DNA from: an uncultured Coprococcus sp.
GTDB taxonomy: Bacteria > Bacillota > Clostridia > Lachnospirales > Lachnospiraceae
Assembly (NCBI GenBank): GCA_947626675.1
Contig: CANQTC010000011.1
Coordinates: 7,535 to 71,534 of the forward strand
Length of the DNA stretch: 64,000 nucleotides
Direction of reading: 5' to 3'
Position numbers and translations under genes: made by a program. Shown in pieces: positions 1 through 64,000 of the stretch. The notes below the pieces were generated by a model. That model was given only the letters and a program-made list of their open reading frames with translations. It was not told the DNA's origin and ran no database searches. How positions within the stretch are numbered: the first letter of the stretch is position 1; each line of letters begins with the position of its first letter.

Positions 1-20
1 TTTTCAAACGGCCATGTCAT
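1..20 (-). CDS. 5' end of probable ABC transporter permease (runs off window)
   Basis: ATG at 20..18 overlaps the stop of the upstream ATPase (ATGA) and reads MTWPFE...; the position after an ABC ATPase suggests the permease. Confidence 0.5.
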
Positions 21-694
21 AACATTTCACCCCCTACGATTTTTCCGTCCTCAATGCGGACAATCCTATCAGCAAGACGGGCAATATCATCATTGTGGGT
101 AATCATAACTACAGTTTGGTGAAATTCTGCACTGGTACGTTTGATAAGCCCCAACACTTCGGTACTTGTCTTACTATCCAGATTACCTGTCGGCTCATCT
201 GCAAGAATAATCGCTGGTTTCGTAATTAGAGCACGGGCGATGGCTACTCGCTGCTGCTGACCGCCCGAAAGATGATTCGGCATACTGTTAAGTTTATCGT
301 CCAATCCGAGCATATTGACAACATCGTCCATAAACTTCTTGTCTACTGTGTCGCCATCCGATTCAACAGGCAGCACGATATTCTCATACACATTTAGTAT
401 GGGGACAAGGTTATAGTTCTGAAAGATAAAGCCGATGTTGCGGCGACGAAAAATTGTAAGCTGCTCGTCGTTCTTTTTCGCCAATTCCTCGCAACGAACA
501 ATGACTGTTCCGCTTGTAGGTGTATCAAGACCGCCCATTATATGAAGCAAAGTGGATTTTCCACTGCCAGATGTACCGACAACAGCAGCAAACTCCCCCT
601 CGTCTACAGTAAAGTTTATGCCATCGAGGGCACGAGTAATGTTTGGTTCGTCTCCATAATATTTTTTCAATTCAATCGTCTGTAAAATGCTCAT
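17..694 (-). CDS. ABC exporter ATP-binding protein (LolD/MacB-type)
   Basis: Walker A GTSGSGKS, signature [13 protein letters not shown], Walker [13 protein letters not shown]-loop ITH. Confidence 0.95.
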
Positions 695-732
695 ATTTCA
701 AACTCCTTTCAAGACCTCCATCTGTTGATAAG

Positions 733-810
733 GATAGTGTAAAACCCAAATGTCGCAGAAATATCCGAAAGTGTAAGAAATCCGATTGAAAAACGGGCTG
801 AAATGTTACA
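733..810 (-). promoter_or_regulatory. Putative response-regulator-controlled promoter of the ABC operon
   Basis: -10-like TACACT (741..736) with AAATGT-type repeats; TGAAATGTTACA at 799..810 is identical to 2621..2632. Confidence 0.45.
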
Positions 811-849
811 AGACTCGGACATTTCAAAAAAACTTTTGCGATGGATAGT

Positions 850-1881
850 TTATCTCATGGGGAGCATAATAGAAAAGGCAGAACCTTTCCCTACTTCCGA
901 CACTACTTTGATATAGCCGCCCTGCTGTGTGATAATTTCACGAGCTAAATACAGACCGATACCAACGCCTGCTTGTTCGTGTACTTCTTCTTCCCGATAG
1001 AAACGACGGAAGATAGCGGCTTGATTGCTTTCAGATATGCCTTTGCCAGTATCAGTTACTTTTATTTCAAGATACATTTCCCGTTGCTCCACGGTTACAT
1101 CAATTTTACCACCTGCGGGTGTGTATTTTACCGCATTGTCCAACAGATTAAAAAGGGCTTCTGCTGTCCACTTGCTGTCGTGGGCAGCCGTCAGGTTTTC
1201 GGGACAGGCTACTGAAACGCTAATCCGTTTTTTCTCCGCCTCATAAACAATCCCACTCATAGCCTGAGCTACAGTATCATAGATATGCCCCATTTTCTTT
1301 TCCAGGCGTATTACGCCTGTTTCCAGCCGAGAAGTTTTCACAAGGGCTTGGAAAAGAAAATCCAGTCTATCCGTTTGAGTGCGGATTCCCTGAATAAAAT
1401 CCATACGCTCTACTTCCGTTACAGAGTTTGTGAGCAACGTATCCGTTGCCATTTTCAGATTACTTACTGGTGTTTTTACTTGGTGGGAAATATCGGATAC
1501 GAGGGCTTGTAATTCTTGATGTTCTTCATCAACTTTGCGACGGTTCTCCTGCATAATCTGATACAAACGGTTCAGTCGGTGGCTAATACGGGCAAACAAG
1601 GTTTCACTGTCATCAGCCCGTTTTAGCTCTTTACCGCCATTTATCATATCATCCAGAGTCTTACATAAATCAGAGGTAAACAAGGAAAGTCTTTTCCCGA
1701 AAGCCTGAGTCAGTATAAAAAGCCAGATAAGCGCACAAAGAGTCAATGCGCCTCCGAATGCTAATACTGCAATTTCAAGCGTTACAGCAAATATGATAAG
1801 AGTAATGGTCAGCATAGAAAGTGATGCTCCTATGCAAATCCATCGGAACAGACCTTTCACAGAGAGGTTTCCTGTTTTCAT
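850..1881 (-). CDS. Membrane sensor histidine kinase
   Basis: Two TM segments, H-box SHQVKTP, N-box NLLDNAVKY, G-boxes DTGKGI/GVGIGL; start placed at the ATG overlapping the regulator stop. Confidence 0.95.
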   Translation of the reverse strand: MKTGNLSVKGLFRWICIGASLSMLTITLIIFAVTLEIAVLAFGGALTLCALIWLFILTQAFGKRLSLFTSDLCKTLDDMINGGKELKRADDSETLFARISHRLNRLYQIMQENRRKVDEEHQELQALVSDISHQVKTPVSNLKMATDTLLTNSVTEVERMDFIQGIRTQTDRLDFLFQALVKTSRLETGVIRLEKKMGHIYDTVAQAMSGIVYEAEKKRISVSVACPENLTAAHDSKWTAEALFNLLDNAVKYTPAGGKIDVTVEQREMYLEIKVTDTGKGISESNQAAIFRRFYREEEVHEQAGVGIGLYLAREIITQQGGYIKVVSEVGKGSAFSIMLPMR

Positions 1882-2570
1882 TTTGCTTCGCCTCCCGTCC
1901 ATTGATACCCCATACCGTAAATTGTTTTAATATAGGGTGTACCGCCGTCTGATTCAATTTTACTTCGTATACGACTGATTGTGGTTGTCAGTGTATGTTC
2001 ATCAACAAATTTCTCGTCAATATCCCACAGCCTTTCCAAAAGCTGTCTGCGGGTTAAAACCTGTTTAGGATTTTTTTGGAACAGGTTCAGCATTTTATAT
2101 TCCATCGATGAGAGCATCAGTGTTTTCCCATTCAAGAGAGCTTTCTGTTCCGAAAAATCAAGGAACAGTCTGCCATCATCGTAAATATCCCGTGCTGGCT
2201 TATGATATTCTACCATAGAAAACATGGCTTTAATTTTTCTTTGTAACGCCCCTATCACAAATGGTTTGGTAATATAATCAACCGCCCCTACTTCATATCC
2301 TCGTATCTGGTCGCTTTCTTGGTCGTTAGCTGTCAGAAAAATCACAATAGTATTTGGGTGTTCTGGCTTAATCAGCCTACATAAATCATATCCGTTTCCG
2401 TCTGGCAGATTAATATCAAGCAGTACTAAATCATATTCCCTTGAACGCAGTGCTTCGGCTGCTTCCCTTGCATTCAGTACAGATTTTATGTCATAACCGT
2501 CCGCAGCCAGATTATAGGAGAGCATTTTATTTAAAAAGCTGTCATCCTCAACAACTAAAATGTGTTTCAT
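1878..2570 (-). CDS. OmpR-family response regulator
   Basis: VEDD, LLDINLPD, DYITKPF receiver motifs; winged-helix end IKTIYGMGY. Confidence 0.95.
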   Translation of the reverse strand: MKHILVVEDDSFLNKMLSYNLAADGYDIKSVLNAREAAEALRSREYDLVLLDINLPDGNGYDLCRLIKPEHPNTIVIFLTANDQESDQIRGYEVGAVDYITKPFVIGALQRKIKAMFSMVEYHKPARDIYDDGRLFLDFSEQKALLNGKTLMLSSMEYKMLNLFQKNPKQVLTRRQLLERLWDIDEKFVDEHTLTTTISRIRSKIESDGGTPYIKTIYGMGYQWTGGEAK

Positions 2571-2605
2571 GTCCTTACTTCCTTTGCTTTTTTACCGATA
2601 GTATA

Positions 2606-3073
2606 TCAGGCAAATGTCCGTGAAATGTTACAGCGAAAATTTTTTATCATATTCCACGAATGGAATTGCAATGTAACAATCATAAAAGTGCCATATATAT
2701 TATAAATATCCAGAATATGAACCGCAATCTCCCTCGCACAAGCCCGTATGTTATTTATTCTTCCAATCCATTCTAAAGCGTTTTCTTCCTTTAGCTGTTC
2801 TGTGATACCCTGTGCCTGTTTCATACCCTCTACAAGCCTTTCAAAGCGTTCCTGCGCCTGTTTATCAATCTCCGCAAGGTAAGCGTTGAGCCTGCCGCTT
2901 GTTAGCAGATTGATATATGTACCTCTGTGGTACTCTTTGAGATAGTGTAAGTGACACTCTCCCCATACGCCTATGGGCTGTTCTTCTTCGGCGGGTAATC
3001 TCAAATCTGGGATGAGATACCCATTTTCTTCGTGATATGTGCCGCCTAACTGTTCAAATAATGATTTTGCCAT
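2606..3073 (-). CDS. tnpV: TnpV transposon-encoded protein, C-terminus apparently altered
   Basis: MAKSLFEQLGGTY..GYLIPDL..LLTSGRLNAYLAEID..GITEQLK..NNIRACAREI matches TnpV; sequence after AREI looks like read-through. Confidence 0.8.
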   Translation of the reverse strand: MAKSLFEQLGGTYHEENGYLIPDLRLPAEEEQPIGVWGECHLHYLKEYHRGTYINLLTSGRLNAYLAEIDKQAQERFERLVEGMKQAQGITEQLKEENALEWIGRINNIRACAREIAVHILDIYNIYGTFMIVTLQFHSWNMIKNFRCNISRTFA

Positions 3074-3213
3074 TTTTATAATTCCTCCATATGATTTGAA
3101 TTTTCCCTACAATTCAATCATTCTGGCTGATTACAAAGCGAAAGGGAAACAACTTCCTTACGAAGTGTTCCCCTTCTGTCCTCCTTTCTTTGAGGGGGCG
3201 CGCTTCCCTATAA

Positions 3214-3459
3214 CCTTATTATACTTATCTGTTAGAGTGTTTAGATGTAAACGATATTGTTTTGTGTAATGAGAAAAATGATATTGAAAAAATCGAAGGA
3301 GTATTTAAGTATAGAATAAAGGGAAAATTGCGAGATGAAGAAAATGGAATCATTGAAGTATATGGTTTTGACTTGCATATTGATGAAGGAAAAATCCCTG
3401 GGGATATAGAAAATGAGACATATGTGCAATTTATTGTATCAAGAATTGATATATGGTAG
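3214..3459 (+). pseudogene. Probably 5'-truncated hypothetical gene
   Basis: Frame open from 3214 (..LECLDVNDIVLCNEK..SRIDIW), coding-like AT-rich composition, no RBS before the TTG at 3262. Confidence 0.45.
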
Positions 3460-3562
3460 AACAATTATAATTACACCTTAAGAAGCTTGGATTGTCAGAT
3501 GAACTGATAAGTGAATTTGCAAAGAACTTCGGAAACAGCGGACTTGACTGGTTAAGGCAGGC

Positions 3563-3790
3563 AAGGGGATTGCGTCTGCGCATATCCATAATGAGCTTGA
3601 TTTCATCCTGTGTATGCTGGTTGGGATGGTGATGCGGTGTGCGAGAACGGTCACGCATGTCTTGTGTTATAGCATTCATAGCAGGGAACTCCTTTACGTT
3701 TTGTTTTTTTGTGGTGATTAAACCATAACACAAAGGCAGCATCTCTGCTTTTTAATTATTCAGTTGTAACAAATGTATTGTAAGCCTACA
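3563..3790 (-). mobile_element. IS remnant (IS481-like), internally deleted transposase N-terminus
   Basis: End reads TGTAGGCTTACAATACATTTGTTACA from 3790; peptide MNAITQDMR-DRSRTPHHHPNQHTQDEIKLIMDMRRRNP resembles the start of a clostridial DDE transposase, minus the HTH segment and catalytic core. Confidence 0.65.
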
Positions 3791-3868
3791 TACTTGGCAG
3801 AAATGAAAAAATAGAAAATATTGTAAGAAAATAAATAGTATGTTAAAATACAATGTATGAGAATACTG

Positions 3869-3909
3869 GAAAACCACCCGTAACTTGGCTCAAGTGATGG
3901 GTGGTTTTC
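3869..3909. terminator. Stem-loop upstream of the GH36 gene
   Basis: GAAAACCACCC...GGGTGGTTTTC inverted repeat. Confidence 0.45.
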
Positions 3910-3964
3910 TGTTCACATTATATCCGTACAGAGAAAAGAATGATACATGGGAGGGACATATATT

Positions 3965-6133
3965 ATGGCAGATATCAAAAGGTGGATTCCAATCGAGGAG
4001 GACGGAATTTACATTTTATTCGGCATTACGAATGAAAAACAGCTAAAACTGATGCATTTTTCATCACAGCCATATCAGTATGTGGATGAAAACGGAGAAT
4101 ATAAAACAGATGAAACAGGACAGTTTATTGAGGAAGGCTTTCAACTGGTACAGGTGAGTTTTTCAGGATATAACAGACCTTATGAGAAGCACGGAAACAA
4201 ACATATCGTGACAGCACCGGGATATATGCTTGCTTTTATCGATATGAAAGATGAATATAATGAGCTGGGACGAAAACTGACCATTACGCAGAAAGATGAA
4301 CGAACCGGCGCAAAGGTTATTTCTTATATGCAGTTTTATAAAGGAACTTCGACGATTCGTATGTATCATGATGTCATCAATGAAGGGGATACGGAGCAGA
4401 CGCTGGAATATATTTCTTCCTTTTATTATCTCGGAATAGAAAAAGAAGGAAAGGAAAGTTCTGATACAAAAATGAAACTGACATATGCCTGTCATGGCTG
4501 GCAGAAGGAGATGAACTTCAGAACCGTAACTTTTCCGGACATGGGACTGGGACAGACGCAGCCAACCGTATTGCAACGTACATCGTCTACATTTGAACTG
4601 ACGAATACAGGTAACTGGTCTACAAAACGGTATCTTCCGATGGGATATCTTGAAAATACTGAGGCGGGTACGGGACTTTACTGGCAGATAGAGCATAATG
4701 GCTCGTGGCATACGGAAATAAGTGACGAAAACAATCATTTTTATCTGGCATTAAGCGGTCCTACAGAGATACAGTCGCATTGGTTTCAGTGTTTGAAGCC
4801 CGGAGAACGATTTACTTCCGTACCTGTCGCTGTCGGGGTATCAGATGCAGATTTTGATAAAGCAATGGGGCAGCTTACAAAATATCGTCGTATGATTAGA
4901 AGACCAAATGCTGACAATGAAAATCTCCCTGTTATCTTTAATGATTATATGAATTGTCTGTTTGGCGCTCCGACGACAGAAAAAGAACTTCCGTTAATCG
5001 ACGCGGCGGCAGAAATCGGCTGTGAGTATTATGTAATCGACGCAGGCTGGTATGCGCCGGGAGAATGGTGGGACAGTGTAGGCGAATGGCAGCCCAGCAT
5101 AGAACGTTTCCCAAATGGAATAGAAGAAGTGACGGAATATATCAGAAAAAAGGGTATGGTTCCCGGACTGTGGCTGGAGCTTGAGGTAATGGGAATCAAT
5201 TGCGAGAAAGCCAAAAAAGCGCCTGATGACTGGTTCTTTGTGCGGCATGGCAAAAGGGTTTTCGACCGCAGCAGGTATCAGCTTGATTTCCGTAATCCGG
5301 AAGTTATAGCGCATGTTGATGAAGTAATTGACAGAGTTGTAAACAAATATGGTGTCGGATATATCAAGATGGATTATAATATAGAGCCGGGTATCGGAAC
5401 AGAACTTTATGCAGACAGTGTCGGACAAGGGATGTTAGAGCATGAACGTGCATATCTTGCGTGGCTTGATGGCATTTTTCAGAAATATCCGGGGCTTGTG
5501 ATTGAAAACTGCTCAAGCGGCGGACTTCGTACAGACTATGCAATGCTTTCGAGATACAGCATCCAGTCCACGTCCGACCAGGAGGATTACAGGAACTACG
5601 CAACGATAGCAGCAAATGCGGCGGCGGCGCTTACACCTGAACAGGCGGCAGTATGGTCATACCCAATGAAAAACGGAGATATGGAGGAAACCATCTATAA
5701 TATGGTAAATGCACTTCTTCTCCGTATTCACCAAAGCGGACATATAGTGGAGATATCGCCTTCCCGCAGAGAACTTGTGAAAGAAGGAATAGAATATTAT
5801 AAAAAAATCAGAAGTGATATCAGACAGGCTGTTCCTGCGTGGCCGCTTGGACTTGCCGGAAGTTTGGACACATGGCTTTCATCTGCGCTTCGGGTTAAAG
5901 AGAAAACATATCTTGCAGTCTGGAGACGTTATGGTGAGCAGGATACATGTAGCATACCGATTGATAAGCTTGTAAAATCAGATATTGACAATGAAAAAAT
6001 TCATATCAGTCTTGCCTATCCGGCAGAGAAACTGCATGAGAACGTGGATTATCAGCTGTCGGATGACAAAAAATATCTGAATGTGACTTTCAGACAGGTG
6101 GTTATGGCGAGAATATTTGAAATAACATATTGA
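3965..6133 (+). CDS. Alpha-galactosidase, GH36
   Basis: VIDAGW, PGLWLELE, YIKMDYN (nucleophile), ENCSSGGLR, QSTSD motifs; RBS before ATG 3965. Confidence 0.9.
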   Translation: MADIKRWIPIEEDGIYILFGITNEKQLKLMHFSSQPYQYVDENGEYKTDETGQFIEEGFQLVQVSFSGYNRPYEKHGNKHIVTAPGYMLAFIDMKDEYNELGRKLTITQKDERTGAKVISYMQFYKGTSTIRMYHDVINEGDTEQTLEYISSFYYLGIEKEGKESSDTKMKLTYACHGWQKEMNFRTVTFPDMGLGQTQPTVLQRTSSTFELTNTGNWSTKRYLPMGYLENTEAGTGLYWQIEHNGSWHTEISDENNHFYLALSGPTEIQSHWFQCLKPGERFTSVPVAVGVSDADFDKAMGQLTKYRRMIRRPNADNENLPVIFNDYMNCLFGAPTTEKELPLIDAAAEIGCEYYVIDAGWYAPGEWWDSVGEWQPSIERFPNGIEEVTEYIRKKGMVPGLWLELEVMGINCEKAKKAPDDWFFVRHGKRVFDRSRYQLDFRNPEVIAHVDEVIDRVVNKYGVGYIKMDYNIEPGIGTELYADSVGQGMLEHERAYLAWLDGIFQKYPGLVIENCSSGGLRTDYAMLSRYSIQSTSDQEDYRNYATIAANAAAALTPEQAAVWSYPMKNGDMEETIYNMVNALLLRIHQSGHIVEISPSRRELVKEGIEYYKKIRSDIRQAVPAWPLGLAGSLDTWLSSALRVKEKTYLAVWRRYGEQDTCSIPIDKLVKSDIDNEKIHISLAYPAEKLHENVDYQLSDDKKYLNVTFRQVVMARIFEITY

Positions 6134-6164
6134 TGCCGTCAGGCAATAAAAAGCATGTAATTTC

Positions 6165-6194
6165 TTGACATTATATACAAGGGAGAATTATAAT
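6165..6194 (+). promoter_or_regulatory. Sigma-A promoter of metG
   Basis: TTGACA-N18-TATAAT. Confidence 0.65.
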
Positions 6195-6257
6195 TCTACT
6201 ATTATTGCACAGGCATTTCATTTGTGTCTGTAGTTTTTTTGAAGGAGGGTTTTTGAA

Positions 6258-8294
6258 ATGTCGAAAAAACCATATTATATTACAACGGCGATTGCATATG
6301 CTTCAGGTAAGCCTCATATAGGCAACACATATGAAATCGTACTGGCTGACAGTATCGCAAGATATAAAAGATTTGCGGGATATGATGTAAGATTTCAGAC
6401 AGGAACAGACGAGCATGGACAGAAGATTGAGAATAAGGCTTTTGAGAACATGCAGACACCAAAAGAATTTGTAGATGATACTGCATCTCAGATTAAGAAT
6501 ATCTGGGATTTGATGAATACATCATATGATAAATTTATCAGAACAACAGATGAGGACCATGAGAAGCAGGTTCAGAAGATATTTAAGAAATTATATGATA
6601 AAGGCGATATTTATAAAGGGGAATATGTAGGAAAGTATTGTACGCCATGTGAATCATTCTTTACAGATTCACAGCTTATCGATGGAAAATGCCCTGACTG
6701 CGGAAGACCTGTAGAAGAGGCGAAGGAGGAAGCCTATTTCTTTAAGCTTTCAAAATATCAGGACAGGCTTATGAAGCATATTGAAGAAAATCCTGATTTT
6801 ATTCAGCCTGAATCAAGAAAAAATGAAATGGTGAATAATTTCCTGAAACCGGGACTTCAGGACCTTTGCGTATCAAGAACATCGTTTAAATGGGGAATAC
6901 CGGTAGATTTTGATGACAAACATATTATTTATGTCTGGATAGATGCACTTTCAAATTATATTACCGGACTTGGATATGACGCAGATGGAAAAAATGATGA
7001 CTTGTATAAGAAGTATTGGCCTGCCGACCTTCATCTGATTGGAAAAGACATTTTAAGATTTCATACGATTTATTGGCCGATTATGTTGATGGCGCTTGAC
7101 CTGCCGTTGCCGAAACAGGTATTTGGACACCCGTGGCTTATTCAAAGTGATGGCAAGATGAGTAAGTCAAAAGGAAACGTTATGTATGCGGATGATATGG
7201 TAAGGCTTTTCGGTGTGGATGCCGTAAGGTTTTTTGTTCTTCATGAGATGCCGTTTGATAATGATGGTATTATATCATGGGAGCTTGTTGTAGAAAGAAT
7301 TAATTCGGAACTGGCAAATACACTTGGCAATCTTGTGAACAGAACCATATCCATGTCAAATAAATATTTTGGCGGTGTGGTTACAAATACAGAAGTAAAT
7401 GAAGAAGTAGATGAAGAACTTAAAAAAGTGGTTCTTGGATGCAGAAGTAAAGTGGCAGAATGTATGGATAAGCTTAAGGTGGCTGATGCCATATCTGAGA
7501 TATTTGCGCTGTTTAAGCGATGCAATAAATATATTGATGAGACGATGCCGTGGGCTCTTGCAAAGGAAGAAGACAAAAAATCCCGTCTGAATACGGTGCT
7601 TTACAACCTGGTTGAGAGTATCATAATCGGCGCTTCGCTTCTTGAACCTTATATGCCTGATACTTCAATCAAGATTTTAAATCAGTTGAATGCTGTTAAG
7701 AGAAAGGTAACAGAACTTGGAAGCTTTGGACTGTATCCTTCGGGCAATAAAGTGACAGAGACACCTGAAATCTTATTTGCAAGACTTGATGTAAAAGAGG
7801 TAATGGAAAAGGTTGCTGAATTTTCTCCTGTAAAAGAAGAAAATATTTATGAGGAAGCAAAGAGAAAGAAGGAAGAAAACGCCAATTCACCGGAGACAAA
7901 GAAAGCAAAGCTGGCAGAGAAAAAAGTTGCCGCGTTGAACGAGGATAAATCGGTCATCAATAAGCCGGAGATTCGTATTGATGAATTTGAAAAAATGCAG
8001 CTTATGATTGGTGAGATTATTGCATGTGAAGAAGTTCAGAATTCAAGAAAGCTGCTCTGTTCAAAAGTGAAATTTGGTGAGGATAACGTAAAGCAGATTG
8101 TATCAGGAATTAAGGGATACTACAGCGCCGAAGAAATGGTCGGAAAAAAGGTAGTTGCAGTTGTAAACCTGAAACCTTGTAAGCTGGCCGGCGTTGTTTC
8201 GGAAGGAATGTTGCTTTGCGCTGAGGATGCAGATGGAAACTTATCACTTCTTACGACAGAAAAAGGACTGCCTGGAGGTTCTTTAATCAGTTAG
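6258..8294 (+). CDS. metG: Methionine--tRNA ligase
   Basis: HIGN (HIGH), KMSKS, zinc knuckle CTPC/CPDC, C-terminal tRNA-binding OB domain. Confidence 0.98.
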   Translation: MSKKPYYITTAIAYASGKPHIGNTYEIVLADSIARYKRFAGYDVRFQTGTDEHGQKIENKAFENMQTPKEFVDDTASQIKNIWDLMNTSYDKFIRTTDEDHEKQVQKIFKKLYDKGDIYKGEYVGKYCTPCESFFTDSQLIDGKCPDCGRPVEEAKEEAYFFKLSKYQDRLMKHIEENPDFIQPESRKNEMVNNFLKPGLQDLCVSRTSFKWGIPVDFDDKHIIYVWIDALSNYITGLGYDADGKNDDLYKKYWPADLHLIGKDILRFHTIYWPIMLMALDLPLPKQVFGHPWLIQSDGKMSKSKGNVMYADDMVRLFGVDAVRFFVLHEMPFDNDGIISWELVVERINSELANTLGNLVNRTISMSNKYFGGVVTNTEVNEEVDEELKKVVLGCRSKVAECMDKLKVADAISEIFALFKRCNKYIDETMPWALAKEEDKKSRLNTVLYNLVESIIIGASLLEPYMPDTSIKILNQLNAVKRKVTELGSFGLYPSGNKVTETPEILFARLDVKEVMEKVAEFSPVKEENIYEEAKRKKEENANSPETKKAKLAEKKVAALNEDKSVINKPEIRIDEFEKMQLMIGEIIACEEVQNSRKLLCSKVKFGEDNVKQIVSGIKGYYSAEEMVGKKVVAVVNLKPCKLAGVVSEGMLLCAEDADGNLSLLTTEKGLPGGSLIS

Positions 8295-8356
8295 TTTCAG
8301 ATATCATATTTCTTTATATTAAAAATACTGTTTATGAACAGTTCAGTTATTTGCGA

Positions 8357-8394
8357 CCGCCAGACTGTATCTACAGTCTGGCGGCTGTAACTGG
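8357..8394 (+). terminator. Stem-loop after metG
   Basis: CCGCCAGACTGTA-TC-TACAGTCTGGCGG perfect stem; weak U tract. Confidence 0.6.
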
Positions 8395-8509
8395 CGGATT
8401 GTTACAAGTAAACAAAAACTACTCCTTGTATTCGTTGATTTATTCAAAAATGTATGGTAAAATTTTATCAGTCATATTTTGGGAGGATATGATTTTGGAA
8501 AGATTTAGA

Positions 8510-8668
8510 AATCTTAGCGCCATGAACCCTGGGTATCGGAATATATTTTCAGGGGTGACGAGGATGGAGATTATCGAAAATTCGGCGGATGTCTCCACGT
8601 ATGCTCCGGATGCGCACATGTATTCAAATATGAGGGTAACCTCAAAACAAATGTACATGACCGGATGA
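8510..8668 (+). ncRNA. glmS ribozyme: glmS ribozyme (GlcN6P-activated self-cleaving riboswitch)
   Basis: AGCGCC at the cleavage site (8516), P1 CCCTG/CAGGG, core GACGAGG..ATCGAA..CGGCGGATG, TGAGG-GTAA-CCTCA tetraloop hairpin, CATGTA/TACATG stem; lies in the glmS leader. Confidence 0.93.
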
Positions 8669-8759
8669 ATAGTATCTTTTTACAGCACATAGCATAGATG
8701 TAAGAAGATGACAAATACCAGATTGATGCTGGTCATAGCCGAAAGGAGAATATAAAATT

Positions 8760-10577
8760 ATGTGTGGAATTATTGGATTTACAGGAAAGAAACCTGCAAA
8801 GGATATCCTGATAGACGGACTTGCGAAGTTGGAGTACAGAGGGTATGACAGTGCAGGAATTGCTCTTTTAAACGACCATAATACACTAATTATTAAGAAA
8901 AAAGCGGGCAGAGTTGACGATTTGCGGAAGCTTTGTAATAACGATGAAGATACTGCCACATGCGGAATTGGACATACGAGATGGGCGACGCATGGTGGGG
9001 TTACAGATATCAATGCCCATCCTCACAGATGTGGAAATGTTGCCATTATACACAATGGAATCATTGAGAATTACGCTGATATTATAAGGGAATACGGCTT
9101 ATCAGACAAACTTGTTTCAGAGACGGATACAGAAGTCGTAGCGGCGCTTTTAGATACCTTATATGAGGGCGACCCGATATACACAATCAGAAAGGCTGTA
9201 AAGATAATCTCAGGTTCATTTGCCTTATGCATTATGTTTGCTGACAGACCGGGCATTATCTATGCGGTAAGAAATGTAAGCCCTATGGTAGCGGCATATA
9301 GTGATGATGGCGCAATTATTGCCTCCGACCTTACAGCAGTAATATCATTTTCCAAAGAATATTTTGTCGTTCCGGAATATCATATCCTGACGCTTTCAGA
9401 AGCGGGGATTAAGGTAGAGGATATGAAGGGAAATGTCGTAGCGCCTAAGATGATGGAGATTACATGGGATATTACAGCAGCCCAGAAGGGCGGATATCCG
9501 CATTATATGCTTAAAGAGATATACGAACAGCCGGAAGCGCTTCGGAATACCATAATGCCGCGTATCGTGAATGCACTTCCTGATTTTACAGAAGATGGAA
9601 TCGATGATGAGGTATTTAAAAATCTTCAGAGTATAACGGTCGTTGCCTGTGGTACGGCAATGCATGCAGGTATGGTAGGCAAAGCGATGATTGAAGCAGA
9701 ACTGAAGATACCTGTAAATGTAGAGATTGCTTCGGAGTTCAGATATAAAGAACCGCTTATAGACGATAAAACACTTGTTATTGTTACATCACAGTCGGGT
9801 GAAACCATTGATACGCTAGAGGCTTTAAGGCTGGCGAAACGATGTGGTTCAAAGGTATTGTCCATAGTGAATGTAAAGGGTTCTACGATAGCAAGGGAAA
9901 GCGATTATGTGCTGTATACACATGCAGGTCCGGAGATTGCAGTTGCAAGTACAAAAGCATATTCTGTACAGATGGCAGCGATGTATCTGCTTGGATGCAG
10001 AATCGGATTTGTAAAAGGGATATATACAGAGGCGAAAGCGAAGGAATTTATCAGTCAGCTTCTCGGCGTAATTCCTGTTATTGAAGAAACGCTGAAACAG
10101 GCAGATAAAGTAAAGGATGTAGCGAACTTTATCAAGATGGCGCCGGATGCGTTCTTTATCGGAAGAGGGATTGATTATACACTTTCGATGGAAGCTGCTC
10201 TTAAACTAAAAGAAATTTCATATGTCCATGCAGAGGCATATGCAGCGGGAGAGCTTAAGCATGGAACGATAGCGCTTATTACAGAGAATGTTCCTGTTAT
10301 AGCGCTTGCAACACAGGAAGCGGTATATGGTAAGGTTATTTCTAATATAAGAGAAGTAAAAGCAAGGGGAGCATATGTCATATTGATTAGTATGGATGAA
10401 GCGGTCACTGATTCCGATATATGCAACAAGCATATTCGTCTCCCTAAGCAGGAAGGCCTGTTTACTGTATTTTCAGCGGCTGTTATATTACAGCTGATTG
10501 CATATTATACATCGGATGCAAAGGGACTTGATGTAGATAAGCCGCGTAATCTTGCAAAATCAGTTACAGTAGAATAA
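8760..10577 (+). CDS. glmS: Glutamine--fructose-6-phosphate aminotransferase
   Basis: MCGIIG, LEYRGYDSAG, GHTRWATHG, C-terminal DKPRNLAKSVTVE. Confidence 0.98.
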   Translation: MCGIIGFTGKKPAKDILIDGLAKLEYRGYDSAGIALLNDHNTLIIKKKAGRVDDLRKLCNNDEDTATCGIGHTRWATHGGVTDINAHPHRCGNVAIIHNGIIENYADIIREYGLSDKLVSETDTEVVAALLDTLYEGDPIYTIRKAVKIISGSFALCIMFADRPGIIYAVRNVSPMVAAYSDDGAIIASDLTAVISFSKEYFVVPEYHILTLSEAGIKVEDMKGNVVAPKMMEITWDITAAQKGGYPHYMLKEIYEQPEALRNTIMPRIVNALPDFTEDGIDDEVFKNLQSITVVACGTAMHAGMVGKAMIEAELKIPVNVEIASEFRYKEPLIDDKTLVIVTSQSGETIDTLEALRLAKRCGSKVLSIVNVKGSTIARESDYVLYTHAGPEIAVASTKAYSVQMAAMYLLGCRIGFVKGIYTEAKAKEFISQLLGVIPVIEETLKQADKVKDVANFIKMAPDAFFIGRGIDYTLSMEAALKLKEISYVHAEAYAAGELKHGTIALITENVPVIALATQEAVYGKVISNIREVKARGAYVILISMDEAVTDSDICNKHIRLPKQEGLFTVFSAAVILQLIAYYTSDAKGLDVDKPRNLAKSVTVE

Positions 10578-10611
10578 TTAGCTGCAAATGACGATATCGG
10601 AGGGAGTTTTT

Positions 10612-11664
10612 ATGAGCGCAGAACAAACATATTTGTGTGATGAATATAAATTATATTTTAAAATAGAAAACGATATAGATGTATTGCATGATGAACTTGA
10701 ATTATACAATACATCATTTGTAGGGAATAACAGCTATTGCCATGAAGAGTATATAGCGGGGAATAAAGCGCTTGTATATTCGATTCCGGCGATGATTAGC
10801 ATGGAGCAGTTCATAAGCAAGAAAATTCATAAAGACGAATTGATTGATATTATGTTCAGCATAACGGATCAGCTTATGTACCTTAAAGCAAATGAGCTGT
10901 CTATCGGGAAGGTTATCTTAAGTACGGGATATATGCATATGAACCTTGAAAATATGGCAGTACAATTAATATTTCTGCCTATTGATAAGCCGATGGATAA
11001 GTGCAATATGGAAAAGTTTGTAAGAGAACTGATAAGCCATTGTACATTTGCAAATAAAAAGGCTTCCGATTGCGGATATGAACTGATAAAATATTTTGAC
11101 CACAATAAGGTGTTCTATCTGTCAGAATTTTATAAATTTGTAGTAGATTTAAAAAATGACAATGTTGCTCATCCTGAAGATGAAAAAGAGCTTTTGGAGC
11201 GGAAGGAAGCTTCGGCGCATATTGAAGTTGCAGAACATGCGGCGCAGGCCGGTTCGATGTTTAAGCTTGCAAAGGAAAAGAAAGATTATTCTAAAGTTGA
11301 TATTGGTTTTGATATGGAAGATGATGACAGCTCTACGACAGTGCTTACAGGTATGTCACGCTCGAAGGGCGGGCCTGTTATCATAAGGACAAGGACAGGT
11401 GAGCGGATTCGTATTGATAAGCCAATATTCTGCATAGGAAAGTCAGCACAGGGAGTTGATTATCAGATAGAGGATAATAACTCTGTCAGCAGGCGTCATG
11501 CATACATCATTAATGTAAATGGCGTGTATTATTTAAGGGATAATAAATCGACAAATCATACATATCTTGGCGAAAAAGTGATTGATAGCGATACAGATAT
11601 GATGCTGATAGATGGAAGCCGCTTTAAACTTGCAAATGAAGAATTTACTTTTAAAGAGCGATAG
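10612..11664 (+). CDS. FHA-domain protein with kinase-like/DUF6382-like N-terminus
   Basis: C-terminal FHA motifs IGK, SVSRRHA, STNHT; N-terminus resembles the 38984 protein. Confidence 0.75.
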   Translation: MSAEQTYLCDEYKLYFKIENDIDVLHDELELYNTSFVGNNSYCHEEYIAGNKALVYSIPAMISMEQFISKKIHKDELIDIMFSITDQLMYLKANELSIGKVILSTGYMHMNLENMAVQLIFLPIDKPMDKCNMEKFVRELISHCTFANKKASDCGYELIKYFDHNKVFYLSEFYKFVVDLKNDNVAHPEDEKELLERKEASAHIEVAEHAAQAGSMFKLAKEKKDYSKVDIGFDMEDDDSSTTVLTGMSRSKGGPVIIRTRTGERIRIDKPIFCIGKSAQGVDYQIEDNNSVSRRHAYIINVNGVYYLRDNKSTNHTYLGEKVIDSDTDMMLIDGSRFKLANEEFTFKER

Positions 11665-11677
11665 GGATACAAAGTGT

Positions 11678-11724
11678 AAAAAACAGGAAACTGTGCATTG
11701 CAGACTGCACAGTTTCCTGTTTTT
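11678..11724. terminator. Bidirectional intrinsic terminator
   Basis: AAAAACAGGAAACTGTGCA / TGCACAGTTTCCTGTTTTT between convergent genes. Confidence 0.85.
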
Positions 11725-11737
11725 ATGTTATTCAATA

Positions 11738-12436
11738 TTATTTCGTTTCCTCACTTGATGTTTCGGGAAGCGTTTGTTCTTCGAGCGCCAGCATGGAAGC
11801 ATCGAGTTTGGCAAGGTCCGTTGTGTCAATATAGTAATATTCACCATCATCTACCATTTTTACGGATACTGTTACAGGCTCCGTATATTCGATACTTGTA
11901 ATTTTGGAATTTAATATATCGGCGATACCTTCGGCAAAGGTTGCTTCATAATCCTCTTTTGTGTAGTTGTTGTATTTACCTGCGGTTACGCTCTTGTTAA
12001 ATGCATCGATATATTTGAAGATTTCATCATATGCCTGGTTGAGAATATTAAGAGGATGTACGGTGACATCTACATAATATTCAGAACCCTTTTTATAACC
12101 TTCAGATACCTCGTATTTTGTTTTACTGTATATTTCTGCGGCAAGTTCGCGGTAAGTATCATTGATATCAACTGACTTTGCGTTGTCTAAGGAATAATGG
12201 GTAATAAGCTGGTTTGCCAGATAAGAGATACAGTCCTCATGCATACTGACAGCATCGGACTCCTTTCCACCGGTATTTTTTATATAATTATCAAAATCTC
12301 CTTTGTAATTAACGTCAAGAAGATTTTGCACATATGTCTGATAAGCTGTTTTTTTCTTATGAGCACACCCTGTCAGTGAAAAAATTAAAAATGTCATTAC
12401 CAAAACGACAATGGTAAATTTGGTCTTGCGTTTCAT
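11738..12436 (-). CDS. Lipoprotein of unknown function
   Basis: Basic N-terminus, hydrophobic stretch, lipobox LTGC. Confidence 0.75.
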   Translation of the reverse strand: MKRKTKFTIVVLVMTFLIFSLTGCAHKKKTAYQTYVQNLLDVNYKGDFDNYIKNTGGKESDAVSMHEDCISYLANQLITHYSLDNAKSVDINDTYRELAAEIYSKTKYEVSEGYKKGSEYYVDVTVHPLNILNQAYDEIFKYIDAFNKSVTAGKYNNYTKEDYEATFAEGIADILNSKITSIEYTEPVTVSVKMVDDGEYYYIDTTDLAKLDASMLALEEQTLPETSSEETK

Positions 12437-12662
12437 AAAATATACCCCCATGCCTATAACGTTATCAATGTATTACAATATAACACATTTTTCAATCTTT
12501 GTAACCAAAAAACTGAAAAATGTCTGTGCAAAAGAAAACATGTGTGGTATAGTATATGTGAACACTTATCGGACAACTTGCGAATGAGACGAGACTGGTT
12601 GTGGCAGTACAATATTCACACACGAATGAGTGAAATAAATTGACTTTTTTGGAGGTATTATT

Positions 12663-13625
12663 GTGGCAAGAGACAATGATGTTATAACAGATTTATTTAA
12701 AACCGTAAAATTTGGTGGTTATGAAAAGAGCTCAGTGGATTATTATATTGAGAATATGAAATCGGAACATGCGAAAGAGGTCGAAGAACTGAAAGATAAT
12801 GTTAATAAACTGAGTGAGGCTGTGCTTAGTCTGAAGACTATGAGAGAAGTCAACATGAATGAATCGAATAAGACTATCGAAGGACTGAAAAACGCGAATG
12901 TTGACTATGAAAAAGAAATTGAATCGCTGAAGGAACAGCTTAATGTTTATAAAGAAAAGGAATATGAGTCTGCAGGAAGATATGAGTCTATATCAAGAAC
13001 CTTGTTAGAGGCCAGAGAGAGCGCTGATTTACTTGCAAAACAGACAAACGAGAAGTGCCAGCAGCAGGAAGCGGAAACGACAGCGAGATGCGAGGCGCTG
13101 GACCAGGAAACAAAAGCAAGATGCGAAGCATTAGAGCAGGAAACAAGAACAAGATGTGAAGCGTTAGAGCAGGAAACAAAAGCGAGATGTAATAAGCTTC
13201 AGACAGATACTGATATTCAGTGCCAGCAGATGCATGATGAGACGGAAACGATGTGCAATAATATGAAGGAGCAGGCATATAGTGAAAGCGAAAGAACGAG
13301 AAACAAGGCTCATGAAGCAGCAGAGGCTTTAACGGCTCAGACAGAGTATGAATGTAAGACAATGAAGGAAGAAGCACAGAAAGAAGCAGAGAATACTGTA
13401 AATACTGCTACGGACGAAGCTTACAGACTTAGAATGAATGTTAAGAAAGAGTGTGAGAGTGTAAGTAAGTATATGTCAGATTTGCTTTCATCACTTGACG
13501 GTGTTGTTGCGGCATGTTCTTCAACAAAGGAGGTTGCCGATAAAGCATTTACAGGGCTTAAAAGCAATGTAATGGCGACATCTGAAGAATCAGCTGAAGA
13601 GGCTGCAGAAGCAGTAACGCAATAG
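12663..13625 (+). CDS. DivIVA-domain coiled-coil protein with Cys hendecad repeats
   Basis: N-terminal FKTVKFGGYEKSSVDYYI (DivIVA motif) followed by a long coiled coil; GGAGG RBS, GTG start. Confidence 0.75.
   Translation: MARDNDVITDLFKTVKFGGYEKSSVDYYIENMKSEHAKEVEELKDNVNKLSEAVLSLKTMREVNMNESNKTIEGLKNANVDYEKEIESLKEQLNVYKEKEYESAGRYESISRTLLEARESADLLAKQTNEKCQQQEAETTARCEALDQETKARCEALEQETRTRCEALEQETKARCNKLQTDTDIQCQQMHDETETMCNNMKEQAYSESERTRNKAHEAAEALTAQTEYECKTMKEEAQKEAENTVNTATDEAYRLRMNVKKECESVSKYMSDLLSSLDGVVAACSSTKEVADKAFTGLKSNVMATSEESAEEAAEAVTQ
13071..13191 (+). repeat. 33-bp coding tandem repeat (~3.5 copies; ARCEALEQETK)
   Basis: AGATGYGARGCR..GASCAGGAAACAA units with 33-nt period. Confidence 0.8.
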
Positions 13626-13650
13626 TTACTGGTTTATATTGTTCTATTAG

Positions 13651-13686
13651 ATAAAACTTTTCTATGGCGGCATAGAAAAGTTTTAT
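13651..13686 (+). terminator. Intrinsic terminator
   Basis: ATAAAACTTTTCTATG-GCGG-CATAGAAAAGTTTTAT. Confidence 0.8.
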
Positions 13687-13720
13687 GTATATATACAATT
13701 AGTTATGGGGAGGTGTAATA

Positions 13721-16210
13721 ATGGAAATCAGCAAATTAAAAAATTATTCCGATTTTTTGGGAATTATAGAATATCCGGCTGTACTTTTTTGTGAAGATGG
13801 TGAAGTCTTGGGAATAAACAATATGGCGATGAAGATTATGGGAAGCCAGGTGGAAACGATTCGGATGGAGCCGGACAAGTTCATGGTAAGTGATGATTTC
13901 TGGCTTACACTTTCACAGAAACAGACGATTATATGGCATAGGCTGGGACTTGTGGTAAATTCTAAAGAGACCTTCATAACAAGTGGATTTGTAAATCAAT
14001 TTGAATATGATGGCAGAAAAGCATATATGGTGCTTTTTGAACTGCGCTCTGATGTATCGATAGGAAGTGTCAGTCTGGAAAGAATTATCAATCATATCGG
14101 GCTGATTGCACTTTATCTGTACAGACCGGATGGAACATGGAAGACGCGGTATGTTTCTAAGAATATTACGGACTATGGCTATACGGAGGGTGGATTTTAC
14201 AAAGGTCAGTTAGGGTTATATGATTTACTGACGAAGAGTGATTATGACCTGCTGATAGGTCAGTTATATAAGGCTGAAAATACAGGAAACAATGATTTTG
14301 AGATGCCTGTTCGTATTGTTGCGGCAGATAAATCAATCAGAAAGGCGAATCTTAAATGTCATATTGTGAGAACTTCTGAAGGGGAAGCAGACGGAATAGA
14401 GCTTATTTTTGTTACGGGAAACCAACATGAAGAGACGGATACATCCCAGTATGCATATATTTTGTCTGCGATGAATAAGATTAAAAGCTTCGTTTTTGTG
14501 CAGCAATATGGGTATGGAAAAACAAAATTTGAATATGTAAGTCCGAATGCAAAAAATATGGGTATTAATGTAGATGCATTAAAGTGTGGAAATAAGCTTG
14601 TGGAGGATTACATTCATCCAAAGGACAGGCTTCGGGTGATTGAACATATGAAAGATATTGTAAAAAGCGGTATGTCTGATTATGAAAGTGAGTTCCGTAT
14701 TGTAAATGATGCGGGAAATGTCTTATGGGTAAAATGTCAGAGCAGTGTTACACAGTCGGACAATAATCTATACAAAATAGAACATCTCATATCGGATATA
14801 ACAGATAAGAAAAGGCTTGAGGATAGTGTCCACGAAGCGAAGAAAGAGTTTGAAGATAAATTGTCATATATTATGAATGATGGTACGGAATCAGACTATT
14901 CCGGATATCAGATGGATGTTGATAAATGGAATGAAATCGTACAGGCATTTTCCGTACTGAGCGGGCTGTATTCAACCGTTATTACTGCGGATGGACAGAA
15001 ATTTACTGAGCCGGCAGGCCCTCAGAAACATATGGGTGAATTTTATGATTTGTTTGAAAAACCGAAGTATAAAGAGATTTATATGAAACTGAATGAGGTG
15101 ATACTTCGGAATAACGTTCCTGTTATGATGGAGATGGATGATGGAATACAGGGAAGTATGATATGCGGAGCGCCGATACTGATGGGCGAAAAGCATGTGG
15201 CTACATGGATTGCATGTGCGTATGATGAAAATGATGTGGAAAGTATGTCAAATGTATATAAGCTTCAATGGAAATTGTGCAGAATATTCTCAGAATATGC
15301 ATATAGCTCAGAAGTTCTGTATAAGGAGGCTATGCGTTCTAAATCTATAGAGCTTATGCTTGAAACGAAGGTGCAGCGTCAGAAAATTCTTACAGAGGCT
15401 ATTAATGCGATGGATGATGACAGCAATGCAACAATTAATGCTGTTATGTCTAAGACGGGCGCCTATCTGGATATAGATGTTATGGTTATTTATTCCAGAA
15501 ATGATGATAACGTACTGGAATGCAGCTATTTATGGACAAAGGGACAGAATATGTCTGCTGAGGAATATGTAAATGGCTGGCAGAAGGGGAATCAGGTCAT
15601 CGGATATGAGAGAATTCCTGATATCGGATATATTTTAGTTGATGAAAATCATAAAAATAAAAAATTTAAAGCGGACATGGAACGCATTGACGTTGCCAGC
15701 TTTGTTGCACTGCCGATAGAGATTAACAATCTTGAAAGCGGCGTAATCGTTATGGCAAATATTGACGAAGGAAAATTGTGGTCTGACGACGATTTGGAAT
15801 TTGCAATTGATATCAAAAATGTTATTCAGGGAAGACTTACACGGATTGAAGGTGATGGCAATATCAGTAATATAAATAAACTCCTTGTTGATACATACAA
15901 TTATCTTCAAGTGGGAATATTTATAAGAGATGTTGAAACAGGTGAGGTTCTGTTTTCAAATGAGCCGCTTGATGAGATGCTTGGCTTTAAATTCTGTGGC
16001 AAAGACAGTAAAATTCTTATAAAAGACCTTCATGATAAATTTAAGGGCATAGGAATCGTACAGAAACCATTCCTTACTGAAAGAAAAGAGATAAGCTGGA
16101 GAAGCTATATCAAACAGTTGGACAAGATAATGGATTTGTCAGAGATTAGTATGAAATGGCTTGACGGAAGGAACGCTTCTTTAGTAATATTAAGAGACGT
16201 ACATGATTAG
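13721..16210 (+). CDS. Multi-sensor protein (PAS/PAS/PocR/GAF/PAS) without an evident output domain
   Basis: PAS/PAC motifs (YIHPKDR..EFRIV..WV..DITDKKRLE), PocR-like GAPILMGEKHVATWI, GAF-like SFVALPI..WSDDDLEF; ends VILRDVHD. Confidence 0.7.
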   Translation: MEISKLKNYSDFLGIIEYPAVLFCEDGEVLGINNMAMKIMGSQVETIRMEPDKFMVSDDFWLTLSQKQTIIWHRLGLVVNSKETFITSGFVNQFEYDGRKAYMVLFELRSDVSIGSVSLERIINHIGLIALYLYRPDGTWKTRYVSKNITDYGYTEGGFYKGQLGLYDLLTKSDYDLLIGQLYKAENTGNNDFEMPVRIVAADKSIRKANLKCHIVRTSEGEADGIELIFVTGNQHEETDTSQYAYILSAMNKIKSFVFVQQYGYGKTKFEYVSPNAKNMGINVDALKCGNKLVEDYIHPKDRLRVIEHMKDIVKSGMSDYESEFRIVNDAGNVLWVKCQSSVTQSDNNLYKIEHLISDITDKKRLEDSVHEAKKEFEDKLSYIMNDGTESDYSGYQMDVDKWNEIVQAFSVLSGLYSTVITADGQKFTEPAGPQKHMGEFYDLFEKPKYKEIYMKLNEVILRNNVPVMMEMDDGIQGSMICGAPILMGEKHVATWIACAYDENDVESMSNVYKLQWKLCRIFSEYAYSSEVLYKEAMRSKSIELMLETKVQRQKILTEAINAMDDDSNATINAVMSKTGAYLDIDVMVIYSRNDDNVLECSYLWTKGQNMSAEEYVNGWQKGNQVIGYERIPDIGYILVDENHKNKKFKADMERIDVASFVALPIEINNLESGVIVMANIDEGKLWSDDDLEFAIDIKNVIQGRLTRIEGDGNISNINKLLVDTYNYLQVGIFIRDVETGEVLFSNEPLDEMLGFKFCGKDSKILIKDLHDKFKGIGIVQKPFLTERKEISWRSYIKQLDKIMDLSEISMKWLDGRNASLVILRDVHD

Positions 16211-16224
16211 AAAGGGGACTAATA

Positions 16225-17217
16225 ATGGCAAGTGCAGATATAGGTATCGATTTGGGTACAGCCAGTATATTGGTATATGTTAAAGGAAAAGGTGTTGTTC
16301 TGAAAGAACCATCTGTTGTTGCTTACGACAGGGATACGAATAAGATAGTAGCAATCGGTGAAGAGGCCAGGCTTATGCTTGGAAGGACACCGGGAAATAT
16401 CGTAGCAGTAAGGCCGTTAAGGCAAGGCGTAATCTCTGATTATACAGTTACAGAGAAGATGCTGAAATATTTTATTCAAAAGGCAGTAGGCAGAAGCTAC
16501 TTTGGCAGGAGACCTCGTATCAGCGTATGTGTACCGTCGCAGGTAACAGAGGTTGAGAAAAAGGCGGTAGAAGATGCCACTTATGCGGCAGGCGCAAGAG
16601 AAGTGTCGATTATAGAAGAACCTGTTGCAGCGGCTATCGGCGCCGGCATAGATATATACAGACCGTGCGGAAATATGATTGTGGATATCGGCGGCGGTAC
16701 TGCTGATATAGCGGTTATTTCTTTGGGTGGTCCTGTTGTCAGTGCATCCATTAAAGTTGCAGGAGATGATTTTGATGAAGCAATCGTCAGGTTTATGCGG
16801 AAAAAGCATAATTTGCTGATTGGAGAGAGAACTGCAGAGGAAATTAAGATTAAGATAGGAACCTGTTATAGAAGACCGGAGAATATAACGCTTGATATCA
16901 GGGGAAGAAATCTTGTTACAGGTCTTCCAAAGACCGTTACCGTTACATCAGATGAAACAGAAGAAGCCCTTCGTGAGCCGGCTTCACAGATATGTGAATC
17001 AGTTCATTCCGTACTTGAGCGGACACCGCCGGAGCTTGCGGCTGATATTGCTGACAGAGGAATTGTTCTTACCGGAGGCGGCGCACTTCTTCATGGGTTG
17101 GAAGAGCTGCTTGAGGAGAAGACAGGCATAACAACGATGACAGCCGAAGACCCGCTGAGAGCAGTGGCAATCGGTACAGGAAAGTATATTGAGCTTCTTA
17201 GCTCAAAAAATGACTAA
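16225..17217 (+). CDS. mreB: Rod shape-determining protein MreB/Mbl
   Basis: DIGIDLGTA, EPSVVA, VDIGGGT, LTGGGALL. Confidence 0.95.
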   Translation: MASADIGIDLGTASILVYVKGKGVVLKEPSVVAYDRDTNKIVAIGEEARLMLGRTPGNIVAVRPLRQGVISDYTVTEKMLKYFIQKAVGRSYFGRRPRISVCVPSQVTEVEKKAVEDATYAAGAREVSIIEEPVAAAIGAGIDIYRPCGNMIVDIGGGTADIAVISLGGPVVSASIKVAGDDFDEAIVRFMRKKHNLLIGERTAEEIKIKIGTCYRRPENITLDIRGRNLVTGLPKTVTVTSDETEEALREPASQICESVHSVLERTPPELAADIADRGIVLTGGGALLHGLEELLEEKTGITTMTAEDPLRAVAIGTGKYIELLSSKND

Positions 17218-17228
17218 GGAGACAACAA

Positions 17229-19538
17229 GTGGTTAGGGAAGGCTACGTTGAAAAGGTTATATTTAAAAATGATGAGAATGGTTACGCCGTTTTTACTGTA
17301 TCAGGTGAAGACGGCGAAGACATTTTCGTAGGCAATCTTCATGGTGTCAATGAAGGAATATACATATCGGCAGAGGGGGAGTATGTCACACATCCCCAAT
17401 ATGATTTACAATTCAAATTCACTTCTTGTGAAATCAAGCTTCCTGAGGATATCATCAGCGTGGAGCGATATTTAGGTTCAGGTGTTATAAAAGGTGTGGG
17501 AGAGGCACTGGCAAAACGTATCGTAAAGCGCTTCAAAATGGATTCCCTTAGAATAATTGAAGAAGAACCGGAACGACTTGCAGAAATCAAAGGCATATCC
17601 GAAAGAAAAGCAAGGGAGATAGCTGTATCTTATCATGAAAAAAAAGATATGCAGGACGCTATCATATTCCTGACCGGATATGGGGTATCAGTAAATCTGG
17701 CGGTTAAGATTTATAATGAATATGGCGATGATATGTATGAGGTTGTGCGTACAAATCCATATAAAGTAGCAGAGGATATCTCGGGTGTCGGGTTTAAGAT
17801 GGCAGACGATATGGCAGGAAAAATGGGGATTAGTCCTGATTCTGATTTTCGTGTCAGAGCAGCCGTCTTGTATACACTCTTAAATGCGTCAAGGCTTGGA
17901 CATATGTATCTGCCTAAAGAGATGCTTATTCATAAAACCTGTTCGCTCTTGACAAATGATAATATGGAATATGATGAAGAACTTATTTCATCGGTCAGTA
18001 ATCAATTAGTTGAATTAGCTATGGCAGGAAAGGTGATGATGAAGGAGATACCTGCTATGGAGAATGTTATCAGGCAGGAGATGCAGGAAGTGCCGGATTA
18101 TGGAAATGAGCATGTGACAGCGGTGTATTCTTCAATCAATTATTATATCGAGTTAAACTCAGCAAGAATCCTGAATGATTTGGATGCAAATTGTATACGA
18201 CTCAATATCAGTACCGATAAATTAATGGATTCCATAGAAGAAAAGGAAGGAATAGCGCTTGACGAAAGACAGCGAAAAGCGATTCGGAAAGCAGTTGACA
18301 GTGGCGTTGCCGTTATAACAGGCGGGCCCGGAACAGGTAAGACGACAACGATTAATGCACTGATAAAAATATTTGAAAGTGCGAAGCTTACGATTATGCT
18401 TGGTGCACCGACCGGGAGGGCGGCAAAGCGGATTACAGAGGCGACAGGCTATACAGCGCAGACAATACACCGGATGCTGGAACTTACAGGTGGAGCGCCG
18501 GGCGAAGAAGATGGCAACTATCGATTTGCCAGAAATGCGGGCAATCCGTTAGAAACAGATGTTATTATTATTGATGAGATGTCAATGGTGGATAGTTCTG
18601 TATTCTATAGTCTGCTTCAGGCGATTATGCCCGGAACACGTCTTGTCTTAGTTGGGGATGCCAATCAGCTTCCTTCTGTCGGAGCGGGAAATGTGCTGAA
18701 GGATATTATCGCTTCAAATGTATTTTCCGTAACAACACTTGACCGGATATTCAGGCAGGGAGCGGGAAGTGATATTATTACAAATGCACACAAGATAAAT
18801 GCAGGAATGCATCTTGAGATAAAAAATAAGAGCAGGGATTTCTTTTATATACCGAGAAATAATTCCGCCGATATTATTGCAGAACTGAAACAGCTCATTC
18901 TCTGCAATCTGCCCGGGTACTTTCATGTAGAGCCGATAAACATACAGATTTTGACGCCGATGCGCAAGTATGAACTTGGGGTAGACAATTTGAATCATCG
19001 TCTTCAGGAGATATTGAATCCGAAGAGGAGCAATCTGGCTGAGAAGGAAAGAGGCGATATCATTTTCCGGGAGGGCGACAAGGTCATGCAGATTAAGAAT
19101 AACTACAAGCTCGAATGGAAGATTATGGAGGGAAATTCCGGGTATGTGAAGGAAGAAGGAATTGGTGTATTCAACGGAGACGTTGGCTTTATAAAGGAAA
19201 TAGATGATTATGAGCAGCGGGTAATTGTAGAGTTTGATGATGGCAGAAGAGTGGAATATATGTATAGCCAGCTTGATGAACTCGAACATGCATTTGCAAT
19301 AACAATTCACAAATCGCAGGGCAGCGAATATCCTGTTGTGATTATTCCGTTGTTGTCAGGGCCGCCGAAACTTTTGAACAGAAACCTGCTGTACACAGCA
19401 GTAACAAGGGCGAAGCAGGGTGTCGTAATTGTAGGAAATATTGGGATGGTCGAAATGATGATTGATAATACATCTGAACAGAAACGATATACATCTTTCA
19501 AAGAACGTCTTATAGAGATTCGTGAGGCTGAGATATAA
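17229..19538 (+). CDS. recD2: ATP-dependent RecD2 DNA helicase
   Basis: HhH N-terminus, GGPGTGKT, DEMSMVD, AITIHKSQGSEY, YTAVTRA. Confidence 0.95.
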   Translation: MVREGYVEKVIFKNDENGYAVFTVSGEDGEDIFVGNLHGVNEGIYISAEGEYVTHPQYDLQFKFTSCEIKLPEDIISVERYLGSGVIKGVGEALAKRIVKRFKMDSLRIIEEEPERLAEIKGISERKAREIAVSYHEKKDMQDAIIFLTGYGVSVNLAVKIYNEYGDDMYEVVRTNPYKVAEDISGVGFKMADDMAGKMGISPDSDFRVRAAVLYTLLNASRLGHMYLPKEMLIHKTCSLLTNDNMEYDEELISSVSNQLVELAMAGKVMMKEIPAMENVIRQEMQEVPDYGNEHVTAVYSSINYYIELNSARILNDLDANCIRLNISTDKLMDSIEEKEGIALDERQRKAIRKAVDSGVAVITGGPGTGKTTTINALIKIFESAKLTIMLGAPTGRAAKRITEATGYTAQTIHRMLELTGGAPGEEDGNYRFARNAGNPLETDVIIIDEMSMVDSSVFYSLLQAIMPGTRLVLVGDANQLPSVGAGNVLKDIIASNVFSVTTLDRIFRQGAGSDIITNAHKINAGMHLEIKNKSRDFFYIPRNNSADIIAELKQLILCNLPGYFHVEPINIQILTPMRKYELGVDNLNHRLQEILNPKRSNLAEKERGDIIFREGDKVMQIKNNYKLEWKIMEGNSGYVKEEGIGVFNGDVGFIKEIDDYEQRVIVEFDDGRRVEYMYSQLDELEHAFAITIHKSQGSEYPVVIIPLLSGPPKLLNRNLLYTAVTRAKQGVVIVGNIGMVEMMIDNTSEQKRYTSFKERLIEIREAEI

Positions 19539-20245
19539 TGATAAAAGATATGTTTTTAAATTTGATTTATCCGAGAAGGTGTCCTGTGTGTGACAATGTC
19601 ATGGCGCAGGGCGCCGGTTTCACATGTGAAACACACGATAAACTTCCGTATGCAGGATATCCGGCCTGTTTGAAATGTGGAAAAGAGATTGCAGATAGCA
19701 GTCAGGAATATTGCTATGACTGCAAAACACATGCAAGGCATTTCACCAGAGGTTTTCCTGTTTTCAATTATACAGAACCCATAAAATCAAGCGTACTCTC
19801 CATAAAATATAAAGATAGACGGGAATATTGTGATTTCTATGCAGAGGAAATGAAAAAGAAGCTGCTGCCATATCTGGAGTTTATCAGACTCGATGCAATT
19901 ATTCCCGTACCGATGCATAAAAAGAAAAAGAAAGAGCGCGGATTTAATCAGACGGAGATTTTGTCAGTGAAGCTTGGTCAGAAGTTAAGGCTGCCTGTCT
20001 ATACGGATATCTTGCTGCGTGATAGAATGACGACACCGCAGAAGTCCCTTAATCATATAGAGAGAGCAAATAATATAAAAAATGCCATAAGGCTTCAGCG
20101 TGTTCCTTATGGCATTGAACATATATTGCTCGTGGATGATATCTATACGACAGGCATTACGATAGACACTTGTTCCAGCCTCCTTATTTCTGCCGGAGTA
20201 AAAAATGTGTATTTTACGACGATATGTATCGGAAACGGATTTTAG
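19538..20245 (+). CDS. comF: ComF family protein
   Basis: N-terminal zinc ribbon (CPVC, CLKCG, CYDC), ERGFNQ, LLVDDIYTTG PRT motif. Confidence 0.9.
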   Translation: MIKDMFLNLIYPRRCPVCDNVMAQGAGFTCETHDKLPYAGYPACLKCGKEIADSSQEYCYDCKTHARHFTRGFPVFNYTEPIKSSVLSIKYKDRREYCDFYAEEMKKKLLPYLEFIRLDAIIPVPMHKKKKKERGFNQTEILSVKLGQKLRLPVYTDILLRDRMTTPQKSLNHIERANNIKNAIRLQRVPYGIEHILLVDDIYTTGITIDTCSSLLISAGVKNVYFTTICIGNGF

Positions 20246-21702
20246 TCCTGCTTCAGGTCGCTTGCGATAAGGGTTTCCAGTGCTGTTACATCAATCTCAG
20301 GCATTGAAACGATACGCGTCGCCTGTCTGGATATGGCTTGTTCCATAAAATTACGGACTTCTCTTGCGTTTGCAAAGGTTTCATCATGATGGGCGGCCCT
20401 GTCATGCCAATAGGAAATAGCATATTCTTTCGCTTCATCATTCAATTTGTAGTCTTGTTTTGCACACATACTTTCAAATATGGACATCAGTTCATCGCCA
20501 TTATAATCATCAAAATAAATAAATTTATTAAATCTGGAACGAAGTCCCGGATTTGAACTTAAAAATTCCTCCATTAAATCAGGATAGCCGGCAACAATAA
20601 CAATGAAGTCATCCCGATGGTCTTCCATAGCCTTCAGGAGCGTGTCAACTGCTTCCTGACCGAAATCATTATCACCCTTTCCTGATGTAAGGGTGTAGGC
20701 TTCGTCAATAAAAAGGATGCCGCCAAGTGCAGAGTCGATAACCTCCTGTGTCTTAACTGCTGTCTGACCGATATAGCCTACGACAAGACCGCCTCTGTCT
20801 ACTTCTATTAGCTGACCGCCTGATAATATCCCAAGCCCTTTGTAGATATCCGCTAGAAGTCTGGCTACAGTTGTTTTACCTGTGCCGGGATTTCCTGAAA
20901 ATACAAGGTGAAGTGAAACGGAAGGCTGTTTCATTCCGTTTTTCTCACGAAGCTTCTTGATTTTTAAAAGGTTTACAAGGTTTGTAATGTCTTTTTTTAC
21001 ATTATCAAGTCCTGTCATGGAATGAAGCTCTTCCAGTAAGCTGTCAACATCTTTTGGAGGTGCTGATACAGACTGTTTTTTTTGTTGTGCCATATTTGTT
21101 TCCGGCGCATTGTTTTGATTTGCCTGATGAAAAGTAATATTGTTTACAGCGTTCGTATCTTTTGGCAGGGCATTGTATTTGTCAAGCAATGGGCTTGGGT
21201 CATTTGCATAAAGGCTAAAGGATTTCAGATACTTGTCGAGCATCATGCAGTATCCTGTCAGCCTGCTTATCTCAAGTTCACTGGAATGATTATTGCAGGC
21301 GATAAATTCCTGACCAATCAGTTTAAAGGTTCTTATATAATCTCTGGAACGATGGATAGAATTTGGATTTGCCTTAAGCCTTGCAAGGTCTGACTGAACA
21401 AAATAAGTCAGTGAACGCGGTGGGATGGATGCATAATTGTTGCCTTCGGTACGTTCATATTTAAAACTTCTAAGTTTATCTGTCGTAAACTGATGGTTCA
21501 GATACGTTCTGATAAATTGTATTTCAAGCGCCAGTTCAGTGTTTTCATTGCCGGATAAATAAGCAAGAAACTGCAGCAAATCGAAACGGAGCATTTCTCT
21601 TGTTTTCATCCCGGTACTTTGGCGTGCACCGTATCCGTCATTGTCTAACGAATCGGCATATGTATAGCAATTATCAAGTTCTGCTTTAAGTGAATAATTC
21701 AT
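20242..21702 (-). CDS. CbbX/SpoVK-family AAA+ ATPase with N-terminal extension
   Basis: HLVFSGNPGTGKTTVAR, ILFIDEAY, NPGLRSRF, FANAREVRN. Confidence 0.85.
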   Translation of the reverse strand: MNYSLKAELDNCYTYADSLDNDGYGARQSTGMKTREMLRFDLLQFLAYLSGNENTELALEIQFIRTYLNHQFTTDKLRSFKYERTEGNNYASIPPRSLTYFVQSDLARLKANPNSIHRSRDYIRTFKLIGQEFIACNNHSSELEISRLTGYCMMLDKYLKSFSLYANDPSPLLDKYNALPKDTNAVNNITFHQANQNNAPETNMAQQKKQSVSAPPKDVDSLLEELHSMTGLDNVKKDITNLVNLLKIKKLREKNGMKQPSVSLHLVFSGNPGTGKTTVARLLADIYKGLGILSGGQLIEVDRGGLVVGYIGQTAVKTQEVIDSALGGILFIDEAYTLTSGKGDNDFGQEAVDTLLKAMEDHRDDFIVIVAGYPDLMEEFLSSNPGLRSRFNKFIYFDDYNGDELMSIFESMCAKQDYKLNDEAKEYAISYWHDRAAHHDETFANAREVRNFMEQAISRQATRIVSMPEIDVTALETLIASDLKQD

Positions 21703-21898
21703 GATAATCTCCCTAAAAGTAATATACTATGTCTGATAATGTATCGTTCTCGACATACTTCTGTAATATCATATTGTTAGCATAATCGTCAACACTTTTT
21801 CGGCTGCCGGATGGGTTTCCGCAACTTATGAATTGTTTAGGTTGGCGAAATCCTAACTTTGTGGTAAAATATGAGTTGGTTTACTTGGAGGAGAGAAT

Positions 21899-22684
21899 AT
21901 GAAATTCAGACCATGTATTGATATACATAACGGACAGGTGAAACAAATCGTTGGCGGCAGCCTTAAAGATGCCGGAAGTCAAGCGAAGGAAAACTATGTT
22001 TCAACAGAGGATGGCGCTTTTTTTGCAGAGCTTTATAAGAAAAGCGGACTATATGGAGGCCACATCATTATACTGAACCCGGTGGGAAGCGCATATTATG
22101 AGAAAGACATCGAGCAGGCGAAACTGGCGCTTGATGCATATAAAGGAGGACTTCAGATTGGTGGCGGTATAACTGCTGATAATGCAGAACGGTTTATTAA
22201 TATGGGGGCTTCGCATGTAATTGCTACATCATATGTGTTTAAAGATGGTGAGATTAACCGGGACAACCTCAGGTCTTTGGTAAGTGCTGTTGGCAGAGAG
22301 CATCTTGTGCTGGATTTAAGCTGCAGATGGAAAAACGATGGTTACTATATCGTGACAGACAGATGGCAGAAATATACAAATGTTAAAGTGAACAATGAAA
22401 CACTTGCCATGCTTGCAGAAAGCTGTGATGAATATTTGATACATGCAGTTGATGTAGAGGGGAAAGCATCCGGTATTGAAAAAAAAGTTGTAGATATTCT
22501 TGGAAACTGGGGAAAACTTCCTATGACATACGCAGGAGGAGTTTCTTCGTTTGAAGATTTGGACATTTTAAAAAAGCTTGGAAAAAACAAAATAGATGTA
22601 ACAATAGGTAGCGCACTGGATATATTCGGAGGAAATCTGAAATATCAGGATGTTATAAATTATATGGAGGAGAGTTATGAGTAA
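21899..22684 (+). CDS. hisA: ProFAR isomerase, eukaryotic-type (His6-like) HisA
   Basis: MKFRPCIDIHNGQVKQIVGGSL, LQIGGGI, HAVDVEG, TIGSALDIFGG. Confidence 0.9.
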   Translation: MKFRPCIDIHNGQVKQIVGGSLKDAGSQAKENYVSTEDGAFFAELYKKSGLYGGHIIILNPVGSAYYEKDIEQAKLALDAYKGGLQIGGGITADNAERFINMGASHVIATSYVFKDGEINRDNLRSLVSAVGREHLVLDLSCRWKNDGYYIVTDRWQKYTNVKVNNETLAMLAESCDEYLIHAVDVEGKASGIEKKVVDILGNWGKLPMTYAGGVSSFEDLDILKKLGKNKIDVTIGSALDIFGGNLKYQDVINYMEESYE

Positions 22685-24950
22685 ACTTAAAAAATTTGTA
22701 GCAGCAGTATTGGCAGTATCTATGACGATGACGATGTTTTGTGGATGCGGCAAAGAAAATGCAGATGATAAATCAACAGAGAATACAGTTGCTACAGCTA
22801 CAGATGCTACAAAAGAAACGACAACTGAGGAGCTTGTGACGACAGAGGAGGCAACAGAAGAACCGTTAGGTGTAAAGGATGGCGATAAAGTCATCAATCT
22901 TACATTTGATAAGGATGAGGAAGGATTTCTTACATATGTAAATGGAGGAAATGTATCTGTATCTTCAGAAAAGGGAGAGCTGTGTGCAGCTATTTCCGAT
23001 ATTGGCAGGCTGGATTATGCAAATCAGATTTACTATGATGGGTTCAGACTTTATAAAGGCTGTGTTTATGAAGTTTCGTTTGATGTGCATAGTGATATCA
23101 AGAGGAAAATTCAGTGGCGTTTTCAGTTAAACGGCGGAGATTATCATGCCTATCAGATGGATGATATAGAGATAGGACCGGATAAGCAGCATATCAAAGC
23201 AGAATTTACGATGAAAGAGGATTCTGACCCGGCACCAAGACTTTGCTTTAACATGGGTTTGTTTGACGGAATGAAGGCGAATACAGGTGAGCATAAGGTG
23301 TATATCGATAATCTTGTCCTTGTAGCTAAAGATGCGTCAAAGGCTGAGAAGATAGAACCTTTACCGGAGCCTGTTGTTGTTAAGGCAAACCAGCTTGGCT
23401 ATAAACCGGCAGATTATAAAAAGGCAACAGTAACGAATGAAAATGCAGCAGAATTTTCTGTTATAGATGTTGCAACAGGCGACAGCGTATATACCGGAAA
23501 GCTTTCAGACAGGAAATATGATGATGCGTCTGATTTGGGATATAAAATTGCTGATTTCAGCGAAATTGTAAAAGAAGGTAAATATAAGATTGTCACTGAT
23601 ACAGGTGATGCGTCATACGAATTTGAAATCAATGATGCGGTATATGATAACTTGTATAAAGATACAGTCCTTATGCTTTATAAGCAGAGATGCGGATGTT
23701 CAACAAAGAAGTCAATAGCAGGAGATTTTGCACATGGCGTATGTCATAATGAAGAGGCTGTTGTATGGGGAACCGAGAAAAGCATTGATGTGTCTGGCGG
23801 ATGGCATGATGCCGGAGATTATGGCAGATATGTCGTTTCGGGTGCGAAAACCGTAGCTGATTTGTTCCTTGCAGTAGAAGACTCAGAGGCAGCAAAATCA
23901 GATGATTTAGGTATTCCTGAAAGTAAGAATAAAGTCCCGGATATCCTTGATGAAGCAAGATATGAGCTTGAATGGATGCTCAAGATGCAGGATGAGGAAA
24001 GCGGCGGTGTTTACCACAAGGTAACATGTGCGGTATTTCCGGGAGAAGTAAAGCCGGAGGAAGAGAAAGAAGCGCTTGTGATTGCGCCTGTCTCAAATAC
24101 GGCAACAGCCGATTTTGCCGCAGTTATGGCAAAGGCGGCGCTGATGTACAATGAATATGATAAAGATTTTGCTTCCGAATGTCTGCTGGCAGCAAAAAAT
24201 GCATGGGAATATCTGAAAAAACATAGAGATGATAACGGTTTTAGAAATCCTGACGGAATAGAAACCGGCGAATATGCAGATGGAAATGACAAGGATGAAT
24301 ATTTCTGGGCGGCTGTTGAGCTTTATATTGCTACAAATGAAGCCCGATATAAGAAATATATTGACAATGCCATGAGAAATGCCGGCAAGATGAATTTCGG
24401 ACTTGGCTGGAGTGATGTAGGATACTATGGTATATATGATTATTGTATGTATGTAGATGACAATCAGGATATGGAAAAGCTTCTTATAGAAGAAGCGGAC
24501 AATCTGAAAGAAGCAATTGCAAAAGACGGATGCGGAGCATCTCTTGGGAAGCAGTATCCGTGGGGAAGCAATATGTCTATAGCCAATAATGGTATGCTGC
24601 TTGTGATGGCATATCACGTTACAGAGGATATATCCTATGTTGAATATGCAAAGTATCAGTTAGATTATCTGCTTGGAAGAAATGCGGTCGGTTATTGTTA
24701 TGTAACAGGATATGGAAGCCAGTCGCCTGTTCATGTGCATCACAGACCTTCACAGGTAAAGGATGCGGCCATGCCGGGAATGTTGGTAGGCGGTGCAGAC
24801 GGCAATCTGGAAGACTCTTATGCAAAAGCAGTTCTTTCCGATAAAGCGCCGGAGCTTTGCTATGTGGACAATGAACAGAGCTTTTCGTGTAATGAGGTTA
24901 CAATTTACTGGAATTCACCGCTTATATATTTACTGGCAACTTTAAAATAA
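22677..24950 (+). CDS. Lipoprotein GH9 endoglucanase (CBM4-like + Ig-like + GH9)
   Basis: Signal with GC lipobox, T/E-rich linker, NQLGY, GGWHDAGDY, YLLGRN, HHR, NEVTIYWN catalytic motifs. Confidence 0.9.
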   Translation: MSKLKKFVAAVLAVSMTMTMFCGCGKENADDKSTENTVATATDATKETTTEELVTTEEATEEPLGVKDGDKVINLTFDKDEEGFLTYVNGGNVSVSSEKGELCAAISDIGRLDYANQIYYDGFRLYKGCVYEVSFDVHSDIKRKIQWRFQLNGGDYHAYQMDDIEIGPDKQHIKAEFTMKEDSDPAPRLCFNMGLFDGMKANTGEHKVYIDNLVLVAKDASKAEKIEPLPEPVVVKANQLGYKPADYKKATVTNENAAEFSVIDVATGDSVYTGKLSDRKYDDASDLGYKIADFSEIVKEGKYKIVTDTGDASYEFEINDAVYDNLYKDTVLMLYKQRCGCSTKKSIAGDFAHGVCHNEEAVVWGTEKSIDVSGGWHDAGDYGRYVVSGAKTVADLFLAVEDSEAAKSDDLGIPESKNKVPDILDEARYELEWMLKMQDEESGGVYHKVTCAVFPGEVKPEEEKEALVIAPVSNTATADFAAVMAKAALMYNEYDKDFASECLLAAKNAWEYLKKHRDDNGFRNPDGIETGEYADGNDKDEYFWAAVELYIATNEARYKKYIDNAMRNAGKMNFGLGWSDVGYYGIYDYCMYVDDNQDMEKLLIEEADNLKEAIAKDGCGASLGKQYPWGSNMSIANNGMLLVMAYHVTEDISYVEYAKYQLDYLLGRNAVGYCYVTGYGSQSPVHVHHRPSQVKDAAMPGMLVGGADGNLEDSYAKAVLSDKAPELCYVDNEQSFSCNEVTIYWNSPLIYLLATLK

Positions 24951-24965
24951 AGATAGGTTTTTATA

Positions 24966-27900
24966 ATGGACAAGATGAAACAATTATTGCAGAAAGAAAT
25001 AATAAGATATACCGTAGCTGGTGCATGCACCACTGCGGTAAATTTTATATCATTTTTTATACTTAGACTGATTACAGATTTACCAAGAAGTGTTGTAAGT
25101 GTCATATCGATATCACTGGCGATTATATTTGCTTTTTTTGCAAATAAATTTTTGGTATTTATCAGTGAAAAAAAGAGTATATGGATTTTGGTAAGAGAGT
25201 TTTGTTCCTTTGTAGGAATGAGACTGTTTGCGATGTTTGTAGAGGTGATTGGAACAAATCTTCTGTGCGACTCCTTTAAATATAATGAGTTGGTTTCTAA
25301 AATACTGATACAGATTGTTGTTTTGGTACTGAATTATATATTCAGCAAATGTTTTGTATTTAAGGAAAATAAGGTTTCCATAAAAGAATTGGTAAAAGAA
25401 AACTATGTAATCATACTGTCATTTCTTATACCGCTTGTGTTCCTGCTTGGAGTATGGATAGCGGAAGGCATAGGCCCGTTTGGCGGTCATAGTCTGACGA
25501 TGGTGGACAGTCTTCATCAATATTTACCGTTTTTTTCAGATTATTATGATAAGCTTGTGAATGAGGGAAGTCTGTTCTATACATGGAATATAGGACTTGG
25601 CAGTAATCTGCTTGCGATTATTGCTTATTATGTTGCGTGTCCGCTTAATTTCTTCGTAATCTTATTTGACAGGTCGCATATCTATATTGCCATGTGCCTT
25701 CTGATTGGGATTAAAATTGCCTTATCAGGGTTTACATTTGCAAGTTATGCAGCGTATAAGTGCAAGAATAAACATAATGTATATATCATTATATTTGCAT
25801 CGGCTTATGCACTCTGCAATTATGTAATCGGTTATTCATGGAATGTTATGTGGATGGACTGTTTCATGATATTACCGCTTATTATGAAGGGATATGATAA
25901 GCTGATTGAAGAGGAAGATGCAAAGCTTTATATTTTTTCATTGTTCTATGGATTGATGTGTAACTATTATATCTGCTTTATGATATGTATCTTTCTTGTA
26001 TTGCAGTTTTTCCTTACAAATCATCATAAGGTCAAAAAGTTCTTTACAGATGGACTGCGGTTTGCAGGAAGTTCAATTCTTGCAGCGGCAATGTCGGCAT
26101 TTATTTTGATACCTGCCTATCTGGGACTGAATACTACGGCGTCAGCGAAAAGGGTATTCCCGGAAGCGGAATGGTATGGAAGCATATGGGATATGATTAA
26201 GCAGATGTTTTATCTGACGAAACCGATTAAAAGCCAGCAGTTTGATGGCGGCGTCAATCTGTATTGCGGCAGTATCTGTATGATTCTTTTGTTTGTATAT
26301 TTGCTTCATACAAAGATAAAGCTGATGGACAAGATAAGAAATGTGCTGCTTCTTGTGTTTTTAATGGCAAGCTTTAATAATGAATTGCTGAATTATATAT
26401 GGCATGGTTTCCATAATCAGTATGGAATCCCAAATCGATTTTCATTCCTGTTTATATTTGTTTTGCTGGCGCTTAGTTTTGAAGCCCTTAGTAAGCTTGA
26501 CAAGATGGAATTGCCTGGAATTTTATTCTCTGTTGCTATGGGATTTCTGTTTATTATAGTATGCAACAAACATTTCAGACTGGAAAATCATGCGATGCTG
26601 TATACTGAGATATTCCTTGCTGTTTATGCGGCCGCCTTTATAGCGATAAAACTCACAAAGGGAGTCGGAAAGAAGGTTGTTGCGATAATCCTTGTATGTG
26701 TCTGCCTGACGGAGACGATTATAAATGGAGCAAAGGGCTATGACAGCAATGGATATGTGAATATCGAGCAGTATTTTGGAGATGAAAAATCATTAGAAGC
26801 GGCTATAGAGTCGCTTGATTGCCGGGATAAAGAATATCGGATGGAATTTGTAAATACCACCGTAGTTGATGAGCCTGTTTATTATAACATCAAAAGTGTG
26901 GGGTTATTTGGTTCTACCGTTTCAAACGATTTGGTAAGTGCGATGCATGGGCTTGGCTTTTATACAGGGGCGAATGAATTTCTGTTTGATGGGGCCAATC
27001 CGGTGTCTATGTCGGTGCTTGGCGTAAGGTATCTGTTCAGACGTGATGCAGAATATAATCCTTATGATTTGGAACTGATTGGTACGGTTTCAGGGATTGA
27101 TATATATCAGAATAAATATGCGCTGAGTACAGGCTTTATGGTAAAAGATACGCTTCTCGACTGGGATGAATCCTATGGCAATATGTTTGACAGCGTAAAT
27201 GCATTTACGGAAAAAGCATCCGGTATCGCAGGCGTGTTCAGTCAGCTCTATCCCGATGTTGCAGCAGCCGCAAATGGCTATGAAGTGACGCATGACAGCA
27301 ATTTAAGTGAAAGATATTCCTATTCCAGAACGAAGGATGATGCAGGCAGTCCGAAGTTAAGCTTTGAAATAACGGAAGAGAAAGATGATATCTATATCAT
27401 TGCAAACAGCAATGGAATTAATAAAATAAGAATATACATCAATGATGTGGAAGAAAATTATGAAAGACTTCAAAATCAGACTTATCATGTAGGTCACGTT
27501 GTGAAAGGCGATAAGATTACTGTTGAGTATTGTTTCAGGGATAAGCCGCCTAAAAGTGGTACATTAAAGCTGAATGTAGCATCCTTTAACCAGGCCGCAT
27601 TTGAGAAGGCATATGAAATACTGTCAGCAAATCAGATGAGCATAAAAACTTTTGAAGACGGCTATGTAAAGGGAAAGATTAATATTGAAGAAGATGGTAT
27701 GATGTTTACTTCCATACCATATGATGCAGGCTGGACTGTATTTGTTGATGGCGAAGAAACAGATATTAGGACGGTTGCAGGTGCATTTATTGTAGTTCCG
27801 CTTAAGGCTGGCAGTCATACAATAGTGTTTGATTATTACCCGCCGGGGCTTAAGGTTGGATTTCTCATAACCATAATCGGATGGCTTATCATGGCAATTC

Positions 27901-27992
27901 TTATGACATTAAGCGGGAAACGGAAAAGAAGCAATTTGGCTGACGAAGCGGTTGAAGAAGTACAAAATGATGTAACAGATGATGAAAAATAA
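24966..27992 (+). CDS. GtrA-like domain fused to YfhO-family GT-C membrane protein
   Basis: N-terminal ~130 aa with GtrA pattern (FAFFANKFLVF..NYIFSKCFVF); YfhO motifs DSLHQYLPF, SIPYDAGW, YYPPG. Confidence 0.85.
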   Translation: MDKMKQLLQKEIIRYTVAGACTTAVNFISFFILRLITDLPRSVVSVISISLAIIFAFFANKFLVFISEKKSIWILVREFCSFVGMRLFAMFVEVIGTNLLCDSFKYNELVSKILIQIVVLVLNYIFSKCFVFKENKVSIKELVKENYVIILSFLIPLVFLLGVWIAEGIGPFGGHSLTMVDSLHQYLPFFSDYYDKLVNEGSLFYTWNIGLGSNLLAIIAYYVACPLNFFVILFDRSHIYIAMCLLIGIKIALSGFTFASYAAYKCKNKHNVYIIIFASAYALCNYVIGYSWNVMWMDCFMILPLIMKGYDKLIEEEDAKLYIFSLFYGLMCNYYICFMICIFLVLQFFLTNHHKVKKFFTDGLRFAGSSILAAAMSAFILIPAYLGLNTTASAKRVFPEAEWYGSIWDMIKQMFYLTKPIKSQQFDGGVNLYCGSICMILLFVYLLHTKIKLMDKIRNVLLLVFLMASFNNELLNYIWHGFHNQYGIPNRFSFLFIFVLLALSFEALSKLDKMELPGILFSVAMGFLFIIVCNKHFRLENHAMLYTEIFLAVYAAAFIAIKLTKGVGKKVVAIILVCVCLTETIINGAKGYDSNGYVNIEQYFGDEKSLEAAIESLDCRDKEYRMEFVNTTVVDEPVYYNIKSVGLFGSTVSNDLVSAMHGLGFYTGANEFLFDGANPVSMSVLGVRYLFRRDAEYNPYDLELIGTVSGIDIYQNKYALSTGFMVKDTLLDWDESYGNMFDSVNAFTEKASGIAGVFSQLYPDVAAAANGYEVTHDSNLSERYSYSRTKDDAGSPKLSFEITEEKDDIYIIANSNGINKIRIYINDVEENYERLQNQTYHVGHVVKGDKITVEYCFRDKPPKSGTLKLNVASFNQAAFEKAYEILSANQMSIKTFEDGYVKGKINIEEDGMMFTSIPYDAGWTVFVDGEETDIRTVAGAFIVVPLKAGSHTIVFDYYPPGLKVGFLITIIGWLIMAILMTLSGKRKRSNLADEAVEEVQNDVTDDEK

Positions 27993-28066
27993 TTTATTTA
28001 TAGTCTAATCTGTACAAACTATTGAGAAAAATTTGGTAAAAATTGGTATAAAATACGATTGCATCG

Positions 28067-28095
28067 TTGACCTTAATAAACATTTATAATATAAT
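28067..28095 (+). promoter_or_regulatory. Sigma-A promoter
   Basis: TTGACC-N17-TATAAT. Confidence 0.65.
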
Positions 28096-28140
28096 GTTAA
28101 TAGTTGGTTTTTTAATGTATATATAAATTATGAAAAGGAA

Positions 28141-29916
28141 ATGGAAGGTGCATCAATGGAGAAAAAAAAGAGTAGTGCTTCTAAACCATTGGCTATTGTG
28201 GCTGCAATTTTAGCACTTGCAGCAGGTATTTTAGGTATGCTTACGATAACGGTTGGAGCTTTGGTGTGTGGGATTGCTGCGGCGATAGTTGTATGTGTAG
28301 CAGCATTTTCATCTGGCGGTGATTCAGGAAATAATTCTAAGGGAAGTCTGAACGACAAATACAAAAAGCTGTTTATGAATTTGCCTATTGGATTTGCGCA
28401 GGCGAAAATCGTTGATGACCTTGTCAGTGGAGCGGGATATCAGATTGTTGATGCAAATGATTTATTTGGTGAATATTTTAAACTGGATTCAAGTGACTAT
28501 AGTAATAAGGTTCTTGCGGACAGCAAGATAGAGGTTTTGCAGGATATCAATGCCTGGTTTACTGCATACAGTAATTCAGGTACAAAAGAGGGTGATTTAA
28601 TGGATGTTGAGATTACCATGGAATCACTTCAAAAGGTATTTAATACGGTTATGTATATGTCAGACTCTGATTATATCAATATGGTAGTTATCGATGTAAC
28701 AGAGCAGAAAGAAACAGAGAATAAGTTAAGCAAAGCCATCGTGGATGCAAATGCAGCATATAAAACACAGGCAGAATTTCTTGCAAACATGAGTCATGAA
28801 ATCAGAACGCCGATTAATGGAATCCTTGGTATGCTTCAGCTTACGCTTATGGCAGAGGATTTGCAGGCTGATTACAGAGATAACTTAGTTACTGCCAAGA
28901 ACTGTGCAGATACACTTTTAAGACTGATTAATGATATTCTTGATATCAGTAAGCTGGAAGCAGGAAAGTATCGAATAAAAGAAGAAACCTTTGATATAAA
29001 AGAAGCAATAGAAGATACGGTTGCAGCACAGGTTCCTATTGCAACCAATAAAGGCTTGCAGCTTGATTGTTCATTTGGAAATAATATGCCGCAGCTTGTT
29101 AAGGGTGACGGACAAAGGGTTCAGCAGGTACTGAACTGTCTCTTATCCAATGCAATTAAGTTTACAACAGAGGGAAGCGTAAGAGTAAAGATTGCTTCTA
29201 TGTCACCGGATAAAGGAGAATCGGATAAGGTAAAGATAAGAATTGCAGTTGCAGATACCGGTATCGGTATATCGGAAGCCAATATGCGTAAGCTTTTTGT
29301 AAGATTTAGTCAGGTAGACTCGTCTGATACAAGAAAGTATGGCGGTTCAGGTCTTGGTCTTGTGATTACAAAGCAGATTGTAGAGCTGATGGGCGGAAGT
29401 ATTCAGGTTCAGAGTAAGGAAGATATCGGTTCGACCTTTATTGTTGAAATACCGATGAAGATTGTAAAAGCGGCTGATTCAGCAGACGACCTTGTTCCTG
29501 AAAGAGAAGACCCGGCAGTATTTTCTGTCAATGCACACAGCAAAGCGAGAATCCTTGTGGCAGAGGATGAACCTGTAAACCAGCAGGTTATCGGAAAGCT
29601 TCTTGGAATGGCAGGATTTTCATATGATATAGCAGAAAATGGGGAAAAGGCTGTTGAATTGTTTAAACAGAAGATATATGATGCAGCGCTTTTTGATGTC
29701 CAGATGCCTGTTATGGATGGTATTGCTGCTACGCAGGAAATTCGGGAGATTGAGAAGAAGGAAAAGAGAAAGCGACTTCCGATTATTGCAGTAACAGCCA
29801 GAGCCATGTTTGGTGATAAGGAGAGGATTCTCGAAAACAAGTTGGATGACTATATTGCAAAACCATATAATTTGAACGATGTAGTCGATACGCTTAATAA
29901 GTACATAGAAGATTAA
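28141..29916 (+). CDS. Hybrid sensor histidine kinase/response regulator
   Basis: TM hairpin, PAS-like region, FLANMSHEIRTP, NAIKFT, GGSGLGL, receiver AEDE..DVQMP..AKP. Confidence 0.95.
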   Translation: MEGASMEKKKSSASKPLAIVAAILALAAGILGMLTITVGALVCGIAAAIVVCVAAFSSGGDSGNNSKGSLNDKYKKLFMNLPIGFAQAKIVDDLVSGAGYQIVDANDLFGEYFKLDSSDYSNKVLADSKIEVLQDINAWFTAYSNSGTKEGDLMDVEITMESLQKVFNTVMYMSDSDYINMVVIDVTEQKETENKLSKAIVDANAAYKTQAEFLANMSHEIRTPINGILGMLQLTLMAEDLQADYRDNLVTAKNCADTLLRLINDILDISKLEAGKYRIKEETFDIKEAIEDTVAAQVPIATNKGLQLDCSFGNNMPQLVKGDGQRVQQVLNCLLSNAIKFTTEGSVRVKIASMSPDKGESDKVKIRIAVADTGIGISEANMRKLFVRFSQVDSSDTRKYGGSGLGLVITKQIVELMGGSIQVQSKEDIGSTFIVEIPMKIVKAADSADDLVPEREDPAVFSVNAHSKARILVAEDEPVNQQVIGKLLGMAGFSYDIAENGEKAVELFKQKIYDAALFDVQMPVMDGIAATQEIREIEKKEKRKRLPIIAVTARAMFGDKERILENKLDDYIAKPYNLNDVVDTLNKYIED

Positions 29917-29933
29917 GATACGATATCATGAGC

Positions 29934-29965
29934 AAGCGGAGCAGGAGAACTGCTCCGCTTTTTTG
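29934..29965 (+). terminator. Intrinsic terminator
   Basis: AAGCGGAGCAG/CTGCTCCGCTT followed by T run. Confidence 0.85.
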
Positions 29966-30098
29966 TGCTATTTCAATGATAGACAAAGAATAATTTAGAT
30001 AGTATAATTATATTATCAATGGGCCGTTTAACCATTTTGATGACCAGATGGGTGAAGGTATCATTAGAAAATTATGAATAAGCAGAGAGGGATAGAAT

Positions 30099-30779
30099 AT
30101 GGGTAATTTTTTTCAAAACGCATTTGAGAAGACAAAAAATTTTGCAAATCAGGCTGTAGACGGAACAAAAAATGCAGCGCAAAAGTCAAAACTCAGGTCA
30201 CGCATCAATCAGGAAAATAGTAATATCGAAAGACAGTTTACCGAGATTGGAAGGTATTATTATAATATTAATAAAGAGCAGCCGGCTTCTGAGGTTGCAC
30301 AGTTCTTCGATAACATCAATATATCGTTGAAGAATATTGCATCATTTAATCAGGAAATACAGAATATAGAAGCGCAGGAGGCATTGGCAAAGCAGCAAAA
30401 TGCAAATCCGGGTTATACAGGATATCCGCAACAGAGTATGCCGCCACAGGGAATGCCACAACAGGGAATGCCGCAGCAAGGTATGGCACCGATACAGCCG
30501 AATATGCCGCAGCAGGGTATGGCACCGGTACAGCCGAATATGCCGCAGCAGGGTATGGCGCCGGTACAGCCGAATATGCCGCAGCAGGGTATGACACCGG
30601 TACAGCCGAATATGCCGTCACAGGGTATGGCGCCGATACAGCCGAATATGCCGTCACAGGGTATGGCGCCGATACAGCCGAATATGCCGCAGCAGGGTAT
30701 AGCGCCGATACAGCCGAATATACCGCAGCAGCCGACAGAGCCTTCGCCTGCTATGGAGGGGGAAACACCTGCGGAGTAA
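30099..30779 (+). CDS. Hypothetical protein with helical N-terminus and Pro/Gln/Met repeat tail
   Basis: RBS, flanking terminators, coiled-coil-like N-terminus, MPQQGMAPIQPN repeats. Confidence 0.8.
   Translation: MGNFFQNAFEKTKNFANQAVDGTKNAAQKSKLRSRINQENSNIERQFTEIGRYYYNINKEQPASEVAQFFDNINISLKNIASFNQEIQNIEAQEALAKQQNANPGYTGYPQQSMPPQGMPQQGMPQQGMAPIQPNMPQQGMAPVQPNMPQQGMAPVQPNMPQQGMTPVQPNMPSQGMAPIQPNMPSQGMAPIQPNMPQQGIAPIQPNIPQQPTEPSPAMEGETPAE
30468..30731 (+). repeat. 36-bp coding tandem repeat, 7 copies plus a partial one
   Basis: ATGCCGCAGCAGGGTATGGCGCCGRTACAGCCGAAT units, head-to-tail, no spacers. Confidence 0.95.
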
Positions 30780-30827
30780 ATATAAAAAATAAGACATTAT
30801 ACAAAATGTATAATTTTTATAGTTGAG

Positions 30828-30858
30828 AAAAGGACAGCCTGAGGAGGTTGTCCTTTTT
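30828..30858 (+). terminator. Intrinsic terminator
   Basis: AAAAGGACAGCCT/AGGTTGTCCTTTTT. Confidence 0.75.
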
Positions 30859-31035
30859 ATATATTGAATTTGCAGGAAAAAGGTGAGGGGCTGTTTGACA
30901 GCGCAGAATAAGTGAAAAATACAATCCGTATAATATGTGCTGATGACTGAAAAGGGTCTGAAAAAAGGGCTTTACAAGCCTTTCAGAAGGTGATAACGTA
31001 TGGTTACAGCAAACAAATGAAGGAGGGCAGAACAC

Positions 31036-31524
31036 ATAATTTTTAATTTCATATTAATTACATATATTGGGATTGCAGTTTTATATGATTTTAAAACATG
31101 GCGTATACCCAATATGTATGTGGCAGTTGGTATGATTACAGGATTTGTAATTTCTGTTATGAAAAGGGGCATATATGCAGGCAGCCGACACAGTGCTGTG
31201 GGAATTATAATTCCTGTTGGAATATTATTCATACTATTTATTGCAAAGGCCATCGGAGGTGGTGATATAAAGCTGCTTTCGGCAGCAGGCTCATTTATTG
31301 GGACTGATGTTGGCTTCATTATCATATATTCCTTTGTCGCGGGAGGAATATTATCTTTTATTTATCTTATAAGATTATTGATGAAATCAGTTACGAGTCG
31401 TAATAAAAACTCAAATCAAAACAATGGAGAAGCTTTGGATATACATTGCATATGCAAAGCCAAAATTCATTTTTCACTGGCCATATTGCTGGGAACAGTG
31501 TGTTATTTATGGTTAAAAATGTAG
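31036..31524 (+). CDS. A24 prepilin peptidase (TadV/CpaA-like), probable ATA/ATT start
   Basis: GGGDIKL motif; the first catalytic motif YDFKTWRIPN lies upstream of ATG 31114 in the same frame; AGGAGG at 31021. Confidence 0.8.
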   Translation: MIFNFILITYIGIAVLYDFKTWRIPNMYVAVGMITGFVISVMKRGIYAGSRHSAVGIIIPVGILFILFIAKAIGGGDIKLLSAAGSFIGTDVGFIIIYSFVAGGILSFIYLIRLLMKSVTSRNKNSNQNNGEALDIHCICKAKIHFSLAILLGTVCYLWLKM

Positions 31525-31525
31525 T

Positions 31526-32512
31526 ATGCAACAAAAGGAGGGGATAGTAATCAGACAACACAAAATCGGGATATTTGATGACGAACAGGCTTATATGTTC
31601 GGACTTATGAATTATATCAATTCAAATACAGACAGTCCCTTATATGCAATAGCATTTTCTGATGCGGCTAAGCTGGAGAAATATCTTGAAGAAAAAAGCA
31701 TAGAATTGTTGATTTCGCCAACCGATTTTGATATTTCATCACTTCATGACGAACAGTTGGCTGGTGTTAAAAGGATATATCTGACAGATGAGAAATCACC
31801 GGTGGCAGCTCCTGATTCAGATGTGCGGTATATATTTAAGTATGTAAGAGCGGGGCTGATAGAGGAACAGGCAATGGATATGTTAAAAACAGTTCCTGAT
31901 AAGGTCAGACATTCTATTTGTCATACCTATGCTGTGATATCACCTATAGGCAGGTGTGGAAAGACGAGACTTTCAAAAGGAATATGCTTTCTTGATGAAG
32001 TGCGTGGAGGCTTGTATATAGGAATGGAGGCATTTGGCAGTATGGAATATGATGCGCAGCATACGGATGTATTGTCAGATGTATTTTATATGGTTAAGAA
32101 CAGATGTACAGAGTTTATTGAATATGTGCAGGGGCATATTGTGCAGGAAGGAAGTATTGCATATATTCCTTCTGTGTCATCCATACATGACATGTGTCAG
32201 ATAAATTCAGACGACTTGTTCTGGATGATTGAGAAGCTTGTGGAATGGGGCAGATATACGACGATTGTCTGTGATATTGATGCTTCTGTACTTCAAGACT
32301 TGTCATGTCTGGAAGCATTTGATGATATTTATATGCCTGTGTTAAAGGATGAGATATCCGTTCATAAGAAAAAGATATTTTACGAGTTGCTCAGGGCGTA
32401 TGAGCTTGATAAGCTTGCGGAAAGAATAAAGGAAGTTGAGCTGCCGGATGTCGATTATGCGCACAGCCTTATGATAAGGACAATAGAAAGGAGTCTGCTT
32501 ACTGAAGGATGA
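31526..32512 (+). CDS. TadZ/CpaE-like pilus assembly protein (degenerate receiver + ParA/MinD-like)
   Basis: KIGIFDDEQAY receiver-like start, SPIGRCGKT deviant P-loop; position in the Tad locus. Confidence 0.7.
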   Translation: MQQKEGIVIRQHKIGIFDDEQAYMFGLMNYINSNTDSPLYAIAFSDAAKLEKYLEEKSIELLISPTDFDISSLHDEQLAGVKRIYLTDEKSPVAAPDSDVRYIFKYVRAGLIEEQAMDMLKTVPDKVRHSICHTYAVISPIGRCGKTRLSKGICFLDEVRGGLYIGMEAFGSMEYDAQHTDVLSDVFYMVKNRCTEFIEYVQGHIVQEGSIAYIPSVSSIHDMCQINSDDLFWMIEKLVEWGRYTTIVCDIDASVLQDLSCLEAFDDIYMPVLKDEISVHKKKIFYELLRAYELDKLAERIKEVELPDVDYAHSLMIRTIERSLLTEG

Positions 32513-33731
32513 AATAAAAAATGAAATAAAAAAGAAGGTCTTAGAAGATATCGATATGTCGGACAGTATTGAAGATAATCAGGTTGGACTTCTGATTGAC
32601 AGATATATCCTGGAGTATGAAGGTAATCGAAAGCTTAGCTTAAAAAATAAATTAGAGATTAAGTCAGAACTTTTTAATTCACTTAGAAGGCTCGATATCC
32701 TGTCAGATATGTTAGAAGATGAAAGTATAACAGAAATCATGGTAAATGGATATAACAGCATATTTGTTGAGAAAAAGGGCAGGCTGATGAAACTGAAACA
32801 GACATTTGAAAGCGAAGACCGTCTGAAGTCGGTTATTCAGAATATTGTTGCAGGATGTAACAGAATCGTAAATGAATCATCGCCGATTGTTGATGCCAGA
32901 CTTGCAGATGGTTCGAGAGTGAATGTTGTACTTCCGCCGATTGCATTAAATGGACCAACCATTACTATAAGAAAATTTGCGAAAGAGGCTATGACGATGA
33001 ACCGGCTGATAGCGCTTGGCGCTGTTTCAGAAGAGGTGGCGGAATTTCTGAGAAAGCTGGTAATCGCCGGATATAATATATTTATTTCAGGCGGTACAGG
33101 CGCGGGAAAAACAACATTTTTAAATGCGCTTTCAGGTTATGTGCCAAAGGATGAAAGGATTATCACGATTGAAGATTCTGCGGAGTTAATGATAGAAGGG
33201 GTAGATAATCTGGTAAGGCTTGAAGCCAGAAATGCAAATGTGGAAGGTGAAAATGCGGTAACGATACGAGACTTGATAAAGTCCAGTCTCAGGATGAGAC
33301 CTGATAGAATAATCGTTGGCGAAGTGAGAGATGAAGCTGCCATCGATATGCTTGCGGCTATGAATACCGGACATGACGGAAGTCTTTCTACGGGACATGC
33401 AAACTCTTCTTTTGATATGATTTCAAGACTTGAGACAATGGTGCTTATGGGCGCTGATATGCCTATCGAGGCTGTGAGAAAACAAATCGCATCAGCAGTT
33501 GATATCATCATACATCTGGGAAGACTGAGGGATAAAAGCAGAAAATTATTAGAGATTAGCGAGGTGATGGGTATGGGTAATGGTGAAGTGCAGCTAAATA
33601 AATTATACGAATATGTAGAAACTGACATGAACAATGAAAGAGTAGTTGGAAAATTTCGTAAGATGAATGATTTGCATAATATAGCAAAGCTGCAATTTTC
33701 CGGTCTGATAGAGATAGAAAGGGATACATAG
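32502..33731 (+). CDS. tadA: TadA/CpaF pilus assembly ATPase (probable CTG start; next ATG 32556)
   Basis: EIMVNG, DARLADGSRVN, SGGTGAGKTT, LRMRPDRIIVGEVR, MNTGHDGS. Confidence 0.93.
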   Translation: MKDEIKNEIKKKVLEDIDMSDSIEDNQVGLLIDRYILEYEGNRKLSLKNKLEIKSELFNSLRRLDILSDMLEDESITEIMVNGYNSIFVEKKGRLMKLKQTFESEDRLKSVIQNIVAGCNRIVNESSPIVDARLADGSRVNVVLPPIALNGPTITIRKFAKEAMTMNRLIALGAVSEEVAEFLRKLVIAGYNIFISGGTGAGKTTFLNALSGYVPKDERIITIEDSAELMIEGVDNLVRLEARNANVEGENAVTIRDLIKSSLRMRPDRIIVGEVRDEAAIDMLAAMNTGHDGSLSTGHANSSFDMISRLETMVLMGADMPIEAVRKQIASAVDIIIHLGRLRDKSRKLLEISEVMGMGNGEVQLNKLYEYVETDMNNERVVGKFRKMNDLHNIAKLQFSGLIEIERDT

Positions 33732-33732
33732 C

Positions 33733-34476
33733 TTGAAAAGGAATTACAGTATCTATAAATTAAGCAAATTAGAGTTGGCGGCGGCCGTATCAGGCTATGC
33801 CATGATAATAGGCGCTGTCAGTATATTGTTTTATAATTCGCTTATACCATGTATTATGCTGATGCCGGCTGAGCTTTTTCTTATTAAAGAAACAGAACGG
33901 AAAAAAGGAAAGGAGTGCAGGAAAAAGCTGCAGGCAGAGTTTAAGGATATGATAGAGTCGCTGGCAGCAAATATGAGTGCGGGCTATTCGTTAGAAAAGG
34001 CTTTTGCGCCTGTATATGAAGAAATTCACAATCTTTATAGAGGGAAAAGCGATATAGAAAAGGAATTGGACTTTATAAGAAAAGGAATAGCCTTAAATAC
34101 AGATATAGAAATATTATTAAAAGATTTTGGTATGCGTTCAGGTGTTGCTGATATAAAAGAATTTGCCGAAGTCGTTTCTGTTGCAAAGAAATCAGGCGGT
34201 AATCTGGTTAAAATTATAAGAAGAACGGCTGATAATATAAAAAAACGTCAGGAGGTGGAGAATGAGATTAATACGGTACTTGCTGCGAAGAAAATGGAGC
34301 AAAGGATAATGAGCTGTATGCCATGTGCAATTGTTCTCTATATGCGTATTGCGAACAGAGGATATATGAATTCTGTTTATGGAAATGCAGCGGGCATCAT
34401 TGTTATGACAATTTGTTTTATTGTAATGGCGGCAGCGATTATCTGGGGAAGGCGGATTGTGGATATTGAAGTATAG
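33733..34476 (+). CDS. tadB: TadB-like (T2SS-F domain) membrane platform protein
   Basis: AGYSLEKAF, KSGGNL, TM helices; follows tadA. Confidence 0.85.
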   Translation: MKRNYSIYKLSKLELAAAVSGYAMIIGAVSILFYNSLIPCIMLMPAELFLIKETERKKGKECRKKLQAEFKDMIESLAANMSAGYSLEKAFAPVYEEIHNLYRGKSDIEKELDFIRKGIALNTDIEILLKDFGMRSGVADIKEFAEVVSVAKKSGGNLVKIIRRTADNIKKRQEVENEINTVLAAKKMEQRIMSCMPCAIVLYMRIANRGYMNSVYGNAAGIIVMTICFIVMAAAIIWGRRIVDIEV

Positions 34477-35842
34477 AATGGTTAGAAAGAAAAAAGGTCT
34501 GATGGATTTGTTCGCTGAAGAGATATATGGGCATTTGGAAAGATTTTTCAATATAAACCGGACAAATGATTTGATTAGAAGCATAAAAACGGTTTCAAAA
34601 CAGGAAGCGGAAAAGCTTTGTCACGAGTATTATATTCTTGTGATTAAGAGGCTTATGGCAGTTGTGGTTATTACATTATTGTTTGCAGGTATTGTCATAA
34701 TAAAAAGTAATAAAAACAGCGATAAGGTTATCCTTGACAGAGGAAGTTATGGTGAGGACACCAAAGAATGCAGGCTTTCTGCCAATATCGATAATACAGA
34801 ATACGATTTTTGTGTGGATGTGCTTCCGTTGGAATATAAATATGAGGATATGGATGCTGTTTTTGAAAAAGGCTTTGCATATATAGATAAGATATATCTC
34901 GGTAATAATTCAGAAAAAGAGAACATCGTTGACGACCTGAATCTTATAGACAGCATAGATGAATTGGGCGTGGAGGTGAGATGGACATCAGATAATGATG
35001 AGATTATGGACACGAGGGGAAAGCTGGCGGATACCGTATTGGAGTCTCCCGTAAATGTAGAACTTGAGGCAGCGCTTTGCTATAAGGATTATACGAAAAA
35101 GAAAAAGTACAATCTTATCGTAAAGGGGAAAAAACGGAATACCTATGAAATTGTAATAGAGGAAATCAAAAAATATATCACAACGTTTCAACAGGAAAAT
35201 AATGATATGCAAAGACTCGAACTGCCAAAGGAGATTAATGGTTATACGATTTCCAAGCCTGAACCTTCAAGCCCGGTAATGTTGATTATAATCATAGGGG
35301 GGGTTGTATCTTTTTTGATACTATATAAAAGTAATAAAGATTTAAAAGCGGAAAACGTGTACAGGAACAGACAGTTGATAAAGAATTATCCTGAATTTGC
35401 AGATAAACTTTCACTTTATATGGGCGCGGGCTTATCTGTACGAGGTGCATTGTACAAGATATCAGAAGAGCTGGGTAAAGAAAAAAAGCAGAAAAACCGG
35501 TATGGAAATCGGTATGACAATATACTGGGAGATGAAATCAAATATACTCTAAATGAAATTTCATCAGGAATATCCGAGGAACAGGCATATTTCAATCTGG
35601 GACATCGGTTAAATCTTTCTGTTTATCTGAAATTGACATCGCTATTATCACAAAATGTAAAAAAAGGTACAAAAAATGTACTGGATATGTTAGCACAGGA
35701 AGAGGAAGCCGCCATACAGCTAAGACGCGAACTGGCGAAGAAAAGGGGAGAAGAGGCAGGAACAAAATTGCTTTTTCCCATGATAGTATTACTGGCGGTT
35801 GTTATGGTAATTGTTGTGCTGCCGGCGTTGATAAGCTTTTAA
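34457..35842 (+). CDS. tadC: TadC-like (T2SS-F domain) protein with extracellular Ig-like insert
   Basis: LYMGAGLS, GEEAGTKLLFPM, VRWTSDN Ig-like segment. Confidence 0.85.
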   Translation: MWILKYRMVRKKKGLMDLFAEEIYGHLERFFNINRTNDLIRSIKTVSKQEAEKLCHEYYILVIKRLMAVVVITLLFAGIVIIKSNKNSDKVILDRGSYGEDTKECRLSANIDNTEYDFCVDVLPLEYKYEDMDAVFEKGFAYIDKIYLGNNSEKENIVDDLNLIDSIDELGVEVRWTSDNDEIMDTRGKLADTVLESPVNVELEAALCYKDYTKKKKYNLIVKGKKRNTYEIVIEEIKKYITTFQQENNDMQRLELPKEINGYTISKPEPSSPVMLIIIIGGVVSFLILYKSNKDLKAENVYRNRQLIKNYPEFADKLSLYMGAGLSVRGALYKISEELGKEKKQKNRYGNRYDNILGDEIKYTLNEISSGISEEQAYFNLGHRLNLSVYLKLTSLLSQNVKKGTKNVLDMLAQEEEAAIQLRRELAKKRGEEAGTKLLFPMIVLLAVVMVIVVLPALISF

Positions 35843-35894
35843 CAGGCTGTTATAAAAACGGTAAATATAAAATTTGATTAGGGAGGAATCAGAC

Positions 35895-36065
35895 ATGAAT
35901 AAAATAAAAGAATTTTTAAAAGATGAGTCGGGTATGGGGGTTGTAGAAATCCTGCTGATTATCGTGGTATTAATTGCAATGGTAATCATTTTTCAGGATG
36001 AGATTACAAAGCTTGTAAATTCCATATGGCGCTCAATAGGAAAGAGTGCAAAGAAAATATATTAG
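35895..36065 (+). CDS. flp: Flp1-like type IVb pilin
   Basis: FLKDESG|MGVVE cleavage site with Glu+5, then a hydrophobic helix; 56 aa. Confidence 0.9.
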   Translation: MNKIKEFLKDESGMGVVEILLIIVVLIAMVIIFQDEITKLVNSIWRSIGKSAKKIY

Positions 36066-36077
36066 GAGGCTTACCGG

Positions 36078-37529
36078 ATGGATAACAGGGGACAAATTAC
36101 AGTATTCCTGTGTCTGATTTTGACAAGTATGCTTCTTATAGGTCTGACATCACTGGAGGTGATAAGGCTTAATACAGGAAGAGCAATGTTATCGCAGGCT
36201 GCTAAAGGTGCAATGGAAAATCTGAAGGCGGGGTATAACAGAGAACTGTTTGAAGCGTATCATCTCCTGATGCTTGACAAAAATTGCAATGGAAGAGGAG
36301 AAGCCGGTTTGGAAGCGCTGACAGAAGAATATCTGGAATATACGCTTGGTGAAAGTGATATTGCGGGGGTTCGTGTAACAGATGTTATATTAACCGGAAG
36401 TGCAGATATACTTCAGGATGAGTGCAAACCGCTTAAAGAACAGATAACAGAATATATGAAGTACAAATCGGAGATATCCGCGGCAAATGATTTGATTCGT
36501 TTCATTACAGATGGTGAAGAAATGGTCGATGATGTACAAAGTGCGGTAGAGGAAGGGAAGAATGAGAAAAATGAGAATGAAAGTGACTGGGCTGGCGATG
36601 ACCCCAGGGAGGTACTAAAAGATAGTACAGGGACAGGTTTATTGGCGGTTGTTACACCGGATGGGACAGTTCCGTCTAAGGAAGCATTTGATATGGAGGA
36701 TTTTCCGTCACAAATCAATACCGAAGAAGCAAATGAAGATATGAATATCAATTTTGAAGATATTGATATATTAGAAGCACAGCTTGGAATTTCAAATAGT
36801 GACTGTATCGCTTCATTTCAGGAAAATTATTACGGAATGGCTTATGCACTTGAATGTTTTGACTATTATACATGTGACAAAATATATGATAATCCCATGA
36901 AATGTGAGGTGGAATATATGATATGCGGGAAAGATAATGATTATGATAATCTTTCATCTGTTGTTAATAAAATCGTTTTGCATCGGATGCCGTTTAATTT
37001 TATGTATCTTATCAGTGATAAAGAAAAGATAGCAGAGATAGAAGCAATCGCCATCACACTGGCACTGCTGCCGGGAATCACTTATGCGGCTGTAAAATAT
37101 CTGCTGATAGGCTGTTGGTCATATGCGGAAACCTTAGTTGAAATAAAATCATTGCTTGCAGGCAATAAGATACCATATATAAAGACAAAAGATACATGGC
37201 TTACGGATATCAATAAATTGGGAAATCTCGCCAATATAAAAAATCTTGATTATGAAGGCCCTGCAGGAATCGATTATAAAGGATTTTTAATGATTTTGAT
37301 GGCGGAGCATACGAGTAAATTATATTACAGAATCGCCGATATCATACAGCTTAATATGAGACAGTTCAATGATTCCTTTAGAATGAAAGATATGATTTAT
37401 GCTTGTACATTTGATATCAGTGGGGAATGTGACGGAAAATACGCAGATTTTATTAAATCCCGGAAAAATGTCATATGGGCAGATGAAAACGGATACAGCT
37501 ATCATTTATCAATGGAAGCAGGTTATTAA
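36078..37529 (+). CDS. Tad-associated pseudopilin-like protein (DUF5702-like)
   Basis: RG|QITVFL N-terminus, EVEYMICGK..DYDNL, WSYAE motifs. Confidence 0.7.
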   Translation: MDNRGQITVFLCLILTSMLLIGLTSLEVIRLNTGRAMLSQAAKGAMENLKAGYNRELFEAYHLLMLDKNCNGRGEAGLEALTEEYLEYTLGESDIAGVRVTDVILTGSADILQDECKPLKEQITEYMKYKSEISAANDLIRFITDGEEMVDDVQSAVEEGKNEKNENESDWAGDDPREVLKDSTGTGLLAVVTPDGTVPSKEAFDMEDFPSQINTEEANEDMNINFEDIDILEAQLGISNSDCIASFQENYYGMAYALECFDYYTCDKIYDNPMKCEVEYMICGKDNDYDNLSSVVNKIVLHRMPFNFMYLISDKEKIAEIEAIAITLALLPGITYAAVKYLLIGCWSYAETLVEIKSLLAGNKIPYIKTKDTWLTDINKLGNLANIKNLDYEGPAGIDYKGFLMILMAEHTSKLYYRIADIIQLNMRQFNDSFRMKDMIYACTFDISGECDGKYADFIKSRKNVIWADENGYSYHLSMEAGY

Positions 37530-37547
37530 AAGAAGGGGGGGTTATGT

Positions 37548-38444
37548 ATGTTCTCTTATTGTATCAGCAAGATGAAAAAAAATAAAATATTATTGGATTT
37601 GAAGCCTCTCCAAGCACATACCCATTTAAAAAGATATCAGAATGTCTGTCTGTGCAGTAAGAGAATATACATAACTTCCTTTCTGAAAAGAAATGAGGGA
37701 AGCGCTGTGCTGGAAGCTGCTTTGATATTACCCTTATTCATATTTGCGATGCTGTTCATATACAGTATCGGATGTGTTATCTGTACCAAAACGGTCGTTT
37801 ATGAGGCAATGCAGGAAACCGTTCAGTATATGGCTGAATATGCATATCTGTATGAAACGGTGGAAGATTGTTCAATCGGAGCGTGTGCAGCGAATACGGT
37901 GACTGCCTATAGGAAACTGAACGAATATATAGACGATAAGGAATTTGTTGATAAATATGTATCGGGAAGTACAGGTGGAATTATGGTATCAAGGGCAGAA
38001 GTAGATGGTGACGGCTATATCTGCATGGATATTGCGTATCAGATATCAATTGATATACCGATACTTGGCAGTTGGAATAAAGGAATAACAGAGCGCATAA
38101 GGCAAAAGGCATATTTGGGAAGCAGTATGCTGTCTGAAAAAAATCAGGAGATGTATGTATATGTTGCGGAAAATCAATCGGTATATCATACAACAAGAAA
38201 CTGTTATCATATAAAACTTTCTGTTATACAGATATCGGAACAGGAACTTGCTCATGCGTATTCCGCACTTGCTCCCTGTGACTTCTGCGTAAAAGACGGA
38301 AATGTTCCGAGTGCAATATATGTAACCAGTGAAGGAAATAAATATCATTATTCTAAAGCGTGCAGAGGATTGAAACGAACGGTATATAGGGTAAAGAAAA
38401 GTGAATGTCAGGGATTACCGGCATGTAGTAATTGTGGAAATTAA
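37548..38444 (+). CDS. TadE-like minor pilin with two C-terminal His/Cys modules
   Basis: EG|SAVLEAALILP; YH....C...CDFC and YH....C...CSNC. Confidence 0.8.
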   Translation: MFSYCISKMKKNKILLDLKPLQAHTHLKRYQNVCLCSKRIYITSFLKRNEGSAVLEAALILPLFIFAMLFIYSIGCVICTKTVVYEAMQETVQYMAEYAYLYETVEDCSIGACAANTVTAYRKLNEYIDDKEFVDKYVSGSTGGIMVSRAEVDGDGYICMDIAYQISIDIPILGSWNKGITERIRQKAYLGSSMLSEKNQEMYVYVAENQSVYHTTRNCYHIKLSVIQISEQELAHAYSALAPCDFCVKDGNVPSAIYVTSEGNKYHYSKACRGLKRTVYRVKKSECQGLPACSNCGN

Positions 38445-38460
38445 TTGTGGAGATATCAAT

Positions 38461-39006
38461 ATGATAAAGAAACGAAATAGATTGGATAATATAAAACGAG
38501 ATACAAAACGAAAATCTGTTATGAGCAGATTGTCAGAAGAAAACGGGAGTGCCGTTATTGAATTGTGCTTTATTGCGCCGATATTAATAGGAAGTATATT
38601 ATTTGCCGTCAGTATTTTCTTAATTATAATGAACAAAAGTATTGCGATGGGTACGCTTTATGAAATGCTGTATGGGAAGGAAATGTATATCATAAATTAT
38701 GGTGAGAATTATGAAGAGGCGGTGAAGCAAAACATCGAAATATCGATGGAGAAACAGATGATGCTGGCTGAAAATATAAATGCAAAGATTTGGGAAAATG
38801 AAAAGGCGGGAGCAGTTGTTCATAATCTTGAGTCTTTTGATAAGGGTGAATATAAACTATCCGTAAATTATGAGAATGTATGTAAAGGGATTATTATGAT
38901 TGCAAATAGTACCTTGAAAGATGAATACGAGGCGGCAGAGGAGATAAGGGATACAAGCAATAATCTGAGGAGGTGGCAGATATATGGAAGTGACTTGTCA
39001 AACTGA
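38461..39006 (+). CDS. TadE-like minor pilin
   Basis: NG|SAVIELCFIAP followed by a hydrophobic helix; start uncertain. Confidence 0.7.
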   Translation: MIKKRNRLDNIKRDTKRKSVMSRLSEENGSAVIELCFIAPILIGSILFAVSIFLIIMNKSIAMGTLYEMLYGKEMYIINYGENYEEAVKQNIEISMEKQMMLAENINAKIWENEKAGAVVHNLESFDKGEYKLSVNYENVCKGIIMIANSTLKDEYEAAEEIRDTSNNLRRWQIYGSDLSN

Positions 39007-40336
39007 TGGATGTCATTCATATATGATAATCCGTAATGCAGAGATTGATACAGACGCTTATGAAGTGAATATGATACATCATAATAGTATAGACGGTCTG
39101 TTATCGTTCGAGTTTAGAAATATTAATGAAAATAACATGATTTATTACAGAATAAACGGATGTGTTCAGATAAAACAGCTTATTATAAATGGTGAGTTGG
39201 AAATCAGGTATATCAAATTGCTGATGAAAAATATAATAAAGCTGGCAGAGGAGCTGAACTTATATATGTTAAGTCCTGACAACCTAATAGCGGATATCAA
39301 TCATGTATATTATGATACCATTAATCATGTATTCCGGTTTGCATATCTGCCCGGTTATCATAAAGACATAAGAAAACAAATTCGTGTTTTAACGGAGGAG
39401 TGTATCAAGTTTACAAATCATAGAAAGCATGAGGACGTAGATTTTGTATATGGAATATACGATATAACAGTGAAACAAAATTATGATATAAAAGAAATAT
39501 CAGCACATATGGATTTTTATAGTCCGAAGGCGGAGTGTGATATAAAGAACGATAATAAAGCCATATACACCGATACAGCAGAATGTGATATCAACAGGAA
39601 ATTGATGATTGATGCGTTGTTTCAGGCAGAGCCAAAAGACGTCTGTTCAGAAAAGAAGAGCGGAATGGCTGATGATGAAAACCGTCATCATCAAAAACGG
39701 AATATTCTGAATCAGGAAAACAATGATAATTTGCAGACTGCTTACAAAAAGATATGTATTGGCAGCATCGTAATAACGGGAATGGTGGGGCTGCTTATTG
39801 TATTGGGGCAGTTTAGGCGTATGGGACATATTGAAACTTTCAAGCCGCTGATGGGGGTACTGATATTGATGTCTGCGGAATCTTTTGTATATATTCAAAT
39901 CAGTAAAAAAGATGGGGATGAAACAAAAATGGAGATACCGTCGTATGATTGTTCTAATCAATGCCAGTCCGGGGAAGATACGGAGACGACCATTCTTAAG
40001 ACAGGAAGACAAACGGGTAATAAAATCAAATTGATGCCATGTAATGGAGACGCAAATCATGCAGTAGAAATAGACAAGCCTGATTTTATCATAGGCCGCG
40101 ATAAGGAAAAATCGGATTATATCATAGACAGCCGGGTGGTAAGCCGGATTCATGCGAAAGTCTGTGCAGAGCAGGATACGCTTATTATAGAAGATTTATC
40201 TTCTGCAAATGGAACGTATATCAATAACTGCATTTTAAAAGCAGGACAGAAGGGCATGGCAAAGCAGGGAGATATCATAAGCTTTGGGAATATCAGTTAT
40301 TGTGTGACAATTGATAACAATGAAACAGGCATATGA
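38984..40336 (+). CDS. DUF6382-like + TM hairpin + FHA protein (Tad-associated)
   Basis: YEVNMI..N.IDGLL, YMLSPDNL, two TM segments, FHA IGR, VSRIHA, SANGT. Confidence 0.85.
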   Translation: MEVTCQTDGCHSYMIIRNAEIDTDAYEVNMIHHNSIDGLLSFEFRNINENNMIYYRINGCVQIKQLIINGELEIRYIKLLMKNIIKLAEELNLYMLSPDNLIADINHVYYDTINHVFRFAYLPGYHKDIRKQIRVLTEECIKFTNHRKHEDVDFVYGIYDITVKQNYDIKEISAHMDFYSPKAECDIKNDNKAIYTDTAECDINRKLMIDALFQAEPKDVCSEKKSGMADDENRHHQKRNILNQENNDNLQTAYKKICIGSIVITGMVGLLIVLGQFRRMGHIETFKPLMGVLILMSAESFVYIQISKKDGDETKMEIPSYDCSNQCQSGEDTETTILKTGRQTGNKIKLMPCNGDANHAVEIDKPDFIIGRDKEKSDYIIDSRVVSRIHAKVCAEQDTLIIEDLSSANGTYINNCILKAGQKGMAKQGDIISFGNISYCVTIDNNETGI

Positions 40337-40339
40337 TGC

Positions 40340-40394
40340 AGGTGCAAACTCTTAATGAGATATTACAAATTATTAGGGGCTTTGCACCTTTTTT
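40340..40394 (+). terminator. Terminator closing the Tad locus
   Basis: AGGTGCAAA...TTTGCACCT followed by T run. Confidence 0.7.
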
Positions 40395-40487
40395 CATTGA
40401 TATAAAGCATATTTTCAGATATAATATATTTTATCGGTAAATATTGCTATAAAGTATTGCCGGATGAAAAGTTCGGAGGAATGAACC

Positions 40488-42146
40488 ATGTCATACATGG
40501 CATTATATAGAAAGTGGCGACCGGATACCTTTGATGAGGTCAAAGGACAGGACCATGTCGTTACAACATTGAAAAATCAGATAAAAAATGACAGAATAGG
40601 ACATGCTTTTTTATTCTGCGGTACGAGAGGAACCGGTAAGACTTCTATCGCAAAGCTGTTTGCAAAAGCAGTAAACTGCGAGCATCCTATAGATGGAAGT
40701 CCCTGTAATGAATGTTCGAGCTGCAAAGCGATAGCAAGCGGCGCTTCCATGAATGTGATTGAGATTGATGCCGCGTCCAATAATGGTGTCGATAATATCA
40801 GGCAGATACGGGAGGAAGTGCAATATCCTCCGACAGAGGGAAAGTACAAGGTATATATCATTGATGAGGTTCATATGCTTTCAGCGGGGGCATTCAATGC
40901 GCTGCTTAAGACACTTGAAGAACCTCCGTCATATGTTATATTCATTCTTGCGACAACAGAATCACATAAAATTCCGATTACGATATCGTCAAGATGTCAG
41001 AAGTATGATTTTAGGAGAATATCTGTAGAAACGATTTCAGACAGACTGATGACATTACTCGGAAGAGAAAAAGTAGAGGCAGAAAAGAAAGCCGTTGACT
41101 ATATTGCGAAAGCGGCGGATGGTTCTATGAGAGATGCGCTTAGTATCATGGATCAGTGTATTGCCTTTCATCTTGGGAAATCGCTTACTTATGATATGGT
41201 GCTTGAAACGATAGGCGCTGTTGATATCGATGTATTTGACCGGCTTCTCAGTATGGTAACAGATATGAATATATCAGGTGCAGTCGATGTAATTGATGAG
41301 GTGGTATGGCAGGGAAGCGAACTATCAAGATTTGTCAGTGAATTTACATGGTTTTTGCGAAATATACTTCTTATGAAAGTATCTGATGATGCGGACAAAA
41401 AGCTTGATATGTCTGCTGAAAATCTGAAACGGATAAAAACGCTTGCCGATAAACTGGATTTGGAAACGCTGATGAGATACATCAATGTATTTTCAGATAC
41501 TTCGGCAAGTATAAAATATGCTGCACAAAAAAGGATTATCCTAGAATTGGCAGTTATAAAATTATGTAAGCCGGAGATGGAGACGGATTATGCAAGCCTG
41601 CTTGACCGAATCAGGATTTTGGAGAATAAACTGGAGCAAAAATCGCCATCTGCAGAAATGTCTGAAGAAATGATGCAGCAGTTGATGTCACAGATGGCAG
41701 GAAAAGAGATATTCTTATCGGGGGATAAGCCGCTTTCGTCACAGATAGAAGAACCTGGCGGAACAGGTGAAGCGCTGAACGAGAAATTGAAGAAAACGCT
41801 TCCTGAAGCTGATTACAAGGAGCTTTTGGAGTTTGTTGAACAATGGGATATTATTGCTTCCGGTTACCAGAGAATTACAAGAACATTTCTGGATAAGGCG
41901 AGCATCAATCTTGATGAGGATGGAAAGGGGCTGCTGCTGACTTTTATAGATGAGCCGGAAAATAAGCGCGCTATAGAGTATTTTAAGGATAAAGAAAGAA
42001 TGGCTACACTGAAAGGCCATATTGAGGAAGCTACAGGAAGAAAATGTAATATATCCTTAAGAGTGGTTTCCAATAGCAACGAGGTGAAAAAAGAAGTCAC
42101 AGAAAATGACTTGTTAAAAATTAATTTTAAAATAGATTATAAATAG
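40488..42146 (+). CDS. dnaX: DNA polymerase III gamma/tau
   Basis: ALYRKWRP, GTRGTGKTS, EIDAASN, DEVHMLS, SRC. Confidence 0.97.
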   Translation: MSYMALYRKWRPDTFDEVKGQDHVVTTLKNQIKNDRIGHAFLFCGTRGTGKTSIAKLFAKAVNCEHPIDGSPCNECSSCKAIASGASMNVIEIDAASNNGVDNIRQIREEVQYPPTEGKYKVYIIDEVHMLSAGAFNALLKTLEEPPSYVIFILATTESHKIPITISSRCQKYDFRRISVETISDRLMTLLGREKVEAEKKAVDYIAKAADGSMRDALSIMDQCIAFHLGKSLTYDMVLETIGAVDIDVFDRLLSMVTDMNISGAVDVIDEVVWQGSELSRFVSEFTWFLRNILLMKVSDDADKKLDMSAENLKRIKTLADKLDLETLMRYINVFSDTSASIKYAAQKRIILELAVIKLCKPEMETDYASLLDRIRILENKLEQKSPSAEMSEEMMQQLMSQMAGKEIFLSGDKPLSSQIEEPGGTGEALNEKLKKTLPEADYKELLEFVEQWDIIASGYQRITRTFLDKASINLDEDGKGLLLTFIDEPENKRAIEYFKDKERMATLKGHIEEATGRKCNISLRVVSNSNEVKKEVTENDLLKINFKIDYK

Positions 42147-42172
42147 TAGAATTTTAAGGAGGAATAATAACA

Positions 42173-42523
42173 ATGGGTAAAGGAAAAGGATATAGTGTAG
42201 GAATGATGCCTGGAAATATGACAAATCTTATGAAACAGGCGCAGAGAATGCAGAAACAGATGGAAGAAACTACCAAAGAGCTTGAGGACAAACTTTATGA
42301 ATCGTCAGTAGGCGGCGGGGTAGTTACAGCAAAAATATCAGGAAAAAAAGAACTTATGGAGATAAAAATTAGTCCGGAAGTGGTTGACCCTGAAGATATC
42401 GAAACGCTGGAGGACCTTATTATATCAGCAGTTAATGAGGCGCTTAGGATGCAGGACAAAGATTATAGTGATAATATGTCCAAGATATCCGGCGGTGTGA
42501 ATTTGGGAGGCTTACCGTTCTAA
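42173..42523 (+). CDS. ebfC: YbaB/EbfC nucleoid-associated protein
   Basis: [24 protein letters not shown]; dnaX-ybaB-recR synteny. Confidence 0.95.
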
Positions 42524-43119
42524 TGGATGTCTACGGAGGAGAAGTAAATAAACTGATAGAGGAACTGGGAAGGCTTCCGGGAATTGGCTCGAAAACTGCA
42601 CAAAGACTGGCATTTCATATCATCAGTATGCCGGAAGAAAGCGCTGTTTCACTTGCAAATTCGATTATACAGGCAAAGAAAAACATAAAATATTGTAAGT
42701 GCTGTTATACGATAACGGATAGAGAGGTCTGTCCGATATGTAGTGCGCGGGGCAGAAACCATCAGGTTATAATGGTGGTTGAAACACCAAGAGATTTGGC
42801 AGCATATGAGCGGACAGGAAGCTTTGACGGCGTATATCATGTTCTTCATGGTGTTATCAATCCGGCGCTTGGGATTGGCCCGGCGGATATAAAGATAGCA
42901 GAGCTTATGAAGAGACTGGAGGGCGATATAGAAGAGTTGATTATCGCAACAGGCTCAGGTCCGGAGGGGGAAGCAACAGCGATGTATATTTCAAAGCTGG
43001 TAAAGCCTGCCGGGATAAAGGTCAGCCGTATCGCAAGCGGCGTTCCTGTAGGAGGAGATTTAGAATGTATCGATGAAATTACCTTGCTTCGCGCACTTGA
43101 AGGCAGGGTATATTTATAA
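42523..43119 (+). CDS. recR: Recombination mediator RecR
   Basis: [13 protein letters not shown] HhH, C4 zinc finger, Toprim YHVLHG/EGEATA. Confidence 0.96.
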
Positions 43120-43142
43120 TTTACAAGAAAGAGGTGTTACTT

Positions 43143-44216
43143 ATGTTAAGAGTTGGATTTCTGACAAGTGGCGGTGACTGTCAGGCGCTGAATGCCACTA
43201 TGAGAGGTATTGCAAAAGGTATCTATGAGCTTTTTGACGAAGTTGAGATTTATGGTTTCCTTGAGGGCTATAAAGGTCTTATGAGAGAAAATTATATAAA
43301 GCTTAAACGGAGTGATTTTTCAGGTATTATAAACAAGGGCGGTACGATACTTGGAAGTTCAAGGCAGCCTTTTAAATTAATGGGAGAGCCGACAGAAGAC
43401 GGACTGGATAAAGTAAAGGCGATGAAAGATACCTATAAGAAGCTGAAACTGGACTGCCTGTGTGTGCTGGGCGGAAATGGTTCACAAAAGACTGCAAACC
43501 TGCTTAGTCAGGAGGGATTAAATGTAATTGGGCTTCCAAAGACGATAGATAATGATTTATGGGGAACAGATATGACATTTGGTTTCCAAAGTGCAGTAGA
43601 TATAGCAACAAATACAATCGATTGTATTCACACGACTGCAGCTTCCCATAACAGAATATTCATAGTAGAAATCATGGGACATAAGGTTGGATGGATTACA
43701 CTTCATGCAGGTATTGCCGGAGGTGCAGACGTTATACTTCTTCCTGAAATTCCGTATGATATTCATAAAGTGTATGAAGCGATTGATAAGAGAACGAAGG
43801 ATAACAAAGGATTTACAATACTTGCAGTTGCAGAAGGTGCGATATCAAAGGAAGTTGCAGAGCTTCCGAAGAAGAAGAGAAAAGAAGTTATAGCGAACAG
43901 ACCATATCCTTCTGTTGCATATGAGCTTGCTGATAAATTGAAGGCATTCACAACGCAGGATATCAGAATCGCAATTCCGGGACATACGCAAAGAGGCGGA
44001 AGTCCGGATGCCTATGACAGGGTGATATCATCAAGATTTGGCGCAAAAGCGGCTGAATTGATAAAGAAAAAAGATTTTGGAAAGCTTGTTGTTTTGCTTA
44101 ATAATGAAGTAACTGCCATACCGCTCTCAGAGTCAGCAGGAAAATTAAAATATGTTTCCCCTGATGATGGTATTGTAAAAGAAGCAAGAACTTTAGGAAT
44201 TTCATTTGGCGATTAA
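43143..44216 (+). CDS. pfkA: 6-phosphofructokinase
   Basis: TSGGD, GGTILGSSR, PKTIDND, EIMGH, GHTQRGG. Confidence 0.93.
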   Translation: MLRVGFLTSGGDCQALNATMRGIAKGIYELFDEVEIYGFLEGYKGLMRENYIKLKRSDFSGIINKGGTILGSSRQPFKLMGEPTEDGLDKVKAMKDTYKKLKLDCLCVLGGNGSQKTANLLSQEGLNVIGLPKTIDNDLWGTDMTFGFQSAVDIATNTIDCIHTTAASHNRIFIVEIMGHKVGWITLHAGIAGGADVILLPEIPYDIHKVYEAIDKRTKDNKGFTILAVAEGAISKEVAELPKKKRKEVIANRPYPSVAYELADKLKAFTTQDIRIAIPGHTQRGGSPDAYDRVISSRFGAKAAELIKKKDFGKLVVLLNNEVTAIPLSESAGKLKYVSPDDGIVKEARTLGISFGD

Positions 44217-44282
44217 TTAATCACATAAAGCTCCCTATTTGCATATTAAAATAATAGATGATATTGCAGATAGGGAGATTTG

Positions 44283-44808
44283 TATGAATAAAGATTATAA
44301 ATATGTTCCATATAGTCCTGATGACGAAAATCTCAGGGGCTTGATACAAAATGGAAATATGTTTAACATGAAAAAAGGCATGTCTGGAATATTACTGCCG
44401 GATGAACCATATTCAGATATAGACGAAGCATGGCGTGATCTTAAGACAATAAAGGAAATGTATCCGGGAAGATTGAAAATGATTAGCGCTATGGTGGAGG
44501 AAGAATGTGATAAACTGGAATATGATGGAAGTCCGATGCTTGCAGAATATCCTGATAAAGAACAGATGCGGAAGATTGCCAGAGAGGTATATGAAAAGTT
44601 AGATATAAAAGATGATGTGGAATTTCCGTACGAAGAGATGAAAGAAGAGAATGATGATGTGGCAGCTTCATATAACCCGCCTCCATATGTGCCGCAGGGG
44701 CCGGGATGTGTGAACTGCATGATGAGAAATATTGTGGAACTTTTAGTGTGTAATGAGTTTTATTGCAGACGAGACAGATATAGGAGACGAAGAAGAAGGT
44801 TTTATTAG
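44283..44808 (+). CDS. Hypothetical protein with acidic core and Arg-rich C-terminus
   Basis: ORF with RBS before ATG 44283; CDKLEYDGSPM..EYPD core; ends RRDRYRRRRRRFY. Confidence 0.7.
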
Positions 44809-47402
44809 TGAAGAAAATTAGAAATGTACTGATTAGAGTGATAGTAATGATAATTGCTTTTATTGTTACTGTGCATTTTGTAAATAAATTTGAGAACAGA
44901 GGGTACAAAAATCTTGCAACCGAGATGGAAGAAGCAGAGCTGCCGACGGCATATGTGATGTATGAAGACAGTTATATCAATTGTATGCATGGATATACAG
45001 CGCCGATTGACATAACATTGTTAAGAGATAATATAACGCCAATTGATGAAAACAAAAATATTACGATAGTAGTGGATGATAATAAGGATTTTGGTAAAAA
45101 TTATGCTTATGAATTGCGGGCTATTGCAGGGGATTCTCTTGTAGAAAATGGCGAACTTGAAGCGGTGGAAGGTTCAGATGGAAATAAAAGGCTTGATGTT
45201 AATATTCGTATGAATATAGAGCCGGATATGGAATATATGCTTATCATTAAGATGACAGGAGTGAACGAGGAGCTTGTAAGATACTATACAAGAGTGGTGG
45301 TGAACGCAGATTATCATGCAGATGCTTTGCTGAAATTCGTAAATGAGTTTCATGCAGCGACTTACGATAAGGATGCTTACAAAGAAGAGTCGCTTGTGTA
45401 TTTATGCCAACAGGAATATTTAGATGGAAAGCAGGCGGTAGTTCCTGATTACGGACTGGGATATATCAATCTTGGCTCGTCATATGAAGCAATTATGTGG
45501 AATAGCCTTAATCCGATGACAATTACATCCATTATTCCGAGTATTAAAGAAATTGATGTCAATTATGCGGTTATAGAGCTTGATTATAAAATAGCCTCTA
45601 CAACAACAGAAGATGTAACAAGTTATTATGCCGTAAAGGAATTTTATCAGGTGTCATTTAATGAGGAAAAGGTGGCATTAATAAACTTTGACAGATATGT
45701 GGACGAATATTTCAGCAAGAATGATGTTGATACATTAAATAATGTATATGAAATAGGAATTGTATCAAATCCGGATATAGACTATAAGTATAGCACAGAT
45801 AATAAAAAACTGGCATTTGTCAGAAACGGTCAGCTTTGGATGTATGATTATAGTAAAAATCAGATTTCGCTGGTATATAGTTTTTGGATGGATGATTTTG
45901 AAAATGCCGCAAACACTTATGATAATTATGGTATCAACATCATATCAATGGATGACGAATCCAATATATGCTTTTCTGTATATGGATATATGAACAGAGG
46001 GGTACATGAAGGACAGCTTGGGATAGCGCTTTATGAGTTTCAGGCAGAAACACTGGAGCTTTCTGAACTGATTTTTGTAGAAAACGATATTCCATATGAG
46101 GCAATGAAAAGCCAGTTGTCTAAGCTGACTTATTATGATGGAAGCAGTTTTTATTTTATGTTAGGCGGAAAAGTAAATAAGATAGATATTGCAAACAGGC
46201 AGTTGTCATACCTTGTAGATGGAATATCTGCAAATAATATTTATGTGTCTAAGAACATGGAAGTTGTCGCATATGGTGTAAGCGACGTTCAGAAAGAAAA
46301 TGACAGGCTGACGCTTGTAAATCTGAAGACAGGAAAGAATTATGATATCAATGCGGCATCGGGCGAATGTCTGATTTGTTATGGATTTAAGGATTCCGAT
46401 ATGGTATATGGAACTTCCGCCATATCAGATGAGAATATATCCAAAAATCTAAAGACATTTAAGGATACAAGACTTTCGGACGATTTTTCAGATACAATAC
46501 CGGCAAAAGAGATTTATATTGTAGATGAAAATGGAAACCAGATAAAGGAATACAGGAAAGAGGGATATTATACAGCACAGCTTGATATAGAAACTGATTT
46601 GTTGTATCTTACAAGGTGTAAGAAGAGTGAAAATAGCTTTGATGCCGCTTCAGATGACTTTATTACATTTAAAGAGGATGAGAAAAATCCGGGCATAGCA
46701 ACTGCATTCAGAAGCTCCGGGGATGGCTTTACAAAGCTTTATTTTACTGTTCCGGAAGGAATATATCTCACATATATACCAAATCTGAATATAACGAAAA
46801 ATAAGGTGGAATCCGATACCGCAAGTATGGTAGTGTCTATACCAAATGACAATGCGAACTATATGGTTTATGATAATCATGGACTTTCGAGGATATTTGC
46901 TGTGGCTGGCGATGCCATTAACTATGCGATTGATATATCAGGTATTGTTATTTCAAAAAAAGGCGAGGTAATATATAGGAAGTCCGAAAGTCAGGAGTAT
47001 AATACGATTGCTTCGGCAATATTCCACCATAGTTCAAAAAGCGTGGAGCGCTCATTGCAGGATGCATTATATATGGTTTTGACATATCAGGGTGTAACCT
47101 TGTCATATGATGATTTGTCAGAGTATACAGATGCAGTAGAAGCGCTGAATGTTTATGGAATGTATGAAGGGATAGATATATCGGGTATCAGCTTAGAATT
47201 ATTAGTAGGTTATGTTGGAGAAGGGATTCCGGTGATTTGTCGTATCAGTGATGGAAGATATGTATTGGTAGTAAGTTATAATAGTGTCGATATCAGATAT
47301 TATGACCCTGTTATAGACGAAGAAGTGGTAAAGTCGCGTGATGAATTTGAAGCGCTGATGGAAGCCGGCGGAAACGTATCATACAGTTATGCGGCAAATT
47401 AA
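44808..47402 (+). CDS. Membrane-anchored extracellular protein, C-terminal C39-peptidase-like fold
   Basis: N-terminal TM; C-terminal YVGEGIPV..VLVVSYN..YYDP pattern. Confidence 0.65.
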   Translation: MKKIRNVLIRVIVMIIAFIVTVHFVNKFENRGYKNLATEMEEAELPTAYVMYEDSYINCMHGYTAPIDITLLRDNITPIDENKNITIVVDDNKDFGKNYAYELRAIAGDSLVENGELEAVEGSDGNKRLDVNIRMNIEPDMEYMLIIKMTGVNEELVRYYTRVVVNADYHADALLKFVNEFHAATYDKDAYKEESLVYLCQQEYLDGKQAVVPDYGLGYINLGSSYEAIMWNSLNPMTITSIIPSIKEIDVNYAVIELDYKIASTTTEDVTSYYAVKEFYQVSFNEEKVALINFDRYVDEYFSKNDVDTLNNVYEIGIVSNPDIDYKYSTDNKKLAFVRNGQLWMYDYSKNQISLVYSFWMDDFENAANTYDNYGINIISMDDESNICFSVYGYMNRGVHEGQLGIALYEFQAETLELSELIFVENDIPYEAMKSQLSKLTYYDGSSFYFMLGGKVNKIDIANRQLSYLVDGISANNIYVSKNMEVVAYGVSDVQKENDRLTLVNLKTGKNYDINAASGECLICYGFKDSDMVYGTSAISDENISKNLKTFKDTRLSDDFSDTIPAKEIYIVDENGNQIKEYRKEGYYTAQLDIETDLLYLTRCKKSENSFDAASDDFITFKEDEKNPGIATAFRSSGDGFTKLYFTVPEGIYLTYIPNLNITKNKVESDTASMVVSIPNDNANYMVYDNHGLSRIFAVAGDAINYAIDISGIVISKKGEVIYRKSESQEYNTIASAIFHHSSKSVERSLQDALYMVLTYQGVTLSYDDLSEYTDAVEALNVYGMYEGIDISGISLELLVGYVGEGIPVICRISDGRYVLVVSYNSVDIRYYDPVIDEEVVKSRDEFEALMEAGGNVSYSYAAN

Positions 47403-47484
47403 GTAGTTGCGCGTATAGCGCAAATATCAGCGGTTATATACGTTTTTCAGACCGTTTGCGCCTGATAAAATCCATACAGATATA

Positions 47485-47528
47485 AAAAAGGCCCTGAATT
47501 ATATAAAATGTATAATTCAGGGCTTTTC
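47485..47528. terminator. Bidirectional terminator
   Basis: GCCCTGAATTATA/TATAATTCAGGGC with A and T flanks between convergent genes. Confidence 0.85.
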
Positions 47529-47543
47529 TTCGTTTATAAAATA

Positions 47544-47714
47544 TTATTCCTCTGATATAGTACCAACAGGGCAAGCACCAGCACATGAACCACATGAAAT
47601 GCACTGTGAACCGTCAATTACGAATACACCGCCATTATCACTGATAGCGCCAACAGGGCATGAACCTGCACATGAACCACATCCGATACATGAATCTCCA
47701 ATAACAAATGCCAT
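47544..47714 (-). CDS. 2[4Fe-4S] clostridial ferredoxin
   Basis: CIGCGSCAGSCP and CISCGSCAGACP; 56 aa; AAGGAGG RBS. Confidence 0.95.
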   Translation of the reverse strand: MAFVIGDSCIGCGSCAGSCPVGAISDNGGVFVIDGSQCISCGSCAGACPVGTISEE

Positions 47715-47802
47715 AGATATGTCCTCCTTCTGAGTAATATTAATCATAAATATATTTTAAAACAAAATGTGTCATATATCAAGTATTAATAAAAAATTTC
47801 AT

Positions 47803-48558
47803 CTATTTACCTAATTCTTCGCGGCGTTCTTTCATAGCGCCAAGAATAATTTCTTTTGCTTTAATCGCATCATCATTTGTAAGCGGTTTCGTATCTTTCA
47901 GTGGATAATCGATACCAAGCTTTTCATACTTTACAACACCCATATTGTGATAAGGAAGTACCTCGAGCTGCTTCACATTGTTAAGCTCAGCCATGAAGTA
48001 TCCCACACGTTTCAGATATTCAGGCTTGTATGTGATGTCAGGAACGATAACATGTCTGATACGAATGGCATTCCCTTTCTCGTCAGCATATCTTGCAAAG
48101 TCAAGTATATTGTCAAGCGGCTGTCTGGTAAGCTTTTTATGCTCATCCGGGTCAATATGCTTAATGTCAAGCATGATAAGGTCTGTAACCTTAAGAAGTC
48201 TGTCGTATTTTGCCAGAATATCAGGATTATTCCGTCTGAACATGATTCCTGATGTGTCAAGGCAGGTATGAATACCACGTTTCTTTGCAGCTTCAAACAG
48301 TTCTATCAGAAAGTCGATTTGCATCAGGGGTTCTCCGCCTGTAGCAGTAATACCGCCATTGGTATAAAAAGGTTTTAAAGATTCGTATTGTTCAAGCAGT
48401 TCATCTACGGTTTTTTCTTCTCCGCCTTTCATATCCCATGTATCGGGGTTGTGGCAATACATACATCTCATAGGACAGCCCTTGAAGAATACGACAAAGC
48501 GCATTCCCGGACCATCTACTGTACCGCAGGTTTCTATTGAATGAATGTGTCCTACCAT
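47803..48558 (-). CDS. pflA: Pyruvate formate-lyase activating enzyme (radical SAM)
   Basis: HSIETCGTVDGPG, GCPMRCMYCHNPDTW, TGGEP, LPYHNMG; RBS before ATG 48558. Confidence 0.96.
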   Translation of the reverse strand: MVGHIHSIETCGTVDGPGMRFVVFFKGCPMRCMYCHNPDTWDMKGGEEKTVDELLEQYESLKPFYTNGGITATGGEPLMQIDFLIELFEAAKKRGIHTCLDTSGIMFRRNNPDILAKYDRLLKVTDLIMLDIKHIDPDEHKKLTRQPLDNILDFARYADEKGNAIRIRHVIVPDITYKPEYLKRVGYFMAELNNVKQLEVLPYHNMGVVKYEKLGIDYPLKDTKPLTNDDAIKAKEIILGAMKERREELGK

Positions 48559-48580
48559 TAAAAATCTCCTTATTATTGTA

Positions 48581-48612
48581 ATAAAGGCAAGGGCAAAAGC
48601 CCCTGCCTTTAT
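48581..48612 (-). terminator. Stem-loop between the radical-domain gene and pflA
   Basis: ATAAAGGCA.GGGC-AAAA-GCCC.TGCCTTTAT. Confidence 0.65.
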
Positions 48613-48640
48613 CGTTTTGTAAATGAATATATCTCTCGGA

Positions 48641-48883
48641 TTACATTGCTTCGTGGAATGTTCTTGAGATAACATCTGCCTGCTGTTCCGGTGTAAGCTT
48701 AATGAAGTTTACTGCATAACCGGAAACACGAATTGTAAGCTGTGGATAGTTTTCAGGATGCTTCTGAGCATCAAGTAAAGTATCACGGTTTAATACATTT
48801 ACATTGAGATGGTATCCGCCTTCTTCAACATAACCATCTAACATATTTACTAAATTATCTACCTGCTGTGTACTAGCTGCCAT
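48641..48883 (-). CDS. grcA: Stand-alone glycyl-radical domain of PFL (GrcA-like)
   Basis: [29 protein letters not shown]; own GGAGG RBS; 80 aa. Confidence 0.92.
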
Positions 48884-48897
48884 TATTCTAATCCTCC

Positions 48898-49113
48898 TTA
48901 ATCTTTATATAATTCTTCGTCCATTCCTTCCATCAAAGTGGGAACGCTGCATGCTAAATCCCCCTTTGCGCAGTCAAGACATCCTAAAGTTTCTTCGGTC
49001 TTCTGGCCTGCTGCAACGGTTTCATCAACGGAAACATTAACGTGACCATGACCGTTACCCATCATGTTATCTAACATCGCAACAATGTCATTTACCTGAT
49101 TTTTGTCTGCCAT
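48898..49113 (-). CDS. 71-aa Cys-containing paralog of the radical-domain N-terminus
   Basis: Own GGAGG RBS and stop; 11/24 ungapped identity to the neighbouring GrcA-like N-terminus; tail [12 protein letters not shown]; no RVSGY. Confidence 0.8.
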
Positions 49114-49139
49114 AATAAACCTCCAAATATAATAAACAA

Positions 49140-51185
49140 TTATTTGCTTAAGTCGATATCGATATCTCCAACAAATACCTGATCTTCCTTACCAAGAGCG
49201 CCTGGAATGATAGAGAATGTATTTGAAATACCATCCTGTGCATCTCTGAAAGGAATCTTTGCTACTGATGCAAGAGAAGCTACTGCACCATGAGTATCTC
49301 TCTTGTGAAGTGGGTTTGCACCTGGAGCAAATGGAGCGCCATGCTTTCTACCACAAGGTGTATCACCTGTGTTCTTACCATATGTTACATTTGAAGTAAT
49401 TGTAAGAATAGACTGTGTAGGAACACCGTTACGGTATACATGGTTCTGTCTAAGCTTATTCATGAATGTTGTAACGATAGAAGTTGCAATCTCATCAACA
49501 CGGTCATCGTTATTACCATATTTAGGGAAGTCGCCTTCTGTTCTGTAGCTTACGATAATACCCTGCTCGTTACGTACTGGGTAAACCTTTGCATACTTGA
49601 TAGCTGATAATGAGTCAGCAACGATTGAAAGACCTGCAACACCTGTTGCGAAGTATCTCTTAACATCTCTGTCATGTAAAGCCATCTGAATTCTCTCATA
49701 TGCATACTTATCATGCATATAGTGAATGATATTCAATGCGCTTACATATACTCTTGCCTGCCATGTCATCATGTCATCGAATTTAGCCATTACATCATCA
49801 TAGTCAAGAGGGCCATCTCCTTCAACCGGACGGTACTTAGGACCTACCTGAACGCCTGTGCATTCATCAACACCACCGTTGATAGCGTAAAGAAGACATT
49901 TTGCAAGGTTTGCACGAGCTCCGAAGAACTGCATTTCCTTACCGATAACCATTGAAGATACGCAGCAAGCGATACCATAGTCATCACCATGTATTGGTCT
50001 CATCATATCATCATTTTCATACTGAATAGATGAAGACTTGATTGACATCTTAGCACAGAACTGCTTCCATCCGATAGGAAGTCTTGTTGACCAAAGAACA
50101 GTCATGTTTGGTTCTGGAGCTGTACCAAGATTGTTCAGTGTGTTCAGGAAACGGAATGAAGTCTTTGAAACTAATGTACGTCCGTCAACACCCATACCAC
50201 CAAGAGATTCTGTTACCCATACAGGGTCACCTGCAAATATCTGGTTGTACTCAGGTGTACGAGCAAACTTAACACAACGAAGTTTCATAACGAAGTGGTC
50301 AACAAATTCCTGAATCTGCTCTTCTGTAAATGTACCTGCAGCAAGGTCTCTTTCTGCATAGATATCAATAAATGTAGATGTACGGCCAAGTGACATTGCA
50401 GCACCGTTCTGCTCTTTAACTGCACCGAGGTAACCAAAGTATAACCACTGGATAGCTTCCTGTACATTTGTAGCCGGTTTGGAAATATCAAATCCGTAGA
50501 ATGAAGCCATCTTTGTTAATTCCTTAAGAGCCTTAATCTGCTCTGAGATTTCTTCTTTACCGCGAATAACATCATCGGTATATACTCTTCCGAATGATTC
50601 CTTCTGCTCAAGCTTATCCTCAATCAGTCTGTCTGTACCATAAAGAGCAACTCTTCTGTAGTCACCGATGATACGACCACGACCATATGCATCAGGAAGA
50701 CCTGTGATAATGTGGTTTGTACGACATTTTCTGATTTCAGCATCATAAACATCAAACACACCTTCGTTATGAGTCTTTCTATGCTTTGAGAAGAAATCAA
50801 CTACTTCAGGGTCCATGCTGTATCCGTTATCTTCACAGGCTTTCATAGCCATACGGAGACCGCCATATACATTCATACCTCTCTTGAAAGGAGCATCTGT
50901 CTGGAATCCGACGATTGTTTCCTTATTCTTATCAAGGTAGCCTGCACCATGTGAAGTAAGAGTTGATACAATCTTTGTATCCATATCAAGCACACCGCCT
51001 GCTTCTCTTTCCTTCTTTGTTAAGTCCATAACCTGTGCCCATAAATCTTTTGTATTCTGTGTAGGACCTGCTAAGAAGCTGTCATCACCCTCATAAGGTG
51101 TGTAGTTATTCTGAATGAAGTCACGAACATCGATAAACTTCTTCCATTTGCTGCCTGCGAAACCATTCCATGCTGTTGTTTCCAT
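49140..51185 (-). CDS. pflB: Pyruvate formate-lyase catalytic chain lacking the glycyl-radical domain
   Basis: DVRDFIQNNYTPYEGD, TGLPDAYGRGRIIGDYRR, active-site IACCVS, SILTITSNV, DGISNTFSIIP, then stop after 681 aa. Confidence 0.95.
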   Translation of the reverse strand: METTAWNGFAGSKWKKFIDVRDFIQNNYTPYEGDDSFLAGPTQNTKDLWAQVMDLTKKEREAGGVLDMDTKIVSTLTSHGAGYLDKNKETIVGFQTDAPFKRGMNVYGGLRMAMKACEDNGYSMDPEVVDFFSKHRKTHNEGVFDVYDAEIRKCRTNHIITGLPDAYGRGRIIGDYRRVALYGTDRLIEDKLEQKESFGRVYTDDVIRGKEEISEQIKALKELTKMASFYGFDISKPATNVQEAIQWLYFGYLGAVKEQNGAAMSLGRTSTFIDIYAERDLAAGTFTEEQIQEFVDHFVMKLRCVKFARTPEYNQIFAGDPVWVTESLGGMGVDGRTLVSKTSFRFLNTLNNLGTAPEPNMTVLWSTRLPIGWKQFCAKMSIKSSSIQYENDDMMRPIHGDDYGIACCVSSMVIGKEMQFFGARANLAKCLLYAINGGVDECTGVQVGPKYRPVEGDGPLDYDDVMAKFDDMMTWQARVYVSALNIIHYMHDKYAYERIQMALHDRDVKRYFATGVAGLSIVADSLSAIKYAKVYPVRNEQGIIVSYRTEGDFPKYGNNDDRVDEIATSIVTTFMNKLRQNHVYRNGVPTQSILTITSNVTYGKNTGDTPCGRKHGAPFAPGANPLHKRDTHGAVASLASVAKIPFRDAQDGISNTFSIIPGALGKEDQVFVGDIDIDLSK

Positions 51186-51283
51186 TTTTGAAAATTCCTC
51201 CTTTAAAATTAATCCTGTAATTTATATGAATAGAAAACTCTATCAAGCAAGGGGTATAAACCTCTGCTAATTACTATGCTTTC

Positions 51284-51312
51284 ATTATAATTGGATATTG
51301 TATACACGTCAA
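51284..51312 (-). promoter_or_regulatory. Sigma-A promoter of the pfl operon
   Basis: TTGACG-N17-TATAAT on the minus strand. Confidence 0.75.
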
Positions 51313-51470
51313 TTGAAAAGCAAAAAAATATTGTACTTTTTTTCATACAAAGTGTTTATTTTTCAAGGTAATATGTACATTTTGACAGTTTTTGCAAAAA
51401 AATTTCAAACGATAATGATAAGCATTTCAGTGGCTTGATGAAATATCACATCAGGATATTGTATTAGTTG

Positions 51471-51499
51471 TGGACTTTATGGGAAGTGTATATTATAAT
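51471..51499 (+). promoter_or_regulatory. Sigma-A promoter of the divergent DUF1858 gene
   Basis: TGGACT-N17-TATAAT. Confidence 0.6.
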
Positions 51500-51596
51500 A
51501 TGGTGATATCAAGGTTGTGCTGCCGGAAAGCATGTCACAATCAGTGGATAGTGTGGTAATTGCCTAAAGAATATACAGATACAGGAGGAAATAACA

Positions 51597-51809
51597 ATGG
51601 CAAAGCAAATTAGCAAAGATATGCTTATTAACGATATTATAGAGGTTGATGCAGGAAATGCGGCAATCCTTATGGCAGAGGGAATGCATTGCATAGGATG
51701 TATGGCGGCAGCGGGCGAAACGCTCGAAGAAGCAGCAGGTGTTCATGGACTTGAAGCAGATGACCTGGTTGCAAAAATCAATGAGTACCTTGCAAAGAAG
51801 GAAGCTTAA
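51597..51809 (+). CDS. DUF1858 / hybrid-cluster-associated redox disulfide domain protein
   Basis: ISKDMLI..GMHCIGC..ETLEEA..VHG. Confidence 0.85.
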   Translation: MAKQISKDMLINDIIEVDAGNAAILMAEGMHCIGCMAAAGETLEEAAGVHGLEADDLVAKINEYLAKKEA

Positions 51810-51837
51810 GGGAAATCAGTTTTATAGATGGTAAGGA

Positions 51838-52617
51838 ATGGAGACAGATATGAAAAGTGATGGAACGACTCCCCCCCGGCATGATATATATGGGTTGATA
51901 GATATAAATTGCCATATATTGCCCGGAATGGCGGATGGGCCACAGGATATGAAAGAGTCCATAGAAATGCTGAAACTGGCATATGCTGAGGGAATCAGAA
52001 CCATAGTTGCAACCCCATTATATAATGGTGATAAGACAGACATACGCTCGGATAAGCTGGATAAATTTGTAAAAGAATTAAATAAGAAGGCTTGCGAGAT
52101 TGATGAAAATCTGAAAATTTATCTTGGATGTGAGGTTGCGTATTCTGATGCTTCTCATGAGAAAATCGTCATGGGAAAACTGGAATCGATGGCTGACAGC
52201 AAATATGTTATGCTGAGGTTTGATTATCATACAGACTTTGATACAATCGCAGAGGCCATCAGGGATATCAATATGGATTCGTATATACCGATAGTGGCAG
52301 ATATTGAGTTTTATAATTGCCTTGACGGGGATATTGAAAAAGTAGAAGAGTTAATACAGCTCGGCGCTTATGTACAGATAAAAGCGTCTTCTGTAACAGG
52401 AGAGATGGGACATGATATCAGGAGTTTTGTTAAGAAGCTTCTGAAGAATCAACTGGTACATTTTGTGGCGACCGGGGCAGCCAATACAGATGATAAAGCA
52501 CCTCTTATAAAAGAGTGTGCAGAATACATAGAACGAAAATATGGGTATGAATATATGAATGAACTGTTATTTATAAACCCTAAGGCTGTAATTGAAAATG
52601 ATGATATAGATTTATAG
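51838..52617 (+). CDS. CpsB/CapC-like PHP-fold protein with degenerate metal ligands
   Basis: DINCHILPGMADG, EGIRTIVATPL, LGCE, ADIEFY, ATGAA correspond to the CpsB motifs. Confidence 0.8.
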   Translation: METDMKSDGTTPPRHDIYGLIDINCHILPGMADGPQDMKESIEMLKLAYAEGIRTIVATPLYNGDKTDIRSDKLDKFVKELNKKACEIDENLKIYLGCEVAYSDASHEKIVMGKLESMADSKYVMLRFDYHTDFDTIAEAIRDINMDSYIPIVADIEFYNCLDGDIEKVEELIQLGAYVQIKASSVTGEMGHDIRSFVKKLLKNQLVHFVATGAANTDDKAPLIKECAEYIERKYGYEYMNELLFINPKAVIENDDIDL

Positions 52618-52647
52618 TATGTGTAATGCGTGACAGGGGAGATTAGA

Positions 52648-53328
52648 ATGAGAAATTCGGATTTAAAATTAATGGTAGGAAAGAATGAAAACATACTATG
52701 GCAGGGTAAACCTGATAAGAAATGTTTTATTTTGGAAAGTATATTTAATCCAATGTTTCCGTTTGCACTGATATGGGGACTTGTGGATATGACATTGTTA
52801 AAGGGCGTCAGAGTAGCAGGTGCAGCGGATAACGGATTAGGACTGTTTATGGTGGGATTCTTTTTATTGCATATGATGCCGGTATGGATTTATCTGATTG
52901 GCGTTTTATTTTCGTTTAGAAAATATCGGAATACGGAATATATTATTACAGACAGAGGTATTTATGTTTCTGGTGGTACATTTACCTATACATATGAAAT
53001 GAAACCTTTTACAGATCTTTCACACATCAATATCCACAGGGGTATTTTTGACCAGTTTTTAGGTGTTGGTGATGTTGTATCTGTATGCAATCATACCGGT
53101 AATACTTCGGGTGGTTCACATTCACATTCATCACATGGTTTGACGATTTGCGATATTTCTGATTATCAGAGGGTGTTTTCGATGCTGAAGGATTTGCAGA
53201 CAGATATTTATGCTGATACGATGTATCCGAATGATTTAAGACCTGAGATGAACCATGGATATCGCACAAGTTATCAGAACAATCAATATCAGAGTGGAAA
53301 CGATATGCAGCAAAACAGAAGATATTAG
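52648..53328 (+). CDS. Membrane protein with bacterial PH domain
   Basis: ENILWQGKP, two TM segments, YIITDRG..GIFDQFLGVGDV. Confidence 0.7.
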   Translation: MRNSDLKLMVGKNENILWQGKPDKKCFILESIFNPMFPFALIWGLVDMTLLKGVRVAGAADNGLGLFMVGFFLLHMMPVWIYLIGVLFSFRKYRNTEYIITDRGIYVSGGTFTYTYEMKPFTDLSHINIHRGIFDQFLGVGDVVSVCNHTGNTSGGSHSHSSHGLTICDISDYQRVFSMLKDLQTDIYADTMYPNDLRPEMNHGYRTSYQNNQYQSGNDMQQNRRY

Positions 53329-53341
53329 GAAGGACAAAAAG

Positions 53342-53392
53342 ATACCGCACTAAAAGTTTTGATATCTAAAACGAATAGTGCGGTATTTTTAT
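53342..53392. terminator. Bidirectional terminator
   Basis: ATACCGCACTA/TAGTGCGGTAT with A and T flanks. Confidence 0.75.
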
Positions 53393-53406
53393 TTGTAATA
53401 AAGTAA

Positions 53407-54222
53407 TTATAAGGCAGATAAAGTCTGGATTGCATCTTCATCAATAATGATTTTGTAATGTTCATTGAAATGATAATACATCGCGTACGAAGTCTTGATG
53501 CTGGTTCCATATTCATTTAAGATACTGCATACTCTTGAAAATTCAGGCGCCGAATTGTTATCTCTCTTAATCAGAAGATAAAATTTGTTGTTGCCCGGAT
53601 TTTTATATAGTGTGTTGTAGCTGAAATAAAAACCTGCTATCTGTTTGGAAGCTTTAATAATTGTATTGATTGAGTCAAATAAAAAGACTCGGAATATTTC
53701 ATTTGTTTTGTCAGTAACCACATTTGCAGCAGTTTCTTTTGCAGCGCCTGACGGAGCTGCTGCATCAGCCTTTCCGGCAGCAAGACCTGATATTGTATTG
53801 ACAAGACCTTCAATAGCATCAAATATGGTTTCCGGTGCTGCCTGTTTTGCATTAGAAGTTTCCTGACCAAAGTCGTCATCTTCGCTCATGTAATATTCAT
53901 TTTCATCACTATCGTCCTCAATATCAATTTCATTTACTTTAGAGAAACGCGAAAAACGGGTATCAAGCTCATCAGGATCTTCTACCTTTGTGACAATCAG
54001 GATTAGGCAATCAGGTGATACAGGGATAGCCTCAATCATAAGCGGTATGTCATCTACTTCAAATCCTAATTCTATGGATGCCTGCTGCATCATTTCTTTA
54101 AAGAGCTCCTTTACTTTGGCAGTACCATAAGCGAGCTCGGAAATCTTCAATTCTTTTTCTGCCAAATCTGCTTTGTTAAGTGTACATCTTATTTGGTTTT
54201 CACTTAAACGTTCAATCTTCAA
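53407..54222 (-). CDS. mecA: ClpC adaptor protein MecA
   Basis: KIERLSENQIRCTL..DL, PLMIEAIP, C-terminal EYG..EHYKIII; TTG start with RBS. Confidence 0.88.
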   Translation of the reverse strand: MKIERLSENQIRCTLNKADLAEKELKISELAYGTAKVKELFKEMMQQASIELGFEVDDIPLMIEAIPVSPDCLILIVTKVEDPDELDTRFSRFSKVNEIDIEDDSDENEYYMSEDDDFGQETSNAKQAAPETIFDAIEGLVNTISGLAAGKADAAAPSGAAKETAANVVTDKTNEIFRVFLFDSINTIIKASKQIAGFYFSYNTLYKNPGNNKFYLLIKRDNNSAPEFSRVCSILNEYGTSIKTSYAMYYHFNEHYKIIIDEDAIQTLSAL

Positions 54223-54794
54223 TAGGATCATCCCCTTTACTTTAAAGTCTAGCATATCCATAAGATGTGTACATAGTTTAACATATTTAGTGAATAAGTA
54301 AAATAGGATATCTTATGAAAATATGGTTTTAAATTATTAAATTTTTGTGAAAGATGTATCCCATATATACAATATGTATAATACATAGCGAATGTTCTCC
54401 AATATGTATAAAAGGATAAAGCTTTTATGAAGTATTGGACAGAAGCATTGCAATCAAAAACTTGATATTATAATATCATATTTACAGGGCATCATAAGTG
54501 AAATCTTATAATTCCATAATTTCTATATCCATACATCTGTTTTTAGTCATTTTTCAGATATTTCCCATGTAGAAAAGAATTAATATAACGAAGGATGTCC
54601 TATATATATATCTTCTCTGACATATGATTAATATATTCACACAGCACCTCTGATATGACAGGAAAGATATAGAAAAAAATTTTTTGTGGAGGTGAGTGCG
54701 GTATAATTTGGTTTTGGTATATGAAGAATTGCTGATTATTTAAAAATATTTATAAAGAATGAGGCATAGAATTACACAATGGCATAAGCCGCCG

Positions 54795-54826
54795 AAGGCT
54801 GCATGGAATTTTTCATGCAGCCTTTG
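54795..54826 (+). terminator. Orphan intrinsic terminator
   Basis: AAGGCTGCATGG/TCATGCAGCCTTT. Confidence 0.7.
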
Positions 54827-54936
54827 TGCTGTTGGTGCGCCCGGTGGCACACATTTCCTGATTTTCCCTTATAAATACTTTTTGAAAATGCGGTAAAATA
54901 TGCTAAACTATTACTATAATACACAAAGGAGATGCA

Positions 54937-56109
54937 GTGACATTGCAGAAAAAGCGAAGGATAAGCAGATATTGGCTGTTTGTTATTATATTTTTGACAA
55001 TCATATTATGTTTAAACGGTATGGCGAAGTGGAAGAAATTCTGTGATTTTTATACGAATCATTTATTTGGCATCTGGTCAGAAACATATGGAAGGCTTAT
55101 GGGATTGTTTCCGTTTTCGGTTGGAGAGATTTTGATAGCTGTTGGAATAATCATCTTATTTGTTGCAGTTATCTGTGCTGTTTTGCTGATTTTTCTTAGA
55201 AAAAAAGAAGGATATAAACGATTTTGTATCAGATATTTCAAAAGTCTGCTTGTGATTCTTCTTTGTGTGATACTTGTAATGACGTTAAATTGCAGTATGC
55301 TGTATAACTGTTCAAAGCTGAAGGTTGTTTCAGAGGGGGAATTGCAGAACCGTTCACAGAATACTTTATCTTCTGAGGAAAAAATGATTTTAGTCAGAAA
55401 TTATATTGTAGAAAAGTGCAATGAATTAGCTTCGCTTGTTAATAGGGATGAAAAAGGCTATATTACATATGCGAAAGACCTTAATAAAGAACTGCCGGAA
55501 TGTCTCAGGTCATTATCAGAGGATTATTCGAGACTTGCAGGATATTATCCGAAAGCAAAACCTATGATGGCCTCATATATTATGTATCAGGCAGGTATAC
55601 TTGGAGAATATTTCCCATTTTCAATGGAAGCAAATTACAATAAATATATATCTGATTCATATAAGGCTGCTGTAATAGCACATGAACTGTCGCATTTAAA
55701 AGGATACATATATGAAGATGAAGCGAATTTCATTGCTTTTATGGCATGTATAAAAAGTGATGATTTATCCGTTCAATATTCAGGATATTTGTCGGTACTT
55801 GATTATATAGAAGGAGATGCGTATACAGCATACTGTCTGATGAACAGGTTAGATGAAGCAAATATTGAAAATTATTTTTTGTTTAGTTCGGATATTCCTG
55901 AATCAGAGCAGGTTTTATCAGATAATCTCTGTTATACCGAAGAGACATGGGAAGAGCTTGAGGAGACAGAGCCTGTGATAGACAGGGATGTAGTGGAAAG
56001 CTTTAGTAATACCTTTACAGAGTCTTATCTTGATTACTATGGAGCTGAGGCAAATTATGACGAGGTGACACTGCTGCTTTTGGAGTATTACGAAGGAATA
56101 TTATATTAA
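54937..56109 (+). CDS. DUF3810-like membrane zinc metallopeptidase-like protein
   Basis: FPFSVGE, YFPFSMEAN, HELSH..EDEANF, YSGY. Confidence 0.8.
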   Translation: MTLQKKRRISRYWLFVIIFLTIILCLNGMAKWKKFCDFYTNHLFGIWSETYGRLMGLFPFSVGEILIAVGIIILFVAVICAVLLIFLRKKEGYKRFCIRYFKSLLVILLCVILVMTLNCSMLYNCSKLKVVSEGELQNRSQNTLSSEEKMILVRNYIVEKCNELASLVNRDEKGYITYAKDLNKELPECLRSLSEDYSRLAGYYPKAKPMMASYIMYQAGILGEYFPFSMEANYNKYISDSYKAAVIAHELSHLKGYIYEDEANFIAFMACIKSDDLSVQYSGYLSVLDYIEGDAYTAYCLMNRLDEANIENYFLFSSDIPESEQVLSDNLCYTEETWEELEETEPVIDRDVVESFSNTFTESYLDYYGAEANYDEVTLLLLEYYEGILY

Positions 56110-56244
56110 CGGTATCTCCGGATGCTTGGGATAACAAAGCTGTAGAATATGCGGATAAAGTGATTTCGTTGTAGACTTAAAAACAAAATTGGTGTAATCT
56201 TATTTTTGAAAACAGCTATAGAATATGGGTATAAAGAGGTATAA

Positions 56245-56937
56245 ATGGTGGATGTTAATGACGAAAAGTTCAGGCTTAAGACAATACAAAGGGAGAAATA
56301 CAGGGCGCTGAACGAACCGCCCAGTCTTACGCTTTTAGAAGAAATAGGAAATGCAGTCAGTCATGGGATAGGTGCGGGACTTGCCATAGCAGGTTTTATA
56401 CTGTTGCTTCTAAAATCCGATACAGGACTAAAGATAATGGCAACCTGTTTTTATGGAATAAGCCTTATCACAATGTTTCTTATGAGTTGTCTGTATCATG
56501 CATATAAAGATGGCTCTGCGGTCAAGCGATTATGGCGGAGGTTTGATTATGTCTCAATATATCTGCTGATTGGCGGAACATTTGCGCCGCTGTACCTTGT
56601 GTATTGGGGAAACATACTTGGTATTGTGCTTTTTTGTGTACAATGGGGCTTGATATTGATTGGAATCACCATTATATGTGTATTTGGGCCGGGGCGGTTT
56701 CGCCCTGTTCATTATACGCTCTATTTTGTAATAGGCTGGAGCGCCATCATGTTTATTCCCGGCTGGTTTAAGCACGACAGGAATTTGATGTGGATGATAT
56801 TAATTGGAGGAATCATTTATACTGTAGGGATGATTCCGTTTGTACGCGATAAAAAAGGAGACCATTTTATATGGCATCTGTTTGTACTGGCAGGTGCAAC
56901 CTTTCACTGGTTTGCAATATATAATATGGTTTATTAG
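56245..56937 (+). CDS. Hemolysin III / PAQR family membrane protein
   Basis: EEIGNAVSHG, SCLYH, HFIWHLFV; multiple TM segments. Confidence 0.9.
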   Translation: MVDVNDEKFRLKTIQREKYRALNEPPSLTLLEEIGNAVSHGIGAGLAIAGFILLLLKSDTGLKIMATCFYGISLITMFLMSCLYHAYKDGSAVKRLWRRFDYVSIYLLIGGTFAPLYLVYWGNILGIVLFCVQWGLILIGITIICVFGPGRFRPVHYTLYFVIGWSAIMFIPGWFKHDRNLMWMILIGGIIYTVGMIPFVRDKKGDHFIWHLFVLAGATFHWFAIYNMVY

Positions 56938-56954
56938 AGACAGGCTGGTATGAT

Positions 56955-57626
56955 ATGTATAAAATATTTATTATAGAGGATGATTTTTCACTTGCAGAAG
57001 CGATGCAGAAGCAGATTACGTCATGGGGAAATGATGTCCGGCTCGTGGAAAATTTTCAAAATATTATTGCTGAATTTGCAGAATATGACCCGCATCTTGT
57101 ACTGGTGGATATTATGCTTCCGTTTTTTAATGGGTATCACTGGTGTACTGAGATAAGACGGATTTCCAATGTTCCGATTATATTTATTTCTTCGGCAGCA
57201 GATAATATGAATATTGTTATGGCGATGAATATGGGGGGAGATGACTTTATACCAAAGCCAATAGACCTCTCTGTTATGACTGCCAAAATTCAGGCGATGC
57301 TTAGGCGTACATATGATTTATCAGGAAAAATTCCTGTAATCGAACATAAAGGGGCTGTACTGAACCTGAATGATACGTCGCTGACATATAAAGATAAGCG
57401 CATAGAACTTACAAAAAATGAGTTTCGTATTTTGCAGACACTGATGGAAAATAAAGGAAAGGTGGTAAGCCGCGATACCTTGATGACAAAGCTGTGGCAG
57501 ATGGATTGTTATGTAGAGGAAAATACGCTTACCGTAAATGTAACAAGACTTCGCAAGAAGCTTGAGGCAGCGGGACTGGAAGCATTTATCACAACAAAGG
57601 TAGGGAGCGGTTATATCATTGAGTAA
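56955..57626 (+). CDS. BceR/GraR-like response regulator
   Basis: DIMLPFFNGYHWC, MNMGGDDFIPKP, NTLTVNVTRLRKKL. Confidence 0.93.
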   Translation: MYKIFIIEDDFSLAEAMQKQITSWGNDVRLVENFQNIIAEFAEYDPHLVLVDIMLPFFNGYHWCTEIRRISNVPIIFISSAADNMNIVMAMNMGGDDFIPKPIDLSVMTAKIQAMLRRTYDLSGKIPVIEHKGAVLNLNDTSLTYKDKRIELTKNEFRILQTLMENKGKVVSRDTLMTKLWQMDCYVEENTLTVNVTRLRKKLEAAGLEAFITTKVGSGYIIE

Positions 57627-58647
57627 CGATAGGAATGTGTTGGAAAATGAAAAATGGTATCATATCTTAATCGGATATATAAAGCAAAATATAAAATTCC
57701 TGGTTCTGCTGGCAGTTTTTGACGGAATATTTTTGCTGATATTTCCGTTATACCAGTTGGAGACAGAGGCGATATGGTATGCATCGGGATTATGCGCTGT
57801 CATCCTGCTGATTGTGTTTGTCTGTGGTTTTATAAAATATCATAGAGCGCATAAGGACAGGCTTGGATATATGCATAATCTTCTTCTTTCTTATGACGAG
57901 CTGCCGCCTGCAGCGACTTTGGCTGAGGAAGATTATCAGAATATGATAAAGTGGTTAGGTGATACATATCGCAGACAGAAAGCGGATTATGACCATGAAC
58001 GTCAGGATAGTATTGATTATTATACGACATGGGTACACCAGATTAAAACACCGATTGCTGCTATGCGGATGATGCTTCAAAGTGAAGATACCGAGGAGAA
58101 CAGGGCGCTTTTGTCAGAATTATTCCGGATAGAGCAATATGTGGAAATGGTACTTTGTTATATCAGGCTTGACAGTCATTCAAACGATTTTGTGTTGCAG
58201 GAATATGATTTGGATAACATTATTAAACAGGCAGTCCGGAAATATGCACCACAGTTTATCAGGAGAAAGATAAAGCTGATATATGAACCTGCCCGGGCAA
58301 AGGTACTTACAGATGAAAAATGGCTTTTGTTTATTATTGAACAGCTATTAAGCAATGCTGTAAAATATACAAGGGGCGGAAGCGTTACGATTTCGCTGTC
58401 TGATGATATGATTTTATCCATAGCGGATACCGGGATTGGTATAGCAAAAGAAGATTTACCCAGAATATTTGAAAAGGGTTATACCGGATATAATGGAAGA
58501 GCTGATAAAAAATCAACGGGGCTTGGGCTTTATCTGTGCAGGCAGGCAGCTGATAAACTGAAAATCGGGATAGCTGCGAAATCCGATGTGTCAAAAGGCT
58601 CGACTTTCAGCTTGAATTTATATACAAAAGAGCATCAGGTAGAGTAA
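57619..58647 (+). CDS. BceS-like intramembrane-sensing histidine kinase
   Basis: Short-loop TM hairpin, WVHQIKTP, TDEKWL, QLLSNAVKY, KGYTG. Confidence 0.93.
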   Translation: MSNDRNVLENEKWYHILIGYIKQNIKFLVLLAVFDGIFLLIFPLYQLETEAIWYASGLCAVILLIVFVCGFIKYHRAHKDRLGYMHNLLLSYDELPPAATLAEEDYQNMIKWLGDTYRRQKADYDHERQDSIDYYTTWVHQIKTPIAAMRMMLQSEDTEENRALLSELFRIEQYVEMVLCYIRLDSHSNDFVLQEYDLDNIIKQAVRKYAPQFIRRKIKLIYEPARAKVLTDEKWLLFIIEQLLSNAVKYTRGGSVTISLSDDMILSIADTGIGIAKEDLPRIFEKGYTGYNGRADKKSTGLGLYLCRQAADKLKIGIAAKSDVSKGSTFSLNLYTKEHQVE

Positions 58648-58660
58648 AAAAATGGAAACC

Positions 58661-58698
58661 TTACAAAAATGTCACATAAAGCAGCCGAAATGTCACAT
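58661..58698 (+). promoter_or_regulatory. BceR-type binding site upstream of the ABC operon
   Basis: TTACA-AAAA-TGTCA; AAATGTCACAT recurs 21 bp later. Confidence 0.75.
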
Positions 58699-58799
58699 GA
58701 ACAGATGTTGACAGTCCGGCTGCTTTGTTATTATTGAATGCAGACAGACGGATATATGACCTGGCTGTGACAGGTATTTAAAAGGAGGACAAAATAAAG

Positions 58800-59567
58800 A
58801 TGACAATATTAGAGGTGAATAATCTTCAGAAAATATATACAACACGTTTTGGCGGCAATCAGGTGCAGGCGCTTCATAATGTGTCATTTTCTGTAGAACA
58901 GGGTGAATATGTAGCAATCATGGGAGAGTCCGGTTCGGGAAAGACAACATTGCTTAACATCTTAGCCGCACTCGATAAGCCAACGAATGGGGATGTATAT
59001 GTAGAAGGAAAGGCACTGAACAACATTAAGGACAGGGAACTTGCTACATTTCGTCGTGACAATCTTGGTTTTGTATTTCAGGACTTTAACCTGCTTGATA
59101 CATTCTCGCTCAGGGATAATATCTATCTTCCGCTTGTCCTTAGCGGCGTGGCATTAAAGGTGATGCAGGAACGGCTGGAACCAATTGCAAAGAAGCTGAA
59201 TATTACAGAACTTCTTGACAAATATCCGTATGAGGTTTCGGGTGGACAGAAGCAAAGAGCCGCAGTTGCCAGAGCCATGATTACAAATCCAAAGCTGATA
59301 CTTGCTGATGAGCCAACGGGTGCGCTTGACTCAAAGTCTACTGACAGTCTTTTGGAAGCATTTGAAGAGATTAATAAGAGCGGGCAGACGATAGTGATGG
59401 TAACACATTCAACGAAAGCGGCCAGCCATGCAGGACGTGTGCTGTTCATTAAGGATGGAGAGGTGTTCCATCAAATCTATCGGGGAAATAATACAAATGA
59501 CGAAATGTATCAGAAGATTTCGGATACGCTTACACTGCTTGCAAAGGACGGTGAGAATAATGGGTAA
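58800..59567 (+). CDS. BceA-like ABC ATPase
   Basis: GESGSGKT, VSGGQKQR, ADEPTGALDS. Confidence 0.95.
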   Translation: MTILEVNNLQKIYTTRFGGNQVQALHNVSFSVEQGEYVAIMGESGSGKTTLLNILAALDKPTNGDVYVEGKALNNIKDRELATFRRDNLGFVFQDFNLLDTFSLRDNIYLPLVLSGVALKVMQERLEPIAKKLNITELLDKYPYEVSGGQKQRAAVARAMITNPKLILADEPTGALDSKSTDSLLEAFEEINKSGQTIVMVTHSTKAASHAGRVLFIKDGEVFHQIYRGNNTNDEMYQKISDTLTLLAKDGENNG

Positions 59568-61608
59568 TGGTTTCTATGCAAAGCTTGCAGTAACCAATAT
59601 ACGGAAAAATAGAAGATTATACATTCCGCAGATATTTACGGGAGCCGGACTGACAGCAGTCTTTTATATAATGCTTACGATTTGCCGGGATGATAAGCTG
59701 TCGAGTGTGCGGGGAGGACGATATCTGCCATCTGTTATGATATTTGGTGTTATTGTTATGGCTGTTCTTTCTGTTATTCTGATTCTTTATACCAACAGTT
59801 TCCTGATGAAACAGAGAAAACGGGAATTTGGCTTATATAATGTACTTGGTATGGAGAAAAAGCATGTCGGAAGAATTATGATGTTTGAAACCATCATTTC
59901 ATCAGTTTCTGCGATTATTGTGGGTTTACTGGCGGGTGTTATCTTATATAAGATATGCCTGTTGTTGATTTGCCGTATTATGGGCGTTGATACTATTTTA
60001 GGATTTTACTATATCGTTCCGAAGTCCATCCTGACTACGGGATTGCTATTTGCAGGACTTTATTTCATCACTTATCTGTTTAACAGAATACAATTAGCGC
60101 GTATGAAAACGGTTGATTTGTTAAAAAGCGTGCATGTGGGTGAAAAAGAACCAAAGGTAAAATGGCCGATTTTTATCATAGGGCTGATTACAATGGGTGC
60201 AGGCTATTATATGGCGCTTACACTAAAAGACCCGACGGCAGTCATATTCATGATTTTTATTGCCATTGCGCTTGTCATTGTAGGAACGTATTGCCTTTTT
60301 ACAGCAGGAAGCATTGCTTTCTTAAAGGCTTTGAAGAAAAATAATAAATTTTATTATCATCCAAAACATATGACTGCGGTATCAGGGCTTTTGTATAGAA
60401 TGAAGCAGAATGCAGTCGGACTGGCTTCAATCTGTATTCTGGTATCCGGTGTACTTGTTTTGGTTTCAACTACAGTCAGTCTTTATGCGGGAATGGAGGA
60501 TACGCTGAATGAGCAGTATCCGCATGATTTATTGGTAAGCGCCAATTATGATACAGATAAAAATATAGATACAGGAAAATTGCTTCAGCCTATCATAAAA
60601 GAAACGATAGAAGAGGCTGCAAAGGAAAAGGGACTGACGATTTCTGATACAGGTGAAACAAATTATTGTGACAGTATATATGAATATGATAATGGTGCAT
60701 TTAAACCGGATACAACATCTGAGATAACAGATGTGGCAGAGTTTATGAGTAAAAAATTTGCATATTGTATATTGATGTCCGAGGAGGAGTATACCAGATT
60801 AACAGGAAACAGGCTTGAACTTTCCGATGGGCAGGCAGCATGCTGGATGGAAGAGAGAAATGGCGTCATTATTACTGACAATTTTCAAATAGAAGGCAAA
60901 GACTTTGTTATGAGGAGCAAGCTGCCGGATTATCCGATTTTAATGAGCGGATATGAGTCGATATATACATTTGGTTTTGTTTTTTCACAGTATGATTTTG
61001 ATACCTTAGTGGATTTGACCGGAGATGATGATATGGAGTTCAGACACGAGGTCTGGTTTGACTTTGAGAATACTGACGAAGAAATTCTTGCATCGGCAGG
61101 CTTCATGGCAGACAAATTCGACAAAAGTGTGAATGATGTAATTTCTAAGGATACAGAAAGCGATGGTGCTTGCAGTTACAGATATATGCTTCGGGCAGAT
61201 GGAAAAGAAGAAGTATATGGTTTAAATGGAAGCTTGTTATTTCTTGGGATTATATTAGGCATTGTATTTATGTTCGGTACAATTTTGATTATTTACTATA
61301 AACAGATATCTGAGGGATATGAGGACCGGGAACGTTTCCAGATTATGAGAAAAGTCGGTATGAGCCATAACGAGGTAAAACGCTCTATCAGAAGTCAGGT
61401 GCTTCTGGTGTTCTTCCTTCCGCTTGTGGCAGCCGGTATCCACATCGCGGTCATATTTCCGATGCTTACAAGACTGCTGAAAGTGCTGTCACTTACCCAG
61501 ACAGGCTTGTTCCTTCTCTGTACGGTTATTGTGTATGTGATATTTGCAGTTATATATATCATTATATATGCACTTACAGCAAAGACATATTATAAGATTG
61601 TAAGTTAA
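59560..61608 (+). CDS. BceB-like ABC permease (antimicrobial peptide resistance type)
   Basis: KQRKREFGLYNVLGM, RMKQNAVGLASI, large extracellular loop, YYKQISEGYED. Confidence 0.92.
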   Translation: MGNGFYAKLAVTNIRKNRRLYIPQIFTGAGLTAVFYIMLTICRDDKLSSVRGGRYLPSVMIFGVIVMAVLSVILILYTNSFLMKQRKREFGLYNVLGMEKKHVGRIMMFETIISSVSAIIVGLLAGVILYKICLLLICRIMGVDTILGFYYIVPKSILTTGLLFAGLYFITYLFNRIQLARMKTVDLLKSVHVGEKEPKVKWPIFIIGLITMGAGYYMALTLKDPTAVIFMIFIAIALVIVGTYCLFTAGSIAFLKALKKNNKFYYHPKHMTAVSGLLYRMKQNAVGLASICILVSGVLVLVSTTVSLYAGMEDTLNEQYPHDLLVSANYDTDKNIDTGKLLQPIIKETIEEAAKEKGLTISDTGETNYCDSIYEYDNGAFKPDTTSEITDVAEFMSKKFAYCILMSEEEYTRLTGNRLELSDGQAACWMEERNGVIITDNFQIEGKDFVMRSKLPDYPILMSGYESIYTFGFVFSQYDFDTLVDLTGDDDMEFRHEVWFDFENTDEEILASAGFMADKFDKSVNDVISKDTESDGACSYRYMLRADGKEEVYGLNGSLLFLGIILGIVFMFGTILIIYYKQISEGYEDRERFQIMRKVGMSHNEVKRSIRSQVLLVFFLPLVAAGIHIAVIFPMLTRLLKVLSLTQTGLFLLCTVIVYVIFAVIYIIIYALTAKTYYKIVS

Positions 61609-61618
61609 TATAGCGGAC

Positions 61619-61655
61619 AAAAAAATCAGGCGCGGTTGCTGCGTCTGATTTTTTT
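61619..61655 (+). terminator. Intrinsic terminator
   Basis: AAAAAATCAGGCGCGG/CTGCGTCTGATTTTTTT. Confidence 0.8.
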
Positions 61656-61674
61656 GATTATTTGGCAAATACTA

Positions 61675-61748
61675 TTGACAAGTAAATCAGGCTTTGTTAT
61701 ATTTACTACGACAGCCGTAGTACGACAGACATAGTACGATAGTCGTAG
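61675..61748 (+). promoter_or_regulatory. PadR operon promoter with three tandem 14-bp operator-like repeats
   Basis: TTGACA-N17-TATATT, then TACTACGACAGCCG / TAGTACGACAGACA / TAGTACGATAGTCG. Confidence 0.8.
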
Positions 61749-61763
61749 GAGAAAGGAGGAATT

Positions 61764-62096
61764 ATGTCAGCAATAAGCAGTGATGTAATCCGGGGCTATA
61801 ACGATACCATGATTTTATATATATTACTGAATGAACCATCGTATGGTTACGAAATTTCAAAGCTGATAAAAAGTATGTCTGAAGAGAAATATATTATAAA
61901 AGAGACAACGCTGTATTCGGCATTTACCAGAATGGAGAAAAACGGTTATATAGAATCATTTTCGGATGAAGACAGAGGGAATGGAAAGCGCCGTACCTAT
62001 TACAGAATAACAGACGCCGGACGGCAATACTATTACGACAAATGTGAGGAGTGGACACTTACAAAGGAAGTCGTAGAGAAATTTATAAAAAAATAG
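61764..62096 (+). CDS. PadR-family transcriptional regulator
   Basis: SYGYEI, TLYSAFTRME, RRTYYRITDAG. Confidence 0.92.
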   Translation: MSAISSDVIRGYNDTMILYILLNEPSYGYEISKLIKSMSEEKYIIKETTLYSAFTRMEKNGYIESFSDEDRGNGKRRTYYRITDAGRQYYYDKCEEWTLTKEVVEKFIKK

Positions 62097-62133
62097 TTGT
62101 AAGAAGATTGTATGAAAAAGGTGGAGGATTTAT

Positions 62134-63123
62134 ATGGAAACAATAAGAACATATCTGGAAAATATGTTTATGAGCTATCCGAATACATCAGAAGTACAAA
62201 GAGCAAAGATGGAACTTTTACAGATGATGGAAGACAAATATCTGGAATTAAAGTCTGAAGGAAGGACGGAAAATGAAGTCATCGGAATTGTAATTTCAGA
62301 GTTTGGAAATATTGACGAACTGGCTGACGATTTGGGAATAAAGAATATCGTGGCAGAAGAAAAGAATGATGCGGTAAGAAAAATAACGCTTGAGGAGGTA
62401 AAGCGTTTTATTAAATCAAGGGGAAGGCTTTCCTTTATGCTGGCGCTTGGAATTGCATTTTGTATTATGTCAGTAGCTGCTCCGATATTTGCAGATGCAT
62501 ATGCCGGATATTACAAATTAAAAAATCAGGACATAGCGGAGGGGCTTGGCGTCACAGTTATGTTTTTGTTTATTGCAGCAGGCGTCGGACTGATTGTATT
62601 TGCAGGCGTGCTTATGGATAAATGGAGTTATATAAAGAAGGAATGTTGTCAGATAGATTTTGGAACGACGGATTATATTAAAAAGGCAAGAGAGGATGCA
62701 AGGGTTAGTCATGTGTTATATATGATTATTGGAATTATGCTGTGTATTATCTCTGTAGTGCCTGTCATACTTCTGGATGCGTTAGGTTGGGAGGAGGCAT
62801 CACCGGTATTTATGTTTTTGTTTATAGCGACAGGCGTTTTGATGATTGTGTATGCAGCGGTAAAGTGGCAGGGATACAGTATTCTTCTGCATATCAGTAA
62901 AGAATCTGCTTCGGGATATGACTATATTCCGGAAAATAAAAGTGAAGTAACTTACGATAATAAAACCGTTGCGAAAATCATGTCGGTATATTGGCCTACC
63001 GTTACATGCATTTATCTGTCGTGGAGTTTCCTTACATGGGCATGGTATATGACCTGGATTGTATGGGTGATTGCAGGGATTATTTGTATGATGGTAAAAG
63101 CAATATTTGGAAAACAGTCTTAA
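62134..63123 (+). CDS. Membrane protein with N-terminal helical (permease-prefix/HAAS-like) domain
   Basis: IRTYLENMF..EDKYLELKSEG..ISEFGNIDEL followed by ~6 TM segments; typical PadR partner. Confidence 0.75.
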   Translation: METIRTYLENMFMSYPNTSEVQRAKMELLQMMEDKYLELKSEGRTENEVIGIVISEFGNIDELADDLGIKNIVAEEKNDAVRKITLEEVKRFIKSRGRLSFMLALGIAFCIMSVAAPIFADAYAGYYKLKNQDIAEGLGVTVMFLFIAAGVGLIVFAGVLMDKWSYIKKECCQIDFGTTDYIKKAREDARVSHVLYMIIGIMLCIISVVPVILLDALGWEEASPVFMFLFIATGVLMIVYAAVKWQGYSILLHISKESASGYDYIPENKSEVTYDNKTVAKIMSVYWPTVTCIYLSWSFLTWAWYMTWIVWVIAGIICMMVKAIFGKQS

Positions 63124-63139
63124 ATGGGAGGTGACTTGT

Positions 63140-63898
63140 ATGAAAAGAAAAATATATCTTCTTGCAATTTCAGTCATTACGATAGCCTGTGTGACTGTGG
63201 GTATTCTGCATAATACATTTGGTTTCGGAAAGAATAGCTGGTTCTTCAGATGGAGTGATTCTTTGAAAAATAAGATATCAGACACAGAGGAAATTGAGGC
63301 CGGAAAAGAAATTGAAATCATTATCGATTTGAGCCTGGCGGATATCAGCATAGAAACAGGGAAAAAATATGAAATGAATTATACCTGTAATGAGGAGCTG
63401 AGGCCGATTCTTGAGGTTCGTAACGGACAGATTACCATAACACAGAAAAAGAAGAAAATATGGTCTATGGGAAACAGAGAGTGTAATATTGTGCTTACGA
63501 TACCGGATGATGTTCATGTGTCTGTGATAAAAGCAGACATGGACCTTGGGGATTTGGATATATCAAATGTGAAATGTGACAGCAGCGATGTAACATGTAA
63601 CTTAGGGGATATCGATATTAAAAACAGTCAGTTGGGTACAGTTGATTTTACCTGTAATCTTGGTGACTGCGATATCGAACGATGTACTTTTACATCCCTG
63701 AATGTTGATATGGACTTAGGTGATATTGAAGTTAACTGTAGTCAGGATTTATCGGACTTTGATATCGATATATCATGTGATATGGGGGAAGTAGAAGTAA
63801 ATGATGAAGATTATGGAAAGAAATATAGAAGGGATGGAGATAAAAATTCTTTTATCTATATAAAGAACAATATGGGTGATATATCCCTTCATTACTAA
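63140..63898 (+). CDS. DUF4097-like beta-solenoid exported protein
   Basis: N-terminal TM; repeated LGDI/MGDI strands. Confidence 0.8.
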   Translation: MKRKIYLLAISVITIACVTVGILHNTFGFGKNSWFFRWSDSLKNKISDTEEIEAGKEIEIIIDLSLADISIETGKKYEMNYTCNEELRPILEVRNGQITITQKKKKIWSMGNRECNIVLTIPDDVHVSVIKADMDLGDLDISNVKCDSSDVTCNLGDIDIKNSQLGTVDFTCNLGDCDIERCTFTSLNVDMDLGDIEVNCSQDLSDFDIDISCDMGEVEVNDEDYGKKYRRDGDKNSFIYIKNNMGDISLHY

Positions 63899-63942
63899 AA
63901 AAACAGAGGGCTGTTTTATAGGAACATGCCCTCTGTTTTTTT
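63898..63942 (+). terminator. Intrinsic terminator
   Basis: AAAAAACAGAGGGC/GCCCTCTGTTTTTTT. Confidence 0.85.
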
Positions 63943-64000
63943 GTCCGAAGTTATCTGGAAGCAGATACACTGGCAGATGATTTTTTGCTTTTGGCGGATT

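What the first reader, a model, noticed from the sequence alone, without database searches (positions are those of the whole stretch)
48641..51185. Genetically split pyruvate formate-lyase with a replaceable radical subunit
Seen: the PFL ORF keeps the active-site Cys-Cys but ends at FSIIPGALGKEDQVFVGDIDIDLSK-stop. The missing part ([24 protein letters not shown]) is a separate 80-aa gene with its own RBS, 256 nt away, and pflA follows. Known: in canonical PflB these parts are one chain; O2 cleaves it at the radical Gly, and the spare-part protein GrcA/YfiD rescues it by replacing about this same segment. Inference: here the O2-labile part is permanently a small exchangeable subunit, so damage costs 80 aa instead of ~750. 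Split PFLs may already be noted in other taxa; I cannot check.
Basis: partly seen in the sequence, partly recalled or inferred. Interest (0 to 1): 0.8.

Follow-up and report, generated by a model that had tools for sequence, protein, structure and literature searches.

The report
Naturally split three-gene pyruvate formate-lyase
This gut Lachnospiraceae bacterium makes its central formate-producing fermentation enzyme from separate genes (a 681-residue catalytic body, an 80-residue piece carrying the oxygen-sensitive radical, and a conserved 71-residue look-alike between them); about 40% of sampled genera in the family share the design, databases catalogue it only in part, and I found no paper describing it.

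Summary
On the minus strand, a PFL body (51185..49140, 681 aa, Cys407-Cys408) stops inside the Pfam Gly_radical domain. The rest, with the radical glycine (RVSG55YAV), is a separate 80-aa gene (48883..48641), followed by pflA and a ferredoxin.

Its first half copies the docking end of the radical piece; its second half is an invariant Cys motif.

This is neither decay nor assembly error:
- The order body-MID-radical piece-PflA recurs in dozens of independent assemblies, including cultured isolates.
- All three genes are under purifying selection (dN/dS 0.05, 0.14, 0.06).
- No other PFL was found in this 80%-complete genome.

About 83 of 200 sampled Lachnospiraceae genera have the split. It was rare elsewhere in the phylum (3 of 400 sampled genomes). 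Fourteen genomes carry a second short copy; in five genomes checked, an unlinked copy sat alongside the split operon. This fits a replaceable subunit, but exchange after O2 damage is untested.

It is partly known. NCBI names the small protein GrcA3, and PDB entries 38la/38lb are radical-domain-less large chains; 38lb also has the Cys-bearing tail of the split forms that lack MID. This scan has noted the same system in at least 364 other genomes. I class it as a new variant of a known kind.

The parts
51284..51312 (-). promoter-like site TTGACG-17-TATAAT about 100 nt upstream of the PFL body
   Evidence: 11 of 12 matches; consensus match only, not tested
49140..51185 (-). PFL-N: 681-aa catalytic body of pyruvate formate-lyase, with Cys407-Cys408 and a conserved extra tail VF(A/V)GDIDIDLSK; it lacks the last barrel strand and the glycine loop
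   Evidence: TIGR01255 positions 1-667 of 744, 1061.8 bits; AF2 pLDDT 86; 2pfl TM 0.93, 61% id; tail conserved
48898..49113 (-). MID: 71-aa conserved protein. Residues ~5-29 are homologous to the helix and strand at the start of the radical subunit. Residues 44-65 carry an invariant [22 protein letters not shown] motif, and there is no radical glycine loop
   Evidence: BLASTP vs SML E 1e-5; profile cross-hits SML N-termini; dN/dS 0.14
48641..48883 (-). SML: 80-aa glycyl-radical subunit (NCBIfam GrcA3), equal to E. coli PflB 683-759, with the radical glycine Gly55 in RVSGYAV
   Evidence: NF038360 161.6 bits, cut-off 158; dN/dS 0.06; SD core in 72 of 72 loci
48592..48607 (-). weak hairpin plus T-rich tail between the radical subunit and pflA (possible attenuating terminator)
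   Evidence: pattern match only
47803..48558 (-). PflA: 251-aa radical-SAM PFL-activating enzyme (start at MVGHIHS, AGGAG upstream)
   Evidence: TIGR02493 289.7 bits, cut-off 231.75
47544..47747 (-). 67-aa 2x[4Fe-4S] ferredoxin, a candidate electron donor for PflA
   Evidence: a homologue lies within 5 kb in 48 of 61 related operon loci; the role is inferred
47491..47523 (-). strong terminator-like hairpin ending the gene row
   Evidence: 13-pair stem, T tail

Best explanation
This is a working pyruvate formate-lyase built from separate polypeptides. PFL-N supplies nine of the ten barrel strands and the Cys407/Cys408 catalytic pair. The 80-aa SML (GrcA3) docks non-covalently. It supplies a helix, the tenth strand (HLNVNV) and the finger loop whose Gly55 is converted to the glycyl radical by the adjacent PflA, probably with the downstream ferredoxin as reductant. 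SML is therefore an obligatory subunit here, not an emergency spare part. Because it is not tethered, an oxygen-cleaved SML can in principle leave and be replaced by a new 80-aa chain; some relatives keep an extra unlinked SML gene for this. The 71-aa MID copies SML's docking helix and strand but carries a Cys motif in place of the glycine loop. It most likely binds the same socket on PFL-N as a placeholder or regulator. Shown: gene anatomy, homology, conservation, selection and distribution. Inferred: assembly, activation, exchange and the role of MID.
For: - Domain split: it falls exactly within Pfam Gly_radical. Together the parts cover E. coli PflB 8-680 and 683-759.
- Catalytic residues: the Cys-Cys pair and many other residues are invariant in 63 relatives.
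- Fold: AF2 folds PFL-N as the PFL barrel (pLDDT 86.2, TM 0.93 to 2pfl).
- Sole PFL: it is the only PFL found in the genome; the other glycyl-radical genes are NrdD.
- Conserved operon: the order PFL-N, MID, SML, PflA recurs in most of the 80 loci, including cultured isolates.
- Translation signals: a Shine-Dalgarno core lies before SML in 72 of 72 loci.
- Selection: dN/dS is 0.049 (PFL-N), 0.136 (MID) and 0.061 (SML).
- Phylogeny: the split forms fall in one supported PFL clade (SH-aLRT 97).
- Distribution: ~83 of 200 genera in the family have the split.
- Extra copies: 14 genomes have a second short SML copy. Five of five genomes checked with an unlinked copy also have a split-type body.
- Experimental precedent: artificial tPFL(1-695) plus truncated YfiD is fully active once activated (PMC8683613).
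Against: - No biochemical, transcript or protein data were available for this organism.
- In E. coli the artificial split binds and activates poorly (PMC8683613), so assembly here is assumed rather than shown.
- AF2 gave no confident placement of the PFL-N tail (residues 657-681, pLDDT below 50) or of MID alone (pLDDT 62).
- The genome is only 79.6% complete, so a second, fused PFL could sit in the missing part; some relatives (G117, G118, G601) have both types.
- The repair-economy rationale has no direct support.
Confidence: 0.85

Rival explanations
1. The split enzyme works, but the reason for the split is control of activity rather than cheap repair. A free radical subunit can be made, activated, stored or withheld independently of the body. 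MID competes for the socket, and its cysteines sense redox state, so PFL is switched on only when conditions are safe.
For: MID shares SML's docking helix and strand and is under purifying selection. Every split form examined carries the Cys motif, either on MID or on the PFL-N tail. Seven unlinked SML copies sit beside a Crp/Fnr-type regulator.
Against: There is no evidence that MID binds PFL-N. Only one Cys of the motif is universal across the forms without MID, which argues against a fixed metal or disulfide site. This rival does not exclude repair; both could hold.
Confidence: 0.35
2. SML is only a GrcA-type spare part, as its database name says. The true enzyme is a fused PFL encoded elsewhere, and the truncated body is an inactive remnant.
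For: NCBI names the family 'autonomous glycyl radical cofactor GrcA3'. The genome is 79.6% complete. A few relatives have both a fused and a split PFL.
Against: No fused PFL was found in this genome. The body has dN/dS 0.049 and an intact active site. The gene pair is co-linear with PflA in dozens of genomes that are 95-100% complete.
Confidence: 0.05
3. The split is a sequencing or assembly error, a recent nonsense mutation, or is undone by recoding (frameshift, readthrough, protein splicing).
For: The source is a MAG; a single window cannot exclude errors by itself.
Against: The same break is found in hundreds of independent assemblies, isolates included. The three ORFs are in three frames, and the spacers vary from 0 to 690 nt between species. 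Each gene has its own ribosome-binding site. The ends are too short to be intein halves (13 and 8 residues).
Confidence: 0.02

Closest known systems
E. coli PflB with PflA (PDB 1H16/2PFL; NCBIfam TIGR01255)
   Same: Same enzyme family, fold and active-site Cys-Cys; the RVSGYAV glycine loop is the same; the activase is adjacent. The body is 61% identical and SML aligns to residues 683-759.
   Different: E. coli has one 759-aa chain. Here the chain is cut at about residue 681 into two genes, the body carries an extra conserved tail, and a third gene lies between them.
Spare-part proteins GrcA/YfiD of E. coli (PDB 6OWR; TIGR04365) and Y06I of phage T4
   Same: A small free-standing glycyl-radical domain that completes a PFL body lacking a working radical domain. 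SML residues 20-79 align to YfiD 67-126.
   Different: YfiD is 127 aa with a 60-residue disordered N-terminus and acts only after O2 has cleaved a full-length PFL. SML is 80 aa, includes the preceding helix, and its partner never has a radical domain of its own, so SML is obligatory.
NCBIfam NF038360 'rad_fix_GrcA3' (and the 80-aa GrcA2, NF008341)
   Same: SML is a member (161.6 bits, cut-off 158), and relatives in GenBank are labelled GrcA or GrcA3.
   Different: The label describes an autonomous cofactor. I could not read the curators' note, and I found no paper stating that the partner PFL is truncated or that a third gene exists.
PDB 38lb and 38la, 'Formate acetyltransferase' (released after 8 April 2026)
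   Same: These are the best sequence matches of the body (1105.8 and 1060.9 bits). Both chains end at or shortly after ALGK and have no radical domain. 38lb has a Cys-bearing tail (…GECDMCEMKELDDVS…) like the split forms that lack MID.
   Different: The SML search found no SML-like chain from these entries. I could find neither the organism nor a publication.
Artificial tPFL(1-695) plus truncated YfiD(61-127), Andorfer et al. 2021 (PMC8683613)
   Same: It shows that a PFL cut just before the last barrel strand and complemented in trans is catalytically as good as wild type once it carries the radical.
   Different: It is engineered, binds weakly and is poorly activated. The natural cut lies about 14 residues earlier, and the natural system adds a body tail and MID, which may compensate.
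Small accessory subunits of other glycyl radical enzymes (benzylsuccinate synthase beta/gamma, HPA decarboxylase gamma)
   Same: Small Cys-containing proteins encoded with the catalytic subunit, which modulate access to the radical domain; this is an analogy for MID.
   Different: Those subunits bind [4Fe-4S] clusters through four Cys and are unrelated in sequence. MID has three invariant Cys and is a paralogue of the radical subunit's N-terminus.

Membership tests
Pyruvate formate-lyase (formate C-acetyltransferase, TIGR01255 / Pfam PFL-like) | PFL-like ten-stranded barrel domain | tested here: met
   PF02901 E 2e-210; TIGR01255 1061.8 bits over a cut-off of 994.2; AF2 model TM 0.93 to 2pfl
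Pyruvate formate-lyase (formate C-acetyltransferase, TIGR01255 / Pfam PFL-like) | Adjacent catalytic cysteines (E. coli Cys418-Cys419) | tested here: met
   Cys407-Cys408 in ...GIACCVSS..., invariant in 63 relatives
Pyruvate formate-lyase (formate C-acetyltransferase, TIGR01255 / Pfam PFL-like) | C-terminal glycyl-radical domain (RVSGY) on the same chain | tested here: not met
   The body stops at Gly_radical profile position 51 of 106; the remainder is a separate 80-aa gene in another frame
Pyruvate formate-lyase (formate C-acetyltransferase, TIGR01255 / Pfam PFL-like) | Cognate radical-SAM activase encoded alongside | tested here: met
   TIGR02493 PFLA 289.7 bits, cut-off 231.75
Pyruvate formate-lyase (formate C-acetyltransferase, TIGR01255 / Pfam PFL-like) | Pyruvate + CoA -> acetyl-CoA + formate activity | not testable with these tools
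   Needs an enzyme assay
Autonomous glycyl radical cofactor, GrcA type (TIGR04365 / NF008341 / NF038360) | Small protein consisting of a glycyl-radical domain that scores above a family cut-off | tested here: met
   NF038360 GrcA3 161.6 bits over 158; below the cut-off for GrcA (101.2 vs 170) and GrcA2 (110.6 vs 145)
Autonomous glycyl radical cofactor, GrcA type (TIGR04365 / NF008341 / NF038360) | Acts as a spare part for a full-length PFL that has its own radical domain | tested here: not met
   No full-length PFL was found in the genome, and the adjacent partner lacks the domain. The genome is 79.6% complete
Autonomous glycyl radical cofactor, GrcA type (TIGR04365 / NF008341 / NF038360) | Long disordered N-terminal region (YfiD residues 1-60) needed for activation | tested here: not met
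   SML has only ~8 residues before the region that aligns to PflB 683
Split-intein / trans-spliced protein | Intein halves flanking the break | tested here: not met
   Only 13 residues after ALGKED.. on the body and 8 before the homologous start of SML; Pfam finds no intein domain
Fe-S accessory subunits of glycyl radical enzymes (BSS beta/gamma type), considered for MID | Four-cysteine cluster site and sequence relationship | tested here: inconclusive
   MID has three invariant Cys plus His24 and no Pfam or PDB hit. Only one Cys of the motif is kept in the forms without MID

The most novel reading that the evidence does not exclude
PFL in these bacteria is a three-component, gated enzyme. The radical-less MID (or, in other lineages, the equivalent Cys tail on the body) occupies or latches the socket for the radical subunit, and its conserved cysteine(s) respond to redox state. 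The cell can thereby hold the body in a protected, radical-free state and swap in activated 80-residue radical subunits on demand. Such a mode of regulation and repair is not described for any glycyl radical enzyme.
Probability: 0.25. Interest if true: 0.8.

Novelty: new variant of a known kind. Interest (0 to 1): 0.6.

Why it matters
PFL is described as the most widespread glycyl radical enzyme and a main route to formate and acetyl-CoA in gut and rumen fermenters (PMC13450708). The field treats it as a single chain, with YfiD and T4 Y06I as the only validated spare parts (PMC8683613, PMC13450708).

A naturally and permanently split form is present in roughly 40% of sampled Lachnospiraceae genera. 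It offers a ready-made system for open questions: how the radical domain leaves the barrel to meet the activase, how a radical domain is recognised in trans, and how anaerobes limit the cost of oxygen damage.

It also matters for annotation. The small gene is labelled as an accessory 'cofactor', the middle gene as 'hypothetical', and the body as a complete enzyme. Pathway reconstructions may therefore miss that all the parts are needed.

Tried and rejected
- **Pseudogene or assembly error:** rejected on conservation, dN/dS and ribosome-binding sites.
- **Readthrough, frameshift or intein:** rejected because the ORFs are in three frames, spacers vary between species, and the ends are too short.
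- **MID as a second radical carrier:** BLASTP can be slid so that invariant Gly51 meets the radical Gly. However, the aromatic residue and the C-terminal helix of the motif are missing, and the Gly is absent from the equivalent tail in L127. Rejected.
- **AF2 of MID alone:** uninformative (pLDDT 62, one helix). I did not run a fold search on it.
- **AF2 of PFL-N:** run to see whether its tail fills the missing strand. The tail came out disordered, so there is no answer.
- **Re-fusion of the split:** the free tree nests five fused PFLs inside the split clade. The AU test does not reject split monophyly (p 0.18), so this stays unresolved.
- **Literature:** ten full-text searches found no description of a natural split PFL, GrcA3 or the PDB entries. 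The last search was badly posed and wasted.
- **Not done:** PMC6754787 (YfiD NMR paper) was not held. I did not search for longer proteins that fuse MID to a PFL body.
Full report
**What is in the window**

On the minus strand there is one gene row:
- a promoter-like site (51312-51284);
- PFL-N (51185..49140, 681 aa);
- a 71-aa ORF that I call MID (49113..48898);
- an 80-aa ORF that I call SML (48883..48641);
- a weak hairpin;
- PflA (48558..47803, 251 aa);
- a 67-aa two-cluster ferredoxin (47747..47544);
- a strong terminator-like hairpin (47523-47491).

Each of the first four genes has its own GGAGG-type ribosome-binding site. PFL-N, MID and SML lie in three different reading frames.

Pfam puts PFL-like at PFL-N residues 19-603. 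Only the first half of Gly_radical (profile positions 1-51 of 106) falls at residues 619-669. SML carries the second half (positions 50-106), with RVSGYAV.

**Mapping to the known enzyme**

PFL-N residues 3-670 align to E. coli PflB 8-680, with the catalytic pair at Cys407-Cys408. SML residues 9-80 align to PflB 683-759, and residues 20-79 align to YfiD 67-126. The break is thus a surface linker near PflB residue 681.

SML contains a helix, the tenth barrel strand (HLNVNV), the glycine finger (Gly55) and the C-terminal helix. AF2 folds PFL-N confidently as the PFL barrel (pLDDT 86.2; best Foldseek match 2pfl, TM 0.93, 61% identity). Its last 25 residues are disordered in the model.

NCBIfam calls PFL-N formate C-acetyltransferase (TIGR01255, positions 1-667 of 744). 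It calls SML 'autonomous glycyl radical cofactor GrcA3' (NF038360, 161.6 bits against a cut-off of 158) and PflA the PFL activase.

**Is it real and functional?**

- The window's own genome (a MAG, 79.6% complete, 25 contigs) has only this one PFL-like gene. The two other Gly_radical genes are anaerobic ribonucleotide reductases.
- A scan of species-representative genomes gave more than 593 relatives of SML. The best 80 loci are all labelled Lachnospiraceae or close, and include cultured isolates (Lachnospiraceae bacterium 28-4, A4, 64-25; strains 1xD42-87, 1xD8-48).
- In nearly all loci with enough flank the order is PFL-N (about 679 aa), MID (66-77 aa), SML (79-82 aa), PflA.
- A Shine-Dalgarno core precedes SML in 72 of 72 loci. 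Spacers vary from 0 to 690 nt, which excludes any conserved recoding.
- Median pairwise dN/dS is 0.049 for PFL-N, 0.136 for MID and 0.061 for SML.
- A ferredoxin homologue lies within 5 kb in 48 of 61 operon loci.

Decay, assembly error, readthrough and protein splicing are therefore rejected.

**Distribution and history**

- In a sample of one genome from each of 200 other genera of the family, about 83 have a short-frame SML (80-150 aa open frame, 70-92% identity). Fourteen of these have two copies (my count from the table).
- A separate full-length MID is found in 56 of the 200.
- In a phylum-wide sample of 400 genomes, only three outside the family pass the GrcA3 cut-off with a short frame. 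They belong to two other families; everything else is a fused 740-820-aa PFL.
- The other species of the window's own genus has a fused PFL that is only 58% identical. The split type is thus a distinct PFL lineage with a patchy distribution.
- On a tree of the body (82 rows), all split forms plus five fused proteins form one clade (SH-aLRT 97). The five fused ones nest inside it. An AU test does not reject a tree with all split forms together (p 0.18), so one origin is likely and re-fusion is possible but unresolved.

**The tail and the third gene**

Split bodies that are followed by MID all end in a conserved extension, ALGKEDQVFAGD(I/L)(D/E)xDL(S/N)K, that canonical PFLs lack.

The four split loci without MID (L127-L130) instead carry a longer body tail, for example GDIDIDLSCENGACFSPTLFEGLDTDKE. 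This is recognisably the C-terminal motif of MID. The MID profile also hits positions 52-68 on the tail of a 719-aa body in another genome. One fused relative (L111) has a Cys-rich linker at the same place.

MID itself has these features:
- Invariant residues are M13 L14 D15 G23 H24 N26 G44 C45 D47 C48 A49 K50 G51 L53 C55 P58 T59 L60 G63 D65.
- Its first 30 residues are homologous to the start of SML (BLASTP E 1e-5; weak hit to GrcA3 positions 3-42; profile positions 1-33 cross-hit many SML genes).

My inference is that MID is a chimera of SML's docking helix and strand with the ancestral body-tail Cys motif. A tandem duplication across the body/SML junction could have produced it. MID can complete the barrel like SML but without a radical site. 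It would then act as a placeholder, competitor or latch. This is not shown: AF2 of MID alone gives only one helix (pLDDT 62).

**Evidence bearing on 'replaceable'**

Eighteen of the 80 loci hold an SML with no PFL-N, MID or PflA within 5 kb. In seven of them SML follows GroES, GroEL and a Crp/Fnr-family regulator. All five such genomes that I checked also have a split-type body elsewhere, so these are true extra copies of the radical subunit.

Published work shows that E. coli PFL(1-695) plus YfiD(61-127) is as active as wild type once it carries the radical, although binding and activation are poor (PMC8683613). The natural system cuts about 14 residues earlier and adds a helix, a body tail and MID, which may make up for this.

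Exchange after oxygen damage fits these facts, but neither exchange nor a saving in cost has been tested. An equally good reason for the split is regulation of activation.

**What is already known**

- Curators have a model for the small protein (GrcA3), and GenBank records name it GrcA or GrcA3. They name the body formate C-acetyltransferase and MID hypothetical.
- The PDB sequence file holds two entries, 38lb (739 aa) and 38la (687 aa), both titled 'Formate acetyltransferase'. They are the best matches of PFL-N and end without a radical domain. 38lb has a Cys-bearing tail like the split forms that lack MID.
- These two entries are absent from the Foldseek copy, which ends on 8 April 2026, so they are recent. 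The SML search found no SML-like chain from them.
- Ten literature searches, and reading a 2026 review of glycyl radical enzymes (PMC13450708) and the YfiD rescue paper (PMC8683613), found no description of a naturally split PFL. Both papers state that only YfiD and T4 Y06I are validated spare parts.
- This scan has noted the same system before: 395 notes in at least 364 genomes, with follow-ups that reached the same reading. Those are AI notes and not independent evidence.

**Verdict**

The system is a new variant of a known kind: PFL with a GrcA-type radical protein, here obligatory, plus a third component. It is partly catalogued in databases and apparently unpublished.

Noticed in passing
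L024, L068, L072, L075, L093 (also L045, L055), around position 5000 of each locus: Unlinked extra copies of the 80-aa radical subunit lie directly after a Crp/Fnr-family regulator (cNMP_binding + HTH_Crp_2), in most cases preceded by groES-groEL. This hints at stress- or redox-controlled expression of a spare subunit.
   Followed up: partly
PDB 38lb_A and 38la_A (no window coordinates): Two recent solved structures titled only 'Formate acetyltransferase' are PFL large chains without a radical domain. 38lb ends in a Cys-bearing tail (GECDMCEMKELDDVS...). I found no publication or organism for them.
   Followed up: partly
L111:200-2521 (+), genome G132: A fused 774-aa PFL of the split clade carries a Cys-rich linker (…VTCGCEEVTCAV…) exactly where other species have the break. 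It is either an intermediate or a re-fused form.
   Followed up: partly
G000:C11:75255-75578 (about 3.7 kb beyond the window's right end; L003) and G000:C2:225646-225960 (L001): The genome has two anaerobic ribonucleotide reductase (NrdD) genes, each with a glycyl-radical domain. One lies close to the PFL locus on the same contig.
   Followed up: partly
window 51597-51809 (+): A 70-aa DUF1858 protein is encoded divergently upstream of the PFL operon. A homologue lies within 5 kb in 24 of 61 related operon loci.
   Followed up: partly
G428:C22:46401-46604 (+): A 110-aa open frame matches the GrcA3 model at 79 bits in a genome of another family where the PFL-N query found nothing at E 1e-30. It may be a small glycyl-radical protein without a PFL partner.
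   Followed up: no
window 44808-47402 (+): An 864-aa ORF with an N-terminal hydrophobic segment lies next to the ferredoxin end of the operon. I did not examine it.
   Followed up: no
L054, L060, L081 around position 5000: Another recurring site for an unlinked radical-subunit gene is next to, and divergent from, the spoIIIA sporulation operon (Spore_III_AA/AB/AE).
   Followed up: no

Follow-up and report, generated by a model that had tools for sequence, protein, structure and literature searches.

In a 64,000-nucleotide stretch of DNA from an uncultured Coprococcus sp. (here called the window, meaning the whole stretch that was analysed) pyruvate formate-lyase (PFL) is encoded in two pieces, and a 71-codon reading frame, here called X, lies between them. 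PFL is the most widespread glycyl radical enzyme in microorganisms according to a 2026 review, in which YfiD/GrcA is the only small partner or spare part given for formate lyases and split PFL is absent (PMC13450708). The question raised by the locus is whether X is a leftover of the radical-bearing subunit that it partly resembles, a stand-in for that subunit, or a component of the enzyme in its own right.

The split PFL locus

PFL is divided inside its Gly_radical domain, as the PF01228 match is shared between the core and the 80-aa protein (Table 1). The core, whose NCBIfam name is formate C-acetyltransferase, matches TIGR01255 over positions 1-667 of 744 (1061.8 bits), retains the Cys-Cys pair of the active site and has a tail, FVGDIDIDLSK, without Cys. 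Besides the split PFL the assembly, which is 80% complete, has two glycyl radical enzymes, both of them NrdD, and no second PFL was found in the genome. The NrdD paralogs are at G000:C2:223804-226017 and G000:C11:75198-77384, one of them about 4 kb past the end of the window on the same contig.

The start codon of X is the ATG at 49113-49111 and its stop codon the TAA at 48900-48898, which is followed without a gap by the GGAGG (48897-48893) of the radical subunit gene. The GGAGG ribosome-binding site that the preliminary description had assigned to X itself is present. The core, X and radical subunit genes occupy different reading frames, so X is not a read-through product, and joining of the three by read-through, frameshifting or an intein was ruled out by the differing frames, the variable intergenic lengths and the separate ribosome-binding site of each. 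Two further identities for X were considered and rejected. It is not placed like a RiPP precursor, as no SPASM/RRE-type maturase adjoins it, the only radical SAM gene is that for an ordinary PflA (TIGR02493 above cut-off) and the best sactipeptide-maturase match at the locus is 30 bits against a cut-off of 625. By inspection its sequence does not fit a lipobox or formylglycine (CxPxR) motif.

In its longest reading pflA starts at an ATG at 48675, encodes 290 aa and shares 35 nt with the 3′ end of the radical subunit gene. The family model match begins at the internal ATG at 48558, which is likely to be the true start. A small 2x[4Fe-4S] ferredoxin is encoded downstream of pflA in many such operons (L041, L046-L048, L051, L052, L054, L060 and others) and probably replaces flavodoxin as electron donor of the activating enzyme. 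A homolog of the DUF1858 protein, by TIGR03980 a 'hybrid cluster protein-associated redox disulfide domain' protein, is encoded beside the operon at 12 of 25 fetched X-type loci, in addition to the window, and at 1 of the 11 X-less ones. The protein may be a redox partner, or its position may be no more than synteny; as a partner specific to X it was rejected, the association tracking phylogeny and not being tied to X.

Table 1. Coordinates of X, its parts and the neighbouring genes in the window
Feature	Position	Strand	Basis or remark
X, 71-aa small protein, accessory to split PFL	48898..49113	-	ORF; no Pfam family
Ribosome-binding site of X, GGAGG	49120..49124	-	6-nt spacer to ATG, from sequence
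X anchor module, residues 2-33, helix and strand	49015..49110	-	paralog of radical subunit N-terminus
X Cys module, residues 44-65, G-C-x-D-C-x6-A-C-S-V-P-T-L-x-x-G-x-D and acidic tail	48919..48984	-	conservation; C-terminal-half profile
PFL catalytic core, 681 aa	49140..51185	-	PF02901 2e-210; PF01228 positions 1-51 of 106
Glycyl-radical subunit, 80 aa, GrcA3 type, RVSGY	48641..48883	-	NF038360 161.6 bits, cut-off 158; PF01228 positions 50-106
PFL-activating enzyme PflA, 251 aa from internal ATG	47803..48558	-	TIGR02493 289.7 bits, cut-off 231.75; no SPASM-type match
2x[4Fe-4S] ferredoxin	47544..47747	-	Pfam Fer4 families; NF058577; synteny
DUF1858 / TIGR03980 'redox disulfide domain' protein (HCIGC), divergent upstream	51597..51809	+	PF08984 8.6e-16; TIGR03980 9.8e-23

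An N-terminal module shared with the radical subunit

The ungapped 24-residue alignment of X with the radical subunit, from which interest in X arose, does have 11 of 24 residues identical on recounting, and BLASTP gives 19 of 61 identical (E 1e-5). When family profiles are compared by hhalign, residues 2-33 of X are placed on residues 3-34 of the radical subunit over 32 columns (96.5% probability, E 9e-10), and nothing beyond residue 33 is homologous. The preliminary description of X as a radical-less paralog of the glycyl-radical subunit is thus apt for residues 2-33 and for the loss of RVSGY, but does not extend to the rest of the protein, where the homology stops and where X has a 12-residue stretch and an acidic tail. 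The glycyl-radical fingerprint, RVxG[FWY], is in none of X and its 143 aligned relatives and is present in the neighbouring 80-aa protein; being without RVSGY, the Gly loop and the C-terminal helix, X cannot carry the radical.

Residues 9-80 of the radical subunit align to residues 683-759 of E. coli PFL and, via GrcA3, the N-terminal module of X maps to the E. coli PFL helix from about residue 683 and to strand beta10. The beta10 region of PFL is what is supplied by the small proteins GrcA (YfiD of E. coli; TIGR04365, PDB 6OWR), GrcA2 (NF008341) and GrcA3 (NF038360). X is like these in that its N-terminal 32 residues are homologous to GrcA3 and in being encoded with PFL and PflA; it is unlike them in missing the three radical-domain elements just named and in having an arm with cysteines (Cys arm) that is absent from every GrcA. 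Against NF038360 it scores 17.1 bits where the cut-off is 158 (E 0.004), through its N-terminal 38 residues only, and apart from this weak match NCBIfam has none for it. No Pfam match, including to Gly_radical PF01228, was found at E up to 1, and a PDB sequence search with the family profile of X gave chance helical matches only. AF2 with an alignment of 143 sequences predicts a helix at residues 4-19 and coil elsewhere (pTM 0.39).

X as a conserved family

Homologs of X form 151 clusters at 90% identity in a word-indexed search, with lengths of 55-94 residues, all of them 'hypothetical' and from Lachnospiraceae and Coprococcus-type genomes; an exhaustive profile search gave 218 representatives at 50% identity. 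Long profile matches (P0122, P0125, P0179, P0229, P0267) are repetitive coiled-coil proteins, and were taken as compositional and discarded. In a profile search of one genome per genus, where related genomes are not independent of one another, a full-length match is present in about 110 of 400 Lachnospiraceae genera, and there are matches in other Clostridia families also. Among close relatives the median dN/dS of X, where computable, is about 0.24 as against 0.10 for GrcA3, with dN of 0.1-0.5 and synonymous sites mostly saturated. The claim that X has homologs under purifying selection is borne out by the clusters and, with that saturation, by the dN/dS.

The same data bear on the thought that X is a decaying, functionless relic left when part of the radical subunit gene was duplicated, which its being a partial paralog adjoining its presumed source might suggest. 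Conservation in about 110 of 400 genera and in other families, invariant residues, a ribosome-binding site of its own, the dN/dS of X (even with dS saturated) and its survival at sites unlinked from the operon are all at odds with decay. This reading, to which next to no credence can be given, is contradicted by the conservation data.

What is conserved is at both ends of the protein. The N-terminal segment of the family reads [IV]-D-[DE]-[IL]-V-x-M-L-D ... G-x-G-H-x-N-V and is followed by a hydrophilic linker, and the C-terminal motif reads (C-x-x-)C-x4-6-[A]C-x-[VI]-P-[TN]-L-x-x-G-x-D-[DE], after which the protein is acidic to its end. C55 and P58 are the same in all 143 diverse sequences aligned, and D15, G23, H24, C48, A54 and T59 are at least 90% conserved. 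Of the three cysteines of X for which conservation had been proposed, two therefore qualify, C55 and C48, but C45 is confined to closer relatives (present in 62% of a set weighted in their favour). Among 116 diverse representatives 78 have two Cys and 33 have three, and the spacing of the pair varies (CC, Cx2C, Cx4C, Cx6C). In these representatives the strand His and the core Cys are a median of 30 residues apart (28-33 in 77 of them), which is as far as His25 is from Gly55 in the radical subunit. A linker of this length fits an arm that could reach the place of the Gly loop if its anchor were seated as beta10 is.

Occurrence with split PFL

In 25 fetched loci and in metagenome contigs the genes run core, X, GrcA3, and those for PflA and ferredoxin usually come next. 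Placement of X between the two PFL halves, as originally described, is accurate for the window but not for three genomes (G291, G068 and G040) in which X is unlinked; in each of these the split PFL is encoded elsewhere in the genome. At two of these unlinked sites (L053 in G291 and L059 in G068) X is followed by a gene for a YitT-like membrane protein, and the order in the PFL operon is core, PflA, GrcA3. Comparison by eye of the lists of X-positive and GrcA3-positive genomes showed a GrcA3-type match (E <=1e-44) in all X-positive genomes except one, where X is at the end of a 1.9-kb contig. Every X genome checked thus has a split PFL, though not always adjacent, and the co-occurrence proposed at the outset stands in that form.

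The GrcA3 cut-off is passed in 134 of 401 Lachnospiraceae genera sampled; judged by this profile criterion, a third of the genera sampled encode PFL in pieces. Extra GrcA3 genes away from any PFL core were also seen, for instance at L080 (G148:C1:5036700-5044800), and over 30 genomes have two GrcA3-type matches on different contigs. A role for the extra unlinked genes as spare radical cartridges fits with this.

A Cys arm on X or on the tail of the core

The tails of X-type cores are without Cys in 26 of 26 cases and end F-x-G-D-[LI]-[DE]-x-[DE]-L. Split PFL without X is common, and its core is longer, with a C-terminal tail of its own in which there is Cys. From 45 such cores, about 22 end C..(A)C.[IV]P[NT]L..G.D, 12 have EPDCACCEPN-type tails, 4 have other Cys pairs, 3 have no Cys and 4 are unreadable; Cys is on the core's own tail in about 38 of the 41 readable ones. 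A profile made from the C-terminal halves of X only (Z = 3000) recognises the same motif as that of X in at least 13 of the Cys-tailed cores (E 3.5e-10 to 5e-3), and no unrelated frame among 6136 came below E 0.1. In other Clostridia families the full-X profile (alignment A5) matched two PFL-core tails, through positions 43-71 and 46-70 (E 2e-7 and 7.6e-7 per genome), and inspection showed the motif in five more core tails there; outside Lachnospiraceae, in what is a small sample, the tail form predominates. The fused forms were identified by reading loci and not by the word-indexed search, which gave one 166-aa protein only as a longer fused form of X. The second core-tail type, F-E-L-E-P-D-C-A-C-C-E-P-N, seen in twelve X-less split PFLs (L101, L104, L106-L111, L114, L116, L123), is not recognised by the X profile.

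In a tree of PFL cores the X and tail layouts are interleaved, and at least 5 changes are forced by well-supported branches. The arm is thereby shown, as far as profile matches and tree can do so, to be homologous to the core tails, with repeated interchange of the two layouts; change from X to tail by deletion would be the simplest single event. The unsplit 774-aa PFL of L136 (G132:C26:147790-149030) has a three-Cys insertion, T-C-G-C-E-E-V-T-C, exactly at the split junction, and three other unsplit relatives, L135, L137 and L138, have no insertion there. In one lineage (L062 in G014 and L065 in G036) X ends after G-C-T-x-C and the otherwise invariant A-C-x-V-P-T-L is lost; in L075, from a sister species of that lineage, the arm is fused to the core. 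No Cys at all is present in L072, L128 and L131. With the core Cys lost in the one group and all Cys absent in the other, the arm is not indispensable for split PFL.

From these comparisons we conclude that the Cys motif, and not the part resembling the glycyl-radical domain, is the portable and family-defining part of X and probably its conserved working part, and that the arm would act at the junction of core and radical domain. Fusion of the motif to the core has repeatedly gone with loss of the N-terminal part, which therefore has the look of an anchor, and the interchange of layouts at least 5 times on the core tree suggests that this anchor is dispensable once the arm is covalently attached.

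Cysteines so placed call metal to mind. The class III ribonucleotide reductase (RNR), NrdD, has a Zn(Cys)4 site just before its Gly loop, and the position of the arm between barrel and Gly loop parallels it. X might on that account be a junction module whose Cys bind Zn or an Fe-S cluster and so organise the radical domain for activation, and the three Cys of X in the window and in 33 of 116 diverse relatives, together with the CxCx5C, Cx2Cx6C and CxCC patterns of the tails and of the unsplit G132 insertion, would suit such a site. Most members have two Cys, however, and their number (1-4) and spacing vary widely, as would seldom be seen at a fixed site; X matches none of the metal or Fe-S families of Pfam and NCBIfam, and the radical subunit has no Cys with which to complete the site. 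The small Cys-containing Fe-S subunits of other glycyl radical enzymes, beta and gamma of benzylsuccinate synthase and gamma of 4-hydroxyphenylacetate decarboxylase, differ from X in holding [4Fe-4S] by four ligands and in being unrelated in sequence, whereas X has 2-3 Cys at variable spacing. Metal binding is accordingly considered improbable.

What the anchor may be for

The resemblance of the anchor to the docking end of the radical subunit allows two readings in which that docking, and not the cysteines, is primary. In one, which is unlikely, X is a placeholder or competitor that would take up the beta10 position on the core whenever the radical subunit is missing or has swung out. Its Cys loop would then occupy the place of the Gly loop and cap or shield the empty active site, until an activated radical subunit displaces it. 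Retention in the anchor of the conserved helix and strand residues of the radical subunit (L-D, G-x-H-x-N-V), a strand-to-core-Cys distance that matches the strand-to-Gly distance of the radical domain, and the prediction that X alone is largely unfolded, as for a segment that folds on binding, are in its favour. X and the radical subunit are translationally coupled, however, and presumably co-produced, and where the core itself carries the arm there is no second helix and strand, so slot filling is not the conserved function.

The other reading takes its cue from E. coli, where a second copy of this segment matters. Cleaved PFL deleted for residues 696-733 showed undetectable binding of YfiD and activation about 30-fold lower (Andorfer et al. 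2021, PMC8683613), indicating that the second copy has a role there. The oxygen-cleaved E. coli enzyme is comparable to the locus with X in having a second beta10 copy alongside a radical-bearing small protein, with the distinction that its 696-733 segment is the leftover of a cut chain and X is a dedicated gene with a Cys arm. As residues 2-33 of X correspond to this recognition segment, X may help GrcA3 to dock or to be activated, providing a 'duplicate beta-strand' that promotes docking or PflA-dependent activation. The Cys arm is nevertheless kept in fused-tail species that have no duplicate strand, and recognition leaves the invariant Cys without a role, so that, as with a metal site, this is improbable as the main task of X.

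A proposed tethered dithiol arm

The reading that is preferred, with a probability put at roughly 45%, is that X would be a genuine third component of split PFL, in which a GrcA3-like anchor carries a redox-active dithiol arm at the junction of core and radical domain. Residues 2-33, as a copy of the helix and beta10 docking end, would attach it non-covalently to the enzyme, and from there a linker of constrained length would lead to the functional part. This would be a short flexible arm with the Cys pair, C-x4-6-(A)C-x-(V/I)-P-(T/N)-L-x-x-G-x-D, and an acidic end, the counterpart of which would be the C-terminal core tail in other species and the junction insertion in the one unsplit PFL. 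The arm could reach the cavity that has the Gly loop and the Cys-Cys active site, and there might keep the active-site thiols reduced, or return them to that state, as the core is reused with fresh GrcA3. Alternatively, it might take the radical off the enzyme.

The model for such an arm is the C-terminal tail of class I and II RNR. RNR and glycyl radical enzymes are widely regarded as sharing a 10-stranded barrel with a thiyl-radical finger loop, and the C-terminal Cys pair of NrdA shuttles reducing equivalents between thioredoxin and the active-site Cys. The flexible acidic C-terminal tail of NrdA ends in a close Cys pair (C754/C759 in E. coli; the K-12 genome reads ...DDGCESGACKI), and tail-type PFL cores similarly read C-[SE]-[NS]-G-A-C after an acidic stretch. 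On motif reading, and with AF2 predicting coil at low confidence, a Cys pair is present in a flexible C-terminal tail of either the core or X. It is because the NrdA pair services the active site of a barrel widely regarded as structurally related, and the arm is likewise short, flexible, acidic and C-terminal, that the redox-active dithiol is favoured. The parallel is one of function and not of shown homology; unlike the RNR tail, the arm is sometimes on a separate polypeptide and has the additional P-T-L-x-x-G-x-D.

Several points weigh against the dithiol arm. PFL forms no active-site disulfide per turnover and, in contrast to RNR, oxidises no Cys pair in each cycle, which makes what the arm would reduce a matter of conjecture. 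The CESGAC resemblance is of six residues and may be convergent or due to chance, and a simple dithiol does not explain the strongly conserved P-T-L-x-x-G-x-D that follows the Cys. A few lineages are without the core Cys or any Cys. An anchor in the beta10 slot would compete with the radical subunit, and the model is silent on when each is bound. Structure prediction gives low confidence for both arm and tail: when the core of L070, which has a natural tail, was modelled by AF2 (alignment A4), pLDDT was <30 in the tail. Prediction of the complex of core, radical subunit and X (alignments A2, A3 and A1) gave ipSAE of 0.00 in both runs, these being runs without controls, and speaks neither for nor against the arm.

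A more ambitious and correspondingly more doubtful extension of the dithiol arm would make split PFL a three-part machine, with a reusable core, a disposable GrcA3 cartridge and a built-in dithiol arm, on X or on the tail, that reversibly quenches the radical or re-reduces oxidised active-site Cys.

Standing of X and significance

The initial suggestion that X is undescribed agrees with the search for a searchable paper, Pfam family or NCBIfam family for it, which found none. In the ESM Atlas it matches only 'hypothetical' clusters, and none of the papers searched names GrcA3 or GrcA2. What this analysis adds is the complementary counts of X and tails, the statistical link between tail and X, the junction insertion of an unsplit PFL, the match in linker length, and the parallels with the NrdA tail and cleaved PFL. 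From its sequence and distribution X is probably a third, hitherto undescribed, part of a fermentation enzyme that is very common in the gut.

Nearly all split PFLs inspected carry the conserved Cys arm, whether on a separate 70-aa protein or on the tail of the core. If the arm controls installation, quenching or repair of the radical, understanding of the oxygen tolerance and regulation of PFL would be changed, and the arm would offer both a simple testable system, of three small genes that might be rebuilt in E. coli, and a blueprint from nature for engineering glycyl radical enzymes with a 'spare part'. Should the three-part reading be true, the main pyruvate-cleaving enzyme of strict gut anaerobes would have a thiol-based protect-and-repair switch like that of the RNR tail.
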